Position numbers and translations under genes: made by a program. Under the pieces are notes generated by a model. It saw only the letters and a program-made list of their open reading frames with translations. It was not told where the DNA came from and ran no database searches. 64,000 bases of DNA from assembly GCA_938002015.1 (NCBI GenBank), contig CALLAU010000056.1, positions 14,995 to 78,994 of the forward strand, read 5' to 3'. The stretch is from an uncultured Bdellovibrionales bacterium (lineage in GTDB: Bacteria; Bdellovibrionota; Bdellovibrionia; Bdellovibrionales; UBA1609). This document shows positions 1-64,000 of the stretch, one piece after another (position 1 is the stretch's first letter; the number at the start of each line of letters is the position of its first letter).

Positions 1-794
1 TAACTGCTTTTATCGGGATTAGTATCATTTCAACTGCTTACTATTTTTTTGAATCAACAGGCCTTTATGTTTTATCAGCAGCAGCATCTGTATTAGTTGG
101 CTTTGAAGCTGGCATGATGTCTTTTAAGAAAAAATCTACTTTTCTACCTCTACTTTTTATAAATTCTTTCTGGTTTATCTATTTTTATTTTCAAAAAGAT
201 CTTAGCCATTTATTCGGAGTACTTATACTCTCTCTTACCGCTTGGGTTTGGATATCTAGATTTCAAAACTTAGAACGAGAAGAAGTTTTTAATGATAGAG
301 CTAATGTATCAAGCTTTCTTTTTTTCTCCCTTATTTGTCCAACTTTTGTAATAGGACATTTAAGCTTTGAGAATGGTGTCGAAAAGTTTGCCTTCCTGCT
401 TTTTTCAGTTTTTCTCTTTGATACTCTTTCTTTTTTCTTTGGAAAAACTTTTGGTGGAAAATTTTTTAAAACTCCACTCTACCCCTTTGCCTCACCAACT
501 AAAACTATTGAGGGAGCTCTTTTTGCCGCACTCACTTGCACCCTCATACTTATTTTTTTAAATCCATACACAAAAGATTTCTCTCCTTTTGCAAGACTTT
601 CCACTGCATTACAGTTAGCAGTGATACCATTTTATTATTTACTTGCACTGACCGGAGATCTAGTTGAATCACTTTTAAAACGCTCTTCCGGGACTAAAGA
701 CTCAGGCAGCTTTTTACCTGGGCATGGTGGCTTTTTTGACAGGCTAGATGGAGTGCTTTTTGCTGGCATTCTCTCCTACCTGCTTTTACAATAA
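1..794 (+). CDS. cdsA: Phosphatidate cytidylyltransferase, 5' end outside the window
   Basis: SPTKTIEG and SLLKRSSGTKDSGSFLPGHGGFFDRLD signature. The frame is open from position 3, so the true start lies upstream of the window. Precedes rseP. Confidence 0.93.
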   Translation, partial: TAFIGISIISTAYYFFESTGLYVLSAAASVLVGFEAGMMSFKKKSTFLPLLFINSFWFIYFYFQKDLSHLFGVLILSLTAWVWISRFQNLEREEVFNDRANVSSFLFFSLICPTFVIGHLSFENGVEKFAFLLFSVFLFDTLSFFFGKTFGGKFFKTPLYPFASPTKTIEGALFAALTCTLILIFLNPYTKDFSPFARLSTALQLAVIPFYYLLALTGDLVESLLKRSSGTKDSGSFLPGHGGFFDRLDGVLFAGILSYLLLQ

Positions 795-798
795 TTAA

Positions 799-2457
799 AT
801 GTTTATATTAGAAAAAATCACGTCAATCGGTCATTTAATCGGTCCTTTCTTACTCTTACTTGGAGTCCTTATCTTTATTCACGAATGGGGTCACTTTATC
901 GTCGCAAGAATTTGCGGGGTTCGTGTTGAAACATTTAGCATTGGCTTTGGACCAAAAATTTTCCAAAAAAAATGGGGCGATACAACCTACTGCCTTAGTA
1001 TCATTCCACTTGGTGGCTATGTTAAGATGTTTGGAGATGACATCACCTCTGAGGTTCCAAAAGAAGAGCAGCCAGAAAGTTTTATCCATCAAAGCTTAAA
1101 AGAAAAAATAGCTATTGTTGCTGCAGGGCCTATCATGAACTTAATCTTTGCATTTGGACTCTTTGTAGCTCTTGGTGCGATAGGAAGCCCACAAACCAAA
1201 CCTATAATAGGTGATGTGGATGCAAACACTCCTGCTGCTTTAGCTGGGTTTAGTTACGGTGATACAATCACTTCTGTTAACAACACAAAAGTGAAGTCTT
1301 GGGATCAATTTCAAAAAGAGCTTAATTCTTTACAAAGCCAAGACAATATTAGAGTTGATGTAAAACGCTTAGATGGAACTAGCAAAGAAATTTTAAGCCC
1401 TTTAAAATCTGTAGATAATATCAACCCAATGTCTAATTCTAAGACTATGGGCTCTATAGAAGGACTTTCTCCCTATAAGCTCTCTTCTATTATAGCTTTA
1501 AATTTTGACTCTATTTTACATGAGAAAAAAATTGAAACTCTAGATAGAGTTAAAGAAGTAAATGGAGAAAAAATAAATTCTTTTTTTGAGTTAAAATCAA
1601 AAATACAAAACACTCCTAGTTCAAAAAACCTTACTTTAGTGATTCAAAATAATTCTAAAGAAGAAAAAAGTGTTGAAATTATCGCAACTAATACTGGCTC
1701 AAATTGGAGTTTAGAAGGGTTAGGAATTAAAAAACCTGAGCTTTTTATCGGATCTGTCGTTAAAGGCTCTCCGGCTTTTCAGGCTGGTATAAAACCTGGA
1801 TTTCAAATTTTAAAAATAAACTCTGTTGAACTTAAAAGTTGGATGGATCTTGTTGAAGCTGTTAAAAATACTCAAGAAGGACAAAAAATTAATTTTCAAG
1901 TTGCTGACTTAAATCAAGAAGTTAAGAATATATTTATTGCACCAGAAATAACTGAACACCTTACACAAGGTGGACAAGTAGATAGAAGAGCTACTGTTGG
2001 AATTAGACCTGGGCTTGAGATCATTCCTCCTGAAGCTGTATACATCAAACAAAAAGGCACGTTAAATCTCTTTAAATTTGGTGTTCAAAAAAGTATTGAT
2101 TGGACAATGATCACTCTTCTAGGTTTTAAGAAACTTTTATTTGGTGAAATTTCTCATAAGACTTTAAGCGGTGTCATCACAATTGGACAGGTTGCAAGAC
2201 AGTCACTCACATATGGCTGGGCTTACTTTATTCAAATGATGGCTATTATTTCAATTAACCTTTTTCTTTTAAATCTTATGCCTGTACCGGTTCTTGATGG
2301 TGGGCATCTTTTATTTTATGCAATTGAAGGAATCAAAGGATCTCCAGTAAATTTAAAAACTCGTTTAATCGCTCAACAAGTCGGCGTTGTTATCCTCATG
2401 TTCTTAATCGTTTTCACTATTTTCAATGACATTTCTAGAATCGTATTTTCAGGGTAG
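799..2457 (+). CDS. rseP: RIP intramembrane metalloprotease with tandem PDZ domains
   Basis: HEWGH Zn motif, GGYVKM, NLMPVPVLDGG motif, PDZ-like segments, cdsA context. Confidence 0.93.
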   Translation: MFILEKITSIGHLIGPFLLLLGVLIFIHEWGHFIVARICGVRVETFSIGFGPKIFQKKWGDTTYCLSIIPLGGYVKMFGDDITSEVPKEEQPESFIHQSLKEKIAIVAAGPIMNLIFAFGLFVALGAIGSPQTKPIIGDVDANTPAALAGFSYGDTITSVNNTKVKSWDQFQKELNSLQSQDNIRVDVKRLDGTSKEILSPLKSVDNINPMSNSKTMGSIEGLSPYKLSSIIALNFDSILHEKKIETLDRVKEVNGEKINSFFELKSKIQNTPSSKNLTLVIQNNSKEEKSVEIIATNTGSNWSLEGLGIKKPELFIGSVVKGSPAFQAGIKPGFQILKINSVELKSWMDLVEAVKNTQEGQKINFQVADLNQEVKNIFIAPEITEHLTQGGQVDRRATVGIRPGLEIIPPEAVYIKQKGTLNLFKFGVQKSIDWTMITLLGFKKLLFGEISHKTLSGVITIGQVARQSLTYGWAYFIQMMAIISINLFLLNLMPVPVLDGGHLLFYAIEGIKGSPVNLKTRLIAQQVGVVILMFLIVFTIFNDISRIVFSG

Positions 2458-3148
2458 GAACTCTTCAAGCTGGTCTCTTGGTGTTGATACAAGTACACAC
2501 CAAGGAAGACTAAGTTTTTTTAATAAGTCTGGAGTCTTAAAAGAAGTTATCTGGGGTAAAGAAAAAAGACATAGTGAAAGTCTTTTACTAGATTTTAAAG
2601 AAATCACTTCAGAGCTTAAACTTGATATTGTAAATCTCAATCATATTTTTTTAGGAGTTGGCCCCGGAAGTTTTACAGGAGTTAGAGTCTCTTGTGCTTT
2701 TGTAAAAGGACTTTCTTTTGCTTCAAATGTAGAGGTTAAAGCTTTCCCATCTACAAGGATTCAAGCTGCACAAATAGCTTTAAGAAAAACTGACTTTGTA
2801 TTTCTCTTACCCTCAATAGGCGAACTTGTTTTTTCAGCTAAGTATACAAAAAAAAATAATCTTTATATTGAAGATCTTTCGCCAACTACAAAACCGATAA
2901 AACACTTCTTAGACTTAGGTAAAGAGGAGGTTTTCATCTTTAAAGATCAGGAAAAAAATAGCATCACCTCTAAAGTGCAGCAAAAAATAAACTCAGTTTC
3001 AAATCAAACACCCTCTCTTTATGAGAGTTTAGTCTTCTCACATGAAAACCTCTTACCCTTTTGTAGTTCTACACATTTAGACCTTATACCACTTTACTTT
3101 AGACTATCAGAAGCCGAAGAGAAGTTTGGAATAAAAGAGGGGAAATAA
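2426..3148 (+). CDS. tsaB: tRNA threonylcarbamoyladenosine biosynthesis protein TsaB
   Basis: LGVDTS, HSE and GVGPGSFTGVR motifs, C-terminal PLYFR. Confidence 0.88.
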   Translation: MTFLESYFQGRNSSSWSLGVDTSTHQGRLSFFNKSGVLKEVIWGKEKRHSESLLLDFKEITSELKLDIVNLNHIFLGVGPGSFTGVRVSCAFVKGLSFASNVEVKAFPSTRIQAAQIALRKTDFVFLLPSIGELVFSAKYTKKNNLYIEDLSPTTKPIKHFLDLGKEEVFIFKDQEKNSITSKVQQKINSVSNQTPSLYESLVFSHENLLPFCSSTHLDLIPLYFRLSEAEEKFGIKEGK

Positions 3149-3149
3149 A

Positions 3150-4112
3150 ATGGAGAAAGAAAACTTCAAAACACCCACTGTATATGCTGTAGGTGGCGGA
3201 AAAGGCGGTATCGGTAAGTCTTTTATCAGTAGTAATCTTGCTCTCTTCTTTTCAAGAAAAAAAATTAGCACTCTCATTATAGATTTAGACTTTGGTGGAG
3301 CAAATGCTCACACGTACCTAAATACACAACTAGCCGGCCCTTCCATTAAGGATTTCTTATCAGGTTCAACATCTCATTTAGGTGAAGTGGTTACAAAAAC
3401 CCCTTTTCCAAACTTAAGTCTTATTAGAGGGGCTGCAGACTGGGATGAGGTCATGTCTCTTGATGCAAAAAGCTTACAGCAGTTTTTTAAATCAGTGAGA
3501 GATCTTGGTTTTGAAAAAATTATTTATGATCTTGGCGCAGGTACTGGGTTTGAAACTATTGAAGCCTTTATCGACGCTGATGTTCGCCTAGCTGTGTCCT
3601 CACCTGAGCCTATTAGTATTGAAAACACATATCAGTTTTTAAAGAGAGTTTTTTACAGGCAATTGCAAAGTGCATGCGAGCAGTTAGACTGTAAAAGCTT
3701 AGTAGATGATATCTTAAATAATAAGCAAGAACTAAAGATCTCAACTCCAAGCTCGCTTATTAAACATATTAAGAAAACTTACCCTGAAATGGGAGCTACT
3801 TTAGATAGCAAGATTCAAGAGCTTAAAAGTATAACTCTTGTTAACCAAGCTCGCTCTCCAAAAGATAGGAAAATTAGTGGATCTATAGCTCATATAGCTA
3901 GGCAATACTTTGGTTTTCCAGTGGAAAACGCTGGCTGTATTGATTTTGATAACCGTGTCTGGCAATCTGTACGCTCCATGAAACCTCTTTTTATGGAATC
4001 TCCTGATTCTGATATACTAAGAGACTTTCGTGATATTTTTAATCAACTAGAAAAACATAAAAAAACATCAGCTCAAACTGATGGCAAAGGTTTATATAAA
4101 AACGTATCATGA
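3150..4112 (+). CDS. MinD/FlhG/ParA-family P-loop ATPase
   Basis: Deviant Walker A GGGKGGIGKS, DLDFGGAN, DLGAG, PEPISIEN. Confidence 0.85.
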   Translation: MEKENFKTPTVYAVGGGKGGIGKSFISSNLALFFSRKKISTLIIDLDFGGANAHTYLNTQLAGPSIKDFLSGSTSHLGEVVTKTPFPNLSLIRGAADWDEVMSLDAKSLQQFFKSVRDLGFEKIIYDLGAGTGFETIEAFIDADVRLAVSSPEPISIENTYQFLKRVFYRQLQSACEQLDCKSLVDDILNNKQELKISTPSSLIKHIKKTYPEMGATLDSKIQELKSITLVNQARSPKDRKISGSIAHIARQYFGFPVENAGCIDFDNRVWQSVRSMKPLFMESPDSDILRDFRDIFNQLEKHKKTSAQTDGKGLYKNVS

Positions 4113-4735
4113 TTGATCTTGAAAGAAACTATTACGAAATCCTTGAGCTTGAACAAAAAGCCACTCGTCAAGAAATTGAAGAGGCTTATATAAAAGCAAA
4201 AGAAACCTATAGTCCTTCAAGCCCGGCTCTTTATTCCATGTTCTCTCCATCAGAAGCTAAAGAACTCCACAGTCTTATTGAAAGAGCTTATGCTATTTTA
4301 ACAAATCCTGATAAAAGAAAAGAGTATGATAATAGTATAAGCGATAACGACAGTGGCGAAGTTAATACTGAACATAAGAAAGAAGAGCCTAAAAAAGACG
4401 TTGAAGAAAATGAAATCTACTTTAACGGAACAACTATTGTAAAAAAATATGATCAAGACCACACAACTGAAGAGCTTATTAAAAACTTTAGTGATTGCAA
4501 TGGGGCTTTTATTCAAAAAATTAGATATTATAAAGGTATTACTCTTGAAGAACTCTCTGAATATTCTAAAATCTCTAAAACTAATATCTTAGCTATTGAG
4601 GCTGAAGATTTTGACAGCCTTCCTGTAAAAGTTTTTGTAAGGGGTTTTGTATCTCAAATCACTAAACTAATCGGTTTAGATAGCAAAAAAGCAACAGATC
4701 TATATATGAGTGTTTATAATGAACAAAAAAAGTGA
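4109..4735 (+). CDS. J-domain-like plus C-terminal RodZ-type HTH protein
   Basis: N-terminal NYYEILEL...AYAILTNPDKRKEYD; C-terminal IRYYKGITLEELS..SKI....AIEAEDFDSLP..VFVRGFV HTH. Confidence 0.75.
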   Translation: MIDLERNYYEILELEQKATRQEIEEAYIKAKETYSPSSPALYSMFSPSEAKELHSLIERAYAILTNPDKRKEYDNSISDNDSGEVNTEHKKEEPKKDVEENEIYFNGTTIVKKYDQDHTTEELIKNFSDCNGAFIQKIRYYKGITLEELSEYSKISKTNILAIEAEDFDSLPVKVFVRGFVSQITKLIGLDSKKATDLYMSVYNEQKK

Positions 4736-5671
4736 TCTAAAAAAAAAGTTTCCATTCTAGATAAGGATATAGGAAAAAGATTAGATCAGTTCATCACCTC
4801 TAATACTGAAATCACAAGTAGGTCCTTTGCTCAAAAAATTATTAAAGAGGGGCAAGTTCTTGTAGATGGAAAAATTTCTAAGCCATCTTTTAAAATCCTT
4901 AATTTAGACTCAAACATAGAGATTCTACTTCCTCTTATAGAGCCAAAAATTGCTGAAGAAATTGTTGCTGAAAAAATTGAATTAGACATTATTTTTGAAG
5001 ATGCTCATATAATAGTTATAAATAAACCTTCTGGTATGGTAACTCACCCAGCCCCTGGGCATTACACAGGGACTCTAGTTAATGCTCTACTACATAAGAT
5101 TGAAGTAGATAAATTTAAAGACTCTTCAAATCTTAGGCCTGGTATTGTGCATAGGCTTGATAAAGACACGAGTGGACTTATCGTTGTAGCTAAAAACTTA
5201 AATGCACAAAACCACCTTTCAGCTCAATTTAAAGAAAAATCTGCCTTTAGAAAGTATCAAGCACTTTGCTTTGGACCATTTAAAAAAGAAAATGGGGTGA
5301 TAGAATCTTTTTTAAATAGACATCAAAAAGATAGAAAGAAATATTCAAGTCAGCCTGAGGGCAAATATGCAAAAACAGCTTTTGATGTTTGTAAAAATGG
5401 CCCCATTGCAAAAGTACATTTACAACTTTTCACAGGTCGCACACATCAAATACGAGTTCATTTATCTGAATTGGGAAATCCAATTTTAAATGATCCCATT
5501 TATGGACAAAATAAAAGAATTAACGGGATTCAAGATGTTAAATTAAAATCAAAACTAAAAACCCTTAAAAGACTTGCACTTGTTGCAACTGAATTAGAAA
5601 TCACTCACCCTGTTAAGAACGAAAAAATGAAATTTGTAATACCCTTTCCAAAGGAGTTTGAGATTTTATGA
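4736..5671 (+). CDS. rluD: RluA-family pseudouridine synthase with S4 domain; start codon problematic
   Basis: HRLDKDTSG and GRTHQIRVH motifs. The frame is open from 4736 and encodes S4-like RLDQF...SRS..QK.I..GQV.VDG upstream of the first ATG at 5036. Confidence 0.88.
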   Translation, partial: SKKKVSILDKDIGKRLDQFITSNTEITSRSFAQKIIKEGQVLVDGKISKPSFKILNLDSNIEILLPLIEPKIAEEIVAEKIELDIIFEDAHIIVINKPSGMVTHPAPGHYTGTLVNALLHKIEVDKFKDSSNLRPGIVHRLDKDTSGLIVVAKNLNAQNHLSAQFKEKSAFRKYQALCFGPFKKENGVIESFLNRHQKDRKKYSSQPEGKYAKTAFDVCKNGPIAKVHLQLFTGRTHQIRVHLSELGNPILNDPIYGQNKRINGIQDVKLKSKLKTLKRLALVATELEITHPVKNEKMKFVIPFPKEFEIL

Positions 5672-6333
5672 GAATAGACTCAACTAAAACTGGAAAAATA
5701 TTTGAGAACGAACAGATAAAAGTTATATTTTCAAATACACTCTCAAATGACTTACTCAATGCTTTAGAAAAACCCACATTGTTTACCAAACAAGTACATG
5801 GAATAGATATACTAGAAGTAAATAAACTTTTTGCAAATAACTCTGTTTCTATTTTAGAAGAATATGATGGAATGCTTTGTAAAAATCGATATCACGCTCT
5901 TGGAATACAAACAGCAGACTGTGTCCCCTGTTTTTTATTTTCTAAAAATAAACTGTTTAGTTTACATTTAGGATGGAGAAGCCTAAACGACGGTCTTTTA
6001 GTAAAAGCACTTGAACATGTCTCTAAAGATGAGAACTCTCTTTTATTTATTGGACCACATATAAGACTTGAGTCTTTTGAAGTAGGCCCTGAAGTAGTTG
6101 AACACTTTAACAAAAATCACAAGGACTCTTCTAGTTGGTGGCAGCAAGAAAATGGAAAATACCACATCTCACTTTCAAAAATTATACGGCATGAGTGTAG
6201 CATGCATAACATCACTATTTATGAAGACACAACAGACACGTTTACCTCGTCTTCTCATTTTTCATATAGAAGGGCCTTTAAGGCAAAGAAAACTGAGAAG
6301 AGGCGAAACATCAGTCTTGCTTACATCAAATAG
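5668..6333 (+). CDS. pgeF: PgeF/YfiH multi-copper-oxidase-like peptidoglycan editing factor
   Basis: QVHG, TADCVP, HLGWR, GPHI, FSYRR motifs; canonical position after rluD. Confidence 0.85.
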   Translation: MRIDSTKTGKIFENEQIKVIFSNTLSNDLLNALEKPTLFTKQVHGIDILEVNKLFANNSVSILEEYDGMLCKNRYHALGIQTADCVPCFLFSKNKLFSLHLGWRSLNDGLLVKALEHVSKDENSLLFIGPHIRLESFEVGPEVVEHFNKNHKDSSSWWQQENGKYHISLSKIIRHECSMHNITIYEDTTDTFTSSSHFSYRRAFKAKKTEKRRNISLAYIK

Positions 6334-6368
6334 GTTGAAAATGCTCTTTATTCTCTTATAATTTAAAT

Positions 6369-6836
6369 ATGAAACTTAAAAGCACTGGTTTTTTGCTTAT
6401 ATTTATTGGTTTAGTTGGCATATCATGCCTCATCTTTTTTTCTGATCAAATTAGGCATACCATTTCAAGTAAAAACAGAGCGCCCTTTAGAACTATCATT
6501 TCATCTATTGAAGCCGACTTATCTCAGCAGGGAAACAAATATAAAATACTTAAAATAAAGTCTGAAGAGGGCCTCTCAATTGAGATCTATGATTCAAACT
6601 CTAATTATAATAAAATTGCTGAGTTTTCGCTTTTTAATAAGTATGACGGGCACATAATGATTGAGGGCAAAGCTACTAATTTAGCCCTTAAAGACCTTGA
6701 TGGTGATCAAGTCACTGAAATAATTGCCCCTAGTTTTTCTAAAAACCAAGAGCCTAGAGTCCATATATTTAAGTTCAACCTTCCACTACTGACTTTTGAA
6801 GAAATTACACACTTGGACTTACCTATCGGATCTTGA
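6369..6836 (+). CDS. Hypothetical membrane-anchored protein with a DxDGD-type Ca-binding loop
   Basis: N-terminal hydrophobic helix; DLDGDQVTEII. Confidence 0.55.
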   Translation: MKLKSTGFLLIFIGLVGISCLIFFSDQIRHTISSKNRAPFRTIISSIEADLSQQGNKYKILKIKSEEGLSIEIYDSNSNYNKIAEFSLFNKYDGHIMIEGKATNLALKDLDGDQVTEIIAPSFSKNQEPRVHIFKFNLPLLTFEEITHLDLPIGS

Positions 6837-6859
6837 CTTTAGCCTATTTATGATGTTCT

Positions 6860-7606
6860 GTGTCATTTATGGGTATCTACACACGTTTTCTTCTTATTAG
6901 CGGAGCTTTAATCTTTTTTGCAGCTTGCGGTCCGGATAATAACTTTAACCGCTGCTTTGGCGAGGGCAACTGTGTTTGTAACGCCAGGACAAATATCACG
7001 CCTCTTGATGTTGAAGAAGATGCTGCAGCACCAACTGATTTAAACAGACTACTTACAACAGGGACACTCACTACTTTAAGAGCTCGAATTACTTATGAAG
7101 GCCCAACAAATCAACCTGGTAAGGAAAACTCAGTCATTGTATTTGGAGCAAATATTGAAGCTGATGGCGAAGAAGTTAACTCTCTTTCCTTTAACAAACT
7201 TTGTGCTGATAACTTTAGTGCAGATTTAGCATCTAATGAGCCTATTGAGATACGCGTTCCAGTTTCTAATAAAGAAGATGAACTGGTTTATAATGTCTAT
7301 ACTTTTGAGTATGGTCCAAAATTTAACCGCTATATGGTTTTAAGTGGAGTCTCTAGTAAAAGCGAAGATTTTGTTGATCCATTTAATGAAGATGAGCCTG
7401 TTATAAGTTTTGAAGACATCCTTAATACAGGGGATTCAAAAGCTTATATTGTTAAAGTAGACAAAGAAATTCCTGATTCATTTGATGATGAAAATGCAGA
7501 GAATAATTATACAATTGCATACGCAGATGAAGAAAGAGGAATAAGATACCACTTAGTTGTAAGATGGACTCCTGATCAAACAGAAGAAGAAAACAGCGAA
7601 GATTAA
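6860..7606 (+). CDS. Hypothetical lipoprotein (ATG at 6869 may be the start)
   Basis: Lipobox FAAC after a hydrophobic stretch; acidic mature part. Confidence 0.6.
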   Translation: MSFMGIYTRFLLISGALIFFAACGPDNNFNRCFGEGNCVCNARTNITPLDVEEDAAAPTDLNRLLTTGTLTTLRARITYEGPTNQPGKENSVIVFGANIEADGEEVNSLSFNKLCADNFSADLASNEPIEIRVPVSNKEDELVYNVYTFEYGPKFNRYMVLSGVSSKSEDFVDPFNEDEPVISFEDILNTGDSKAYIVKVDKEIPDSFDDENAENNYTIAYADEERGIRYHLVVRWTPDQTEEENSED

Positions 7607-8652
7607 TTCACTGTTTTCTTTAGATCTCTCCACGATTTACCTTTTCTAGCAGATCTTTTTAATTGATAATCTCGCACCGCTCTTTGGTGCTCTTTATAAG
7701 ACTTTGAAAAATAATGTGTCCCATCATTTTTACTAACAAAGTAAAGATAGGGCGATGTATCTGGATTAAAAATTGATTTTAAAGCGTGTGAACCTGGGTT
7801 TGATATTGGTCCAAGCGGAAGAGCCCTTACAGTATATGTGTTATAAGGCGTGCTCTTTTTTAAGTGCTTAGTTCTAATGTTTTTAAGTCTTTCTCCACTT
7901 ATCAGCCATTCACCATAGATAGTAGTTGGATCACTTTGAAGCTTCATTCTTTTTCTAAGTCTATTAAAAAAAACAGAAGCTATTCTTGGCCTTTCATGAG
8001 CTGCTCCTGTTTCTTTTTCAACAACACTAGCTAAAGTAACTAAGTCATGCTTTGTCATTCCTTCAACGGCTTTAGTTGGTTGAGACACTTTATCAAACTC
8101 TCTTTGAAACGTTTGAACCATAAGTTCAATTATATTCTTAATAGACATCGATTTTGTTAAGTCATAAGTTGCGGGAAACAAATACCCTTCAAAACTCTCA
8201 ACTTTATAACCTAAGATCTGACTCGCTTTTTGACCATTAAGTGCATACTTAACGAAATCTTCTCTACTATTTATAATTTTTTTTGCTTTAAATAAACTCG
8301 CAATTTCAAAAAGATTATAGCCCTCAGGAACTGTGACTTTATAAGAAATAACTTTGCCTGAAACAAGATCTTTAATAATACTTACATAAGGCGTTCCCGC
8401 TTCAAATTCATACTCTCCCATTTTTAAAGACTTCTCAAAGCCCTTTGATTTTAAATAAAATCTTAAGGACTTTACAGGAACCCCGCTCTGCTCTCGAGAA
8501 AGATTTTGTAAGACTCGATAAAAGCCATCACCTTTACCAACATTAATATATGTTTTCTTATTAACTCCTGAATTAATATCTGAGCTGTACTTTACGTAAA
8601 CACCTAAAGTTGAACATACAAATAAAAATGCAATAGCTGCTAGCCACTTCAT
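7603..8652 (-). CDS. mltG: Endolytic transglycosylase MltG
   Basis: VTVPEG, EGYLFPATY, LASVVEKET (catalytic Glu), LQSDPT, YLYFVSKNDGTHYFS. Confidence 0.93.
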   Translation of the reverse strand: MKWLAAIAFLFVCSTLGVYVKYSSDINSGVNKKTYINVGKGDGFYRVLQNLSREQSGVPVKSLRFYLKSKGFEKSLKMGEYEFEAGTPYVSIIKDLVSGKVISYKVTVPEGYNLFEIASLFKAKKIINSREDFVKYALNGQKASQILGYKVESFEGYLFPATYDLTKSMSIKNIIELMVQTFQREFDKVSQPTKAVEGMTKHDLVTLASVVEKETGAAHERPRIASVFFNRLRKRMKLQSDPTTIYGEWLISGERLKNIRTKHLKKSTPYNTYTVRALPLGPISNPGSHALKSIFNPDTSPYLYFVSKNDGTHYFSKSYKEHQRAVRDYQLKRSARKGKSWRDLKKTVN

Positions 8653-10139
8653 AAAAATAACCCCGGAGGAAGTTTAGATGTATCTAACTTTGTTTCGTCT
8701 TCTAATGAAGCAACTGGAGTTGTGCAATAATAAACAGCATGGTGAGCTGAAGGCCTGTCATTACCAGATTTTTTAGTACCTCCAAATGGAAGCTTAGAAC
8801 TTGCACCGTTAGTAGTTCTGTTCCAGTTAAGTAAACCTACATTCAGAGTCTGCAACGCTTTTTCAAAAGTTTCTCTACTTTTTGTAAATACAGCTGATGC
8901 TAAACCAAAATGTGACGCATTCATCTGCTTCATTGTTAAATCAAAGTCACTTACTTTAACGATTGCAACATTAGGTCCAAAAATTTCTGATGTTAGGTAC
9001 ACAGAATCTTCATTAAACTCTGGGACTAAATAAATACTTGGAGTAACATAACACCCTTCATGATCTGTGTTTTCAAGTTTCTTACCTCGCATTAAACACT
9101 CGGCCCCTTCTCTTAATGCAATTTGTTGAAATCTTAAATACTTTTCAACAGCAGCCTCATTAATAAGTGGACCCATAAACGCAGTCTCATCAGACCAGTG
9201 CCCTACTTTAATTTTCTTAGCTGCTTCATAAAACTTATCTAAAAACTCATTATAAACTTTTTCGTGTAAATAAATAATACTCGTGCACGAACAACGCTGC
9301 CCTGCCGTTAAAAAGCTTCCCATTAAAGATTCATAGACTGCTTTATCTACATCTGCATCCTCCCAAATTAGAGAAGCATTTTTTCCACCCATCTCTAAAG
9401 CTAAAACTTTCCAGTATTGCTGAAGGGTATCTTCTTTAATCTTTAGACCAACATCATATGAGCCAGTAAATAAAACTCCATCAACCTGCCTGTGACTTAC
9501 TAATCTTTTCCCAGTTTCAACTTGCCCTTGCACTAAATTAAAAACACCTTCTGGAAACCCTGCTTCTTTATAACACTCTGCCATTAACTGACCTGTAAAT
9601 GGTGTTTTATCAGAAGGTTTAAATACAATCGTATTCCCCGTTACTAAAGCAGGAATAATATGACCATTTGGTAAATGAGCTGGAAAGTTAAAAGGACCTA
9701 TTACTGAAAGAACTCCCTTTGGTTTATATCTAACGTAACCATCTACTCCAGGAAGAGCACCTTCAATTTTAGTCTCTGATACAAGGTTAAGAGAGTAATC
9801 AAGTGTAACATTGATTTTTCCAACTAATGCTCCAGCCTCAGTGCGACTCTCCCACAGTGGCTTGCCTGTCTCTCTACTAATAATCTTAGCAAAATCTTCT
9901 TTCTTAGATGCAAAAACCTTTGATAGCTTTTGAATATAAGATTTTCTTTCATCAACACTTAGTTTAGACCATTTTTCATATGCTTTTCGCGCATTACTAA
10001 CAGCCTTATCCACATGAGCGTAACAAACATTAATTTCACCGATAGTATCTTTTATATCACTCGGACTTGTAACTTTAAAACTTTCGTTTATCTCTAAAGG
10101 AGTTTTAAAGTCCCCTTCAAAAAAATCTCCTAAAAACAT
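8649..10139 (-). CDS. astD: Succinylglutamate-semialdehyde dehydrogenase
   Basis: ALDH motifs GPFNFPAHLPNGH, FTGS, LEMGGKN, AGQRC, EIFGP; adjacent to astA. Confidence 0.85.
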   Translation of the reverse strand: MFLGDFFEGDFKTPLEINESFKVTSPSDIKDTIGEINVCYAHVDKAVSNARKAYEKWSKLSVDERKSYIQKLSKVFASKKEDFAKIISRETGKPLWESRTEAGALVGKINVTLDYSLNLVSETKIEGALPGVDGYVRYKPKGVLSVIGPFNFPAHLPNGHIIPALVTGNTIVFKPSDKTPFTGQLMAECYKEAGFPEGVFNLVQGQVETGKRLVSHRQVDGVLFTGSYDVGLKIKEDTLQQYWKVLALEMGGKNASLIWEDADVDKAVYESLMGSFLTAGQRCSCTSIIYLHEKVYNEFLDKFYEAAKKIKVGHWSDETAFMGPLINEAAVEKYLRFQQIALREGAECLMRGKKLENTDHEGCYVTPSIYLVPEFNEDSVYLTSEIFGPNVAIVKVSDFDLTMKQMNASHFGLASAVFTKSRETFEKALQTLNVGLLNWNRTTNGASSKLPFGGTKKSGNDRPSAHHAVYYCTTPVASLEDETKLDTSKLPPGLFL

Positions 10140-10148
10140 ATTCTCTCC

Positions 10149-11171
10149 TTAATAATATAAAGGCACTGTATAAACTTCTTGGCCTTCTGAAAAATTCAAA
10201 TTCGAAATAATATTACTATTTAATATTAAATTATTTCCATCAACTTGTGGAGTACAGACTTTCGCCTTAAAACACCCATCAACAAAACCACCAACTAAGA
10301 GAGGCTTAACGAGTTGATCTAATTTTTTACCAAATTTTAACTTATATTTAGCAAAGTACTTTATTGGAAGAACATCATCTTGTAGCGCTCCATAATGAGG
10401 TCCACCATCAAAAGGGTCTATTTCATCCTTATATTTAAAACCAATTTGCTCAAGTAAAGCTCGAGCAGGCTTTGTTTCATTACTTACTTCACCTACTACT
10501 AGTCGAGCTGAAGACTCTAATAAAGTCATATAGATTTCATCTCCCGGGAAAAGACTTTTGATGAAACCTTTATTTTTTTGACAAAGTCTATCAGCCTCTT
10601 CATAAGGCATACCAGTAAATCTTCGCCCCAAAGCTTCCCAGAACTCACTTCTTCCCTCTGAGGTTAATGGTGGAGCAAGCTCACAATGCAGGTTTTTTGA
10701 AAAAATCTCGCTGTTTAAAGCAATATACATAAACCTAACTAAGCTAATAGATTTTCCAACTTTTTCAGGTCTTTTTCTATAAGACTTATCAACAATTAAG
10801 CCACCTAGTTCAGTTGGCCCATCAAAGTCTTCCTTAAAATTAAGAACTTGATGTATAAAACCTATGCCAAGGTCAGAGCTAAACTTTTCTTTTTTTGTAA
10901 TTTTATAATAAAGGTGTGGGTTATCCTCTGAACCATGTCTTGCACATATTTTTGAAGCACCTATAACTTTGTTTGTTTCAGCGTCCTCAGCAACGAATAA
11001 ATACTCTCGCTCTTTTTCATCAATATTTCCTTTAAATGAATTTTCACTTAATTCAAGAATTTCATTTAATACGTTCTTATCAGCTGGAAGATTTAATAAC
11101 GTAAACTGTTTAGCTAAATCAAAAAGACCGTCTGAATCAGATAAATTTGACTGTCGAATAAAAATACTCAT
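10149..11171 (-). CDS. astA: Arginine (ornithine) N-succinyltransferase
   Basis: LNLPAD, YLFVAED, FWEALGRRF, IDPFDGGP motifs. Confidence 0.87.
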   Translation of the reverse strand: MSIFIRQSNLSDSDGLFDLAKQFTLLNLPADKNVLNEILELSENSFKGNIDEKEREYLFVAEDAETNKVIGASKICARHGSEDNPHLYYKITKKEKFSSDLGIGFIHQVLNFKEDFDGPTELGGLIVDKSYRKRPEKVGKSISLVRFMYIALNSEIFSKNLHCELAPPLTSEGRSEFWEALGRRFTGMPYEEADRLCQKNKGFIKSLFPGDEIYMTLLESSARLVVGEVSNETKPARALLEQIGFKYKDEIDPFDGGPHYGALQDDVLPIKYFAKYKLKFGKKLDQLVKPLLVGGFVDGCFKAKVCTPQVDGNNLILNSNIISNLNFSEGQEVYTVPLYY

Positions 11172-12472
11172 TTAAAAATCACTCCAGAAAAGACTTCTTT
11201 ATAAAAATCATAGGAAAGAGAAAGGTCATGTAGATCAACATTCTCATTTGGTTTTTTAGACAGGTCTTCATCACCTGGTCCAAATATATAAACATTTGGA
11301 AAATGATGAGCAAAAAAAGAAGCTTCTGTCGAGTTAAGAGAGATTAAGTCATTAACATACTTTTGGTTTAAAAAGTCTGAGCTGTTATTAAGTAATACAG
11401 GTGCTTGAAGATCCATTACTTTTACCTCGCCTCCAACTTCTTCTACATTTTTTTTAAATTCATTTAACCATTCATCTAGTTGCGGGGTTTCTATATTCGA
11501 AGGAAAAAGGCAATAACCATAAAAAGTTAGCCCTTCTTCATTATCCATACAACGGCCGATGTGAATCGCTCTCTTCAAATCTTTATTTACAAATCCATCT
11601 AATAGACCATCATTAATTTTTAAAATTAAGTCTGAAAATTTCTTTAACTTTTGGACTACTGATTGTTTTAATTTTGGCTCAAAATCAATCTCAAAAAAAG
11701 TTGACTCAGGTTCAGTAGTGTATGAAGTACCTCCTTCTAAATCAAGAACGAGAGTTCCTTCAGGAAGCAGCTGTGTGGATTCAATAAGTTTATATATTGA
11801 GTTTGCATTGATTGCTGACGCATCTTCAGAAGAGAAAATGCGACTCTGTGAAAGGTTGTTTTCTTTTAGATCATGCTCTTTTCGATAGTTTTTTTCATCT
11901 TCAGTAAAGGGAAAGAAAACCCTCATCTTTAATCTTCCGATACTGCCTCTTGAAAGGCAGCTTCCTGTGGGATGAGAAACGAAAAGACGATCAACTTCTC
12001 TTTTTTTAACAAGATCTCTTAAAGCACGTTTTGCGCCTCTCATATTTGACTCTCGCCCAAAACCACCAACAATAACAATGTTCTTATCGCTTAAACTCTC
12101 TTTAGAAGTATCGATTAAGGCCTTAAGCTGAGGAAAAATAGACAACTTAACGTTTGATGCCCCTAAGCCAAACAACTTTCCCTTTTTTACCACTGGATTT
12201 AGTGGGTCAAACTCAGTTTCATCCCACAAAGATAAGTGTCCCGGCGTTCCCGTATCAAGGTTACTATAACAAAGAATATCTATTTTGTTCTTTTGAGGAT
12301 TAGTCTCCGTATAAAAAAGTGAGTTTCCTCCGTGCACAGTAACTTCAGACCATTTAAAATCAGAAAAAGTTTCCTTAAGAAATTCACCTATAAGCTTATT
12401 GCCTACAACACGACTAGACTCTATTGCTAAAGCTTTTCGGCATACTGTAAGAAGACTAGTCGATGAATCCAT
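11168..12472 (-). CDS. M20 (ArgE/DapE-like) hydrolase homolog with non-canonical metal ligands
   Basis: GKLFGLG..K, HPT and FGPG...PNE scaffold; located inside the AST cluster. Confidence 0.7.
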   Translation of the reverse strand: MDSSTSLLTVCRKALAIESSRVVGNKLIGEFLKETFSDFKWSEVTVHGGNSLFYTETNPQKNKIDILCYSNLDTGTPGHLSLWDETEFDPLNPVVKKGKLFGLGASNVKLSIFPQLKALIDTSKESLSDKNIVIVGGFGRESNMRGAKRALRDLVKKREVDRLFVSHPTGSCLSRGSIGRLKMRVFFPFTEDEKNYRKEHDLKENNLSQSRIFSSEDASAINANSIYKLIESTQLLPEGTLVLDLEGGTSYTTEPESTFFEIDFEPKLKQSVVQKLKKFSDLILKINDGLLDGFVNKDLKRAIHIGRCMDNEEGLTFYGYCLFPSNIETPQLDEWLNEFKKNVEEVGGEVKVMDLQAPVLLNNSSDFLNQKYVNDLISLNSTEASFFAHHFPNVYIFGPGDEDLSKKPNENVDLHDLSLSYDFYKEVFSGVIFK

Positions 12473-12501
12473 AGGTATAAAAACTTGCGCTTAATTCCTT
12501 T

Positions 12502-13872
12502 TTATTTAAGTTCTAAAATTGATTTTTCAATAATTTTTTTAGCTGCCAAGATATCTTTCTCTTCTAAAACTGCAGGTAGTAAAAATCTTAATCTAAATGG
12601 GCCTCTTCCACATCCGAAGGTAAGCAGACCGTGTTCATATAGTTTTTTAAGCATAGCCATCATCTTTTCTTTTGAACCATCAAAAGGTGTGACAGCAACC
12701 ATTAAACCTAAGCCACCAGCATCACTTAACAAACCCTTACAAGTTGTCTCGTTTAGATCATTTAACATGCCAACAAAGTCTTGGTGGATTTTGCTTATTT
12801 TACCATTTTCACCCATATAACCTTTATCTAAAATCTCTAAAACTTTTAAACCTGCTGCAAGTGATGAAGTAGATCCAGAGAATGTCCCAGAAATTAAACC
12901 TGGCTTAGGAGTAAACTCCTCAGTAAAAAGAGTTGCTCCGTTTTGTAAAGTTTTTGCAACGGAAACAACGTCTATGTAATCACCAATACCAAGAGTTTCA
13001 TATGCAAAAAAGTTTCCTGTTCTACAAAATGTTTGAACTTCATCAGCCCATACAGGAATGCCTTCTTTCTTACAAATTTCTAACAAAGGAAGAAAGTACT
13101 CTTTTGGAGCCACATTGTAACCACCTTCACCTTGCATAGGCTCAAATGTAAAACAGCAAATATTACCTCTATGTTTTTCTACGTGGTCTTTAAAAATATT
13201 TACAGTTTCATTTATTGAATTTGGATTTTTAGAATCATAAAAGGGGATTCTTAAAACTTCATTATAGCGAGGAAGCCCCTGTCTATAGTTATCATTATCT
13301 GTCACTTCTGCCATCATTGTTGTTCTTCCAGCAAAAGCATTATCCATACTAATAATCATTCTTGCGCCATCTGTTTTTTGGCGACAAGCTTTTAAAGCAT
13401 TTTCATTAGCCATTGAGCCAGATGGAGACAACCAAGCTGAATTTAGTTTTGAATTTCTTTTTCCAATTTCCACTAATTTTTCTAAAATTGATAAGTACTC
13501 TTTATTTGGTTGTAAGTTACCTTGCATGATAACATCTGAAAAACTGGCCTTCACACTTGCTTTTACGATTTCTGGATGAGAATGACCAAGAATATGAATG
13601 CCAATACCATTAATAAGATCAAGCTTAACACTTCCATCTTCTAACTCAACATAAGGACCTTTACCTCTTCCAGATCCTACATAGGGGTAGAATAAAGGGC
13701 GTCCTCTATATTCGTGTATTTTCTTAACTAAAACATCTGATTGCTCTTGCTTTTCGGCCTTTGCTGGTCGAACTCCATCTAACATGTCACAGCACTTCAT
13801 AAAGTCTTCAACAAGTGAGTCAATTCTGCCTTGAGAATCTGAATGTGAGTTGTTTTCTTGGTTTAAGCTCAT
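12502..13872 (-). CDS. astC: Class III PLP aminotransferase (AstC/ArgD-like)
   Basis: SGSMANENALK, EPMQGEGG, DEVQT, PLP lysine in SVAK, TFSG; symbol assigned from cluster context. Confidence 0.72.
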   Translation of the reverse strand: MSLNQENNSHSDSQGRIDSLVEDFMKCCDMLDGVRPAKAEKQEQSDVLVKKIHEYRGRPLFYPYVGSGRGKGPYVELEDGSVKLDLINGIGIHILGHSHPEIVKASVKASFSDVIMQGNLQPNKEYLSILEKLVEIGKRNSKLNSAWLSPSGSMANENALKACRQKTDGARMIISMDNAFAGRTTMMAEVTDNDNYRQGLPRYNEVLRIPFYDSKNPNSINETVNIFKDHVEKHRGNICCFTFEPMQGEGGYNVAPKEYFLPLLEICKKEGIPVWADEVQTFCRTGNFFAYETLGIGDYIDVVSVAKTLQNGATLFTEEFTPKPGLISGTFSGSTSSLAAGLKVLEILDKGYMGENGKISKIHQDFVGMLNDLNETTCKGLLSDAGGLGLMVAVTPFDGSKEKMMAMLKKLYEHGLLTFGCGRGPFRLRFLLPAVLEEKDILAAKKIIEKSILELK

Positions 13873-13943
13873 AAGGGCACCTCGATTTGGTTTTAAAAAA
13901 AATTATACTTTAATTACAGTACCAACATAGTTATCATAAAAAG

Positions 13944-14750
13944 ATGTTAAAATCACTTTTAGCCTTAAGCATATCTTATTTTTTACTGACACCTTTCTCT
14001 TTTTCCAAAGAGGAAAAAATAGGCACTAAAAAAGACAGTGCCAAACAAGCGAGTATAAGTAATGAAGACTTAAACGATGTTTTTTTAACGTATCAAAGAG
14101 AACTCTCGACTAGTCCAAACAATCCAAAGACTTTATATAACCTTGCTCTTGTCGAAATGAAGCAATCTCAACTGGGCTGGGCTTTAGCACACGTTGAAGA
14201 GAGTCTTTATATTGCACCCCTTAATAAAGAGGCCCACACTTTAAGAAAAAAAATAATTGATAAGATTATAGACCGTGATCGTGAGCCCCCATCAGAACAA
14301 GTCTCTGTGTTAAATCGAGCTCTCGACTTTCTGCCAAGCATGCTCATCAGTTTATTAATTGGTGCAGCCCTCGCTTTATTTGTTCTCTTTTCTGCACTTT
14401 CTTATAAAAAAGCCTATATTGAAATCTCTAGTAATAAGAAAGAGAAGGACCTATCGTTTCTTTTTCTAGCAGTTTTTATATCTCTACTTCCTCTTTACTA
14501 CTTTAAATTTAACAATTTTAATAAACGATGGGCATGCATTGTTTCTAAGCACTCTCTTGTGCGATCAGGCCCTGATTTAAAGCACCGTGAAGTTACAAAG
14601 CTTAAAGAGGGAAGTTGTGTTCTTGTGGAAAACAACAAAAAGGGCTGGGTAGCAGTTTCTACCTCTAATGCGCAATTTGGCTGGGTTCAGTCTAGTGATT
14701 TGCACCTTGCACGCGGGCGTAAATTGACTCTTGGTGGCGTAAAACAGTAG
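13944..14750 (+). CDS. TPR-transmembrane-SH3 protein (BatE-like)
   Basis: Signal peptide, YNLA TPR, two TM segments, VRSGP...GWV SH3-like C-terminus. Confidence 0.65.
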   Translation: MLKSLLALSISYFLLTPFSFSKEEKIGTKKDSAKQASISNEDLNDVFLTYQRELSTSPNNPKTLYNLALVEMKQSQLGWALAHVEESLYIAPLNKEAHTLRKKIIDKIIDRDREPPSEQVSVLNRALDFLPSMLISLLIGAALALFVLFSALSYKKAYIEISSNKKEKDLSFLFLAVFISLLPLYYFKFNNFNKRWACIVSKHSLVRSGPDLKHREVTKLKEGSCVLVENNKKGWVAVSTSNAQFGWVQSSDLHLARGRKLTLGGVKQ

Positions 14751-14760
14751 TATCTAATCC

Positions 14761-15459
14761 ATGTTGCTTAAAAAATATTCATGTTATTTTGCCTCTATTT
14801 TACTTCTTAGTTTCTGGCATTTAAGCGCTTTTGCAAATCAAAAAGCCGAAGAAGCAGAAGTCGCATATAAACATGCAACAGAACTTCAAAAAGCAGCTAG
14901 GTATGAAGAAGCCATACTTGAGTTTCAAGAAATCGAAAGACTCTTTCCTTATAGTAAGTTTGCAAAAAGCTCTAAACTTAATATCGCTGACATTCATTTT
15001 GAAATGACAAACTACATTCAAGCTCAATATCAATATCAACATTACTATGATCTTTACCCATCAGATTCTAAAAGCTCATATGCACTCTTTAAAATTGGCG
15101 AAAGTCTTTATAAGCAAATGCCTCGCACAGTAGATAGGGACCTTTCTCAAACTGGAAACGTTCTAAAAGTTTGGAGAAATGTTCTCGTAAGATTTCCTAA
15201 AAGTGAGTACGCAAAAACCGTTCTTGAAAGACAAAAAGAGTTAATTGAGAAACTCGGAAAAAAAGAGCTTTATATTGCTGAATATTATAAGAAACAAAAA
15301 AAATATATCAGTGCACACAGAAGATATCAGGGCTTATTTAAACAATTTCCTAACTTTAAAAAAAATCAAAAAGCATTAGAAGGAGCTATTGAAACCGCTA
15401 AACAAGTTGAAGATGAACCTCAGGCTAAAAAATATGCGGCCTGGCTTGCTGATATTTAG
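14761..15459 (+). CDS. bamD: Outer membrane protein assembly factor BamD
   Basis: FPYSKFA, DRDLSQT, FPKSEYA, ELYIAEYY..Y.SA..RY pattern. Confidence 0.85.
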   Translation: MLLKKYSCYFASILLLSFWHLSAFANQKAEEAEVAYKHATELQKAARYEEAILEFQEIERLFPYSKFAKSSKLNIADIHFEMTNYIQAQYQYQHYYDLYPSDSKSSYALFKIGESLYKQMPRTVDRDLSQTGNVLKVWRNVLVRFPKSEYAKTVLERQKELIEKLGKKELYIAEYYKKQKKYISAHRRYQGLFKQFPNFKKNQKALEGAIETAKQVEDEPQAKKYAAWLADI

Positions 15460-15473
15460 GTTAAGATAAATAT

Positions 15474-16211
15474 ATGCAGCTCTCTATTGAACAACAAAAT
15501 GAAATCCTAAAAACTGCTACTCGCTATTTTAACGAAGGCACTTATGAGAGGGCTACACCACTACTTCATAGCTTAGTTTCATATGACTTAAAGTCTCCAA
15601 ACTTGTATCACATGCTTGGAACTATTTATTATGAACAAGGGAAATTTAAGCAATCTATTCAGTCTTTTCGAAGAGCACTTATTATTGACCCTGAGTTTAC
15701 CGATAGTTCTGTAGGCTTAAGTGTTATTTTAAATGACCTTGGAAAGTATGAAGAAGCGCAGGCTGTTTTCATAGACGCCCAAAAGAAACTTAAGACAAAA
15801 ACAGAGAACCCAAACAAAACTCCACAGGCTCTTATTGAAAGACACTGGGAACTTGTTGAGATGTATAAAAAACATAACATGCCAAGAGAAGCAATAAATC
15901 AAATAACAGCAATTGAAGGCTTAACTGCTGTCTCTGAACATACTATGAGAGAAAAAAGTTCTATTTATAGAAATATTAAAAAATTTGATTTCGCAATTGG
16001 GCTACTCACTACCTGGAAACAAGACAACCAAGGCCGTTTGCAAGAGCCAAGCTTTGAGCTCCTTGCAGAGCTCTATTTCTTAAATAGAGAACCTTTAAAT
16101 TCACTAACGTGTTGTGAAGAAGCTCTAAAAAGCTTTCCTAATAACTTAAAAATTTTAAAACTTTATCAACAATTAAAAGATTCTACTCTAGATCTACGTG
16201 GAGAAATTTAA
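15474..16211 (+). CDS. Tetratricopeptide repeat protein
   Basis: TPR patterns LYHMLGTIYYEQG, ALIIDPEF, LGKYEEA. Confidence 0.7.
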   Translation: MQLSIEQQNEILKTATRYFNEGTYERATPLLHSLVSYDLKSPNLYHMLGTIYYEQGKFKQSIQSFRRALIIDPEFTDSSVGLSVILNDLGKYEEAQAVFIDAQKKLKTKTENPNKTPQALIERHWELVEMYKKHNMPREAINQITAIEGLTAVSEHTMREKSSIYRNIKKFDFAIGLLTTWKQDNQGRLQEPSFELLAELYFLNREPLNSLTCCEEALKSFPNNLKILKLYQQLKDSTLDLRGEI

Positions 16212-16727
16212 ATGAAAAACGCTAATGATGGAATGGTCCCTTTTCTTAAAAAAGAAGAAATCACATCTCTTGTTAAATCAATTGCTCAAGATATTAAAAA
16301 TCGCTTTGGCGATAAACACATACACTTCATTTGTCCACTTAAAGGTTCTATTCTTTTTGTGACTGACCTAGCAAGAGAATTTAAGAACTCTCCTGTTACA
16401 ATAGATTTTGTTAAAATTGAATCTAAAGGAAACAGTTTCATTGTTAAAAAGGATATTGAAACAGATATTTTTAATAAAAATGTAATCATAGTAGAGGAGA
16501 TTATCGATGCAGGAAGAACGCTCTCTTTTCTTAAAAAACATTTAAGCCTCTCTCTTCCAAACTCAATTGAAGTAGCCTGCCTACTAGATAAACCAGCAAG
16601 AAGAGAAATGCCTATTTCACCTGAATATGTAGGTAAAACCATAGATGATAGATTTGTAATTGGTTATGGTATGGATTCAGATGAAGTAGGTAGAAACTAT
16701 TCTGATATCTATAATTTCTTACAATAA
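16212..16727 (+). CDS. hpt: Hypoxanthine phosphoribosyltransferase
   Basis: LKGS, IIVEEIIDAGRTL PRPP loop, LLDKP, FVIGYGMD. Confidence 0.88.
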   Translation: MKNANDGMVPFLKKEEITSLVKSIAQDIKNRFGDKHIHFICPLKGSILFVTDLAREFKNSPVTIDFVKIESKGNSFIVKKDIETDIFNKNVIIVEEIIDAGRTLSFLKKHLSLSLPNSIEVACLLDKPARREMPISPEYVGKTIDDRFVIGYGMDSDEVGRNYSDIYNFLQ

Positions 16728-16758
16728 AGATGTGTTAAAAAAGTTTTTATCCTAAATA

Positions 16759-17175
16759 CTATAAAATAAATCTTTTTCTTTCATCCGCTCTGGGCATTCT
16801 ACAAGTGTCTTTCTTACCAAATAGCTTGTAGCGTATGCCAGCAACTCTTTTATAAAAAAAATCTCTTAAAAACTTTGGTAAAATTTTAAAAACCTTTAAA
16901 AATAACCACGGAAGAGGCATGTTTTCTAAGACCTTTAAAACAGCATCTGATTCAACATAAGTAGCGCCATCTATCATGACAACCAGTGTATTTAAGTTTT
17001 TAACTTGGTGAGAAGACAAGTTTTTAGCCGCAAAATCGCTTTGAAGAGGGGAAAATAAGAATACCTTTTTTTTATCTCTCTTTATTATAAAATCAACGAA
17101 AGAATTACAAAGACCACAGACACCGTCAAAGAAAACAACTTTCTTTTGATCATGATTATGCTGTTCGCCTTCCAT
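16759..17175 (-). CDS. DCC1/DUF393 thiol-disulfide oxidoreductase family protein
   Basis: FFDGVCGLC (DxxCxxC), RDFFYK.VA..RYK.FG..DTC. Confidence 0.87.
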   Translation of the reverse strand: MEGEQHNHDQKKVVFFDGVCGLCNSFVDFIIKRDKKKVFLFSPLQSDFAAKNLSSHQVKNLNTLVVMIDGATYVESDAVLKVLENMPLPWLFLKVFKILPKFLRDFFYKRVAGIRYKLFGKKDTCRMPRADERKRFIL

Positions 17176-17192
17176 ACAAAAAGATCTCTTGC

Positions 17193-17270
17193 TTAGTGAA
17201 CAAGAACATTGACCACAAATAAAAGTGCGACCGAGAAAGCAACGATAGTTATTAAGGGACTGTTAACCAT
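17193..17270 (-). CDS. Candidate 25-aa hydrophobic small protein MVNSPLITIVAFSVALLFVVNVLVH (not in the ORF track)
   Basis: ATG at 17270 to TAA at 17193; one TM-length hydrophobic run; no clear SD. Confidence 0.35.
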   Translation of the reverse strand: MVNSPLITIVAFSVALLFVVNVLVH

Positions 17271-17316
17271 GCTTAATTATTGAGAATATATTGCAAAGAG
17301 TCAATTTAAATACAGA

Positions 17317-17973
17317 CTAGAGTCTATTGACAGTATCTTTCTTTTTCGGCTTGTAGCTAAACTGCCCCTTGGGGCTTTTCTTCTTAAACCTTATTCTTTT
17401 AAAGTCAAAAGCCACTGAGTTTTGAACATCATCAATGTATTTTAAGTTAAGGATCGTTTTTTTCTTTTTATCAATAGTTATATAAAGCTCGCTAATCCCA
17501 GAGAACTTATCTTTTGTCTCAACTGATACTGTTATTTTTTGACCTACTTCAGATTGTAGTTTTAGTTTTATATCATCCCAAACACTTGGTTTAGAGAAAA
17601 TGTCTAAGAAAATATTTGGAAATGTTTTTTGATCTATTCTTCCTGTGGTGACTTCATTACCAACAATTTGCCAAAAAAATTCATCACCCATGATCAGTGT
17701 GCTCTTTGGCTTAGTATCAAATTCAAGTCGAGTCTTACCTTTTGAATAGTGTAAACTCGCCTTAGTTTTATCTTTAGTGCCAAGAATTAAGGACTCTTGT
17801 AACTTAATAACTGAAGCTGTCATATACTCAACTTCAGAATAAGTAAGCGTCATATCTTTCATCATCTGAGTAAGATCTATTTTTTGTTCTTTTTTTTCTA
17901 CTGATTTTGCATAGGTGAAAAAACCACTAAAAATCATAAGTGTGATCATCAAAAAAACTCGCTTCATCATCAT
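17317..17973 (-). CDS. lolA: Outer membrane lipoprotein carrier LolA family protein
   Basis: Signal peptide, KGKTRLEF, FKKKSPKGQFSYKP C-terminus; GGAG SD before ATG 17973. Confidence 0.65.
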   Translation of the reverse strand: MMMKRVFLMITLMIFSGFFTYAKSVEKKEQKIDLTQMMKDMTLTYSEVEYMTASVIKLQESLILGTKDKTKASLHYSKGKTRLEFDTKPKSTLIMGDEFFWQIVGNEVTTGRIDQKTFPNIFLDIFSKPSVWDDIKLKLQSEVGQKITVSVETKDKFSGISELYITIDKKKKTILNLKYIDDVQNSVAFDFKRIRFKKKSPKGQFSYKPKKKDTVNRL

Positions 17974-18562
17974 TTTCTTCTCCAAACAAGGGCTTATATA
18001 TTAGGGTTAAAACAAGCTTTGGTAAACCGTAAATCTCAATCAGGGATTTTAAGGTTCCTCCAGAAACTAAGATATCATCAACAAATATCCAAGGTTTATT
18101 TGCTTCTAAAAACCCCGTTTGGCCCACTCTAGGCCCTATACGCTCTTCTCGATTTAAACGTTTTTGAGGCCCTCTTAAGCTTCTTGGCGCTTCTAATAGT
18201 GAAACACCTGATAATGAGAAAAGTTGCGCTATACAAAAAGCAAAGCTTCTAGCGTGATTAAAGGCTCGATTCTTTGATGCACCAGGAACTATGAAACTAT
18301 CATTACTTTTTAGAGGAGCTTTTAAAAAAAATGTGGCCCATTCAACAAACCATTTCTCATTTTTTCCCTTTAAAGAATAAATAAGCGGTTTAATAAAGTT
18401 TTCGTTCTTATCGTTCCACTCAAATAAGTAATAATGATTAACTCCAAAAACCTGCTTAGCTTTAATTTTTAAATTTCTATTTATTTTTTTATTGCAAAAT
18501 AAACAAAGGTTTCTTGAGTTAAATTTTATTTGTTTACATACGAGACATTCTAAAACAATCAT
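17927..18562 (-). CDS. ComF-like phosphoribosyltransferase with Cys-rich N-terminus
   Basis: CLVC...CLFC, LIYSLK, FNHA, VDDILVSGGTL. Confidence 0.7.
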   Translation of the reverse strand: MIVLECLVCKQIKFNSRNLCLFCNKKINRNLKIKAKQVFGVNHYYLFEWNDKNENFIKPLIYSLKGKNEKWFVEWATFFLKAPLKSNDSFIVPGASKNRAFNHARSFAFCIAQLFSLSGVSLLEAPRSLRGPQKRLNREERIGPRVGQTGFLEANKPWIFVDDILVSGGTLKSLIEIYGLPKLVLTLIYKPLFGEENDDEASFFDDHTYDF

Positions 18563-18602
18563 TAATTATGATCATTGCAATACTATAAAACACATCATCT
18601 GC

Positions 18603-19058
18603 TCAATCGTTATGGTAGGGGTGTCCGGCGTTTATAGAGTGGATTCGAAAAATCTGCTCTGAAGCGACAACTGAGGCCACTTCAGAATTAAACGTTAAAC
18701 TAGATAAAGAAATCTTTTTCCATGCGCGCTCATACAACAAAGAATCAAATCCATAAGGACCCCCTATTATAAAAACTAATCTTGCTGCCTGATTATTAAT
18801 TTTCCCAGCAAACTCTCTTGAACTTAGAGTTTCTCCTTTTTCATCAAATAAAATCAAAAGATCCTTTGAATCAATTAACTTTAATATAGCATCTGTTTCT
18901 TTTTTTTTCTTAAAAACAGCATCACCAGATGAAGGGGTCTTAAAAGGCTTTGCCTCAATCTTGGTAAACTTTAAAGTGTTTCTAATATACTTATCTATAT
19001 ACTCTTGTGCTAAAGACTTCTTAGAAACCTCTGGATAAAGAAAAAGTACTGAGCCCAC
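18603..19058 (-). CDS. rlmH: 23S rRNA pseudouridine-1915 N3-methyltransferase
   Basis: FIIGGPYG, SLSSLTF, EQIFR....GHPYH. Confidence 0.92.
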   Translation of the reverse strand: MGSVLFLYPEVSKKSLAQEYIDKYIRNTLKFTKIEAKPFKTPSSGDAVFKKKKETDAILKLIDSKDLLILFDEKGETLSSREFAGKINNQAARLVFIIGGPYGFDSLLYERAWKKISLSSLTFNSEVASVVASEQIFRIHSINAGHPYHND

Positions 19059-20062
19059 TAATATTGTTTAACCGGATATTTTTCCCACAGTTTCTCTAAA
19101 GCATACTCTTGCCTACAGTAGTCGTAAAAAAGGTGAACAATAATGGAGCCATAATCAACAACTATCCATTTTCCTTCTGATAAACCATCCATCCCGATTG
19201 GCTTAACACCAAGCTCATCTCTAATTGTATCCTTAAGATTTTCTGCAAGGCTTTGCGTTGCACGTTTACTTTGTGCAGAGGCTACAAAATTAAAGTCTGT
19301 AATTTGATTATCACCTCTTAAATCAAAAGAAACCACATTGATACCACCCTCATTTTTAAGAATGCTTGATATTTTTTCTGAGAGTTTTTCAGGATCAAAT
19401 TTAATACTTTCATGGACTGTATAAAGACTTTTTTCTTTAATGTAGTTTTCAACTTCTAAGGGAACATATTTATGAATAGACTGATTTAGCCTAACTCTTT
19501 TTCTAATATCTGAAGAACTCACATCTTGATCGTTTAAACGAATAAAATGTATTTGCGCTCCGTTTTCAAGCATAGCAACATAACCATCGAAATCTTCAAT
19601 CTTACCCTCTAAACCTTTAGGGAAATCAGAGGTGTTTAATGGAAAATAAAATCCTGGCCTAGATGTTACAATAAGGTTTGCAAAGCCAAAAATATTTTCA
19701 AAATTTTTCCATGAATCAAAGCTTTGAAATTGATCTAAACCAATAATCAGATAAAACTCATCATCTGGTGACTCTTTCTTTAAATCCTCAATTGTATCAA
19801 TACTATAGCTCACACCACCACGCTCTAACTCACAAGAATCTACAAATACATCCTCATAGTATTCAGAAAGCCCAAGCTCAACTAACGCAAGCCTTTCTTC
19901 TGCTGAAGGTGCTTCTAAAAGTTCTTTCCCCGGAGCCTGATGAGCCGGAATGACTTTTACAGCATCTAAGTTCATTTTCTCTTTTACACTTAGAATACTA
20001 TTGATATGCCCAAAATGAATTGGGTTAAAAGTTCCACCAAAAATTCCAATTTTTTTAAGCAT
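19058..20062 (-). CDS. nadD: Nicotinate-nucleotide adenylyltransferase fused to ribosome silencing factor RsfS
   Basis: GGTFNPIHFGH, IIGLD, SSSDIR, then in the same frame WIVVDYGSIIVHLF...R.EYALEKLW. Confidence 0.88.
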   Translation of the reverse strand: MLKKIGIFGGTFNPIHFGHINSILSVKEKMNLDAVKVIPAHQAPGKELLEAPSAEERLALVELGLSEYYEDVFVDSCELERGGVSYSIDTIEDLKKESPDDEFYLIIGLDQFQSFDSWKNFENIFGFANLIVTSRPGFYFPLNTSDFPKGLEGKIEDFDGYVAMLENGAQIHFIRLNDQDVSSSDIRKRVRLNQSIHKYVPLEVENYIKEKSLYTVHESIKFDPEKLSEKISSILKNEGGINVVSFDLRGDNQITDFNFVASAQSKRATQSLAENLKDTIRDELGVKPIGMDGLSEGKWIVVDYGSIIVHLFYDYCRQEYALEKLWEKYPVKQY

Positions 20063-21093
20063 TAGCTAAAATCCTTATTAATTATGATATCTTTAAGCTC
20101 ATCAACATTTCTGTGTGCAACGGATGAAATTGATATCGTATTTAAATCATTATCTCTAAACTCTTTTTCAATATTTAAAAGTTCTAACGGTTTAGTCAAA
20201 TCAAGCTTAGTTAAAACCACCAACTCTTCTAATTCTGATAAATCTTTCTCAAAAAATGAATTTTCAGACTTATACTTATCAAGTTCTTTTCGAATCATTT
20301 CATAGCGCTTAAAGGGCTTAAACTCTTCGTTAGGATCAACTGAAATAAGATGCAAGATAAACTTCGTTCTTTCTGCGTGCCTTAAAAATTTATGCCCTAA
20401 TCCAACACCTTCAGAAGCTCCTTCTATGAGCCCTGGGAGATCTGCTATGGAGACTTCTTTATGCTTATGCTCTAAGATCCCTATTTGCGGGTTAAGTGTC
20501 GTAAAGGGATAAGCTCCAACCTTTGGCTTTGCATTAGACAATACAGAGATAAGAGTAGACTTACCTGCATTTGGAAAACCTACCAAACCCACATCAGCAA
20601 GCAATTTAAGCTCTAGAGTGACATCTACACACTCCCCTTCAATTCCAGGCTGAGAATAATCAGGTGCTTGATTTCTAGAGTTTCTAAAGTGGTAATTTCC
20701 AAGACCACCTTTTCCGCCTTCTAAAAAAAGATGATCTCCTTCAGATACAACATCTAAAAGAAGCTCTCCTGTTTCTTGAGAAATGATCTGTGTTCCGAGT
20801 GGAACTGGGAGAATAATATCATCCCCTCTTTTTCCATACATTTTTGCACCAGAACCAGGAAGTCCATTTTTAGCGTTAAATTTTCTTTTGTATCTAAAAT
20901 CTAGAAGAGTTCTTTTCTTAGGATCACCGGAAATAATAACATTTCCACCTTTGCCACCATCGCCACCATCAGGGCCACCACGCGGAACCTTTGCTTCACG
21001 ACGAAAACTTGTGCAGCCCGGGCCACCATTGCCCGAACATAATGAAACATTTAATTTATCTACGAATGTAAAATTTGAAGAAGAGGCTCCCAT
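20062..21093 (-). CDS. obgE: GTPase ObgE/CgtA
   Basis: GGPDGGDGG Gly-rich domain, GFPNAGKST, YPFTT, DLPG. Confidence 0.95.
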   Translation of the reverse strand: MGASSSNFTFVDKLNVSLCSGNGGPGCTSFRREAKVPRGGPDGGDGGKGGNVIISGDPKKRTLLDFRYKRKFNAKNGLPGSGAKMYGKRGDDIILPVPLGTQIISQETGELLLDVVSEGDHLFLEGGKGGLGNYHFRNSRNQAPDYSQPGIEGECVDVTLELKLLADVGLVGFPNAGKSTLISVLSNAKPKVGAYPFTTLNPQIGILEHKHKEVSIADLPGLIEGASEGVGLGHKFLRHAERTKFILHLISVDPNEEFKPFKRYEMIRKELDKYKSENSFFEKDLSELEELVVLTKLDLTKPLELLNIEKEFRDNDLNTISISSVAHRNVDELKDIIINKDFS

Positions 21094-21128
21094 AAGAATT
21101 TCAAAAGCCTCATAAAGACAAAGGCGCC

Positions 21129-21398
21129 TTAAGCAGCACCTGTATCACTTGGGTAAACACTTACCTTAAGTCTTTTCTTATCATAACGCTCAAACTTAAC
21201 TTGCCCATCAACTAGAGCAAAAAGAGTATGATCTCTTCCAAGTCCAACATTGTTACCAACATGAAACTTTGTTCCACGCTGTCTAACTAAAATTGTTCCA
21301 GTTGAAACAGTTTCTCCGCCAAATCTTTTAACACCAAGTCGCTTACTTTTACTATCGCGACCGTTCTTAGTACTACCTGCAGCTTTCTTCGATGCCAT
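21129..21398 (-). CDS. rpmA: 50S ribosomal protein L27
   Basis: [28 protein letters not shown]. Confidence 0.97.
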
Positions 21399-21409
21399 TA
21401 ATACTCTCC

Positions 21410-21949
21410 CTACTTCTTCTTAGTTGCAGCTTTTTTAGTGGCTTTCTTTTTAGTAGCCTTCTTTTTTGCTGTTTTCTTTTTTGCGGTTTTTTTCTTAGTT
21501 GCAGCTTTTTTCTTTGTAGCTTTCTTTTTTGCTTTTGCTACTTTAGGAGCTGCTTTCTTTTCTTCACTTGAAGCTGGAGCCGGCTTATTAGCAGGATCAT
21601 AAACTTTTGCTTCTCCGTCAGCTTTACTCACCTCGCCATTTGGACTTGTGATTGCTTTAATGAAAAGTTCTGTGAAATCTTGTCTGTGGCCTTGAAGCTT
21701 TCTATAACCTTGTCTTCTTTTCTTTTTAAGAACAATGATCTTTGGCTTACGAGCTTGCTTTGCTACAACTGCTGTTACCTTCGCGTTATCTAGAACTGGA
21801 GTTCCGATAAAAGTCTCTGCTCCACCAACAAGAAGAACATCTGTTAATTCAACTTCAGCTCCAAGAGCTTGATCAAGCTTCTCAACTTTAAGTGAATCGC
21901 CAGCTTTAACACGGTATTGCTTACCGCCTGATTTTAGGATTGCGTACAT
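21410..21949 (-). CDS. rplU: 50S ribosomal protein L21 with Lys/Ala-rich C-terminal extension
   Basis: [14 protein letters not shown] start at 21949; KKKRRQGY...GHRQDFT. Confidence 0.96.
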
Positions 21950-22083
21950 ACTAAGTACCTCCGATGAACGCTTGGTTTTGCCATGAGCAGTACACCTTGT
22001 CAAATTCAGAAAGCCTGTTTTTAGCCTTTTTTGAAATACTTAGAAAAACTGATCAATACAGGCCTAAACCCCCACAAAATCAG

Positions 22084-23043
22084 CTATTTTAGGAGATATG
22101 TGACTTCTACACCACCAACCCACGGCTTATGGTCAAAGGTGACCCCATCCACTATATAAGCCTCCTCATCAAGAGACTCTGTCTGATAGGATACAAACAT
22201 TCCATAACTTAACCTAGAAGATCTACCCCCCACAGAAAAGCCTACATTTAATTCATGTAAATACCCACAAGTTCGTCCACTAAAGCCCCACTCAGCATTG
22301 CAGTAGTTATAAGCTGCTCGAAAGTTAAACGGCCTTGTTCTTCTCCAGTATTTCTTCATTTTTAAACGAACCCCATACCTGCCCTTACCGGGGTCAACCC
22401 TGGGATAATACTTGATTTTATGGCCTTTTATATCAAAATCAGCTCTGTTAATACCAGTATCCGTAGCATCGTAACTTTCTAAACCTATTGAAGAGGCACC
22501 AGAATCAATGGTTTGCTCTAAAATCCAAGATTTAAGCTTTTCTTCAAAACCAGGTTTTCTTCTCTTATACTTTTTTGTTAGCGCGTCTCTAATCTCATAC
22601 AAAACTGGCCGACGTATTTCTCTTAAAAGAGCTGAGCCAAAACTTTCATCATTTTCTTGAATATCAATACCCATCCTTAAAGCAGCACGAGACCAGCGCA
22701 GACTTTTTCGCGCTATAACCCTTCCAACCCTTGTAAATGGTGTCCAGTTTAAGGCTTGCATCATATCACTATCACCAACAGTGCCTCTACCAGAGATGTA
22801 ATCTTGGTCATGATTATAAGTAACTGGTTTAAAGTTTCTAGTTTGGATATCTCTTTGCCTAATGTAGTTCTGATAATAAACAGGAGATGCCTGACAAAAC
22901 TGCCCACAACCACTAAACTGCCCCTGTATAGGAGAATCATCTCTATAAAGCTCTCCATCAGTAACTTCAAAAGCCCCTGAATTTAAAGAGAAAAATAAAA
23001 AAACACCCCACACCAAAACTGAGGTCAGACGAAAAATTCGCAT
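22084..23043 (-). CDS. Hypothetical exported protein, possibly with a C-terminal outer-membrane beta region
   Basis: Signal peptide; alternating beta-strand-like segments, ends WVGGVEVTYLLK. Confidence 0.5.
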   Translation of the reverse strand: MRIFRLTSVLVWGVFLFFSLNSGAFEVTDGELYRDDSPIQGQFSGCGQFCQASPVYYQNYIRQRDIQTRNFKPVTYNHDQDYISGRGTVGDSDMMQALNWTPFTRVGRVIARKSLRWSRAALRMGIDIQENDESFGSALLREIRRPVLYEIRDALTKKYKRRKPGFEEKLKSWILEQTIDSGASSIGLESYDATDTGINRADFDIKGHKIKYYPRVDPGKGRYGVRLKMKKYWRRTRPFNFRAAYNYCNAEWGFSGRTCGYLHELNVGFSVGGRSSRLSYGMFVSYQTESLDEEAYIVDGVTFDHKPWVGGVEVTYLLK

Positions 23044-23229
23044 ACACTATAATTTTACATTAATTAATGCCTCAAAAGGAGGCTGGAAGACTCAAATCCA
23101 CTATAACTCAACTGAAGTCATAAAATTAAATGGTATTGGATAAAAGTTAAGATTTCTTAAAAGTTTAGAAACACTTCTGCAACACTTCAAACTCAAAAAA
23201 ACATACTAAAACACACAAACAAAGTTATT

Positions 23230-24765
23230 TTAAGCTTCACTATCTATTCGAACAACATACTCTTCAAGGTGAAAATCTTTTTCTACTCTAAAAACCACCG
23301 GGCTTTGAATTCTTGATTCTACGTAATCAAGACTTACAGCATCTTCTTCATAAATCCAGTCCGCTATATCTGCATGACACTGAACATACGCTGTATTCCC
23401 CTTACCAGCTCTTACACTTTCTCTTTCTAAAGATCTAAAAATTTCATTAGCCACTGTCATTCTTCTTTTAACATAACCTTTACCGTCACAGTACGGGCAA
23501 GCTTCTGTAAGTTTTGATACAAGGCTTGGCCTAATTCTTTTTCTTGTCATTTCAACAAGCCCAAGTTCAGAAATCGATGTTACTTTTGTTTTAGATCTAT
23601 CATCAGAGAGTTCATCTAAAAACATAGTCATAACTTGGTCTTTATGCGCTTCATTTTCCATATCAATAAAATCAATAATAATAATTCCGCCGCAGTTCCT
23701 AATTCTTAACTGATGAGCTATCTCTTGAGCTGCCTCTAAATTAGTTTGTAAAATAGTTTCATCAATATCTTTTTTACCAACATATCGCCCAGTATTTACG
23801 TCAATAACCACAAGAGCTTCAGCTTCATCAAAAACCAAGTATCCACCTGATTTTAGCCAAATCTTTCTTCCAAGGGATCGTGTGATTTCTAGATCTACAT
23901 TATATGAGTCAAAAAGGGGTTGTGCCTTACTATAAAGGCTTGTCATATTTTTAAACTTTGGCATGAATTGATTTATAAAACTATTTACTTTTTTAAAAAC
24001 TTTTCTATCATCAACTACAACTTCGGATACTTCTGAGCTCATGTAATCTCTTACGGCTCTAAGCTCTACATCTAAATCTTTATATAATGCTCCTGGAGTT
24101 TTTCTTCTGGCATAACTTTTATCAACATCTTTCCAAAGTAAATCTAGGTACTCTAAATCAATTTTAATCTCTTCATCTTTAAGACCCTCAGCCGCAGTTC
24201 TTACGATCACTCCACCTTTAGGATTTATCTTTTCAACAATGTTTTTTAATCTAGTTCTTTCAGACTCATCTTCAATTTTTTTCGATATCCCCATATGAAG
24301 AATATTAGGCATATAAACTACTAACCTACCCGGAAGCGAGATATGAGTTGTGATCCTTGCACCTTTAGTTCCAAGAGGATCTTTAGCCACCTGACAAAGA
24401 ATCATTTGCCCTTCTTTTAATAAGTCTTGAATAGGAATTTTTTGATCTTGCTCTAAAGAATCAATGCTTTTAACAGGAAGACTGTCATTAATTTCTTCCA
24501 TTTCATCACTAAACTTTTCTTTTTCTCCATCATTTAAATTCTGAGTGATATCTCCAACATACAAAAATGCTGAACGCTCTAAACCTATATTAACAAATGC
24601 TGCTTGCATGCCGGGAAGAACTCTCTCGACTCTTCCTTTGTAAATACCACCAACAAGAGTTGGGGAAGTTCGCTTCTCGATTTGTAAATCAATAAGCTTA
24701 TCATTACTCATAAAAGCAACACGAGTTTGATTTGGCCTTACATTAATCAAAATCTTTTTACTCAT
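23230..24765 (-). CDS. rng: Ribonuclease G (Rne/Rng family)
   Basis: GMQAAFV S1 domain, KGARIT, DVNTG, GGIIIIDFIDM, CPYC; no long RNase E tail. Confidence 0.9.
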   Translation of the reverse strand: MSKKILINVRPNQTRVAFMSNDKLIDLQIEKRTSPTLVGGIYKGRVERVLPGMQAAFVNIGLERSAFLYVGDITQNLNDGEKEKFSDEMEEINDSLPVKSIDSLEQDQKIPIQDLLKEGQMILCQVAKDPLGTKGARITTHISLPGRLVVYMPNILHMGISKKIEDESERTRLKNIVEKINPKGGVIVRTAAEGLKDEEIKIDLEYLDLLWKDVDKSYARRKTPGALYKDLDVELRAVRDYMSSEVSEVVVDDRKVFKKVNSFINQFMPKFKNMTSLYSKAQPLFDSYNVDLEITRSLGRKIWLKSGGYLVFDEAEALVVIDVNTGRYVGKKDIDETILQTNLEAAQEIAHQLRIRNCGGIIIIDFIDMENEAHKDQVMTMFLDELSDDRSKTKVTSISELGLVEMTRKRIRPSLVSKLTEACPYCDGKGYVKRRMTVANEIFRSLERESVRAGKGNTAYVQCHADIADWIYEEDAVSLDYVESRIQSPVVFRVEKDFHLEEYVVRIDSEA

Positions 24766-24935
24766 GCTTTTTATCTCTTTCTTAAAATTCTTTTAGTTCA
24801 CTTAGCTTATCGAGCTTTTAAGACTATATGCTTATCAGTCCTAGGTCTAGATACTTCTAAGACTGGACCAATTGCTGTCACAAAATGAAAAGTAAATTAA
24901 CAGTTTTACCGATAAAATCTTTAAGGAGAATACTT

Positions 24936-25985
24936 ATGGCTCAGATTGATGAACTCTTTAAGATCATGCTTCAACAAGATGCTTCAGACTTACACCTAAC
25001 TGCTGGTGAACCACCGTACTTTAGAGTAAATGGTGAGATGGTAAGAACCCAACATAAAATTCTTACTAGTGATGATTTAAAAGTTTTACTCTTTGAGATT
25101 CTATCAGAAAAACAGAAAAAACAGTTCATTGATAAATGGGAACTTGATTGTGCCTACTCTATTCCAAACGTTGGAAGGTTTAGATGTAATATCTTCATGC
25201 AAAGAAGAGGCTTAGGAGCTGTTTTTAGATCTATTCCAACAAAAATTCTCACACTTGAGCAACTCGGAATGCCTACATCTCTTACTCAACTAGCCGATGT
25301 AAAAAGAGGATTAATAGTTGTAACAGGTCCAACCGGTTCTGGTAAATCAACAACTCTCTCGGCTCTAATTAATCATATCAATGTAAATGAGAGTAAACAT
25401 ATTCTAACGGTTGAAGACCCTATAGAATTCGTACACAACAGTGCAAAAAGTTTAGTAAATCAAAGAGAAGTTTCAAGTCATACAAAATCTTTTCCAAATG
25501 CTCTAAAAGCAGCCCTTAGAGAAGACCCTGACATTATTCTCGTCGGAGAAATGAGAGATTTAGAAACTATTCAGCTTGCAATTTCAGCCGCCGAAACAGG
25601 GCATGTCGTTTTTGGAACCCTACACACTAATTCCGCAGTAAAGACTATTGATAGAATTATTGATGTTTTTCCTGAAGGACAGCAGGGGCAAATTCAGACA
25701 ATGCTTGCAGAAAGCCTACGAGGCGTTGTTGCACAAAGCCTGCTTCCTAGAGCTGACAAACCAGGTCGAGTTGCAGCTATTGAAGTTTTAATAAACAACG
25801 CAGCAGTTGCAAACCTCATTCGAGAAGGCAAGTCTTATCAAATTCCATCTGCTATGCAAACTGGAAGAGCTGAAGGAATGTTTACCCTTGATATGTACTT
25901 AAAAGAACTTGTAAGCAAAGGTCTTGTGACTCAAGAAGAGGCCTCCAAATACATGACTAAAAAGCTTAGAGCTTCTGCAGCTTAA
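24936..25985 (+). CDS. pilT: Type IV pilus retraction ATPase PilT/PilU family
   Basis: GPTGSGKST, EDPIE, ALREDPD..LVGEMRD, TLHT, AVANLIRE; AAGGAG SD before ATG 24936. Confidence 0.85.
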   Translation: MAQIDELFKIMLQQDASDLHLTAGEPPYFRVNGEMVRTQHKILTSDDLKVLLFEILSEKQKKQFIDKWELDCAYSIPNVGRFRCNIFMQRRGLGAVFRSIPTKILTLEQLGMPTSLTQLADVKRGLIVVTGPTGSGKSTTLSALINHINVNESKHILTVEDPIEFVHNSAKSLVNQREVSSHTKSFPNALKAALREDPDIILVGEMRDLETIQLAISAAETGHVVFGTLHTNSAVKTIDRIIDVFPEGQQGQIQTMLAESLRGVVAQSLLPRADKPGRVAAIEVLINNAAVANLIREGKSYQIPSAMQTGRAEGMFTLDMYLKELVSKGLVTQEEASKYMTKKLRASAA

Positions 25986-25998
25986 TCTAGATTATTTT

Positions 25999-26025
25999 TT
26001 GAACTGACAAAAAATGTCAGTTCAA
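25999..26025 (+). terminator. 11-bp inverted repeat after pilT (terminator and/or operator)
   Basis: TTGAACTGACA-AAAAA-TGTCAGTTCAA. Confidence 0.55.
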
Positions 26026-26065
26026 CAGTTTATTTCGACTAAAAAAAGCCTAAATTCAGAAAAAA

Positions 26066-26083
26066 CAGGCATAAAGAGTGCAA
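26066..26083 (+). promoter_or_regulatory. Putative sigma54 -24/-12 promoter
   Basis: CAGGCATAAAGAGTGCAA, GG-N10-GC spacing. Confidence 0.55.
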
Positions 26084-26093
26084 ACTCACCTAT

Positions 26094-29000
26094 GTGTATA
26101 GGCTCTTTCTTTTTATTCTACTTTTCTATGTTGTAGCTCCCCTACAAAGCTTTGCAGGAGTTACCCCTAACAACCTATCTACATCTGTAGAAAGACGAAT
26201 GAGCAGAGTTCCAGAATTTAAATTCATTCAAGAAGAGGCAAATAAGCTTGGGGTAAAAGTTTATCTTTTTGGCGGCACGGCTTCAGCTTTTGCGCATTAC
26301 GTAAGATGGGATTTAGAGCGAGAAGCAGGCGATGAAAAATACCAAGAAGAAAAGTTTGATTATGACTTTACAAACATTTACCGAGGCAACCAAGATCTAG
26401 ACATTGTTGTTGATGGTACTGCTGAGCAAGCAGCGACTTTGCAGCAAATTTTAAAAGAAAAATACCCACATTTTGTCGGTAGTAAAGAAGCTTGGGAAGT
26501 AAGGCTATTAAAGGCTCAAGTTAGCGATAAATTACCACTTCTTGATAACCCGGATTTTTTAAACCAGCACACGGATACAAACTCAACAGGAATGATTGCG
26601 GTTAACGCTGACCCTGGTGAAATTATTTTTAGAGATCTTTTTTCCTGGGAAAATCCTGACTCGAGATTTTTAAATGATGTGGCTGCTGGAAGAATTAAAT
26701 TTTTGTTTTCTGACAGTCATGAAACTACATCGCGTTTTAAAAATGGGCAAAACCCTCCAGTTTTTGCTGCAATAAGATATTTAGCAAAACTATCCCAGTA
26801 TGAAGTAGATGAAGCAGAAGGTGATTTAGAAATTATAAAAAAAATTATTGAAGGAACATACTGGGATGAGGTTAAAAATAATTCTTACGTAGTGCATAAG
26901 CTTGAGGAGTTTGGAAAAAAAGTTTTACTTAACGCGCCAGATTCTGAGTATGCGTGGAATTTGTTAGAGGAGACAGGTGTAAGAGGGCGTTTAATTGAAA
27001 TGGATGGCAATCGAATTAGTTCGGTTGAAAGTCTTTCGTGGTGGATGAGCAAGGAGCCTTTAAGAACAAAGCCGCTTGGTGAAGGAAATGGTAAGACAGC
27101 GGCAGAGATTTTTAAAAGTCATATGAATGAAGACGGAGAGATTGTTGTTGCGCATGAGACGAATTCTTTTGAAGCGTATGAGAATATCACGCGCTCCTCC
27201 CACGGCGCTGCCAATGCTTTTATTTCAAGAAGAGGTATTAGTGGTGAGGCTGCTGCTTGTGGCGATGGGTTTTACACTAGGCTTGGCTTAAAAGGTGCTC
27301 GAGGCACGAACTTAACAATTAGGTTTGTTTTAAATCCTGAGGCAAGAGAAGGAACTGATTTTATTTATGATGATGATTTCATAGTTATTAATAATAAAAG
27401 TGCTTTAAATAAAGTACCTGAAAACCTAAACGTAAATTTTCCAACTCTTCTTGCACTTTTGATAGAAGACTCCATTAAAAAATCAGACCAAGGAACTCTG
27501 ATTAAATTAGAGCGACGGTTTGAGCGACAAGAAGTTAGCACAGAGGACATAGATCAAGCATACAAAATTTTGATGGGCTCTCCTATAAGTAAACTCCCAG
27601 GAAGCCTTGCTCTAGAAATGTGGTTCGATCAACAAAACTCAACTCTACAAATGTATCATGGCATTTTCGATAAAATTATCGCCGAAGGCTCGAGCACTCA
27701 TTTGTTATGGATAGTTAATAATATTCTTGTACTACCAAATTGGAAAAATACAGATCAGTACCCACGACTTTATTTGAAATTTATTAAAGGGCTACTAAAC
27801 AGCACAAAAAAACCTTTATCGGCAACTATGAGTGCATTAAAGCACTGGTTTAGTCTGCCATATTCCCTTAACCTCTCCAATGATATATTGGAATATCTTA
27901 TAAAAGAAAGAAAGTATCAATGGATATTAAATAATATATTCGTTCACTCTAAATGGCTAAGTAACAGTTCTGGGAAAAAAATTCTGTTTCAGTTAATTGA
28001 GATTGCAGGCGAAGGTAGCACACTCAATTTTAAACTATTGACTTCTCAACCACATATAAAAACCAACTTACCAATACTAAAAAAACTCATAACATTTCCA
28101 AAAGGAGCTAGCGCAGTAATAACAAATGTACTTAGTGGTAGCAGAAATAATCAGCATAAAGAACTAATTCTTCACCTGATTAAAAGCACTACAGATCATA
28201 ATCTAGCGTTAATAGCAAAATACGTATTGAGCAATGATTTTTGGAGAACTGATGATGAAATCACTCTCACATACCTTGATCGACAGACTGAACTTATCAA
28301 AATGTCAAAAGCTTATATAAACGCACCTTCTCACAAATCAAATAGAGAAGTAATCTCAAGACTCGTCGATTTACAAAACCCCACCATCACCAAGTATCTA
28401 ATTGAGAATGTATTAAATCAAAGTGGATGGCATAAGTATCCTGAAATACTTCAAAAAACCTTCGATACCGAAGGCTCAATTGAGCTGGCTATTAAAAAAC
28501 TTTTCCGCCTAGAAACTTGGGCAAAGCAATTAGGTATAATACGATATATTATAAACTTGAATAATAAAAAATTTACCACTGCACTTATAAATAATGTATT
28601 TAATAGAAAACATTTTTTTAAAAATAAAGAATTTTATATGCAGTTAGTACGACAAAGTCGAGACTTTGATACCATAATAACTTCTAACATTCTAAGTTTA
28701 AATGATTTCCCTTATAGAGATGAAATCATTAAAATTTTTATTAATGAAAGGCGAGCACTGACTCAACTAATAACAGCCATTTCAAAAAGCAAAAACATCG
28801 ACTTTGTGATAAGTATGCTAAAAACTGGTGAAACTAAACTAGTAAACAGTATCATTAAGCAAACAAACTCTAATTTTTATGGAGACTTTGACTGGCTGAG
28901 AAAACGTCCAGAAATTATTCCATACTTCCTCTTAAACGAAAACAAACACACTCACAACCTTACAAGTCAACTTATGATAAACAACCCCGAACTACAAACA

Positions 29001-29855
29001 AATGAGAATATTCTTTTAATCTATAATGCAGGGTTAGCTAATAAAGATTACATCAACACACTTTTGTTTAATCTAGGAGAACGTTATACAGGAATCTCTA
29101 CCCCATTTAATTATCAAATTTTTGACAGTAAAATAGTAACTGAACTTATAAAATCAGGTGACATCGAAACTCTATCACTTCTTGTTCACAAGGTTCTAAT
29201 TCCACATCCAGAGCCTTGGAGCCAAGATATCTCATATATAGAGCAACTTAAAAAGAGAGCGCCTGGATCAAACCGCCTCCTTGTCAAACTTCTATCCCAA
29301 GATAGTTGGAGTAGTTACTTTTATATAATTGAAGAGATGCTCGAAGAAGGAGACATCACGCCATTACAAATTGTCACCAATATTAGCGATGTCGATTTTT
29401 GGCTAAACCACTTAGACCTATTAATTAAACTCATAAATCTTGATTTACCTTCAACTAATACTCTTTTATTAAATATAGTAGCTCAGTCCAATAAGTTTTC
29501 TGTCCATATAGAAAAAATCATAAACGAGTTTCTAAAAACAAAACGCCCAAGTGTTAAAAAGAACCTACTTGAAAAATTCACTCACTTTGAATATGGGATT
29601 AATTCAATTAGTACTAGTTACTTAGCCAACCACCCAGATTTATTTATAAAAGTTCTACTTTCATACGACAACGCTAAATTCGCAAATACATTGATAAACC
29701 ATCAAATATGGTCCACTCACCCAGTACTAGTAAGCTTCCTTCAAACTGACGTCGTTAATTATAATGATCTAATACATGAGCTTGAAGCTAGGGATTTTCG
29801 CGCATGGTATCAAAACTATAAAAACACAAACGCATGTAAGACTATACTTCAATGA
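26094..29855 (+). CDS. Secreted multidomain protein: class II nucleotidyltransferase-like, ADP-ribosyltransferase-like, helical repeats
   Basis: Signal peptide; VYLFGG...DLDIVV; AHET...GDGFY...DFIVIN; about 33-35-aa W-containing repeats; paralog at 50971..53421. Confidence 0.7.
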   Translation: MYRLFLFILLFYVVAPLQSFAGVTPNNLSTSVERRMSRVPEFKFIQEEANKLGVKVYLFGGTASAFAHYVRWDLEREAGDEKYQEEKFDYDFTNIYRGNQDLDIVVDGTAEQAATLQQILKEKYPHFVGSKEAWEVRLLKAQVSDKLPLLDNPDFLNQHTDTNSTGMIAVNADPGEIIFRDLFSWENPDSRFLNDVAAGRIKFLFSDSHETTSRFKNGQNPPVFAAIRYLAKLSQYEVDEAEGDLEIIKKIIEGTYWDEVKNNSYVVHKLEEFGKKVLLNAPDSEYAWNLLEETGVRGRLIEMDGNRISSVESLSWWMSKEPLRTKPLGEGNGKTAAEIFKSHMNEDGEIVVAHETNSFEAYENITRSSHGAANAFISRRGISGEAAACGDGFYTRLGLKGARGTNLTIRFVLNPEAREGTDFIYDDDFIVINNKSALNKVPENLNVNFPTLLALLIEDSIKKSDQGTLIKLERRFERQEVSTEDIDQAYKILMGSPISKLPGSLALEMWFDQQNSTLQMYHGIFDKIIAEGSSTHLLWIVNNILVLPNWKNTDQYPRLYLKFIKGLLNSTKKPLSATMSALKHWFSLPYSLNLSNDILEYLIKERKYQWILNNIFVHSKWLSNSSGKKILFQLIEIAGEGSTLNFKLLTSQPHIKTNLPILKKLITFPKGASAVITNVLSGSRNNQHKELILHLIKSTTDHNLALIAKYVLSNDFWRTDDEITLTYLDRQTELIKMSKAYINAPSHKSNREVISRLVDLQNPTITKYLIENVLNQSGWHKYPEILQKTFDTEGSIELAIKKLFRLETWAKQLGIIRYIINLNNKKFTTALINNVFNRKHFFKNKEFYMQLVRQSRDFDTIITSNILSLNDFPYRDEIIKIFINERRALTQLITAISKSKNIDFVISMLKTGETKLVNSIIKQTNSNFYGDFDWLRKRPEIIPYFLLNENKHTHNLTSQLMINNPELQTNENILLIYNAGLANKDYINTLLFNLGERYTGISTPFNYQIFDSKIVTELIKSGDIETLSLLVHKVLIPHPEPWSQDISYIEQLKKRAPGSNRLLVKLLSQDSWSSYFYIIEEMLEEGDITPLQIVTNISDVDFWLNHLDLLIKLINLDLPSTNTLLLNIVAQSNKFSVHIEKIINEFLKTKRPSVKKNLLEKFTHFEYGINSISTSYLANHPDLFIKVLLSYDNAKFANTLINHQIWSTHPVLVSFLQTDVVNYNDLIHELEARDFRAWYQNYKNTNACKTILQ

Positions 29856-30496
29856 AAAGGAATATTAACCAAAAAATAGATCACACATTACTTAAACAAG
29901 ATTCAAATACAAATGCGATAAAGAAGCTTTGCGATGAAGCCATTAAGCACTGTTTTTACTCTGTCTGCATACCACCATCATACGCTTCCTTTGCTTTTAA
30001 TATTCTTAAAAACTCACAAATAAAGATTTGTACTGTCGTAGGCTTTCCACTTGGCTATAGCACCCTTTCTACTAAAATTTATGAAATGAATACCATGACT
30101 GAACTAGGTGTTGATGAGATTGATGTCGTCTTGAATATTGGAAACATCAAAAATACAAACTGGGATTTAGTTGAAGAAGAAATTAAGTGCCTGTCTAAAA
30201 ATAAAGGCAAAACTATATTAAAACTTATAATTGAATCCGGAGTTCTTGAGATATCTGAGATAATTCAAGTTTGTAAAATAACAAATAAATACCCTATAGA
30301 TTTCCTCAAAACATCCACTGGTTTTGCAAAAACAGGAGCCACAGTGGAAGCTGTCACCACAATGCGTGAAAATCTACGACCTGATATAAAAATAAAGGCT
30401 AGTGGAGGCATTAAGACGATTCAAGATGCTGAAAAATTCATTAAAATTGGAGCCGATAGACTTGGCTGCAGTTCAAGTGTAGAAATTATCTCATGA
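29852..30496 (+). CDS. deoC: Deoxyribose-phosphate aldolase
   Basis: IDHTLLK, VVGFPLG, KLIIE, FLKTSTGF, KASGGI. Confidence 0.96.
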   Translation: MKRNINQKIDHTLLKQDSNTNAIKKLCDEAIKHCFYSVCIPPSYASFAFNILKNSQIKICTVVGFPLGYSTLSTKIYEMNTMTELGVDEIDVVLNIGNIKNTNWDLVEEEIKCLSKNKGKTILKLIIESGVLEISEIIQVCKITNKYPIDFLKTSTGFAKTGATVEAVTTMRENLRPDIKIKASGGIKTIQDAEKFIKIGADRLGCSSSVEIIS

Positions 30497-31806
30497 GCAA
30501 AAACAAAGAATTAAGCCTTATTCCAACCGTTCTCATAAGAAAAGTTCAAGATCAAATTCCACTTACTAAAGAAGAGATCTTTGCACTTATAAAAGGCTTT
30601 CAAGACGAATCTGTTCCAGCTTACCAAATGTCAGCTTTGCTTATGGCAATCTATTACAAAGGAATTACAAAACAAGAAAAAGTTTGGCTTACTGAGGCTT
30701 TAATGAAATCAGGAGAGACCCTGTCTTGGCCTGATGAAAATTATATAGATAAACACAGCACAGGTGGCGTTGGAGATAAAGTAAGTATTATACTCGCTCC
30801 GCTTCTTGCCGCTATGGGCTTTAAACTTCCCATGATGGCCGGACGCGGACTTGGGCATACTGGCGGAACTATAGACAAACTAGAAAGTATTGGAGTTAAC
30901 ACGGGTCTTTCTATTGATGACTTTAAAAAATACACCAACGAAAATCAGTTTTGTATTATTGGACAGACTAAAGATATCTGCCCTGCAGATAAAAAACTTT
31001 ATGCTTTAAGAGATGTTACATGCACAGTCTCTTCTCTCCCACTTATCACAGCAAGTATTGTATCTAAGAAAATTGCTGAAGGTGTAAAAGGAATTGTTTA
31101 CGATGTAAAAACAGGTTCAGGTGCTTTTATGAAAGCAAAAGAAGACTCTATTACTTTAGCCGAGTCTTTAGTGGAAACTTCGAAAGGACTTGGAGCAAAG
31201 TCCATTGCTGTTATCACTGACATGTCTCAGCCCCTTGGCAGATATGTTGGAAACTCGCTTGAAATGTTTGAGTGCTTTGAAATTCTTGACAACAAAAAGC
31301 TTGCTTATAGTGATTATAAAGATACCAGTCTTGTCACACTTGAGTTAGCAGCAAGAATTACTGCGCTCATAAAGAATGTTGATTATAAAAAAGCGTATGA
31401 AACTGCAAAAACCAAATTACATGATGGCAGTACAAAAGAACTCTTATATAAAGCTTTAAAAAACCAAGGTTGGAATGGAGAAATTCCAAAACCTCAAGAA
31501 AAATTTCATGAATTTAAAGCTTCTAAAAGTGGTTATATTTCATCTTTTGATAACGAGCAAATCGGATGGGCCGGAGTTGCCCTAGGGGCTGGAAGAAAAA
31601 ACCTTCAATCTATTATTGATCCTCATGTTGGATTTTACTTTAATAAAAAAATCTCCTCATCAGTAAATGAGGGTGAATGTCTTGTTAAGGTTTATTATAA
31701 TGATCCAGACAAATTAAACGATGCTCTAAAACTTTTAGAAAACTCAATCATGATTACTGAAACTAAGACTGAAGAGCCTAAACTAATACAGGATATAATT
31801 AGTTAA
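30493..31806 (+). CDS. deoA: Thymidine/pyrimidine-nucleoside phosphorylase
   Basis: DKHSTGGVGDK, GRGLGHTGGTIDKLE, ALRDVT, SKKIAEG, DVKTGSGAFMK. Confidence 0.92.
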   Translation: MSKNKELSLIPTVLIRKVQDQIPLTKEEIFALIKGFQDESVPAYQMSALLMAIYYKGITKQEKVWLTEALMKSGETLSWPDENYIDKHSTGGVGDKVSIILAPLLAAMGFKLPMMAGRGLGHTGGTIDKLESIGVNTGLSIDDFKKYTNENQFCIIGQTKDICPADKKLYALRDVTCTVSSLPLITASIVSKKIAEGVKGIVYDVKTGSGAFMKAKEDSITLAESLVETSKGLGAKSIAVITDMSQPLGRYVGNSLEMFECFEILDNKKLAYSDYKDTSLVTLELAARITALIKNVDYKKAYETAKTKLHDGSTKELLYKALKNQGWNGEIPKPQEKFHEFKASKSGYISSFDNEQIGWAGVALGAGRKNLQSIIDPHVGFYFNKKISSSVNEGECLVKVYYNDPDKLNDALKLLENSIMITETKTEEPKLIQDIIS

Positions 31807-31828
31807 TAAAAAAATAGGGGAATTTAAA

Positions 31829-32641
31829 ATGCAAAAACTCAATGATGCTAAAGAATTTATTCAATCAAAAACAAATTTAAAACCAAAACTTAGTTTTGTT
31901 CTTGGCTCAGGCTTAAGTGATTTAGTTGAATCTATTAATGTTGAGATAAGTATTCCCTATTCTGAGATTCCACACTTCCCAAAATCAACCGTTGTAGGAC
32001 ACGCCGGAAACCTTGTCATTGGAAAGTATAACGACATAGACGTTATGCTCTTTCAGGGAAGAGTTCACTTTTATGAAGGCTATTCGCCTGAAGAAGTTGT
32101 CTTTCCTGTTAGATTATTTAAACTTTTAGGTGGAGAAGATATCATTTTAACAAACGCTTCAGGATCTTTAGAAAAAGATTGGCCCCCTGGTGATGTTATG
32201 ATCATAAAAGATCAATTAAACTTTTCAGGTTATAACCCACTTATTGGAACAAATTATGAAGAGCTTGGCCCAAGGTTTAATGACATGTCAGAGCCTTACT
32301 CTAAGAAAATATCAGCTCAGCTTTTTAAAGCTTGTCAGCAAGCTGAATTAAATACACACGAAGGCACTTATATTGGAGTGTCCGGTCCTTCTTATGAAAC
32401 ACCAGCTGAAATCAAAGCTTTTAAAGTCCTTGGAGCATCAGCTGTTGGTATGAGTACAGTTCCAGAGTGTATTGCCGCAAACCACGCTGGTTTAAATGTG
32501 GGCGGATTAAGCTGCCTCACTAACTTTGCAAGTGGAATCACAGACCAAGCTTTATCACACGATGAGGTTACTGAAACATCACTTGCTACTAAACCTAAAC
32601 TACTCACAGCTATTGGTCACTTTCTAGACTATTATGTCTAG
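31829..32641 (+). CDS. punA: Purine-nucleoside phosphorylase (trimeric PunA/XapA type)
   Basis: VLGSG, VVGHAG, GRVHFYEG, GPSYETPAE, VGMSTVPE, TNFASG. Confidence 0.92.
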   Translation: MQKLNDAKEFIQSKTNLKPKLSFVLGSGLSDLVESINVEISIPYSEIPHFPKSTVVGHAGNLVIGKYNDIDVMLFQGRVHFYEGYSPEEVVFPVRLFKLLGGEDIILTNASGSLEKDWPPGDVMIIKDQLNFSGYNPLIGTNYEELGPRFNDMSEPYSKKISAQLFKACQQAELNTHEGTYIGVSGPSYETPAEIKAFKVLGASAVGMSTVPECIAANHAGLNVGGLSCLTNFASGITDQALSHDEVTETSLATKPKLLTAIGHFLDYYV

Positions 32642-32714
32642 TCAAAACTGACTCAGCTCTAGTACACCTTTTTTTTAAATAAAACCTAGATTTCCCCTGA
32701 AAGCCACGCTAGCC

Positions 32715-33944
32715 TTGTATTTGGGGGATACACACTTGAAAAGCGCTTTTCTTATTTTCTTTTCTACACTTACCTTGCTTGGTTGCGATTTAAAATCCAC
32801 TCCTTCTTTAAGCGCTCTAAATAAAAAGTGTGCTGAAGGCAAAATCTCCGGCGAATACCTCATAGAACTTAAATCTGGTGAAATTCAAAAAGTTTATGCT
32901 TCTTCATATGAAGACCTTCTTTTAAAAATAAACACTCAAGCATTAGAAATTTCTGCTGTTGATTATAACTTCACTCATAAATCAAAAATATTTAGTAGAA
33001 TTGAACAACAAGCTCATCGCATCGGAATCGGGCAATACGGCCAAGATTTTATTAAAGCTCCAAATTTATGGGAACAAGATATTTTCGGTGAGAATGTCCT
33101 TATAGGAGTTATAGATACGGGCCTTGATATCAATCACACACTCTTAGAAAAACAAGTTTTTATTAATAAACTTGAAATGGGAAATGATGAAGATAAAAAT
33201 GGTTTTTTAAATGATGTTAATGGCTGGGACTTTGTAAATGATAGGCCACTTACAAATGATCTACAGGGTCACGGCACAGGAGTAACCAGTATCATAGCCG
33301 CTGAACACTTAAATGATATAAAAATTGGAGTTGCCCCTAAGTCTACTATTCTTCCTGTTGCAGCACTTAAACCAAGTGATGATGGAAGTGATGCTTCAGC
33401 AGATTCAAACCTTCTTGTTAAAGCAGTTGATTACGCAAGGTCCATGAACGTTGATATTATTAATGCAAGCTGGGGAGGAGATGGTTGTTCTCAGTTCTTA
33501 AGAAAGTCTGTTGAAAAAGCTGTTAATAACCAAATTCTATTTGTCACTTCTGCAGGTAATGACGGTGAGGATATTGATATTAATTTAGAATTTCCAAGCT
33601 CCTTTAACCTTCCCTTTGTGATTTCTGTAGGAGGAGTTGATGCGATGGGCCAAAGAGTAGGCTCAAGCAACTTTGGCTCGCGTTTAAAGTTCTTCGCTCC
33701 AGGCCTAGGAATTTTATCTGTTCGAAGCGGAGAAGATTTTAATTTTGCACTAACATCGGGCACAAGTATAGCCGCTCCCTTCATCACAGGCGCCCTAGCT
33801 CTGCTTAAAAGTGCCCTGCCTTCAGCTTCAAATAAAGAAGTTTTAAGAGCCCTTGAATTAAGCAATGATGACAGACTCATACCTGACCTAGAACAGGCAC
33901 TAGGCTTTCTGTTGGAAGATCAAAACACACCTATAAACCTCTAA
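32715..33944 (+). CDS. S8 subtilisin-like serine protease, lipoprotein
   Basis: Lipobox LLGC; triad IDTG, GHGT, SGTSIAAP; oxyanion SAGN. Confidence 0.9.
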   Translation: MYLGDTHLKSAFLIFFSTLTLLGCDLKSTPSLSALNKKCAEGKISGEYLIELKSGEIQKVYASSYEDLLLKINTQALEISAVDYNFTHKSKIFSRIEQQAHRIGIGQYGQDFIKAPNLWEQDIFGENVLIGVIDTGLDINHTLLEKQVFINKLEMGNDEDKNGFLNDVNGWDFVNDRPLTNDLQGHGTGVTSIIAAEHLNDIKIGVAPKSTILPVAALKPSDDGSDASADSNLLVKAVDYARSMNVDIINASWGGDGCSQFLRKSVEKAVNNQILFVTSAGNDGEDIDINLEFPSSFNLPFVISVGGVDAMGQRVGSSNFGSRLKFFAPGLGILSVRSGEDFNFALTSGTSIAAPFITGALALLKSALPSASNKEVLRALELSNDDRLIPDLEQALGFLLEDQNTPINL

Positions 33945-34049
33945 AATACGCTCTTTTTTTATACGTCTAAACTATTGAATATTTTCACTAATTAGGTAGA
34001 TTTCTCTCTTAAATATTGAGAAGTACTAACCACTAATGGAGCTTAATAT

Positions 34050-35354
34050 ATGAGTGATAAAAAAAGAGTCTATGTTTCTGATTTAAAAGACTATGTTGGA
34101 AAAGAAGTAACGCTTAGCGGTTGGGTTTATAATTTAAGAGCTTCAAGTAAAAAGATTAAATTCCTTGTTCTTCGCGATGGCTCTGGAATGTGCCAGTGCA
34201 TTTATTTTAAAGGTGAATGTGAAGATTCTGCTTTAGAAAACTTTGGAGAGCTTACTCAAGAAACAGCTGTTAAGGTTTTTGGAACTGTTAAAGAAGAACC
34301 GCGTAGTCCTGGTGGCTATGAACTTTCTGCAACTTCTTTTGAAATCTTATCTCCATCAGTTGATTACCCAATAACTCCAAAAGAGCACGGGACTGATTTT
34401 TTAATGAACCATAGGCATTTATGGTTAAGATCAAAAAAGCAACACGCAATTTTAAGAGTAAGAAGCGAGATTGTTAATGCTTGCAGAGAGTTTTTTGAAG
34501 TAAGAGATTTTGTTATGTGTGACACACCAATCTTTACACCATCAGCTTGCGAAGGAACATCAACTCTTTTTGAAACACAGTACTTTGATGATAAAGCCTA
34601 CCTTTCACAAAGTGGTCAGCTCTACAGTGAAGCTACGGCAATGGCACATGGGAAGGTTTATAATTTTGGCCCAACCTTTAGAGCTGAAAAATCAAAAACA
34701 AGAAGACATCTTATTGAGTTTTGGATGATTGAACCAGAAGTGGCTTTTAATGATTTAAACGACAATATGGAACTTGCTGAAGACTTTGTAAGTCATGTTG
34801 TTCAAAGAGTTATTAAAAATAAAGCTGAAGAATTAAAAGTTTTAGAAAGAGATACGACTAAGCTTGCAAACGTTAAAGGAAAATTCCCAAGACTTCATTA
34901 CAAAGAAGCTGTAGAAATCATAAAAAAAGAGAACCCTGGTTTTATTGATGGAGATGATTTTGGTGCTCCTGATGAAACAATTGTAAGTTCGCATTTTGAT
35001 AAACCTGTTTTTGTTCATAACTACCCAAAAGCCATTAAAGCTTTTTATATGAAAGAAGACCCTAATAACTCAGATGAGAGTTTAAGTTGTGATCTTTTAG
35101 CAACTGATGGCTATGGAGAGCTTATTGGAGGCGGGCAAAGAGAAGATGACTATCTTACACTTTTACAAAAAATTAAAGAACATGAATTAGATCCAAAAGA
35201 TTTTGATTGGTACCTAGATTTAAGAAAATATGGCTCTGTTCCTCATTCAGGTTTTGGCATGGGACTTGAGAGGTGTGTGGCATGGATCACTGGAATCAAT
35301 CACGTTAGAGAAAGCATTGCCTTTCCAAGACTTTATGGAAGAAACAGACCTTAA
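34050..35354 (+). CDS. asnS: Asparagine--tRNA ligase
   Basis: OB fold, RHLWLRS, LSQSGQLY, FRAEKSKTRRHL.EFWM.EPE, GGGQRE, GMGLER. Confidence 0.95.
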   Translation: MSDKKRVYVSDLKDYVGKEVTLSGWVYNLRASSKKIKFLVLRDGSGMCQCIYFKGECEDSALENFGELTQETAVKVFGTVKEEPRSPGGYELSATSFEILSPSVDYPITPKEHGTDFLMNHRHLWLRSKKQHAILRVRSEIVNACREFFEVRDFVMCDTPIFTPSACEGTSTLFETQYFDDKAYLSQSGQLYSEATAMAHGKVYNFGPTFRAEKSKTRRHLIEFWMIEPEVAFNDLNDNMELAEDFVSHVVQRVIKNKAEELKVLERDTTKLANVKGKFPRLHYKEAVEIIKKENPGFIDGDDFGAPDETIVSSHFDKPVFVHNYPKAIKAFYMKEDPNNSDESLSCDLLATDGYGELIGGGQREDDYLTLLQKIKEHELDPKDFDWYLDLRKYGSVPHSGFGMGLERCVAWITGINHVRESIAFPRLYGRNRP

Positions 35355-35395
35355 AGCTTAAAGGAATTTACTTAAAAAAATTATGAGGAGGCCTT

Positions 35396-36952
35396 ATGGA
35401 AGTAAGCCACGATCAACAGTTAGATAAATTAGACAACCGTAACCAGGAAGCTCTTTCTAGTGGTGGAAAAGAACGAGTTGAAAAGCATAAAAAAGGCGGA
35501 AGACTTACTGCAAGAGAAAGAATTAACGTTCTTCTTGATCCGGCATCTTTTGTAGAGCTTGATAGATTTGTTACCCATAGGTGTACAAATTTTGATATGG
35601 ATAAGAAAAAGCACTACGGTGATGGAGTGATCACTGGCTATGGACGAATAAACGGTCGTCTTGTTTATGTGTATAGCCAAGACTTCACAGTTTTTGGTGG
35701 AAGTATGTCGAGAACAACTGCTAATAAAATCTGTAAGGCCATGGACCTAGCTGCAGAAAATGGCGCTCCTATGATTGGAATATGTGATTCAGGTGGCGCA
35801 AGAATTCAAGAAGGTGTTGAAGCTTTAGGAGGGTATGGAGATATTTTCTTTAGAAACACAAGATTCTCTGGTCTTATCCCACAAATCTCAGCAATTATGG
35901 GTCCTTCTGCTGGTGGAGCCGTTTACAGCCCATCACTAACTGATTTTACTTTTATGGTTAAAGACACAAGTTACATGTTTGTAACAGGACCTGATGTTAT
36001 TAAAACTGTAACTCACGAAGAAGTTACAAAAGAAGATCTTGGTGGAGCTGAAACACATAATAGAAAATCAGGTGTAGCTCATTTTGCAGCAGAAGATGAT
36101 AAGAATTTACTACTCTTAATTCGTGAGCTTTTAAGTTTTATTCCAAGCAATAATTTAGATGACCCTCCAAAGCTTATAGCCCAAGACACTGTCGATGCGG
36201 CTGACCAGTCCATTAATGAGTTGATTCCTACAAATTCTAAAAAGCCTTATGACATCAAAGACCTTATTAAAAAAGTTGTTGATGAAAACTATTTTTTTGA
36301 AGTCCATCAACACTTTGCAGAAAACATTGTTGTTGGCTTTGCAAGATTAAATGGTCATTCCGTAGGAGTCGTGGCTAACCAACCACAAGTTCTTGCTGGA
36401 TGTTTAAATATTGATGCAAGTAGAAAAGCTGCAAGATTTATTAGATTTTGCGATGCTTTTAACATCCCAATAGTAAGCTTTGTTGATGTACCAGGCTTCT
36501 TGCCAGGAACAGAACAAGAGTGGAACGGTATTATTACTCATGGAGCAAAACTAGTTTATGCATACGCTGAAGCAACTGTTCCAAAAATCACAGTTATAAC
36601 AAGAAAAGCTTATGGCGGAGCTTATATCGTGATGTCTTCTAAACATATTGGTTCAGACATCAACCTTGCTTATCCTGGAGCAGAGATTGCAGTTATGGGG
36701 GCTGAAGGTGCTGTTAACATTATCTTTAGAAGAGATATTATGGGCGCTGATGATCCTGAGGCAACAAAAGCTGCTATTATGAATGACTATGAAGAAAAGT
36801 TTAATAACCCTTATGTAGCTGCAGAGCTTGGCTATATTGATGAAGTTATTGAGCCTTCTATGACAAGAAAAAGACTCATTGATTCAATTGAAATGCTTCA
36901 AAACAAAAGAGCGAAACTTCCACATAAAAAGCATGGAAGCTGCCCACTTTAA
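35396..36952 (+). CDS. pccB: Acyl-CoA (propionyl-CoA-type) carboxylase carboxyltransferase subunit
   Basis: [35 protein letters not shown]. Confidence 0.88.
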
Positions 36953-36975
36953 TATTTTAATAAGGATGATATTTT

Positions 36976-38475
36976 ATGTTTAAAAAAATACTTGTAGCAA
37001 ATAGAGGAGAAATCGCTGTCCGTGTCACTCGAGGTGCTCGAGAGATGGGGATTGAAACTGTTGCTGTTTATAGTGAAGCTGATAGAACAAGCCTTCATGT
37101 TCTTTTAGCTGATGAAGCTTACTGCATAGGCCCTGCACCTAGTGTCGATTCTTACTTAAGAATCGATAAAATTATTGAAGTTGCTAAAAAATCTGGAGCT
37201 GAAGCAGTTCACCCAGGCTATGGTTTTTTAAGTGAATCTGCGGCATTTGCTGAAGCCTTAGAAAAAGAAGGTATCACATTTATTGGGGCCACTTCAGATA
37301 ATATTAAGGCTATGGGTGATAAACTTAACTCTCGTGAGCTAATGAAAAAAGTGAATGTTCCTATAGTTCCTGGCAGTGATGACGCTGTTAAAGATTATGA
37401 AGAAGCTAAAGTGTGGGCTGAAAAAATTGGATATCCAATAATGATTAAAGCCTCTGCTGGTGGCGGAGGTAAGGGAATACGTGTTGTTACTGAAGAAAAA
37501 GATCTTGAAAACGGTTTTAGAGCAGCACAGTCAGAAGGGAAAAACTACTTTGGTGATGATAGAGTTTTTATGGAGCGCTTCATTCAAAATCCAAAACATA
37601 TTGAAATTCAAGTTTTTGGAGATACACATGGTAATGTAGTGCACCTTTTTGAAAGAGAATGCTCTGTTCAAAGAAGACACCAAAAAATTATTGAAGAAGC
37701 ACCTAGTATTTCAATGCCAGATGATGTGAGACAAAAAATGGGGGAAGTTGCAGTAACTGCAGCAAAATCCATTAATTATTTAGGGGCTGGAACAGTTGAG
37801 TTTATCTTTGATAATACAACTAAAGAGTTCTTCTTTATGGAAATGAACACAAGGCTTCAAGTTGAACATCCTGTGACTGAAGCTGTAACGGGCGTAGACT
37901 TAGTACAAGAGCAGATCAGAGTAGCTTACGGAGAACCTTTAAGTGTTAAGCAAGAGGACATAAAGCAAAAAGGTCACGCCATTGAAATGAGAATTTGTGC
38001 TGAAGACCCTACAACTTTTCTTCCAAGTGCCGGTAAAATTTTAAGATGCAGAATACCACAAGGGCCTTTCATAAGGTGGGATGGGTATATGTATCAAGGT
38101 TATGAAGTTCCGATACATTATGACCCAATGATTGCTAAACTTATCGTATGGGGAAAAGACAGAGAAGCATGTATTGAAAGACTTAAAAGAGCACTTTCAG
38201 AGTTTTCAGTTACTGGTATTAAATCAAACACTATCTTACACAAAAATATCGTAGACCATCCAAAATTTCTAGATGGCTCATACACTACACAATTTGTTGA
38301 TAAAGAACTTGTAACTAGTGATCAAAAAACATTTTTTAAATATGTAAATGATGAAGTCTTTCTTATTGCTGCAGCGATTTCAGCTTATGAAGAAAATAAA
38401 AAGAAACAAGTTGGTAACATTTCCTCAATGGGAAAATGGCGCCAGGTCATTAGACAAGAAGTCTTAAAAAGATAG
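36976..38475 (+). CDS. accC: Biotin carboxylase subunit
   Basis: ANRGEIA, HPGYGFLSE, GGGGKG, ECSVQRRHQK, EMNTRLQVEH, YDPMIAKL. Confidence 0.9.
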   Translation: MFKKILVANRGEIAVRVTRGAREMGIETVAVYSEADRTSLHVLLADEAYCIGPAPSVDSYLRIDKIIEVAKKSGAEAVHPGYGFLSESAAFAEALEKEGITFIGATSDNIKAMGDKLNSRELMKKVNVPIVPGSDDAVKDYEEAKVWAEKIGYPIMIKASAGGGGKGIRVVTEEKDLENGFRAAQSEGKNYFGDDRVFMERFIQNPKHIEIQVFGDTHGNVVHLFERECSVQRRHQKIIEEAPSISMPDDVRQKMGEVAVTAAKSINYLGAGTVEFIFDNTTKEFFFMEMNTRLQVEHPVTEAVTGVDLVQEQIRVAYGEPLSVKQEDIKQKGHAIEMRICAEDPTTFLPSAGKILRCRIPQGPFIRWDGYMYQGYEVPIHYDPMIAKLIVWGKDREACIERLKRALSEFSVTGIKSNTILHKNIVDHPKFLDGSYTTQFVDKELVTSDQKTFFKYVNDEVFLIAAAISAYEENKKKQVGNISSMGKWRQVIRQEVLKR

Positions 38476-38500
38476 TTCGCACAAGAATAGAGGATATATT

Positions 38501-39031
38501 ATGTTTTTTGAAGCACTAGTAAATAAATCTCCATATAAAGTTACAGTTAATGAAGAGCGAAAGTCTTGGCTTATTTCAATTCAAGCAGATGAATCTGGTG
38601 AGTGGAAAGAAGTCTCTATTCCAAAAGAAGACTTTCAAATCTCTAGGGATGGACAAGTTAGTCTTATTTTAGATAACTCATCATACCTAATTGATATTAT
38701 ACCAGATGGAACTGACTACACAGTTTTTACTAGAGGATCTCACAGGAATGTTTCTATTCTTAATGATGAACGCATCCTTAGAGATAGTTTAATGGGTAGA
38801 CGCGGACTTGGAGGCTTAGAAAACTTAAAAGCAGGAATGCCTGGAAAAATTGTTAAGATCTTTGTTAAACCAGGTGATGTGATTAAAGAAGGAGATTCTC
38901 TTCTTATTATGGAAGCCATGAAAATGGAGAACGAAATGAAAGCCTCAAGTGATGTTACAATTGATAAAGTTCATATTAAAGAAGGCAACAGTGTTGAATC
39001 AGGGGCTTTACTTATATCTTTTAAGGAGTAG
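38501..39031 (+). CDS. Biotin carboxyl carrier protein
   Basis: MPGKIV and EAMKMENE biotinylation motif. Confidence 0.9.
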   Translation: MFFEALVNKSPYKVTVNEERKSWLISIQADESGEWKEVSIPKEDFQISRDGQVSLILDNSSYLIDIIPDGTDYTVFTRGSHRNVSILNDERILRDSLMGRRGLGGLENLKAGMPGKIVKIFVKPGDVIKEGDSLLIMEAMKMENEMKASSDVTIDKVHIKEGNSVESGALLISFKE

Positions 39032-39935
39032 TTTTAGGCTGTTCCTTATTAAATAAAATATGATCTATAAACATATTCACTCTCTTCACTTTAGTTGCAC
39101 TTTTTAACAGTCTCGTTTTTACGAAATCCCCATGATCAGCATAAAAATCTATAACACATGAATTCTCATGTGTTACGCCTACAGGAAGTTGCTCTTTATA
39201 AAGAATAACACCATCGCTTCTTTCATTTAGATAATCTTTATAAAGCCCTCCCATATAGCGCATTCTCCAATTCATATCCGGCACTGACTTATATGATCTT
39301 ACAAAAATAAGCTTATTTAAAAGACCTTCCTCTTTTAAGGATTCATAGTTAAAATCTTTTTCTACTTTCAACTTTGAAAAATTATTAAATCTAAAAGAAA
39401 TAAACGAAAATTTTGCTATCCACCTATATGCTCTAAATAAAAAGCTTTTCTCTGCTACTTTCTCACCAGGCATTCCGTATGTAAGGTCATAAGAAGAAAC
39501 ACCCCTTAACGGACCTTGAAGTAAAATAACTTTATAAACCTTTTCTCTTATATCCTTATGCTTAATAAGCATATAAAGACTCTCTAAGGCACCTTTACTA
39601 TGTGAAAAAATAACAACTTTTTTTTTATTTTTAAAGCCAAGGATAGCTTTTTTTATTTTTAGAGCTGACTGATCAGGAACACTCACCGTAAAATTATTAA
39701 CTCTTTTAATTTGATTTCTTGGCACACCGATCTCTAAAAAATGCCTCTTATACTGTGTCATATAATAAGAAATCACCTCATTAAAAACACCTGGTGCAAT
39801 GATGTAGTTATAATCAGATGCTTTTTCTATTTTTTTACCCACAACAGGTAGACACTGCTTAAAGTCTACTCCTTCTCTAGCCTGTGCATTAAATACAAAA
39901 AAAAATAAAAGCTTAAATAACAGTACGTATCTCAT
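39021..39935 (-). CDS. Secreted alpha/beta hydrolase (lipase/acyltransferase-like)
   Basis: Signal peptide; APG, SHSKG nucleophile elbow, SDGVI, DHGD. Confidence 0.7.
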   Translation of the reverse strand: MRYVLLFKLLFFFVFNAQAREGVDFKQCLPVVGKKIEKASDYNYIIAPGVFNEVISYYMTQYKRHFLEIGVPRNQIKRVNNFTVSVPDQSALKIKKAILGFKNKKKVVIFSHSKGALESLYMLIKHKDIREKVYKVILLQGPLRGVSSYDLTYGMPGEKVAEKSFLFRAYRWIAKFSFISFRFNNFSKLKVEKDFNYESLKEEGLLNKLIFVRSYKSVPDMNWRMRYMGGLYKDYLNERSDGVILYKEQLPVGVTHENSCVIDFYADHGDFVKTRLLKSATKVKRVNMFIDHILFNKEQPKTTP

Positions 39936-39936
39936 A

Positions 39937-40911
39937 CTAGTTTGCTAAAACACTTATAAGCTCTGCTGTTTCATTCATATCATTTAAAATTTGTTTTAAC
40001 TGACTCCAAGGTTTAAAATAAATTTCTTCACTCTCATCAACGATTACAACCCCTGAGCCAATTAATTCTGAAGCCTTGCTTGCAAGTTTTGATGCCAAGA
40101 TTCTATCTGCTGCTGTTGGAGCCCCACCTCTTTGAAGGTGGCCAAGAACTAAAGCTCTTGTTTCTAAACCTAAGGCTTTTACTTTATCTCTTACATAAGA
40201 TGCTGCATCAAGTTTTGGATCTATACTCTCAAGTACAACAAGTAAACTTGTAAGCTTTCCCCTCTCGGCACTAGCTTTCACCCTGCTAAGTGCAGATTCT
40301 AAACTACCTTCTTTTGATAAATCCACCACACATTCAGCCCCTGCAGCTAAAGCTACATTGTTTGCTAAAAAGGCAGAGTTTCTACCCATCACTTCAATAA
40401 CAAAAGTTCTCTCATGAGAACCTGCCGTATCTCTTACTTTATCAATTGCAGAAACAGCTGTATTAGTCGCAGTATCAACACCTATACAATTTGAAGAGTA
40501 AATATAATCATTATCTATTGTGCAAGGTATACCTATGCACGTGATATCAGGAAATTCATTATCTAATAACTCTAAACCTTTTAAAGATCCATCACCACCA
40601 AGAACTATTAAAGTATCCACACTCTTTAGCTTTAAGTAATCATAGGCTTTTTTTCTTCCCTCTCTAGTTTTAAACTCTTCACATCTTGAAGTTTTTAAAA
40701 CCGTTCCACCTTTTTGAATATAGTTAGCAACGGACCTAAGACTCATTGGTATTGATTTTTGATCAATAAGACCTTGATAGCCCCGCTCAACACCGTACAC
40801 TTGATGACCTTTTGAAGTAAGTATTCTTACAAGTGCTCTAATAGCAGCGTTCATTCCAGGAGCATCACCACCACTTGTTAATAGTGCTATTTTTCTTCTT
40901 TTTTCTATCAT
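39937..40911 (-). CDS. pfkA: ATP-dependent 6-phosphofructokinase
   Basis: TSGGDAPGMNA, GGDGS, TIDND, EVMGR, LGHLQRGG. Confidence 0.94.
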   Translation of the reverse strand: MIEKRRKIALLTSGGDAPGMNAAIRALVRILTSKGHQVYGVERGYQGLIDQKSIPMSLRSVANYIQKGGTVLKTSRCEEFKTREGRKKAYDYLKLKSVDTLIVLGGDGSLKGLELLDNEFPDITCIGIPCTIDNDYIYSSNCIGVDTATNTAVSAIDKVRDTAGSHERTFVIEVMGRNSAFLANNVALAAGAECVVDLSKEGSLESALSRVKASAERGKLTSLLVVLESIDPKLDAASYVRDKVKALGLETRALVLGHLQRGGAPTAADRILASKLASKASELIGSGVVIVDESEEIYFKPWSQLKQILNDMNETAELISVLAN

Positions 40912-40950
40912 TTCTTAATTCTATTATAAGGAAACCATACTTAGAAGTAA

Positions 40951-41310
40951 TTACTTAACCTTAGGCCAAATACCAATTCTTTCATCATTAGTTTCTATAT
41001 ATCTTGAGACCTTAGTCATAACTTCTTCAAAATCTGCAGCTTTAGATTCTATAAAAAGCCATTTCTTAATTGCTTCATGCGCAGAAAAAGACGGGAATTC
41101 AGTAGTTAAAGACTCATGATGTTCATATCCTGTACAAAGTAAAATCCCATTCCAGTCCCATCTACCGCTCTTTGTTGGCTCAACTAAAATAAGCATTTGT
41201 CTACCATGAAGATAAATCGCTAAACCACCAAACATTCTTTTAGTTACAAATGTTGGATGCTCTGAGAAAGCATCAAAGACCCATTCATTTTGGAAAACTT
41301 TTTTAGGCAT
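40951..41310 (-). CDS. TfoX N-terminal-like protein
   Basis: KRMFGGLAIYLHG motif. Confidence 0.65.
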   Translation of the reverse strand: MPKKVFQNEWVFDAFSEHPTFVTKRMFGGLAIYLHGRQMLILVEPTKSGRWDWNGILLCTGYEHHESLTTEFPSFSAHEAIKKWLFIESKAADFEEVMTKVSRYIETNDERIGIWPKVK

Positions 41311-41316
41311 ATGTAA

Positions 41317-42021
41317 CTACTGAAATCTCTCTGTTTTTAAAAAGGATTCTACCTGTTTTTGGACAGTTCTATTGTTCATCGTAAAAGTGTGAGTCACATG
41401 CAAAACTATATGATCTTTCATGCCATCTACTTTAGTTCTGCTAACTGAAACCTTTCCATCATTAGGCTCATCAAAGTATCTTGAAAGAAAAAAGCTCTCT
41501 CTAGTTCCTGCTATAACACCAACAGGGTAATCAACCGGTCCAAGCTGATTAGGCACACTCATTTCATCAGTTCCAAGTTGCCTGCCTGCAGGCCCATTCC
41601 ACCAATTATAACCAATAACAGAGTCTTTTAGGTGATCTACAACTTCTGATCCTTTATTAGGAGGAGCAAGCATAACAACTCTACCTAAATTTTGAGGTAA
41701 CTCATGATTACTAAAGTAATAACGAAGCAGTATTCCACCCATTGAGTGAGTTACAAAATGTATTTTTTCATAACCACTACACATATTAATAGCTTCAGGA
41801 ATGTAGTTTTCTGCTAAGTATTCAATCTCATATGAAGTAGAAGGGTAGTCTAAATCTTTAGTCTCATACCCTGCTTTTTTTAACCTGTTTGCCATTAAAT
41901 TAAACGAGGTCGACGTTCTAGCTAAGCCATGAATAAGAACAACACATTCTTTAGCCATAACTTGAACACTTCCTAAAATAAAAACTAAAAAGACTAAATA
42001 TCCCATACCCCAAATCAACAT
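41317..42021 (-). CDS. Secreted alpha/beta-fold lipase/esterase
   Basis: LIHGL, FVTHSMGG, APPNKGS, NDGKV, HTF. Confidence 0.85.
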   Translation of the reverse strand: MLIWGMGYLVFLVFILGSVQVMAKECVVLIHGLARTSTSFNLMANRLKKAGYETKDLDYPSTSYEIEYLAENYIPEAINMCSGYEKIHFVTHSMGGILLRYYFSNHELPQNLGRVVMLAPPNKGSEVVDHLKDSVIGYNWWNGPAGRQLGTDEMSVPNQLGPVDYPVGVIAGTRESFFLSRYFDEPNDGKVSVSRTKVDGMKDHIVLHVTHTFTMNNRTVQKQVESFLKTERFQ

Positions 42022-42271
42022 AGTCTCTGCAAATTTTATATTACAGGCCTTATGCTCTGCATTCTGTAAAGAGCCTCTAATTACATCAAAGCATTAATAA
42101 CAAAGGCTTTAAGAGAAAGCACAAGTACACTCCAGCTCCCCTAAAGATAGTCATGATTTAATACGAAGAACTTCTAAAGCAAACAGGTACAGCCCAAAGA
42201 AATTACATATAATGAGTGAACAGTTATTTTGACAGCTTAAGAATCGCTTATGATCACTATGATTTTTAAAA

Positions 42272-42347
42272 TGGTAGGAGATGCCGGGGTCGAACCGACG
42301 ACATCCACCTTGTAAGGGTGGCGCTCTACCAACTGAGCTAATCTCCT
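42272..42347 (-). tRNA. tRNA-Val(TAC)
   Basis: Reverse complement AGGAGATTAGCTCAGTTGGTAGAGCGCCACCCTTACAAGGTGGATGTCGTCGGTTCGACCCCGGCATCTCCTACCA folds as a 76-nt cloverleaf with encoded CCA. Confidence 0.96.
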
Positions 42348-42370
42348 ACAGAACGAAATAGTTTTTTAAT

Positions 42371-42398
42371 AAAAAAAAAGCCCCTTGTCGAGGCTTTT
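42371..42398 (-). terminator. Intrinsic terminator after 42426..42911, overlapping a possible sigma70 promoter for tRNA-Val
   Basis: Minus strand AAAAGCC..GGCT followed by a T run; TCGACA-17-TAAAAA embedded. Confidence 0.55.
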
Positions 42399-42425
42399 GT
42401 TACTTATTTTAAAACTAATTAATGA

Positions 42426-42911
42426 TCAGAATTTACAGATACTGCTTCGCGATTCAACATGAAATGACATCCTATCAGCTACTTCAAGGCTGTCAGTTCC
42501 ATCTAAAATCATTATGGCAGGAATTTGTTCATACTTTCCACAATTTTTAGAAAAATTATGAACATTTGTTAAATAACCAAAATAAAGCTTCTTCATCTCA
42601 AAAGAGCCATCTTCGTCTTTAATTGAGAGCCAGTAATGCTCTTTTGAGTGAGCCACCCAAGCCACACCTCTTCTTACCTCGTTAGTGCTTGAGTCGATCT
42701 CTTCATAAATAAATATTGGCATCCCCCAATACTCTCTGTCTGTAGCTTCTAGGCTTACCATGGAAGCATCACTACCCCACATCCCTTCTAAACCAACTAC
42801 TTTACCATCTTTTAATGGAAATGGTGAAAAATCATAATCCACACCATCTGGACCAACTGCAAAAGATAAACTTCCTAATAATAAAATCAAACCAACTAAT
42901 AAACTTTTCAT
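42426..42911 (-). CDS. Hypothetical secreted protein
   Basis: MKSLL...SFA signal peptide; purine-rich SD. Confidence 0.7.
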   Translation of the reverse strand: MKSLLVGLILLLGSLSFAVGPDGVDYDFSPFPLKDGKVVGLEGMWGSDASMVSLEATDREYWGMPIFIYEEIDSSTNEVRRGVAWVAHSKEHYWLSIKDEDGSFEMKKLYFGYLTNVHNFSKNCGKYEQIPAIMILDGTDSLEVADRMSFHVESRSSICKF

Positions 42912-42937
42912 AATTTTCTCTTTCCCCTCTTCTTCAT

Positions 42938-44050
42938 CTAGTCCGTAATAACAACATTCGCATCTGGATTTAGTGTGTAACCTTCTTTTGATCTTAAAAT
43001 ATATGTTGGCCTTTTTGGATTTGGCTCTAAAAGTTTTCTTAGCCTCCTAATAGTTACATATATTTTATTATCGTGTTGTGTTGGATCGTAGTCTTGATCC
43101 CATACAAACCTTGCTAGATCGTCTTTATTTAAAGTTAAGCCCTGTCTTCTAACAAACTCACCTAAAAGCTCGATTAAAATAAACTGATTATTTACAGGAA
43201 CCTCACCTTTAGAAGTTTCCCAAATTGTATGGTCTTTTTTTCTGATAAGAATATCTGGAGTTTTTTGTTTTTCAGATTCAAAAAGCTCTTTTACTCTCAT
43301 TAAAAGCTTATATGACCTGACATGCTCATCTTTTCGAATACTTTTTTCAGCCATCTTAAAATAAGTTTTAGCCATTTCAACTTTACCCATTTTAAGAAGC
43401 ACTCTTGAAAATTGAATAAGAACATAAGAGTTAATAAAAGCAACACTTCTTGTTTGCTTAGAAGTCTCATAAGACTTCCAAAGACTTTCTAAACTCTCAT
43501 CTAAGTTTTCTTGCTCTAAATAAATATCAGATTCAGCTAAAGATAATGAAGTTGCCACTTCAGGAATATCTAAAGACTCTAAAAACAATTTTAAATTCTC
43601 TGCCACAGCAAATGAGGTTGAGAAATCTTTCCTGTTTTTATACCAAATCATTTTACCGCAAAGAGCAAAACACATGTCTTCTTTATTACTTTCAGTAAGT
43701 GCAACATTTAAGGCTTGTTCGAAAAACTTTAAAGACTTTTCATATTCACCTTCAATTTCAGCGCACACTCCTAGAGTGTAATAAAGCCTTGAAGACATTT
43801 CTACGTCTTCTCTTAGAATGAAATCTTTAAGCTCATTTTTTATCTGCTTTACTTTTTCCCAGTCTTCTTTTTCTATATAAATTCTTAAAAGACGATAAGA
43901 GACATCAAAGTAACTTCTGATCTTATTGCGAGTTAGAAAAAAGTGCCTTGCTTCAATAAGATAAGGTTCTGCAGCATTAAGCTCCCCTTTTTCATAATGA
44001 AGTCTGCCTAGTTCACACAAACTAGCCGAGCTATCTACCATTGCGAGCAT
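42938..44050 (-). CDS. TPR-containing transcriptional regulator with C-terminal OmpR/PhoB-type winged helix
   Basis: TPR-like helices; FVW...YD...DNKIYVTIRRLRKLLEPNPKRPTYI....GY; no receiver domain. Confidence 0.8.
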   Translation of the reverse strand: MLAMVDSSASLCELGRLHYEKGELNAAEPYLIEARHFFLTRNKIRSYFDVSYRLLRIYIEKEDWEKVKQIKNELKDFILREDVEMSSRLYYTLGVCAEIEGEYEKSLKFFEQALNVALTESNKEDMCFALCGKMIWYKNRKDFSTSFAVAENLKLFLESLDIPEVATSLSLAESDIYLEQENLDESLESLWKSYETSKQTRSVAFINSYVLIQFSRVLLKMGKVEMAKTYFKMAEKSIRKDEHVRSYKLLMRVKELFESEKQKTPDILIRKKDHTIWETSKGEVPVNNQFILIELLGEFVRRQGLTLNKDDLARFVWDQDYDPTQHDNKIYVTIRRLRKLLEPNPKRPTYILRSKEGYTLNPDANVVITD

Positions 44051-44286
44051 AATCCCCCTTCTGCCCTAAACAATGTATAAACAGCCGTATCCCCCCAGCG
44101 GCTTATACAAATTTTTCAACAAACTCTCAAAAAATAGCCTTTTGGTCAAAACAATGATTCTTCGAACTGCTATAAGCTATTCTTAGACCAAAGACCTAAT
44201 TCGCCCAAATAAGACTCATTAGCAGCACCAAAAGCATTTATTTTAAGCTTTCAAGGTCTCTAAGGTCAGACTTGCGACCTAAAGTG

Positions 44287-44364
44287 TGACTATATTTGTC
44301 CACTGTCCATAAAAAGGACAGCCAGAAAAGCTTAGAACCGATCTACATGTGCATATTTAGTGCA
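44287..44364 (+). promoter_or_regulatory. TGAC-N7-GTCC palindrome plus degenerate sigma54-like GCAT-N6-TGCA element
   Basis: Same architecture and spacing as at 26005..26082. Confidence 0.4.
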
Positions 44365-44393
44365 GCACCATCAAAACTAAGGGAGTTCATACT

Positions 44394-44666
44394 ATGAAAT
44401 TAATAAGCGTTCTAATAATCTTAAGTTTTTCACTTAATGCACTTGCAGCTTCAATGCATGAAGGCACATCGAAGTATCAAACTGGAGCCACCAATACACT
44501 TACCAAGGAAGCTAGGGATAGAGCTCTTGGCTCTCTAATAAATAAGCTCTATGAAGAAAATTGTAATACATCAGCAGAAAGTTTTGATGTTACTGATGTC
44601 GATTATGGTTACCACAAAGATGGGCCAGAATATGTTTCATTATATGTAACTGGTATTTGTAAATAA
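44394..44666 (+). CDS. Small secreted hypothetical protein
   Basis: AGGGAG SD; signal peptide ending ALA; two Cys. Confidence 0.7.
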   Translation: MKLISVLIILSFSLNALAASMHEGTSKYQTGATNTLTKEARDRALGSLINKLYEENCNTSAESFDVTDVDYGYHKDGPEYVSLYVTGICK

Positions 44667-44674
44667 GAAATAAC

Positions 44675-44702
44675 AAAAAGCCACTTATTAAAAGTGGCTT
44701 TT
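44675..44702. terminator. Bidirectional intrinsic terminator
   Basis: AAAAAGCCACTT-ATTA-AAAGTGGCTTTT between convergent genes. Confidence 0.8.
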
Positions 44703-44739
44703 CTCTTTAAATATTAGGTTCTAAATTTAAGTTATATTC

Positions 44740-47199
44740 TTAATGGGCTGTTTCTTGTTTAGAATGACCTGTATACTGAGGTTTAATCCCAGAAGCCGAA
44801 TCTCCTCTATGCTTAAAGATTTCTTTTGCACCTTTAACAGCAAGAGCATTTACAAGAACCTGATCCACATGATCTACCATGATGAATTCTAAATCATCTT
44901 TTACATCTTGTGGGATATCAGTTAAATCTTTCTCATTCTCTTTTGGAATAATCACTCGCTTAATTCCACCACGGTGAGCTGCAAGAACTTTTTCTTTTAA
45001 ACCACCAATAGCAAGCACTCGTCCTCGAAGAGTTACCTCCCCAGTCATTGCCACAGTCTTTTGAACTGGGATTTTAAGCATTGCCGAAACTATACTTGTT
45101 GTTAAGGCTATACCTGCAGAAGGACCATCTTTTGGAATAGCTCCTTCAGGCGCATGTATATGAACATCAAAATTAGAGAAGTACTCTTTATCTAAACCAA
45201 AAAGTGGTCCTCTAGATCTGACATAAGAAAGAGCTGCGGTGCACGATTCTTTCATCACATCTCCAAGTTGACCTGTAATCGTAAACTTACCACGACCTGG
45301 AACTACAGAAACTTCAATAACAAGAAGGTCTCCACCAACTTGTGTCCAAGCAAGTCCATTAGTTAGACCGATTTCATCAACTTTCTCAATTTTTCCATGA
45401 CTGTATTTAACCGGACCTAAAAGTTCTTTAAGCTTTTTAGGAGTTACTTTTCTTTGCTTCTTAGCAACTTTGGCATCTTTTCTTTTTGCAGCAAGCTCTT
45501 CTTCAACTATTTCTCTAGCAAGCTTTCTGCAAAGTGTACCGATAGTTCGCTCTAATGTTCTTACTCCCGCTTCTTTCGTATAATCTGAAATAAGTGACAT
45601 CATAGCAGCATCATTTATTTGAACATTATAATCTGTTAAACCGTGACGCTTGATTTGCTTTGGAGCTAAATATGTTTTTGCAATTTCTAACTTCTCTCTA
45701 TCGATATAACCTTGAAGATCAATGACTTCCATTCTATCAAGTAGTGGTCTTGGAATCGGATGAAGAGAGTTAGCAGTAGTAAAGAACATAACTTTTGATA
45801 AGTCATAATCAACTTCTAGGTAGTGATCTTGAAAAGTTGCATTCTGTTCTGGATCTAAAACCTCTAAGAGTGCTGCTGATGGGTCACCTTTAAAGTCATT
45901 ACTCATTTTATCAATTTCATCTAATAAAATAAGTGGATTAGCTGTTTCACATTTTCTAAGAGATTGAATGATTCTTCCAGGAAGAGCACCAACATATGTT
46001 CTTCTATGCCCTCTAATCTCTGATTCATCTCTAACACCACCTAAAGAGATACGAGCAAATTCTCTATTTAAAGCTTTTGCAATTGATCTTCCAAGAGATG
46101 TTTTACCAACTCCTGGAGGTCCTACTAAACAAAGTATTGGGCCCATGTTATCAGTTGCAAGAGTTTGAACAGCTAAGTGCTCTAAGATCCTATCTTTAAC
46201 TTTCTCTAGCCCCCAATGATCTGAATCAAGTACTGCTTTTGCTTTATCAAGATCTAGAGTCTCATTTCTATAAGATCCCCAAGGAAGAGAGACTAACCAG
46301 TCAATATAGTTTCTTACTACTGCAGCTTCTGCACTCATTGGCGACATCATACGAAGTTTTTTAATTTCTTTTTCTAAAACCTTCTTAGCGTCTTTAGACA
46401 TTTTTTTGTCTTTAGCTTTTTCAATTAGCTCATCTAGCTCGGCTTGAAAGTCATCTTTATCACCAAGTTCTTTTTGAATGGCCTGCATTTGCTCATTTAA
46501 GTAATACTCTTTTTGCGAGCGCTCCATTTGTTTTTTAACGCGACCCCTAATTCTCTTTTCAACCTCTAAGATCTCAATCTCACCAGTCATAAGATTTAAA
46601 AGTTCTTCTAACCTTTTTCCAGGGTCATTAAGCTCTAAGAGTCTTTGCTTATCTTCAATTTTTAAATTGAGCTGGGCTACAACTATATCAGCTAGCTCAG
46701 AAGAGTTTTCGATTGAAGAAACTCTCATAAGAATTTCAGGTGGAATTCTTTTGTTAAGCTTTACATAGTTTTCAAAAGTTGCCTTTACAGATCTTACTAA
46801 AGCTTGGGCCTCTAAAGGGTTTTTCTCACTTTCATCAAGTAGAGTTCCTTTAGCTGTAAAAAATCTTTCATCGTCTACATACTCATCAATATTGATCCTG
46901 TTTTTTCCCTCTACTAAAACTTTTACAGTTCCATCTGGCAACCTAAGAAGTTGAATAATAGAGCCAACAGTACCAACTTTATAGATGTCTTCAGGCCCAG
47001 GACTGTTTGTTTTAGCGTCTTTTTGCGCAACAAGAATAATATCCGACTGTTGAGTCATAGCTTCTTCAAGTGCTCTAATGCTTCTGTCTCTTCCTACAAA
47101 AAGAGGCATCATCATATGAGGAAATATTATTAAATCTCTCAGTGGTAATAACGGAAGCGTTACCACTTTTCCTGTCTCATCATTTTTTTTATCGGACAT
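44740..47199 (-). CDS. lon: Lon protease
   Basis: [38 protein letters not shown]. Confidence 0.97.
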
Positions 47200-47266
47200 A
47201 TTCCCTCCTTCTAAGAATTTATTTTAGAGGGAATTTTTTTTGTTGATTAGACTCTTACGTTTTACC

Positions 47267-48580
47267 TTAAGCACTTTCTGCTGAAGATTCTGAATCGTCT
47301 GATGAATCACTATCATCTTTCTTTTCGCCATCTTCCGTTTTCTTAGAGGAACGGTAAGCCAACTTAGGAGATTCCCCTCTAAGGATAACTCCTTCATCTA
47401 TTATAACAGCCTTAACGTTTGGATTGGAAGGAATTTCGTACATTATGTCTAGCATTGCTGTTTCTATAACCCCTCGAAGTCCCCTTGCACCTGTATCACG
47501 ACGAATCGCTTCTTCAGCAATTGCCTCTAAAGCGTCGTCAGTGAATGTGAGATCAATATCTTCATACTCAAACAATTTCTTATACTGCTTAGAAAGAGCA
47601 TTTTTAGGCTCGACTAAAATATTGATTAAGGTTTTCTTATCTAAAGGTTCAAGTGTTGCAATAGCCGGAAGTCTTCCAATAAATTCTGGTATCAATCCGA
47701 AACGCGCTAAATCCTTAGGCTCTAATTTGGTTAAACCACTACCAGTATCTGCAAGTTTTTCTTCTTTTGTTTTAATTTCAGCAGCAATACCTAAAGACTT
47801 TGAAGAAACTCTATCTTCAATAAGCTTATCAAGACCAACAAACGCACCACCAACGATGAATAAAATATTTGTTGTATCTACTTGAATAAACTCTTGTTGA
47901 GGATGTTTTCTTCCACCTTTTGGGGGAAGGTTAGCAACTGTTCCTTCTAAAATCTTTAAGAGTGCTTGCTGAACACCCTCACCACTTACATCTCTTGTAA
48001 TGGATGGATTTTCAGATTTTCTTGTAATTTTATCAATCTCATCAATATAAATAACACCTTTTTGTGCACGCTCTACATCATAGTCTGAAGCTTGAAGTAG
48101 GCTTAAAATAACGTTTTCAACGTCTTCACCTACATAACCAGCTTCCGTGAGTGATGTCGCATCAGCCATAGCAAAAGGAACATTTAAAATTTTAGCAATC
48201 GTTTGAGCTAAAAGTGTTTTACCTGAACCTGTAGGCCCAATGAGTAAGATATTACTTTTTGCAATCTCTACACCATCTGCATCAAGTTTAGAGTTTACTC
48301 TTTTATAATGATTATGAACTGCAACTGATAGAGTTTTTTTCGCTCTCCTTTGTCCTATTACATAATCATTTAATCGATCCATAATTTCTTGAGGCTTAGG
48401 AACTTTAAGTTGTCCCGTTGCTTGAATCTCTTTTGATTGCTCTTCTGTAATAATATCGTTGCATAAGTCTATGCACTCATCACAAATATATACACCAGGT
48501 CCGGCTATAAGTTTTTTAACTTCTTTTTGGCTTTTACCGCAGAAACTACAATGAAGTGATGATTTATCTTTTTGGCTCAT
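47267..48580 (-). CDS. clpX: ClpX ATPase
   Basis: CSFCGK zinc-binding domain, [28 protein letters not shown]. Confidence 0.97.
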
Positions 48581-48651
48581 TTACTTACCTATTTTCTTTT
48601 AAGTTTAAACATTTCATTTACAGTACTTAATAAACTAACATTTTTGTTAAT

Positions 48652-49266
48652 TTATTTTTTATCTTTACTAATTTTCTTTCTAAATTCTACAACATGATCC
48701 ACTAAACCAAAATCTTTAGCCGCTTCAGCACTCATAAAATTATCTCTGTCCATACTCTTATCAAGCTCATCATATGACTTGCCTGTATGAGTAACATAAA
48801 TATCAGTTAATTTCTTTTTTATGTAGAGCATTTCCTTAGCATGAATCTCAATATCACTTGCCTGACCCGATATACCATGCCCCCCAATAAGTGGCTGGTG
48901 AATCATCACTCTTGAGTTTGGAAGAGCGTACCTTTTACCAGCAGTTCCTGCTGAAAGCAGAAGGGAGCCCATACTTGCAGCTTGTCCCAAGCAGTATGTT
49001 CTTATATCGCATTTCACAAATTGCATAACATCATATATTGCTAAACCAGCAGTTACACTTCCACCAGGAGAGTTGATATAAATGTGGATGTCTTTTTCAG
49101 GATTTTCCATCTCAAGAAAGAAAAGCTGAGCAATTATGCTATTAGCTAAATCATCAGTAACTTGGGTACCAAGCATAATGATTCTGTCTTTTAAAAGCCT
49201 TGAATAGATATCATAGCTTCTTTCACCACGTGGAGTTTGTTCGATTACAACAGGAACTAAGGCCAT
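48652..49266 (-). CDS. clpP: ClpP protease proteolytic subunit
   Basis: [25 protein letters not shown]. Confidence 0.97.
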
Positions 49267-49485
49267 TAAATGAACCCCTTTCTTTTGTGAGTTAGTTCAA
49301 TTTATTTCTCTATGCTTATCTATCGACACTTTCTACCCTAACTTTGACTAGACAAGAGTCGGCTTTTAAGCACGCTTCATCAATAATAATGGGACCGATT
49401 TGTATAAAAGCAAGTTGACTAAAGGCTTTTGTGATACTTAAGTCATTTATTACGCAACAGTTTTTAGCCTTTAAAAGGAGCAATT

Positions 49486-50940
49486 ATGTTTAAAATAGCC
49501 TATAAGTCTGGTTCAGCTACTGGAAATTCAAACTCTACTCTCTTTCTTACATTTAATAAGAAAAACTCTTCAGAAGTTATTAAAAAGTTTTCCATTCCAA
49601 AAGACACAAAAACTGGGGAAACTTTCTATGACCTTAACTCTAAAGGCTTTAAAGGCGGCAGTGTTGTTTTTCACAACGCAGGTGAAAAGCTTTCTCAATC
49701 AACTGAGGATTTTAGAGTTATAGGTGCAAAACTTTTTAAAAGTTCACTTGCTACCAAAAAATCTAAGATAGTTATTAGCACAAAAAATTATTCTAACTTT
49801 GAAACACCTCTTGAAGAGATTATTAAAGGCTTAGTTGAAGGAGCCACTCTTGCTTCTTACAAAATGACGGAAGGAAAATCTAAGGCTGAAAAATCTAAAA
49901 ACTTAGAGTTTGAAGTCTATGCATCACCTGCTGAAGCTAAAAAAATCAAACCTGCAATCACTGAAGCTCAAGCAACATGTGAAGCCATTTTCTTTTCAAG
50001 AAGGTTAGGTGATCTTCCAGGTAATATGATGACTCCAAGTATTTTAGCTAAAGAAGCTCAAAGCATTAAATCTCCAAAGCTTAAAACTACAATTTGGAAC
50101 AAGGCACGCATTAAAAAAGAGAAGATGGGTGGTATCATGACAGTTTCTAGAGGTAGTGCTGAAGAGCCACGCTTTATCATAATGGAATATAAGGGTGGAG
50201 CAACAAAACAAAAACCTTTAGTTTTAGTAGGTAAAGGGCTCACCTTTGACGCGGGCGGAATATCTCTTAAGCCTTCACCAAAAATGGATGAAATGAGATA
50301 TGATATGTGTGGATCTGCTGCTGTAATTGGAGCCATGAAGCTTATCACTTCGATGAAGCTAAAGGTAAATGTAACCGCTCTTGTTCCTTCTAGCGAGAAT
50401 TTATTAGGTGCAGAAGCTGTTAAACCTGGTGATATTTTTACTGCAAGAAATGGAAAAACTGTTGAAGTTTTAAATACTGACGCTGAAGGAAGATTAATTC
50501 TAGCTGATGCACTTTCTTATGCTTCTGAACTTAAGCCGGCGATGGTTTTAAATACAGCAACGTTAACTGGTGCAATGGTCATGGCTCTTGGAAATTCACA
50601 CACTGGCCTATTCACAAGAAGTGATGAGTTAGCTGACAATGTTTTAAAAGCTTCAAAAAATGCCGGTGAAAACGTATGGCGCATGCCTTTAACCGATGAT
50701 CACGTAAATGATATTAAAGGCAGGTTTGCTGACTGGGCTAATATTTCTTCTTTTAGAGGTGCAGGCTCTGCTACTGCAGCAGCTTTCTTAGAGCAGTTCT
50801 GCGCTAAAGGAATTCCTTTTGCTCATATGGATATTGCTGGAACGGCTTGGAACTGTGGAAATAGAAAAGCTTACAACCAAGCAAGTGCCGCAACAGGTGT
50901 TTTAGTAAGAACTTTTTACGAATTTGCTAAATCTATATAA
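49486..50940 (+). CDS. pepA: Leucyl aminopeptidase (M17)
   Basis: GKGLTFDAGG, MRYDMCG, NTDAEGRL.LAD, ATLTGA, HMDIAG. Confidence 0.93.
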   Translation: MFKIAYKSGSATGNSNSTLFLTFNKKNSSEVIKKFSIPKDTKTGETFYDLNSKGFKGGSVVFHNAGEKLSQSTEDFRVIGAKLFKSSLATKKSKIVISTKNYSNFETPLEEIIKGLVEGATLASYKMTEGKSKAEKSKNLEFEVYASPAEAKKIKPAITEAQATCEAIFFSRRLGDLPGNMMTPSILAKEAQSIKSPKLKTTIWNKARIKKEKMGGIMTVSRGSAEEPRFIIMEYKGGATKQKPLVLVGKGLTFDAGGISLKPSPKMDEMRYDMCGSAAVIGAMKLITSMKLKVNVTALVPSSENLLGAEAVKPGDIFTARNGKTVEVLNTDAEGRLILADALSYASELKPAMVLNTATLTGAMVMALGNSHTGLFTRSDELADNVLKASKNAGENVWRMPLTDDHVNDIKGRFADWANISSFRGAGSATAAAFLEQFCAKGIPFAHMDIAGTAWNCGNRKAYNQASAATGVLVRTFYEFAKSI

Positions 50941-50950
50941 TCATCTTTCT

Positions 50951-50982
50951 ATACTGAACTAACTGTAAAGTTAGTTCAGTAT
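50951..50982. terminator. 13-bp perfect inverted repeat between convergent genes
   Basis: ATACTGAACTAAC-TGTAAA-GTTAGTTCAGTAT. Confidence 0.65.
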
Positions 50983-53421
50983 TCCCCTACAAGTAGGAAC
51001 AGGGCCTCTTTTAATTTCATTAATAAAATTCCCACTTAAGTTATTAACAGATGAGTGTACACTGATCACGCTACCACCTACCATTGCAGAAACAAGTGAC
51101 ACACCTACAGCTAAACCTTCACTAGCAGCCCATATTGAATTATCCATACCACCATACGTATAAAAACCAAGACCAGTTAGAACAGACGGAGCAAGTACCA
51201 AAGCGCTCATCCCTCTGCTTTTCCATTTTCTTTTTCTGATTTTAAGCTTCAACCTACTCTGCATGCTAGCCACTTCATATGCAGACGCTATTGTATTCTT
51301 AGTAATAAATTCACCTTTAAGTTTATGCTCTCTTTTAGTTTCTTTTCTATCTAGTACAGCAGGATTTAAAAGAGTTTCCTTATGTATCCAAAACCCGTTA
51401 TTACCAATGATGTGATTAAACAGTAGTTCATCTAAACTACTTTCTAATTCTAATGGTAAATTACTATATGCATTTACCAAGGCCAACAGAATCCCCCTCG
51501 ACTCAAAGCTTGCAATTTTGTATTCAGGTCGAGTTTCTTCATTAAAATCTCTCTCAATTGCTATAAAATCAACTGTTTTAAAGGCCTTAGCCAGGTATGG
51601 AACAAGAGCTGGATCTACTTCTGTATTTAAAAAAATCTCTAATAAATTCTGACTGTAATGCAACTCTCTTGAGTGTTTATATAAAACTCCACTTCGTCTA
51701 ATCTTATTTTTTCCCACTTCACTAAAAGAATCTAAATTAACTATTTGATCTAACAGTGATGGATTAAATTTCCATGCTGTATTTAAAACAACATTATCTA
51801 AAATAACAGAGATATGCTTTCTTTGCCTCAATAAGTTTTGAACAACTTCAGGAAAATTCTGAGAGCACTTTAAAGAAAACCAAGCGGTGTAAAGAGTTTT
51901 ATTCTGACTCTCCTCTGAAAGATTTAAAATTTTATTTTTTTGTGCTTCACAATTTAATATAGTTATACTTGCATCTCGTGAGAATTTTCTACTTAACCTC
52001 TCAATGTAACCTATGTTGTATGATGCAATTCCCCCCTCGATCAATAAATCAAAATATTCATCAAGCGAAATACTTAATGAATCATACATCACTTCTATGG
52101 CAGACTTATTTTTAATAAGGACTACATCACCAAAAACTTCAAAATCACTTCCTTCTCGAGCCTCGGGCTTTATGCGAAAATTAATTGTTATATTAGTTCC
52201 ACGAGCTCCTCTTTGCCCTTTTAAAGTATAAAAACCTTCACCATGAATTGCCGATTCACCGACAAAACCCTGTCTTGAAGTAAAAACATTAGCTTTTCCT
52301 TCTGATGATTTTATAATACTCTCATAAGAGTCAAATGAGTTAGTTTCATGAGCTAACATATCAAGACTCAGTTCCAAAGCCGTTACTCCAGTCCCTTGGC
52401 CAACCTTAAATGATGGAAGAGGGATTCTACTCATCCACCAAGATACAGATTTTATCTCATCAACGTTATTACCATCGATTTCAATAAGCTTTTCTCTTAA
52501 ACCTAAGTCTCTTAATATTTTATGTGCAAACTCTAAGTTAGGAGAGTTGAGAAGGGCTTTTAAGCCAAACTCTAAAGCTTTTTTCTCACTATAATTATTT
52601 AAATCACCCACACTAACTCTTTGAATTATTTTACGAATCAATTCAAGATCACCTTCTGAAGCTGTTAGCTCAAACTGAGTTAATTTTGCGATGAATCTTA
52701 TTGCCGCAAGTATTGGAGGATTATTCCCTTGACGGTATCTTTTTGTACTTTCATGTCTATCAGAAAAATAAAATGAAATTCTCTTATCAGCGACATCGTT
52801 TAAGAACTGGTTGTCTACATTATTCCAGTCTTTTAAATCACGAACTATACTTGTTGAACTAGTATCTGTAATTTCAACCAAACCTATAGAGTTTGAATCT
52901 GAGTGTTGATTTAAAAATTCTGGACTAGCTAGCAAAGCTTCCTTATCTCCCATTTTTTGTCTTAATAGCCTTACCTCCCAGTCTTGCCTATCTCCAATAA
53001 AGTTTGGATATTTTGCAAGCAAAGCCCCTGTAAGCCTAGAGGCAACTTCAGAATCTGCATCAACCACAATATCTAAATCCTGATTTCCTCTATAAATATT
53101 TGTAAAATCATAATCAAAGCGCGCATCTTGAAAAAGTCCTCTACCTTCTCTTCGCTCAATATCAAGTCGAACATAGTGAAGGTATGAAGCTGCAGTACCT
53201 CCAAAAAGATATACTGAAACACCCAACTTCTTGGCCTCTTGTCTTATAAATTCAAACTCAGGAACTCGTAACAAATTTGCCTCAGCACTTTTAAGCAAAT
53301 CTGCAGCTTTAACTTGAGCATCGGCGTTTTGAATAAATACAACTAAAGAAAAATAAATAGAAAACCATTTCATAAGTATGACTATTTTTTGCATCAATTT
53401 GGACATGACTTCAAATTGCAT
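50971..53421 (-). CDS. Secreted nucleotidyltransferase-like plus ADP-ribosyltransferase-like protein, paralog of 26094..29855 (true start probably 53406 or downstream)
   Basis: Shares FDYDFTNIYRGNQDLDIVVD, AHETNSF and G.GFYT with the 1253-aa protein; C-terminal hydrophobic helices. Confidence 0.7.
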   Translation of the reverse strand: MQFEVMSKLMQKIVILMKWFSIYFSLVVFIQNADAQVKAADLLKSAEANLLRVPEFEFIRQEAKKLGVSVYLFGGTAASYLHYVRLDIERREGRGLFQDARFDYDFTNIYRGNQDLDIVVDADSEVASRLTGALLAKYPNFIGDRQDWEVRLLRQKMGDKEALLASPEFLNQHSDSNSIGLVEITDTSSTSIVRDLKDWNNVDNQFLNDVADKRISFYFSDRHESTKRYRQGNNPPILAAIRFIAKLTQFELTASEGDLELIRKIIQRVSVGDLNNYSEKKALEFGLKALLNSPNLEFAHKILRDLGLREKLIEIDGNNVDEIKSVSWWMSRIPLPSFKVGQGTGVTALELSLDMLAHETNSFDSYESIIKSSEGKANVFTSRQGFVGESAIHGEGFYTLKGQRGARGTNITINFRIKPEAREGSDFEVFGDVVLIKNKSAIEVMYDSLSISLDEYFDLLIEGGIASYNIGYIERLSRKFSRDASITILNCEAQKNKILNLSEESQNKTLYTAWFSLKCSQNFPEVVQNLLRQRKHISVILDNVVLNTAWKFNPSLLDQIVNLDSFSEVGKNKIRRSGVLYKHSRELHYSQNLLEIFLNTEVDPALVPYLAKAFKTVDFIAIERDFNEETRPEYKIASFESRGILLALVNAYSNLPLELESSLDELLFNHIIGNNGFWIHKETLLNPAVLDRKETKREHKLKGEFITKNTIASAYEVASMQSRLKLKIRKRKWKSRGMSALVLAPSVLTGLGFYTYGGMDNSIWAASEGLAVGVSLVSAMVGGSVISVHSSVNNLSGNFINEIKRGPVPTCRGILN

Positions 53422-53433
53422 ACTTGATGCCAG
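53416..53433 (-). promoter_or_regulatory. Putative sigma54 -24/-12 promoter
   Basis: Minus strand CTGGCATCAAGTATGCAA, GG-N10-GC spacing. Confidence 0.6.
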
Positions 53434-53542
53434 AATTCTTGCCTTTTAAGCTGAAAATAAATCCTTAGGTATCACTACTTAGCCTTATAGCAGATATATG
53501 GCCCCTAAAACGCGACATTTGCCGTAAATTGTCACTTTTTAT

Positions 53543-54205
53543 TTAATTCTCAAAACAAGAAAAAACTATTGGATTAGAAGGGTTATAAACTACTGATTCC
53601 TCTTTTAGTTCTTCAGAACTATCTTTAGCTTCATAGTAGAAACTAACTTTCTTTAAAAACCATATTTTTGGCATAAAATCAGAAAAATTCACAAAACTAT
53701 AGTTAGAAGCATCCGTTTCAAAATCTCCCTCTTTAAAAGAATCAAATTCTGATGAACAAAAATCAAAAGGGAACAGCTCTACAAAATCAAAGCCATTACA
53801 ATTAGTGGAAACATCTATTTCAACGCTCTCGCCAGAGTTAGCAACACCCTCAGCTATAAGATTATATTTTACATACCCATTGCTCGTGTTTAAATAGTCA
53901 CAAACTTCTACAAAACGATCATCTAAATCTATATAAAAACTTTTACTTCTTATTCCCCAAGAAGACTCACTTTGATCTAAACTTGCATTAAACAAAAAGT
54001 TATCTATTCCTATATCTTCTTCGCTTAAGTTTTTAGATAAGTTAGTAATATACTCTGAATCTGAATCTGCAGGGAATCTCATATCAACAAAAGTCTTAAT
54101 TGATCTTTTAGAACCTCCAGATTGAGTTCCAAAATAAAAACCAAAAGATATTGCTGGTATGAGTGCTAATAAAGGCCAAACTTTCATCACTTTTAAGAGT
54201 CTCAT
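53543..54205 (-). CDS. Hypothetical membrane-anchored/exported protein
   Basis: N-terminal hydrophobic helix; acidic, several Cys. Confidence 0.6.
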   Translation of the reverse strand: MRLLKVMKVWPLLALIPAISFGFYFGTQSGGSKRSIKTFVDMRFPADSDSEYITNLSKNLSEEDIGIDNFLFNASLDQSESSWGIRSKSFYIDLDDRFVEVCDYLNTSNGYVKYNLIAEGVANSGESVEIDVSTNCNGFDFVELFPFDFCSSEFDSFKEGDFETDASNYSFVNFSDFMPKIWFLKKVSFYYEAKDSSEELKEESVVYNPSNPIVFSCFEN

Positions 54206-54273
54206 TTGATGCTTTTAGGAGTCAAATAAAGCCTCTCTAAAGGCCTGTATTCCTTATTTATAGCTCACTTAAG

Positions 54274-55506
54274 TTAGTTAGCCTGCTCCATTTCCCTACC
54301 AATGGCCAGGGCCCCTATTCTTGCAATATGTCCGTATACGTTTTCAAAAACCTTTCCTTCTTTATCAAATTCAAAGTCTGAAAAGCAAAGCTTCTTAAAA
54401 ACCGCTCCTGGGGAGTTTAAACTATCAAGCTTTCCCTTTCTCTCATTTGTTCTTAGAAAACCACCCGCAAGAGAGCAACCTAAAAGATAAATAACAGCTT
54501 CTGCTGGAGATTCGTTAACTTTTAACGATGTAGGAATGCCTTCTTGTAAAATTACACTTGAGACTCCTTTACCACCTTTTGTAGCCTTCATTTTCTTTCT
54601 TGATTTATAATTCCACTTTAAAATATCTTCAGGCTGTCTCACTTCGATTACACCAAGACCGTAAGTTCCATACGAGTTTTTAACAAAGAAGTACGGCTCA
54701 TCTTTAATACCTTTAGATTCGTATGAAGAGATAAGTTCAGCTTTAAAAGACTCTGCTTTATCTACTAGTGCTTTTAAAGAGTCTTCTGAATCCAGTGCAA
54801 ACTCATCAAAAGCTTGTGTGTCAACAGTAAGAATTTCTTTATCAATACCAGCAACTTGTGCAAACTCGGCTACGAGTTCATTATAGATTTTAAAAAAAGT
54901 ATATTTTCTTCTTTTATGCCAACCCATTTTAAGGGGAGGAAGAGAGGAAGTATCCACCTTAGATAGCCATGAGTCATAGGCCGTTGAAAAATCATTATTG
55001 CTTAAGATAAAATCTATTTTTTCTTCACCTACAAAAGCGTCATTATCTTCTACATTCACACTGCTTATCTCAATTTCTTTTCCTGAAGCCGTCACAAGCG
55101 TATTAACTATTTCACCCTCTTTGCTCATTAATGGGTTTGGAGTTAAAATAAATGTTTTAACTCCACTTTCTTCAAAAAGCTCTTTTAATGTATAAACGTT
55201 ATCCCAGTAGTAAGGATTATTCGTATGCTCCTCACAAAAAATACCCGCTGTTTGAATATTTAATTTTCTAAAATCTAAGGCTCTTTTTAAAAGGTCACTC
55301 ATCACAGATCTATCATCTTGGCAAATATTGTTAAAACCTGCTGGAAAAAGATTTGCATCTACTGGAGCAATTTTAAAATCAGATTCTCTTATATCAAAAC
55401 TTGAGTAAAACGGATATTCTTCAGACTGAGCTTGAGATTTAAACCAATCTTGGATTTTTTCATCATTCTTTAAAATTTTCTCATGAATTCTGTTTCGCAG
55501 ATTCAT
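54274..55506 (-). CDS. gshA: Glutamate--cysteine ligase, divergent ATP-grasp GshA family
   Basis: YSSFDIR, PVDANLFPAGFNN, EEHT.NPYY, FVKNSYGTYGLG, QEGI, SLNSPG. Confidence 0.78.
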   Translation of the reverse strand: MNLRNRIHEKILKNDEKIQDWFKSQAQSEEYPFYSSFDIRESDFKIAPVDANLFPAGFNNICQDDRSVMSDLLKRALDFRKLNIQTAGIFCEEHTNNPYYWDNVYTLKELFEESGVKTFILTPNPLMSKEGEIVNTLVTASGKEIEISSVNVEDNDAFVGEEKIDFILSNNDFSTAYDSWLSKVDTSSLPPLKMGWHKRRKYTFFKIYNELVAEFAQVAGIDKEILTVDTQAFDEFALDSEDSLKALVDKAESFKAELISSYESKGIKDEPYFFVKNSYGTYGLGVIEVRQPEDILKWNYKSRKKMKATKGGKGVSSVILQEGIPTSLKVNESPAEAVIYLLGCSLAGGFLRTNERKGKLDSLNSPGAVFKKLCFSDFEFDKEGKVFENVYGHIARIGALAIGREMEQAN

Positions 55507-56245
55507 ACATCTCTCCAATCGTTAAGGCAGCTCCTGCTACGGCAAAGGGTAAAAACAAAAACATTAACCCAGGGATTAAACTTAAAAGACCTAGTGCAAA
55601 TGTATGTCCATTTATTAAAAAAGTTTCTTTTTTTATAAAATCAAGTCTCTCACGAAGCTTAAAACTTAAAATCTCTAATGAATAATCAAAAGCATCATAT
55701 GCTATGACTAGTAAACCAAAATAAAGGGGTAAAAAACCTAAGGGTGGAATAAAAGAAAGAGCAAAGCAAAGTATCGCAACAAGTAAAAATATAATAGATT
55801 TTAACACTCCAGTTTTAATCATCTGCACTGTATATAGTAAAAAGGCTGACCATGACTCATTAGCTAACTCAATGCCAAACTCTTTTTTAAGAACACGCTC
55901 GGCAATAAAAGAATAAAAAGGTATGTATAAAACCTGTAAAAATATATATGAAAAAATAACAACCAAGATAACAGTAAGTGACTTAAAAAAGAACTTCGCA
56001 AGCCAGAGCAAAATAAGGCCACCGAAAAAATCAAAACTCCACTTGTCTACCGTAAAAGAAAACATGAGATTTTTTAAATAAGCATAGCCAACCTCAAAGC
56101 CAAGATAGAGAAAACCTATTGAAATGAGAATAGGGACTAAAGAATAAAGCATAACTAATTTATCTTTTCTAGCTAAGCTTAAACCTTTTGAGATCACTCC
56201 AAAACCTTGAAAGAAAGTACGTGGCTTTGTGTTAAAGGCTGACAT
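55481..56245 (-). CDS. EI24/CysZ-family membrane protein
   Basis: Multiple TM segments; PFYSFIAERV, FDYS, LIPG...L.LPFAVAGA; GGAG SD before ATG 56245. Confidence 0.75.
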   Translation of the reverse strand: MSAFNTKPRTFFQGFGVISKGLSLARKDKLVMLYSLVPILISIGFLYLGFEVGYAYLKNLMFSFTVDKWSFDFFGGLILLWLAKFFFKSLTVILVVIFSYIFLQVLYIPFYSFIAERVLKKEFGIELANESWSAFLLYTVQMIKTGVLKSIIFLLVAILCFALSFIPPLGFLPLYFGLLVIAYDAFDYSLEILSFKLRERLDFIKKETFLINGHTFALGLLSLIPGLMFLFLPFAVAGAALTIGEMYESAKQNS

Positions 56246-57164
56246 TTTCACTCCATTTTGCCAGCTTTTTAACATCAGTTGGCTCTTCATTTATCATATC
56301 TACTTTTATAAAGGTGATATCACTATGCCTAATAGCAAGGTCATTTATTATTTTTTCTAGTCTTTTTTCATAGAAGCCCTGAGAATTATAATATCTATTA
56401 ATATAGCATTTTTTAACTTTTAAATTTTTAGACCTTAAATCTATGAGAGAAGAGTTTACCCTTTTTAAAGAAAGCTCCTCATAAGAAGTTACAAAGCAAA
56501 GGTCACTCTCCTCTCTTATGATCTCACGAGCTCTTCTTAAGGTTTCAATCAAAGGTCCCCTTACTTTTTGTGATACGATAAAAAATTCAGAAAGCTCACG
56601 CATAAATTCAGAGCCAGTAAGTTTTGAAAGTGAACTTAAAGCAATCTCTCGCCCTCTATTAAAAACTTTTGAAAAAACACCTCTGTCTTCATCTGGAATA
56701 AAAAAAGAGACTAATTTCCCTGAAAATAATTTTTCTAACAATTCAGCTCCACTAAAAAAATCTGCAGAGTTTTGCAGAGGTGGAGTGTCTAAAATAATAC
56801 TATCTAGAGTGTTGTCATCATACTTTTTAACTAATTCATAAAATGACGTGAACTCTTGTGACACAGATAAATTATCCATCAAACTTTTAAAAAGACTGTT
56901 ATCCTTAAACTTATTTAGAAAGTCTTTATCTGAAATGTTTTCACTTAAAAACTCATTAAATAAAACCGTTCTTTCACTTAATGAGATTTCTAAACCCTCA
57001 ATGACACTATCTTCATCGAAAAGATCCTTTAATCTTTTTGACGGATCGATAGTAATAAGGCTTCTTTTCTTATTCTTAAGGGATACGGCATATAAAGAAG
57101 AAAGTGTTGTCTTGCCGACTCCTCCCGTTCCAATAAAAATAGAAACTTTTGACTGCTTATTCAT
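56232..57164 (-). CDS. ArsA/Get3-family ATPase (subunit B-like)
   Basis: GTGGVGKT, TIDPSKRL, DTPP, YINR. Confidence 0.8.
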   Translation of the reverse strand: MNKQSKVSIFIGTGGVGKTTLSSLYAVSLKNKKRSLITIDPSKRLKDLFDEDSVIEGLEISLSERTVLFNEFLSENISDKDFLNKFKDNSLFKSLMDNLSVSQEFTSFYELVKKYDDNTLDSIILDTPPLQNSADFFSGAELLEKLFSGKLVSFFIPDEDRGVFSKVFNRGREIALSSLSKLTGSEFMRELSEFFIVSQKVRGPLIETLRRAREIIREESDLCFVTSYEELSLKRVNSSLIDLRSKNLKVKKCYINRYYNSQGFYEKRLEKIINDLAIRHSDITFIKVDMINEEPTDVKKLAKWSENVSL

Positions 57165-57915
57165 TCAAAACCTTTTCCCAGTAAACGCAAAGCTCTTGCG
57201 CGCTGTCTTGCCAACTTGAAGATTTCAATTCTGGAAAAGACTGCTGAACCTCAAATTGCTTTGCACCTAGAGATTTGTTTAAAACAATAGCCGGATTAAA
57301 ATCTATTAAACTAGTAATTTTTTTTGAGGTTTCTTTAGTCTCATTTTTTGAAAGCTCTTTATCTAGAGTTACTAAAATAATTTTTGATAACTTCTTATTT
57401 TTAAGAGTTTCAATAATGCTCCTGCACTGAGAGGCCATTGGACCTGATTTAACAGCTGATAAAAGACCAAAAGGAACACCTAATAGGGATAAGAAGTGCC
57501 CGCTAGAAGGAGCATCAAATACAATATCAGTATATTCTTCTTTAAAACCACTGCTCCTAAAAGTTGAAGTAAGCTTACCTAAAACTGCAATCTCTCTAAG
57601 GCCAGGAGCAACCTTCATCAAATTAGTCATAATTTGGTTAGACATAAAGAGCTTTACTAATCTCTTAGAACCCAAGACCTTGCCAGCATATTCTTGTAGA
57701 CAATCAAGACCTGTCCAAGAGGCCAAAAAGAGATCTTTTTCAATTTCAATATTTGTAAAATTTACATCTAAATCAAAAAAATCTGAATATTGGGCCCCGC
57801 TAGAAAACTCTACTAAGAGTACTTTCTTGCCCGTACCTCTTAGATACTTAGCTAGGCTTAAAGACAAATGCGTCTTACCTACTCCACCTTTTCCAGAAAC
57901 CATATAAAGCGCCAT
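57157..57915 (-). CDS. ArsA/Get3-family ATPase (subunit A-like)
   Basis: GKGGVGKT, APGLRE...LGK, DAPSSGH, VLNK. Confidence 0.8.
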   Translation of the reverse strand: MALYMVSGKGGVGKTHLSLSLAKYLRGTGKKVLLVEFSSGAQYSDFFDLDVNFTNIEIEKDLFLASWTGLDCLQEYAGKVLGSKRLVKLFMSNQIMTNLMKVAPGLREIAVLGKLTSTFRSSGFKEEYTDIVFDAPSSGHFLSLLGVPFGLLSAVKSGPMASQCRSIIETLKNKKLSKIILVTLDKELSKNETKETSKKITSLIDFNPAIVLNKSLGAKQFEVQQSFPELKSSSWQDSAQELCVYWEKVLNE

Positions 57916-58069
57916 AGGAGAATACGATAACCAATACTTGAAAGAAAAGGAATGCCCACTTTAATAAGCACCCATTTTTACTATGTTTTTACTAAATTTT
58001 CCTGCCTTTTTCTGTTGCACCCTTGTAAGAGACTCATTATAAGAGTTTGTAAACAAAAAGGTGGTTTTA

Positions 58070-59365
58070 ATGAAATCAGAAATAGTAGAAAACAGTGGTC
58101 TTAAGCGTGTTCTTAAGGTGAGTGTAGATCCAGCTGAGGTAACCAAAGCTCTTGATTCAGAATTTAGTAAAATTCAAAAAGATGTGGCTTTAAAAGGCTT
58201 TAGAAAAGGCAAAGCCCCAATGGATCAAGTAAAAGCTATGTATGGAGAAAAAGTATCTCAAACAGTACTAGAAACTCTCGTTAATGCAAATTACTTTGAT
58301 GCTCTACAAGAGCATTCCCTTAGCCCGATAACTTTACCAAAGATTGATGTTGCCGATAAACCCCAAGAAGGTGAAGGAGAAGTTGGCGGATTTACATTTA
58401 CTGCTGAATTTGAAGTAAAGCCTGAAATTAAAATAGGAGACCTCTCAAAATTAACAGTTACAAAAGAAGTAGCTGAAGTTACAGATGAGAAAGTTGATAA
58501 CGTGATTGAACAAATCAAAGCTTCTCAAGCTGAAGTGACTCCATTACTTGAAGATAGACCTGCAAAGGAAAAGGATTGGGTGAAGTTAGACTTTACAGGT
58601 ATTCTTGAAGACGGCACGAAAGTTCCAAACGGCGAGTCTAAGGACTTCTTATTAGAATTAGGAAGTGGCAGTCTAATACCTGGCTTTGAAGATGGAATTG
58701 CTGGAATGAAAATTGGCGAAGAGAAAACTCTTAATCTTAAATTTCCAGATGATTATTTCGAAGACTCTCTAGCGGGAACGCCTGTTAATTTTCTTGTAAA
58801 ACTAAATTCAATTAACAAAAAAGACTTTCCAGAGATCAATGACGACTTTGCAAAGAAGGCAGGACCTTTTAATAGCCTACAAGAGCTAAAAGACAAGATT
58901 AAGGAAGACACAAAGGCATCTGAAGAAAAAAGAGTAGAACAAAAACTCAACGATGATCTTTTAAACGGTCTTGGAGATATTCACGATTTTGATCTTCCTG
59001 ATAGTATTGTACTTCAACAAGCTGAGAGCTTTAAGAACTCAACAACTCAAAGGCTTATGTCGCAGGGCTTTGATCAAACTAAGTTAGATGAATATCATTC
59101 TAAGTGGGAAGATGAATATAAAGAAAATGCCAAAAAGAGTGTTAAATTATCTTTACTAGTTGAAGCTATCGCTCAACAAGAGAACCTTTTCCCTAAAGAA
59201 AATGATATCTCTGAGTATTTTGATAAGCTATCTTCTGAAACCGGCATTGATACTGAAAAGATAAAATCTTACTACGCACCAAATGAAAAGCAACGTGAGT
59301 TAGAATTTAAACTTATGGAAGAAAATGTAATTTCTTTTTTAAAAGATAAAGCGACTATAAGCTAA
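58070..59365 (+). CDS. tig: Trigger factor
   Basis: GFRKGKAP ribosome-binding signature; FKBP domain LIPGFEDG; ATG 58070. Confidence 0.95.
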   Translation: MKSEIVENSGLKRVLKVSVDPAEVTKALDSEFSKIQKDVALKGFRKGKAPMDQVKAMYGEKVSQTVLETLVNANYFDALQEHSLSPITLPKIDVADKPQEGEGEVGGFTFTAEFEVKPEIKIGDLSKLTVTKEVAEVTDEKVDNVIEQIKASQAEVTPLLEDRPAKEKDWVKLDFTGILEDGTKVPNGESKDFLLELGSGSLIPGFEDGIAGMKIGEEKTLNLKFPDDYFEDSLAGTPVNFLVKLNSINKKDFPEINDDFAKKAGPFNSLQELKDKIKEDTKASEEKRVEQKLNDDLLNGLGDIHDFDLPDSIVLQQAESFKNSTTQRLMSQGFDQTKLDEYHSKWEDEYKENAKKSVKLSLLVEAIAQQENLFPKENDISEYFDKLSSETGIDTEKIKSYYAPNEKQRELEFKLMEENVISFLKDKATIS

Positions 59366-59390
59366 TCTGATATTTAAATTTATTTGTTTT

Positions 59391-59421
59391 AAAAAAAGCC
59401 AGTTTTAAACTGGCTTTTTTT
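59391..59421. terminator. Bidirectional intrinsic terminator
   Basis: AAAAAAAGCCAGTTT-T-AAACTGGCTTTTTTT between tig and ctpA. Confidence 0.85.
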
Positions 59422-59425
59422 ATTA

Positions 59426-60562
59426 TTACTTATCTATTTCTTCAAACGCCCACATCAAAGCCATATCTTCTTTATAGTTTTTAACTGGTCTTGTTGTTTT
59501 AATATATTTTGGAAAGATCTTATTTGGCTTAACACCTTTTTTATCAATCATTTTATCAGAAGCAGTAAAGTACCTTGCAATAGTCATCTTTACTCCACCT
59601 CTTTTATTAGGGAGTGGAATTACTGATTGCACAGAGCCTTTACCATATGTTTTTTGACCTAAAATCTGAGCTCTTCCAAGATCTTTTAAAGCACTTGCTA
59701 CAATTTCACTCGCACTCGCAGAGGAGTTATCAACCAAAATATAAAGCTTCTTTTCAGGAAAAAGCGTGTTTTGCTTCTGTGCTAAAACTTCCTCTGGACT
59801 GGTGTTTCTCGAAACTGTTTTCACAATTAAACCTTTTTCAACAAACATATCCACAACAGAAATCGCTTGCTGCAACAGACCGCCTGGGTTGTGCCTTAAA
59901 TCCAGCAAAAGGTTATTAAAATTTTCACCGCTTAAAGCAGTCATAAGTTCTTTTTCAGTTGAATCAAGAAAACCTGAAATACGGATTATTAAGGTCTTAT
60001 TTTCGTTAGCAATTTTTCTAACTGATCTTATTTTCAGTTTTTGCCTCTTTAATTTAAAAGTTAAAAGCTTTTCTTCACCATCTCTTTTAATCGTAAGGCT
60101 CACCTTCTTACCAATTCTTCCCTTTAAATGCTTAGTAGCGTCTGTAAAATCAAGCCCTTTAATCAAATCACCATTTATTGAAATAATTTTATCCTGAGCC
60201 TCAATTCCAGCAATCCATGCCGGGGAGTCTTCAACAACACCATAGATAACAAGGATCCCTCTAACGAGTTTTAATTCTATACCAAGCCCACTAAATTCCC
60301 CAGAGGTCTCGTCTTTAAATCTTTTATACGACTTTCTTGAAAGGTAGCCGGAATATGGATCTAGTGAACCCAAGAGACCCCTTATAGAACCAATAATCAA
60401 TTTATCCACATCTAACTTGTCTACATAATGATCTTCAACAAGGTTAAAAACTTGTGAGTATATTTTTAGCTTCTCATATCTATCTTTTGAGTAAACAATC
60501 GTCGCTGAAGAAAATATAAAGCCAAAAAAAATGCCTAAAAAGAGTGTAAAAAAAGTTTTCAT
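59426..60562 (-). CDS. ctpA: S41 carboxy-terminal processing protease
   Basis: LDPYS, PDZ, DLRHNPGG, SASASEI, TYGKGSVQ. Confidence 0.9.
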   Translation of the reverse strand: MKTFFTLFLGIFFGFIFSSATIVYSKDRYEKLKIYSQVFNLVEDHYVDKLDVDKLIIGSIRGLLGSLDPYSGYLSRKSYKRFKDETSGEFSGLGIELKLVRGILVIYGVVEDSPAWIAGIEAQDKIISINGDLIKGLDFTDATKHLKGRIGKKVSLTIKRDGEEKLLTFKLKRQKLKIRSVRKIANENKTLIIRISGFLDSTEKELMTALSGENFNNLLLDLRHNPGGLLQQAISVVDMFVEKGLIVKTVSRNTSPEEVLAQKQNTLFPEKKLYILVDNSSASASEIVASALKDLGRAQILGQKTYGKGSVQSVIPLPNKRGGVKMTIARYFTASDKMIDKKGVKPNKIFPKYIKTTRPVKNYKEDMALMWAFEEIDK

Positions 60563-61254
60563 TAAATATCTCCACTCTCAAGAATAACTCCATTTAAGAA
60601 AAAAGACATTCTTACGATTGTGTTAATCTCTGATTTATTTTCAGAACCAGACTTAAGTGGAATGCTGACAAGATTAACTATCAACCCCTTTCCAATAGAT
60701 TTGCTAACTTCACCATCATTTAATAATTTATCAAACAATTCATCAGTAATTATCAAATTTTCTGTTTTAAAACAGTCATAGCTCTTATCCCTTTTGAATC
60801 CACATTTAATCTTAATTAAATTATTTTTTTCTATAAAATCTTTCTTAAATATTTTTACTCTATCTAAAGATTTAAAATAAAAAAGTGGCGTGATCTTCAT
60901 TTCATCTAAAACAGACTCGCTGAGCTTAATTTTTTCTCTTGCTCTTCTAAGATTTTCCCTTTTAAGTTTTGATAAACTTTCAACAGCGCTCTCATTAAAC
61001 TTATATTTTTTATATTTAGATTTAAAAAGATGAGTAACATAACTACTCTTATAATCTTCTTTTTCTGTTAGGTAAGCTTCTAAAGATTTTTGCAAAAGCC
61101 CCTCTAGATTTTTCTTATTTTTTTTATTTTGATTTTTTAAGTATGATATTTCTTGAGACACATTGTTATCTTTTGTAACAAATTCTGTATTTTTCCCTTT
61201 CTTAAAAGAATATGCCGAGAAAATAAAAATTAATACAAAACTAAGAATTTTCAT
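60562..61254 (-). CDS. Hypothetical exported coiled-coil protein in the EnvC position
   Basis: Signal-like N-terminus, charged helical region, located between ftsX and ctpA. Confidence 0.5.
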   Translation of the reverse strand: MKILSFVLIFIFSAYSFKKGKNTEFVTKDNNVSQEISYLKNQNKKNKKNLEGLLQKSLEAYLTEKEDYKSSYVTHLFKSKYKKYKFNESAVESLSKLKRENLRRAREKIKLSESVLDEMKITPLFYFKSLDRVKIFKKDFIEKNNLIKIKCGFKRDKSYDCFKTENLIITDELFDKLLNDGEVSKSIGKGLIVNLVSIPLKSGSENKSEINTIVRMSFFLNGVILESGDI

Positions 61255-62125
61255 CTTGAATAATTCTACTAATAAAAAATGGGAAAGTTAAATAACAAAC
61301 ACAAAATAAAGATATATAAGATAAAAACAGAATATAATTTATCCCATTTACTGAGTTTATATTAAATATACCCCTCATTTGTGATGAAAGTATAAGACCA
61401 CATAAACCACTTATAATAAAGGAAATAAGCGAGTAGATAAAAAGTGGAACTAGAGCAAATTGATCACTAGCCCCAAGGTAATTTAATATCCTCAAGTTCT
61501 CTTTTTTGTTAAGACCTAAAAAGCAAAGGAGTATAAAAATAAAAAATACTAATGAAAAAAGACTTGAGAATATATAAAATAGAGCGTGCGATTTAGTTTT
61601 CTCCCACAATCCAATACTAGTCTTAAAACCCTGATCATCGTAAACAAAAGTTTTAACAAAATTTGAAGATTTACTTAAGTCTCTAATTGTACTACTCACG
61701 CTCAAGACACTTACAGCATTCTCATAACTAATTCTAACAATAGACGGTATTTTAAATCCCAAAGCCGAAAGTTCTGTTTTTGAAACCCCTAGCTCTTTCC
61801 AAAAACCTTTTCCAATTTCATCCTCACCAATAAGCCTAATATTGCTTGTTTGAAACTTTTCTTTAAACGTTTTTTTTATAAAAGAAATATCCGTATCAAC
61901 AACATCGTCACTTAAAATAGCGTATATAGGGTTGTTAGCGTAAAAACTTTTTTGTGAGTTAAAAACACTATAACTATAACTTAAACTTAAAAAATAAATC
62001 GTAGATAATACTGTTAGAACTAAAATAGAAAGTATAAGATTTAACCTATTCCTGATTATTTCTGTTAAACTCTCTTCTAACAAAATTCTATACTTATAAT
62101 TCATTTTCTTTAACTGCACCTTCAT
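61241..62125 (-). CDS. ftsX: Divergent FtsX-like permease
   Basis: Four TM segments; ENLRILNYLGAS...PLF motif; follows ftsE. Confidence 0.72.
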   Translation of the reverse strand: MKVQLKKMNYKYRILLEESLTEIIRNRLNLILSILVLTVLSTIYFLSLSYSYSVFNSQKSFYANNPIYAILSDDVVDTDISFIKKTFKEKFQTSNIRLIGEDEIGKGFWKELGVSKTELSALGFKIPSIVRISYENAVSVLSVSSTIRDLSKSSNFVKTFVYDDQGFKTSIGLWEKTKSHALFYIFSSLFSLVFFIFILLCFLGLNKKENLRILNYLGASDQFALVPLFIYSLISFIISGLCGLILSSQMRGIFNINSVNGINYILFLSYISLFCVCYLTFPFFISRIIQDENS

Positions 62126-62756
62126 TAATCTTAATCACTCTTTGAGCATACGTTTGCACAAGTTCATCATTGTGTGAGGCAACAAAAACTGCTGCACCTT
62201 TTTCACGACATGATGCTATGGCGTCCATAATTTGTATGCTCATTTTCTTATCAATGTTTCCAGTTGGCTCATCAGCAATAATTAGCTTAGGCTTTGAAAT
62301 AAGCGCTCTTGCAATTGCCACTCTTTGTTTTTGACCACCTGAGAGCTCTGTACTTAAGGAATTTAACTTAGCCTCCATACCAAGTTTCTCTGATATTTTT
62401 TTAACTGAATACTCAATTTCTTTTTTGCCATAATTATTTAAGATAAGCGGCAGTGCTATATTTTCATAGACTGTTCGATGCGAAATCAATTTATAATCTT
62501 GAAAAATAACTCCTATTTTCCTTCTGTATTGAAGTATTTCTGATCTTTTTAAAGTAGCAATATTTTTGTCAAATACATTAATCTGCCCAGAGGTCGGTCG
62601 AATAAAACCTGCTAAAGTATTAAAAACCGTTGTTTTCCCTGCTCCGCTTGGGCCGCTTAAGAAAACTATTTCGCTTTCTTTTAAGTCAAAGCTTACATCT
62701 TTAAGAGCACGCGTTTGTTTGTTATAGACTTTATAAACATGACGAAACTCGACCAT
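62094..62756 (-). CDS. ftsE: Cell division ATP-binding protein FtsE
   Basis: GPSGAGKT, IGVIFQDYKL, LSGGQKQRV, ADEPTGN. Confidence 0.9.
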   Translation of the reverse strand: MVEFRHVYKVYNKQTRALKDVSFDLKESEIVFLSGPSGAGKTTVFNTLAGFIRPTSGQINVFDKNIATLKRSEILQYRRKIGVIFQDYKLISHRTVYENIALPLILNNYGKKEIEYSVKKISEKLGMEAKLNSLSTELSGGQKQRVAIARALISKPKLIIADEPTGNIDKKMSIQIMDAIASCREKGAAVFVASHNDELVQTYAQRVIKINEGAVKENEL

Positions 62757-62764
62757 AGTCTTTG

Positions 62765-63004
62765 TTATATCAACAAGGTTTTAACTTTGTTGATAACTCC
62801 CTCGTGAAATAACTCAATCTCTTGTTTAATTAAATCCATGGAATTGGTTTTTATTGGAAACTTCTCTCTTAAAATTACTCTTCCTTGAAGAAAAACTTGG
62901 CTCACAATTACATTCTCTTCAGGCGCCCAACTCTCAGTTTGGATGTGGTAGCGCATGCCTTTATTTTCAAACTCTGAATTTTTTCCTAAAACCATATGTC
63001 TCAT
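62765..63004 (-). CDS. Small conserved-looking hypothetical protein
   Basis: YHIQTESW..E...IVSQVF..G pattern; upstream of ftsE. Confidence 0.55.
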   Translation of the reverse strand: MRHMVLGKNSEFENKGMRYHIQTESWAPEENVIVSQVFLQGRVILREKFPIKTNSMDLIKQEIELFHEGVINKVKTLLI

Positions 63005-63079
63005 TCTAATACAATATATAAACTTATTAAAAGCTTAAAAGCTCAATAAAAACATATAATTTCCCGAAATGTATATGTA

Positions 63080-64000
63080 ATGATTCTTAAAAAACAATTT
63101 TTTATTTCTATACTGTTTTTGCTCACCTTAGGCTGTGGCAGCTCTAGTGATAATAAAATTTCTGGCAATATAGCGGGTAGGATAAGCCTTGGTTATAATG
63201 GACCTGAACTCCCAACAGTTTGTGATCCTGCTAGTAATCAAGTTTTTTCTGGAACTTTAGTAACAGCTACTGCTAATTATGAGTATCGAACGATTTCAGT
63301 AAACCCTGGAGAAGAAGGATTAAGAGAGATCGCAGATACCCCAAAGCCTATTAGAGGAGCAGAGTATATTGTTCAAAATTCAAATAAGCAGACTATAATC
63401 TGCGGTTTTACTGATAGCTCGGGTGGTATTTCATTTAACTTACCTCTTGATAATAAACTCTATAAACTAATTGTAAGATCTCGTGATGAAAATTTCGCTA
63501 ATGTCATGAAAGCCCCTGAAACAAATGCTCTCTATAGTATAAGCATAAGCTTTACTGCTAATGGAGATAAAACAATCACTTTAACAGCTGAAGGCGACAA
63601 TGAAGAGATCACAGGAGCAGCGTTTAATATTTTAGATCAAATTTATGAATCTATCCAAAAAATATCTAGCTTAACAAGTTCTCTTTCATGCAATGGCTCA
63701 AACTGTATTGATATCGATGATATCGATAAAGCTGATATATACTGGGAAGCCGGTTTTAATCCTGGCTCTTATTTAGAGGGAAGCCCTGAGCTTTCCTTTT
63801 TTACCAGAACCTATAACAGAGTTTTTATACTTGGCGGTTTAAATGGTGATGTCGCCTTCTCTGATACAGATCATTATGATAACTCCATTATTATTCATGA
63901 ATATTTTCATTTTATTGAAGCAAATGTCTCCTCCACGAATTCACCAGGAGGCTCACACAATGGAAACCAAATTTTAGATCCTAGGCTTGCATGGTCAGAA
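63080..64000 (+). CDS. Lipoprotein zinc metalloprotease, runs off the window (not in the ORF track)
   Basis: ATG 63080 MILKKQFFISILFLLTLGC lipobox; frame open to the window end; DTDHYD..IIIHEYFHF.E and SPGGSH...DPRLAWSE. Confidence 0.8.
   Translation, partial: MILKKQFFISILFLLTLGCGSSSDNKISGNIAGRISLGYNGPELPTVCDPASNQVFSGTLVTATANYEYRTISVNPGEEGLREIADTPKPIRGAEYIVQNSNKQTIICGFTDSSGGISFNLPLDNKLYKLIVRSRDENFANVMKAPETNALYSISISFTANGDKTITLTAEGDNEEITGAAFNILDQIYESIQKISSLTSSLSCNGSNCIDIDDIDKADIYWEAGFNPGSYLEGSPELSFFTRTYNRVFILGGLNGDVAFSDTDHYDNSIIIHEYFHFIEANVSSTNSPGGSHNGNQILDPRLAWSE

Follow-up and report, generated by a model that had tools for sequence, protein, structure and literature searches.

One gene in the 64,000-nucleotide stretch of uncultured Bdellovibrionales DNA analysed here (the window) encodes a 1253-residue protein that joins a signal peptide, a nucleotidyltransferase (NTase) head, a beta-rich domain with a putative and divergent PARP-like ADP-ribosyltransferase (ART) fold, a hypervariable repeat tail and a C-terminal cysteine tag. 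We lean towards reading it as a modular exported enzyme, one of ~30–40 secreted effectors, as the best overall explanation of these features. The 445-residue stretch flagged in an earlier note on this DNA is the constant head only of this open reading frame (ORF), and the 808 residues beyond it, about two thirds of the protein including the Cys tag, were absent from that note, as were the expansion to ~40 copies, the insertion between two neighbouring genes and the constant pairing of head and beta domain. Every NTase and ART motif that the note had quoted does exist in frame 1 of 26094–27430, far beyond chance. The elements of the gene and its surroundings, in window coordinates, are as follows.

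25999–26025, + strand: terminator-like hairpin after pilT and upstream of the gene, an 11-bp stem ahead of a T-rich tail
26094–29855, + strand: whole ORF, 1253 aa, with a GTG start and a TGA stop overlapping the ATG of deoC (ATGA)
26094–26156, + strand: Sec-type signal peptide, residues 1–21, recognised by inspection, with probable cleavage between SFA and GV
26199–27083, + strand: class-II nucleotidyltransferase-like head and neck, residues ~36–330 (AF2, Foldseek, hhalign, invariant columns)
26271–26276, + strand: G60–G61, head motif
26394–26402, + strand: D101xD103, head motif
26496–26498, + strand: E135, head motif, third carboxylate
27126–27428, + strand: beta-rich domain, putative divergent PARP-like ART fold, residues ~345–445 (AF2 models, hhalign via the sister family)
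27153–27155, + strand: H354, beta domain, invariant
27273–27275, + strand: Y394, beta domain, invariant
27357–27359, + strand: D422, beta domain, conserved acidic residue
27375–27377, + strand: D428, beta domain, variable
27429–27563, + strand: linker with a conserved helix (SDxGxLxKLxRR) leading from the constant head to the variable tail (consensus and identity drop)
27564–29795, + strand: hypervariable alpha-helical repeat tail of ~30-aa units with a W...PE-type core
29796–29852, + strand: C-terminal tag, FxxW, ~10 aa, a lone Cys (C1248), then KTILQ, in all complete paralogues
50971–53421, − strand: second family copy in the window, with a head 51% identical, another tail and the same Cys tag

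Four congeners have pilT and deoC side by side; here the gene lies between the two, this copy having been inserted into a conserved operon. It belongs to a family represented by ~40 paralogous pieces, or ~30–40 copies, which make up roughly 4% of the 2.8-Mb genome. In uncultured Bdellovibrionota the family has hundreds of members, which form 608 clusters at 50% identity, and a search of genome contigs found the family only in metagenome-assembled genomes (MAGs) of this group. Among sampled Bdellovibrionota genomes, 21 of 401 carry it, with other expansions of 23–39 candidates. High copy number, constant heads with divergent tails, and patchy distribution together look like the signature of an arms race. 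Neither Pfam nor NCBIfam holds a record of the family, the literature searched contains no description of it, and the whole protein has no match in Pfam (E ≤ 1), NCBIfam or PDB sequences. PADLOC models of known anti-phage defence did not match. Across 79 loci, no recurrent partner gene was seen apart from additional copies of the family and an infrequent AAA+ gene. The AAA+ ATPase was ruled out as an obligate partner, since just 3 of the 79 other loci have it as a neighbour, although one fusion of the two exists.

In the public annotation the gene (P0003, 1218 aa) begins at M36, which would cost it the signal peptide. We favour the GTG at 26094 as the start because the upstream hydrophobic segment is conserved in paralogues. 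By inspection, the N-terminus has a hydrophobic core ahead of the SFA–GV junction, an n-h-c layout ending in ALA–QV-type sites appears in 32 of 32 paralogue N-termini, and a strongly hydrophobic N-terminal segment is present in 29 of 31 wider homologues. The signal peptide reported earlier is borne out by this layout, with its AxA-type site here and in all paralogues, and inspection supports Sec export of the protein.

The AlphaFold (AF2) model of residues 1–445 has a pLDDT of 91.9 and a pTM of 0.88. Foldseek aligned ~280 columns of it with class-II CCA-adding, A-adding and poly(A) polymerase (PAP) enzymes at a best E of 3e-5. The best 37 matches were all class-II enzymes (E 3e-5 to 2.5e-2, TM 0.30–0.41), and the matches included 3h39, 5hc9, 4wby, 1vfg, 1miv and 3aql (E 3e-5 to 1e-2). 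These alignments end at ~280–300 columns, and beyond the neck the model is a six-strand beta domain. Across 43 sequences, comprising the gene and 42 homologues with 46–80% identity, the head residues G60 G61 T62, D101 D103, E135 R137, Q158 D161 S164 G166, D181, D195 and R228 are invariant. When hhalign was run against 24 housekeeping PolyA_pol enzymes, GG, DxD and E135 were aligned, E135 coinciding with the E of the (E)IATFR strand, at a probability of only 9.5%. The same comparison made with just one housekeeping CCA sequence showed no signal, and Pfam PolyA_pol (PF01743) did not match the head at E ≤ 1. The earlier description of a CCA/poly(A)-polymerase-like nucleotidyltransferase holds at the level of fold, and the model supports assigning the head to the class-II nucleotidyltransferase fold. 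The proposal that QHTDTNS occupies the RDFTIN position does not hold, as hhalign to housekeeping class-II enzymes places motif B (RRD) at R180–D181, where D181 is invariant and a single Arg is present. Motif D (the EDxxR nucleotide template) is not conserved, with N217-G218-Q219...P222 found by hhalign at the E-D-x-x-R positions.

With class-II tRNA nucleotidyltransferases and PAP I, the family has in common the head–neck fold over ~280 residues, hGG, DxD, E135 as third carboxylate one strand further on, an R-D aligned with motif B and an Arg conserved in the neck helix. It differs from them in matching no Pfam model, in an insert of ~38 aa between GG and DxD, and in the replacement of EDxxR by N217-G218...P222. 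The helical body and tail domains by which class-II enzymes hold tRNA are absent, their place being taken by the beta-rich domain; the signal peptide and the ~40 copies set the family further apart.

Within the beta domain, H354 E355 T356, G390 G392 F393 Y394 and D422 F423 are invariant in the 43 sequences, and the polar residues H354, Y394, N374, S378, R379, E385, D422 and N434 are invariant across hundreds of sequences. At motif I of the ARTs (H-G-[ST]), H354 is invariant and T356 conserved in at least 90%, and the middle Gly is replaced by E here and by A, D or S in other members. Motif II (G-x-G-x-Y) is represented by G390, G392 and Y394, all invariant or nearly so and aligned to GrGxYT of a sister family described below. 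Motif III, a catalytic Glu before a hydrophobic strand, is not conserved: the D428 column holds D, G, N, K, T, L or A, even among paralogues of the same genome, and the conserved acidic D422 lies one hairpin before it. Of the H354/Y394/D428 triad proposed previously, the first two members stand, being invariant and falling on the PARP His and Tyr, and the variable D428 drops out.

Direct comparisons of the beta domain with known ARTs all remained below significance. The isolated domain was modelled at a pLDDT of 80.8; its top Foldseek match in the PDB was PARP14 (3smj_B; E 2.9, TMq 0.36, non-significant), and a second PARP14 entry and Tse6 were also among the non-significant matches. Against BFVD the best E was 0.17 and a viral NAD+ ART appeared at TMq 0.44 and E 6.8, none of these being significant. 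Pfam PARP, Tox-ART-HYD1 and Tox-ART-HYE1, searched against the gene's own genome, gave no match in the beta domain; one weak Tox-ART-HYE1 match falls in the NTase head and was rejected as noise. Only noise came from searching PDB sequences with the profile of the beta domain and from comparing each member with Pfam at E ≤ 10, and HMMER with that profile found no significant match among the PARP-like ORFs of the phylum. Early hhalign runs with badly cut groups gave 5–22%. The assignment rests on a two-step chain because hhalign of the family beta domain directly against true PARP domains gives no signal (0.2–0.5%).

The bridge in this chain is a sister family (P0239–P0246; L058, L060, L062, L063, L066) whose proteins carry, after a signal peptide and an NTase head, a PARP-like domain of HGT type with GxGxY, then a HEAT tail and a C-terminal Cys; it was found at one match per genome in the sample and is absent from the present genome. 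Its motifs follow the order and spacing of the gene's own family (GG, ~48 aa, DxD, ~255 aa, HGT). The beta domains of the two families align at 90.5% (hhalign, E 1.4e-6; reversed control 0.35%), and their whole modules at 89.1% (E 2.3e-6; reversed control 0.07%), collinear over 363–381 columns. The sister family in turn matches Pfam PARP (E 7e-7 to 9e-4) and aligns by hhalign with true PARP domains (Pfam E 4e-27 and 5e-13) at 95.0–96.4%, E 4e-8 to 1e-9; its head is also closer to CCA enzymes (hhalign 44.8%). Common to both families are the domain order, the long GG–DxD insert, a DxD-to-His distance of ~253–255 aa, the helical-repeat tail and the terminal Cys, whereas only the sister family keeps the canonical HGT, the Gly of HGT being lost in the other. 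The PARP-like ART of the earlier note is retained through this link, which supports such a fold for the beta domain only indirectly. As a sequence bridge, the sister family allows proteins of the gene's family to be annotated rather than left hypothetical.

In comparison with H-Y-E PARP-like ARTs, including the H-Y-variable mono-ART PARPs, order and spacing are shared: H-x-[ST] ends strand 1, G-x-G-[FL]-Y follows 40 residues on, and a hydrophobic strand, preceded by Asp in the family, is present. The family departs from these ARTs in the replaced Gly of HG[ST], the third catalytic position that is not conserved and the lack of any significant direct match, and in that its domain is only ~100 aa long and never occurs without the NTase head.

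Beta domain and head occur together in 232 of 237 family proteins; of the remaining five, four are fragments and one is a spurious match to a repeat protein. Looking for the beta domain on its own gave only fragments of family members, and no other architecture was seen among the 150 matches listed of an exhaustive profile search, which also gave ~170 weaker, remote ones (E 1e-10 to 1e-3). In AF2, the loop at 367–391 is confident only when modelled with the head (residues 1–445) as opposed to the isolated domain. Residues ~36–445 are, on the modelling, one integrated unit in which the beta domain packs against the NTase, and this combination of NTase and PARP-like domain was not found in the family libraries or literature searched. 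The obligate pairing and the loop ordered only beside the head would fit a reading that we regard as possible, and as the most credible of the alternatives, namely that the NTase alone is an enzyme and the beta domain, a degenerate remnant of an ART, has taken the place of the CCA body and tail as a substrate- or nucleotide-binding lobe with no second catalytic centre. The domain could be an inactive NAD or nucleotide binder because the Gly of HG[ST] is replaced and the Glu-equivalent position varies, and the missing direct ART profile match points the same way. However, the eight invariant polar residues listed above exceed what a passive lobe would need, and H-Y-variable PARPs are active mono-ARTs.

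The conserved module ends near residue 445, and identity to the nearest paralogues falls from 86–90% to ~15–20% between residues ~435 and 480. Repeats in the tail are spaced 29–33 aa apart, and tails are ~20% identical between paralogues whose heads are 80–85% identical. Against PDB sequences, the family profile matched only repeat proteins (designed ankyrin, helical repeat), through the tail. HEAT, Ank or FGE-sulfatase tails are found in other members, with faint RasGEF matches in some. The tag's Cys reaches at least 90% conservation in the family, and the tag is enriched on non-family signal-peptide proteins (15 observed against ~2 expected), which include an AAA+ ATPase, an FAD oxidoreductase, a thioredoxin-like protein and a Big-domain protein. 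It was considered as a CaaX box and ruled out, the Cys lying 5–13 residues from the end. The tag may mark an undescribed sorting route.

A Sec signal alone takes a protein to the periplasm only, where NTPs and NAD+ are scarce, and no delivery machinery was identified for the family proteins. The signal peptide being the only export signal seen, a second alternative holds that these are non-injected periplasmic or surface proteins, anchored or cross-linked via the C-terminal Cys, with tails that recognise the prey surface or envelope and a head that acts on extracellular or periplasmic nucleotides. Variable repeat tails are indeed typical of recognition proteins, and thioredoxin-like and Big-domain proteins bearing the Cys tag are typical of the envelope. 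Yet the catalytic residues are strictly kept, and cargo such as an NTase, an AAA+ ATPase or an FAD oxidoreductase depends on NTPs or cofactors not usually available outside the cytoplasm; we think this reading unlikely.

We give still less credence to the idea that the targets lie in eukaryotes, either hosts or grazers (protists), and not in bacterial prey. The PARP-like domain, the HEAT and ankyrin tails and the faint RasGEF matches have a eukaryote-like flavour, to which a Foldseek likeness to TENT5/FAM46C adds, but all carriers are MAGs of Bdellovibrionota, a phylum known to prey on bacteria, there is no sign of a eukaryote-associated lifestyle, and the position of the tag Cys does not fit a CaaX box. 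A variant housekeeping CCA-adding enzyme or poly(A) polymerase, suggested by the fold match to class-II NTases, is effectively refuted by a separate canonical PolyA_pol gene (on C95, the sole PF01743 match in the genome), by the ~40 signal-peptide-bearing copies that lack body and tail domains, by the loss of motif D, and by a family that is missing from most relatives and inserted here into a conserved operon.

We return to the exported modular effector as the favoured reading. The Sec signal peptide would take the protein out of the cytoplasm. Its head NTase has an intact metal-binding triad (D101, D103, E135) with a changed base template, and the PARP-like domain keeps the putative NAD-site residues H354 and Y394 with a variable third position. 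The family proteins may be catalytically active. The ~800-aa helical-repeat tail most likely selects the target or location, and the lone-Cys tag would be a sorting or attachment signal common to other exported proteins, some of which need ATP. We infer export beyond the periplasm, with effectors acting where NTPs and NAD+ exist, that is, in the prey cell. There the head may extend the 3' ends of RNA, most obviously of tRNA, with nucleotides, or ADP-ribosylate proteins or the ends of RNA, or do both. Of the exported two-enzyme effector on prey envisaged in the earlier note, export stands by inspection and two-enzyme action on prey is plausible.

More speculatively, and with low probability in our judgement, NTase and PARP-like domain could form a composite warhead and share one RNA end as substrate; tRNA 3' ends, for instance, might be extended, ADP-ribosylated or both. 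The warhead would enter prey through an undescribed export route that the Cys tag marks and that NTP-dependent cargo such as the AAA+ ATPase also uses, with 30–40 tails each directing it to a different target. To our knowledge, hydrolases apart, little has been established about the means by which predatory bacteria, still outside the prey cytoplasm, disable their prey and take it apart. If the head modifies prey RNA or proteins, the family would be a new effector class and, if true, also a natural library of ~30-aa-repeat binding tails fused to one enzyme.

Models for such a head are available among known toxins. One report describes MenT as extending tRNA acceptor stems (PMC10435456), and another a T6SS ART toxin, of Rhs type, that modifies tRNA (PMC13617354). 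On these descriptions, the two toxins represent the same two chemical classes and disable the translation of another cell. The likeness to the family is one of analogy only: MenT is from another NTase family (DUF1814-type) than the head described here, and both toxins are paired with cognate antitoxin or immunity genes and are delivered by other routes. Tox-ART-PARP/HYD toxin domains belong to polymorphic toxins (PMC3482391). Like the family, polymorphic toxin systems consist of secreted proteins that exist in many copies, are modular, recombine and pair a constant part with a hypervariable one. In the family proteins no Rhs, PAAR or similar delivery domain and no adjacent immunity gene were seen, the neighbours of the present gene being pilT and deoC. 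Compared with polymorphic toxins, the polarity of the family is reversed, with the enzyme as the constant N-terminal part and a non-enzymatic repeat as the variable C-terminal part.

We identified a reading frame starting at 26094 that encodes a predicted exported modular protein, in which family comparison and structural modelling show a conserved, putatively two-lobed nucleotide-enzyme head joined to a hypervariable repeat tail. The earlier note had placed a secreted nucleotidyltransferase fused to a PARP/diphtheria-like ADP-ribosyltransferase (ART) at 26094-27430. All of the motifs it quoted were found in frame 1 of that interval, and its gene end was wrong, as the frame continues to a TGA at 29853-29855. 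The whole 1253-residue protein had no match in Pfam, NCBIfam or PDB sequences. The relevant features of the window are:

25999-26025, plus strand: terminator-like hairpin directly after pilT (perfect 11-bp hairpin, T-rich tail)
26094-29855, plus strand: the reading frame, GTG start, TGA stop, 1253 aa
Directly 5' of the frame: PilT-type ATPase gene
Also neighbouring the frame: RNase G gene, minus strand
Directly 3' of the frame: deoC-deoA-deoD-like genes
About 50971-53421, minus strand: second family copy, head 51% identical, tail unrelated

The family has undergone massive lineage-specific expansion. In the 2.82-Mb, 99-contig genome from which the window derives, 41 places match the first 445 residues; 40 ORF pieces were counted, many cut at contig ends and 21 complete from head to C-terminus, suggesting roughly 30-40 family genes. 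Nearest paralogue pairs share 80-85% identity in the head and ~20% in the tail. The break is sharp, between residues ~435 and 480, so 27430 closes the constant module and not the gene. Family matches occurred in 21 of 401 sampled Bdellovibrionota genomes (17 of 203 genera), among which other independent expansions reached 23-39 candidates. A scan of genomes from 185,579 species returned 134 loci, the best 80 of which all came from uncultured Bdellovibrionota-type MAGs (Bacteriovoracaceae, Pseudobdellovibrionaceae, Bdellovibrionales and groundwater 'Deltaproteobacteria'), and a profile of the beta domain (residues ~345-445) found 608 clusters at 50% identity among 1.84 billion representatives. 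No description of the family was found in the literature searched, and no PADLOC model matched.

Insertion of this copy between pilT and deoC was recent and lineage-specific. Four congeneric genomes (L164-L167) have deoC directly behind pilT, ~57 nt away, whereas here, within 24885-30496, the 3.76-kb family gene stands between them, its stop codon sharing bases with the deoC start in an ATGA overlap. Another genome, G003, carries the family elsewhere but has no copy between pilT and deoC. The terminator-like hairpin after pilT suggests a promoter of its own for the inserted gene.

The signal peptide claimed in the earlier note was borne out by inspection (short n-region, 12-residue hydrophobic core, SFA|GV). 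This layout recurs at the N-terminus of every paralogue, with cleavage sites of the ALA|QV or AFA|EV type, and 29 of 31 wider homologues carry a strongly hydrophobic N-terminal segment. Conservation of this segment argues for the longer form over a start at M36. The public gene call (P0003, 1218 aa) begins at M36, at 26199 rather than 26094, and so drops the signal peptide; other database members may likewise have been called without one.

Judging from its modelled fold and conserved residues, the head is a divergent and probably active class-II-type nucleotidyltransferase. An AlphaFold2 model of residues 1-445, built from an alignment of 42 homologues, reached pLDDT 91.9 and pTM 0.88, and its 37 best Foldseek PDB matches were all class-II enzymes (best E 2.8e-5, ~280 columns, TM 0.30-0.41), in keeping with the fold first proposed. 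They include CCA-adding and A-adding enzymes of Thermotoga, Aquifex, Bacillus and psychrophiles, and E. coli-type poly(A) polymerase. The canonical class-II enzyme of this genome is a separate gene and the sole PF01743 match. Against 24 housekeeping enzymes of relatives, hhalign gave a weak alignment (E 0.0034, 9.5%), collinear over 297 columns, which maps G60-G61 on GG, D101xD103 on DxD, E135 on the third carboxylate, R180-D181 on motif B and conserved R228 on the neck helix. G60-G61, D101, D103, E135, D181 and R228 are invariant in the family. In the same alignment the EDxxR template (motif D) is not conserved, and motif B does not fall at QHTDTNS. Known rules give no reading of the head's nucleotide and acceptor specificity.

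Direct comparisons of the beta domain with ARTs were non-significant. The isolated domain (pLDDT 80.8) had PARP14 as its top Foldseek PDB match (E 2.9, TMq 0.36), with a second PARP14 structure and Tse6 also in the non-significant list; in a viral structure library the best E was 0.17, and a giant-virus NAD+ ART appeared at TMq 0.44 (E 6.8, non-significant). HMMER profiles against PDB and Pfam returned nothing, the own genome gave no Pfam PARP, Tox-ART-HYD1 or Tox-ART-HYE1 match in the domain, and hhalign found no direct signal against true PARP domains (0.2-0.5%, E 0.11-0.25, 9-36 columns).

A bridge came from a Pfam PARP scan of the 401 genomes, in which several matches lay in long ORFs, including:

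L062:268-2814, plus strand: sister ORF, 848 aa

This ORF is built like our protein: after a signal peptide come GGTVR, ~48 aa and GSDLD, then ~255 aa further along LYHGT...GRGGYTT...VLVQN, and the ORF closes with a HEAT tail ending in a C-terminal Cys. Its family (P0239-P0246; L058, L060, L062, L063, L066) occurs unannotated in other Bdellovibrionota, with a single match per matching genome in the sample. The sister alignment comprised L062, its few homologues and four further ORFs. Our whole N-module aligned collinearly with the sister module over 363-381 columns (89.1%, E 2.3e-6; reversed control 0.07%), and the beta domains over 86 columns (90.5%, E 1.4e-6; reversed control 0.35%), with H354 paired to the HGT His and Y394 to the GxGxY Tyr. 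The sister domain in turn aligned with true PARP domains (Pfam E 4e-27 and 5e-13) at 95.0-96.4% (E 4e-8 to 1e-9, 48-57 columns); its own Pfam PARP matches span E 7e-7 to 9e-4, one above the curated cut-off. The ART assignment is therefore a two-link chain plus concordant weak structural matches, and on this footing we regard ART fold and ancestry as probable.

Catalysis is a separate matter. The sister domain has a canonical HGT, whereas ours has E in place of the Gly (A, D or S in other members), and D428, proposed earlier as the catalytic acid, lies in a column variable even among paralogues. Against these losses, H354, Y394, N374, S378, R379, E385, D422 and N434 vary little or not at all, which favours a functional site. 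H-Y-variable PARPs are active mono-ARTs, which also counts for such a site, as does the described H-Y-[DE] toxin clade (PMC3482391). We regard retained catalysis as about as likely as not, or slightly less likely.

Head and beta domain form one unit. The head accompanies the beta domain in 232 of 237 family proteins retrieved, the other five being four fragments and one spurious repeat-protein match, and a search for stand-alone beta domains gave fragments only. Loop 367-391 was modelled confidently only with the head present, compared with the isolated domain. A giant metagenomic repeat protein (P0218, 2769 aa) matches positions 60-102 of the beta-domain profile 16 times (GxGxYT...G..G hairpin), probably an artefact of composition or repeats and not homology.

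The 808-residue tail is all-helical with degenerate units of ~30 aa, and the family profile matches designed ankyrin and helical repeat proteins; other members end in HEAT, ankyrin or FGE-sulfatase-type C-termini. All complete copies carry an aromatic-x-x-Trp motif near the end and then a lone Cys, with x-x-[ILV]-L and 0-6 further residues behind it; across the family the Cys is conserved to 90% or more. A short amphipathic helix follows the Cys in other MAGs. The second window copy shares the signal peptide layout and the Cys tag; it ends in CRGILN. The same ending was over-represented among non-family ORFs in this genome (15 cases against 0-4 at internal control offsets), nearly all with signal peptides (~13 proteins; loci L068-L078):

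Contigs C3, C7, C19, C20, C29, C34, C39, C70, C71, C76 and C96 of the same genome (G000): tagged non-family ORFs ending C-x-x-[ILV]-L-x

The tag may mark an undescribed sorting route. Tagged cargo includes a double AAA+ ATPase (L069), an FAD-type oxidoreductase, a thioredoxin-like protein and a Big-domain protein. The gene for this exported AAA+ ATPase lies immediately upstream of a family copy, at C7:153532. In a remote metagenomic member, P0223 (2327 aa), three AAA+ domains and an FtsH-type M41 peptidase are fused to a head/beta unit, with an FGE-sulfatase domain at the C-terminus. The AAA+ link is not general: of 79 other loci, 3 have an AAA+ gene next to the family copy.

Nucleotidyltransferases, AAA+ ATPases and ARTs depend on NTPs or NAD+ that periplasm and medium do not normally supply, and the tagged proteins therefore most likely act in another cell, which we infer to be the prey. 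In this reading the conserved head would act as the warhead, with the tail directing it to its target. Protein nucleotidylation or ADP-ribosylation would be an alternative activity, by analogy. The leading candidate substrates would be tRNA and RNA 3' ends, by analogy with CCA enzymes, with MenT toxins, which lengthen tRNA at the acceptor stem (PMC10435456), and with a tRNA-modifying T6SS ART toxin (PMC13617354).
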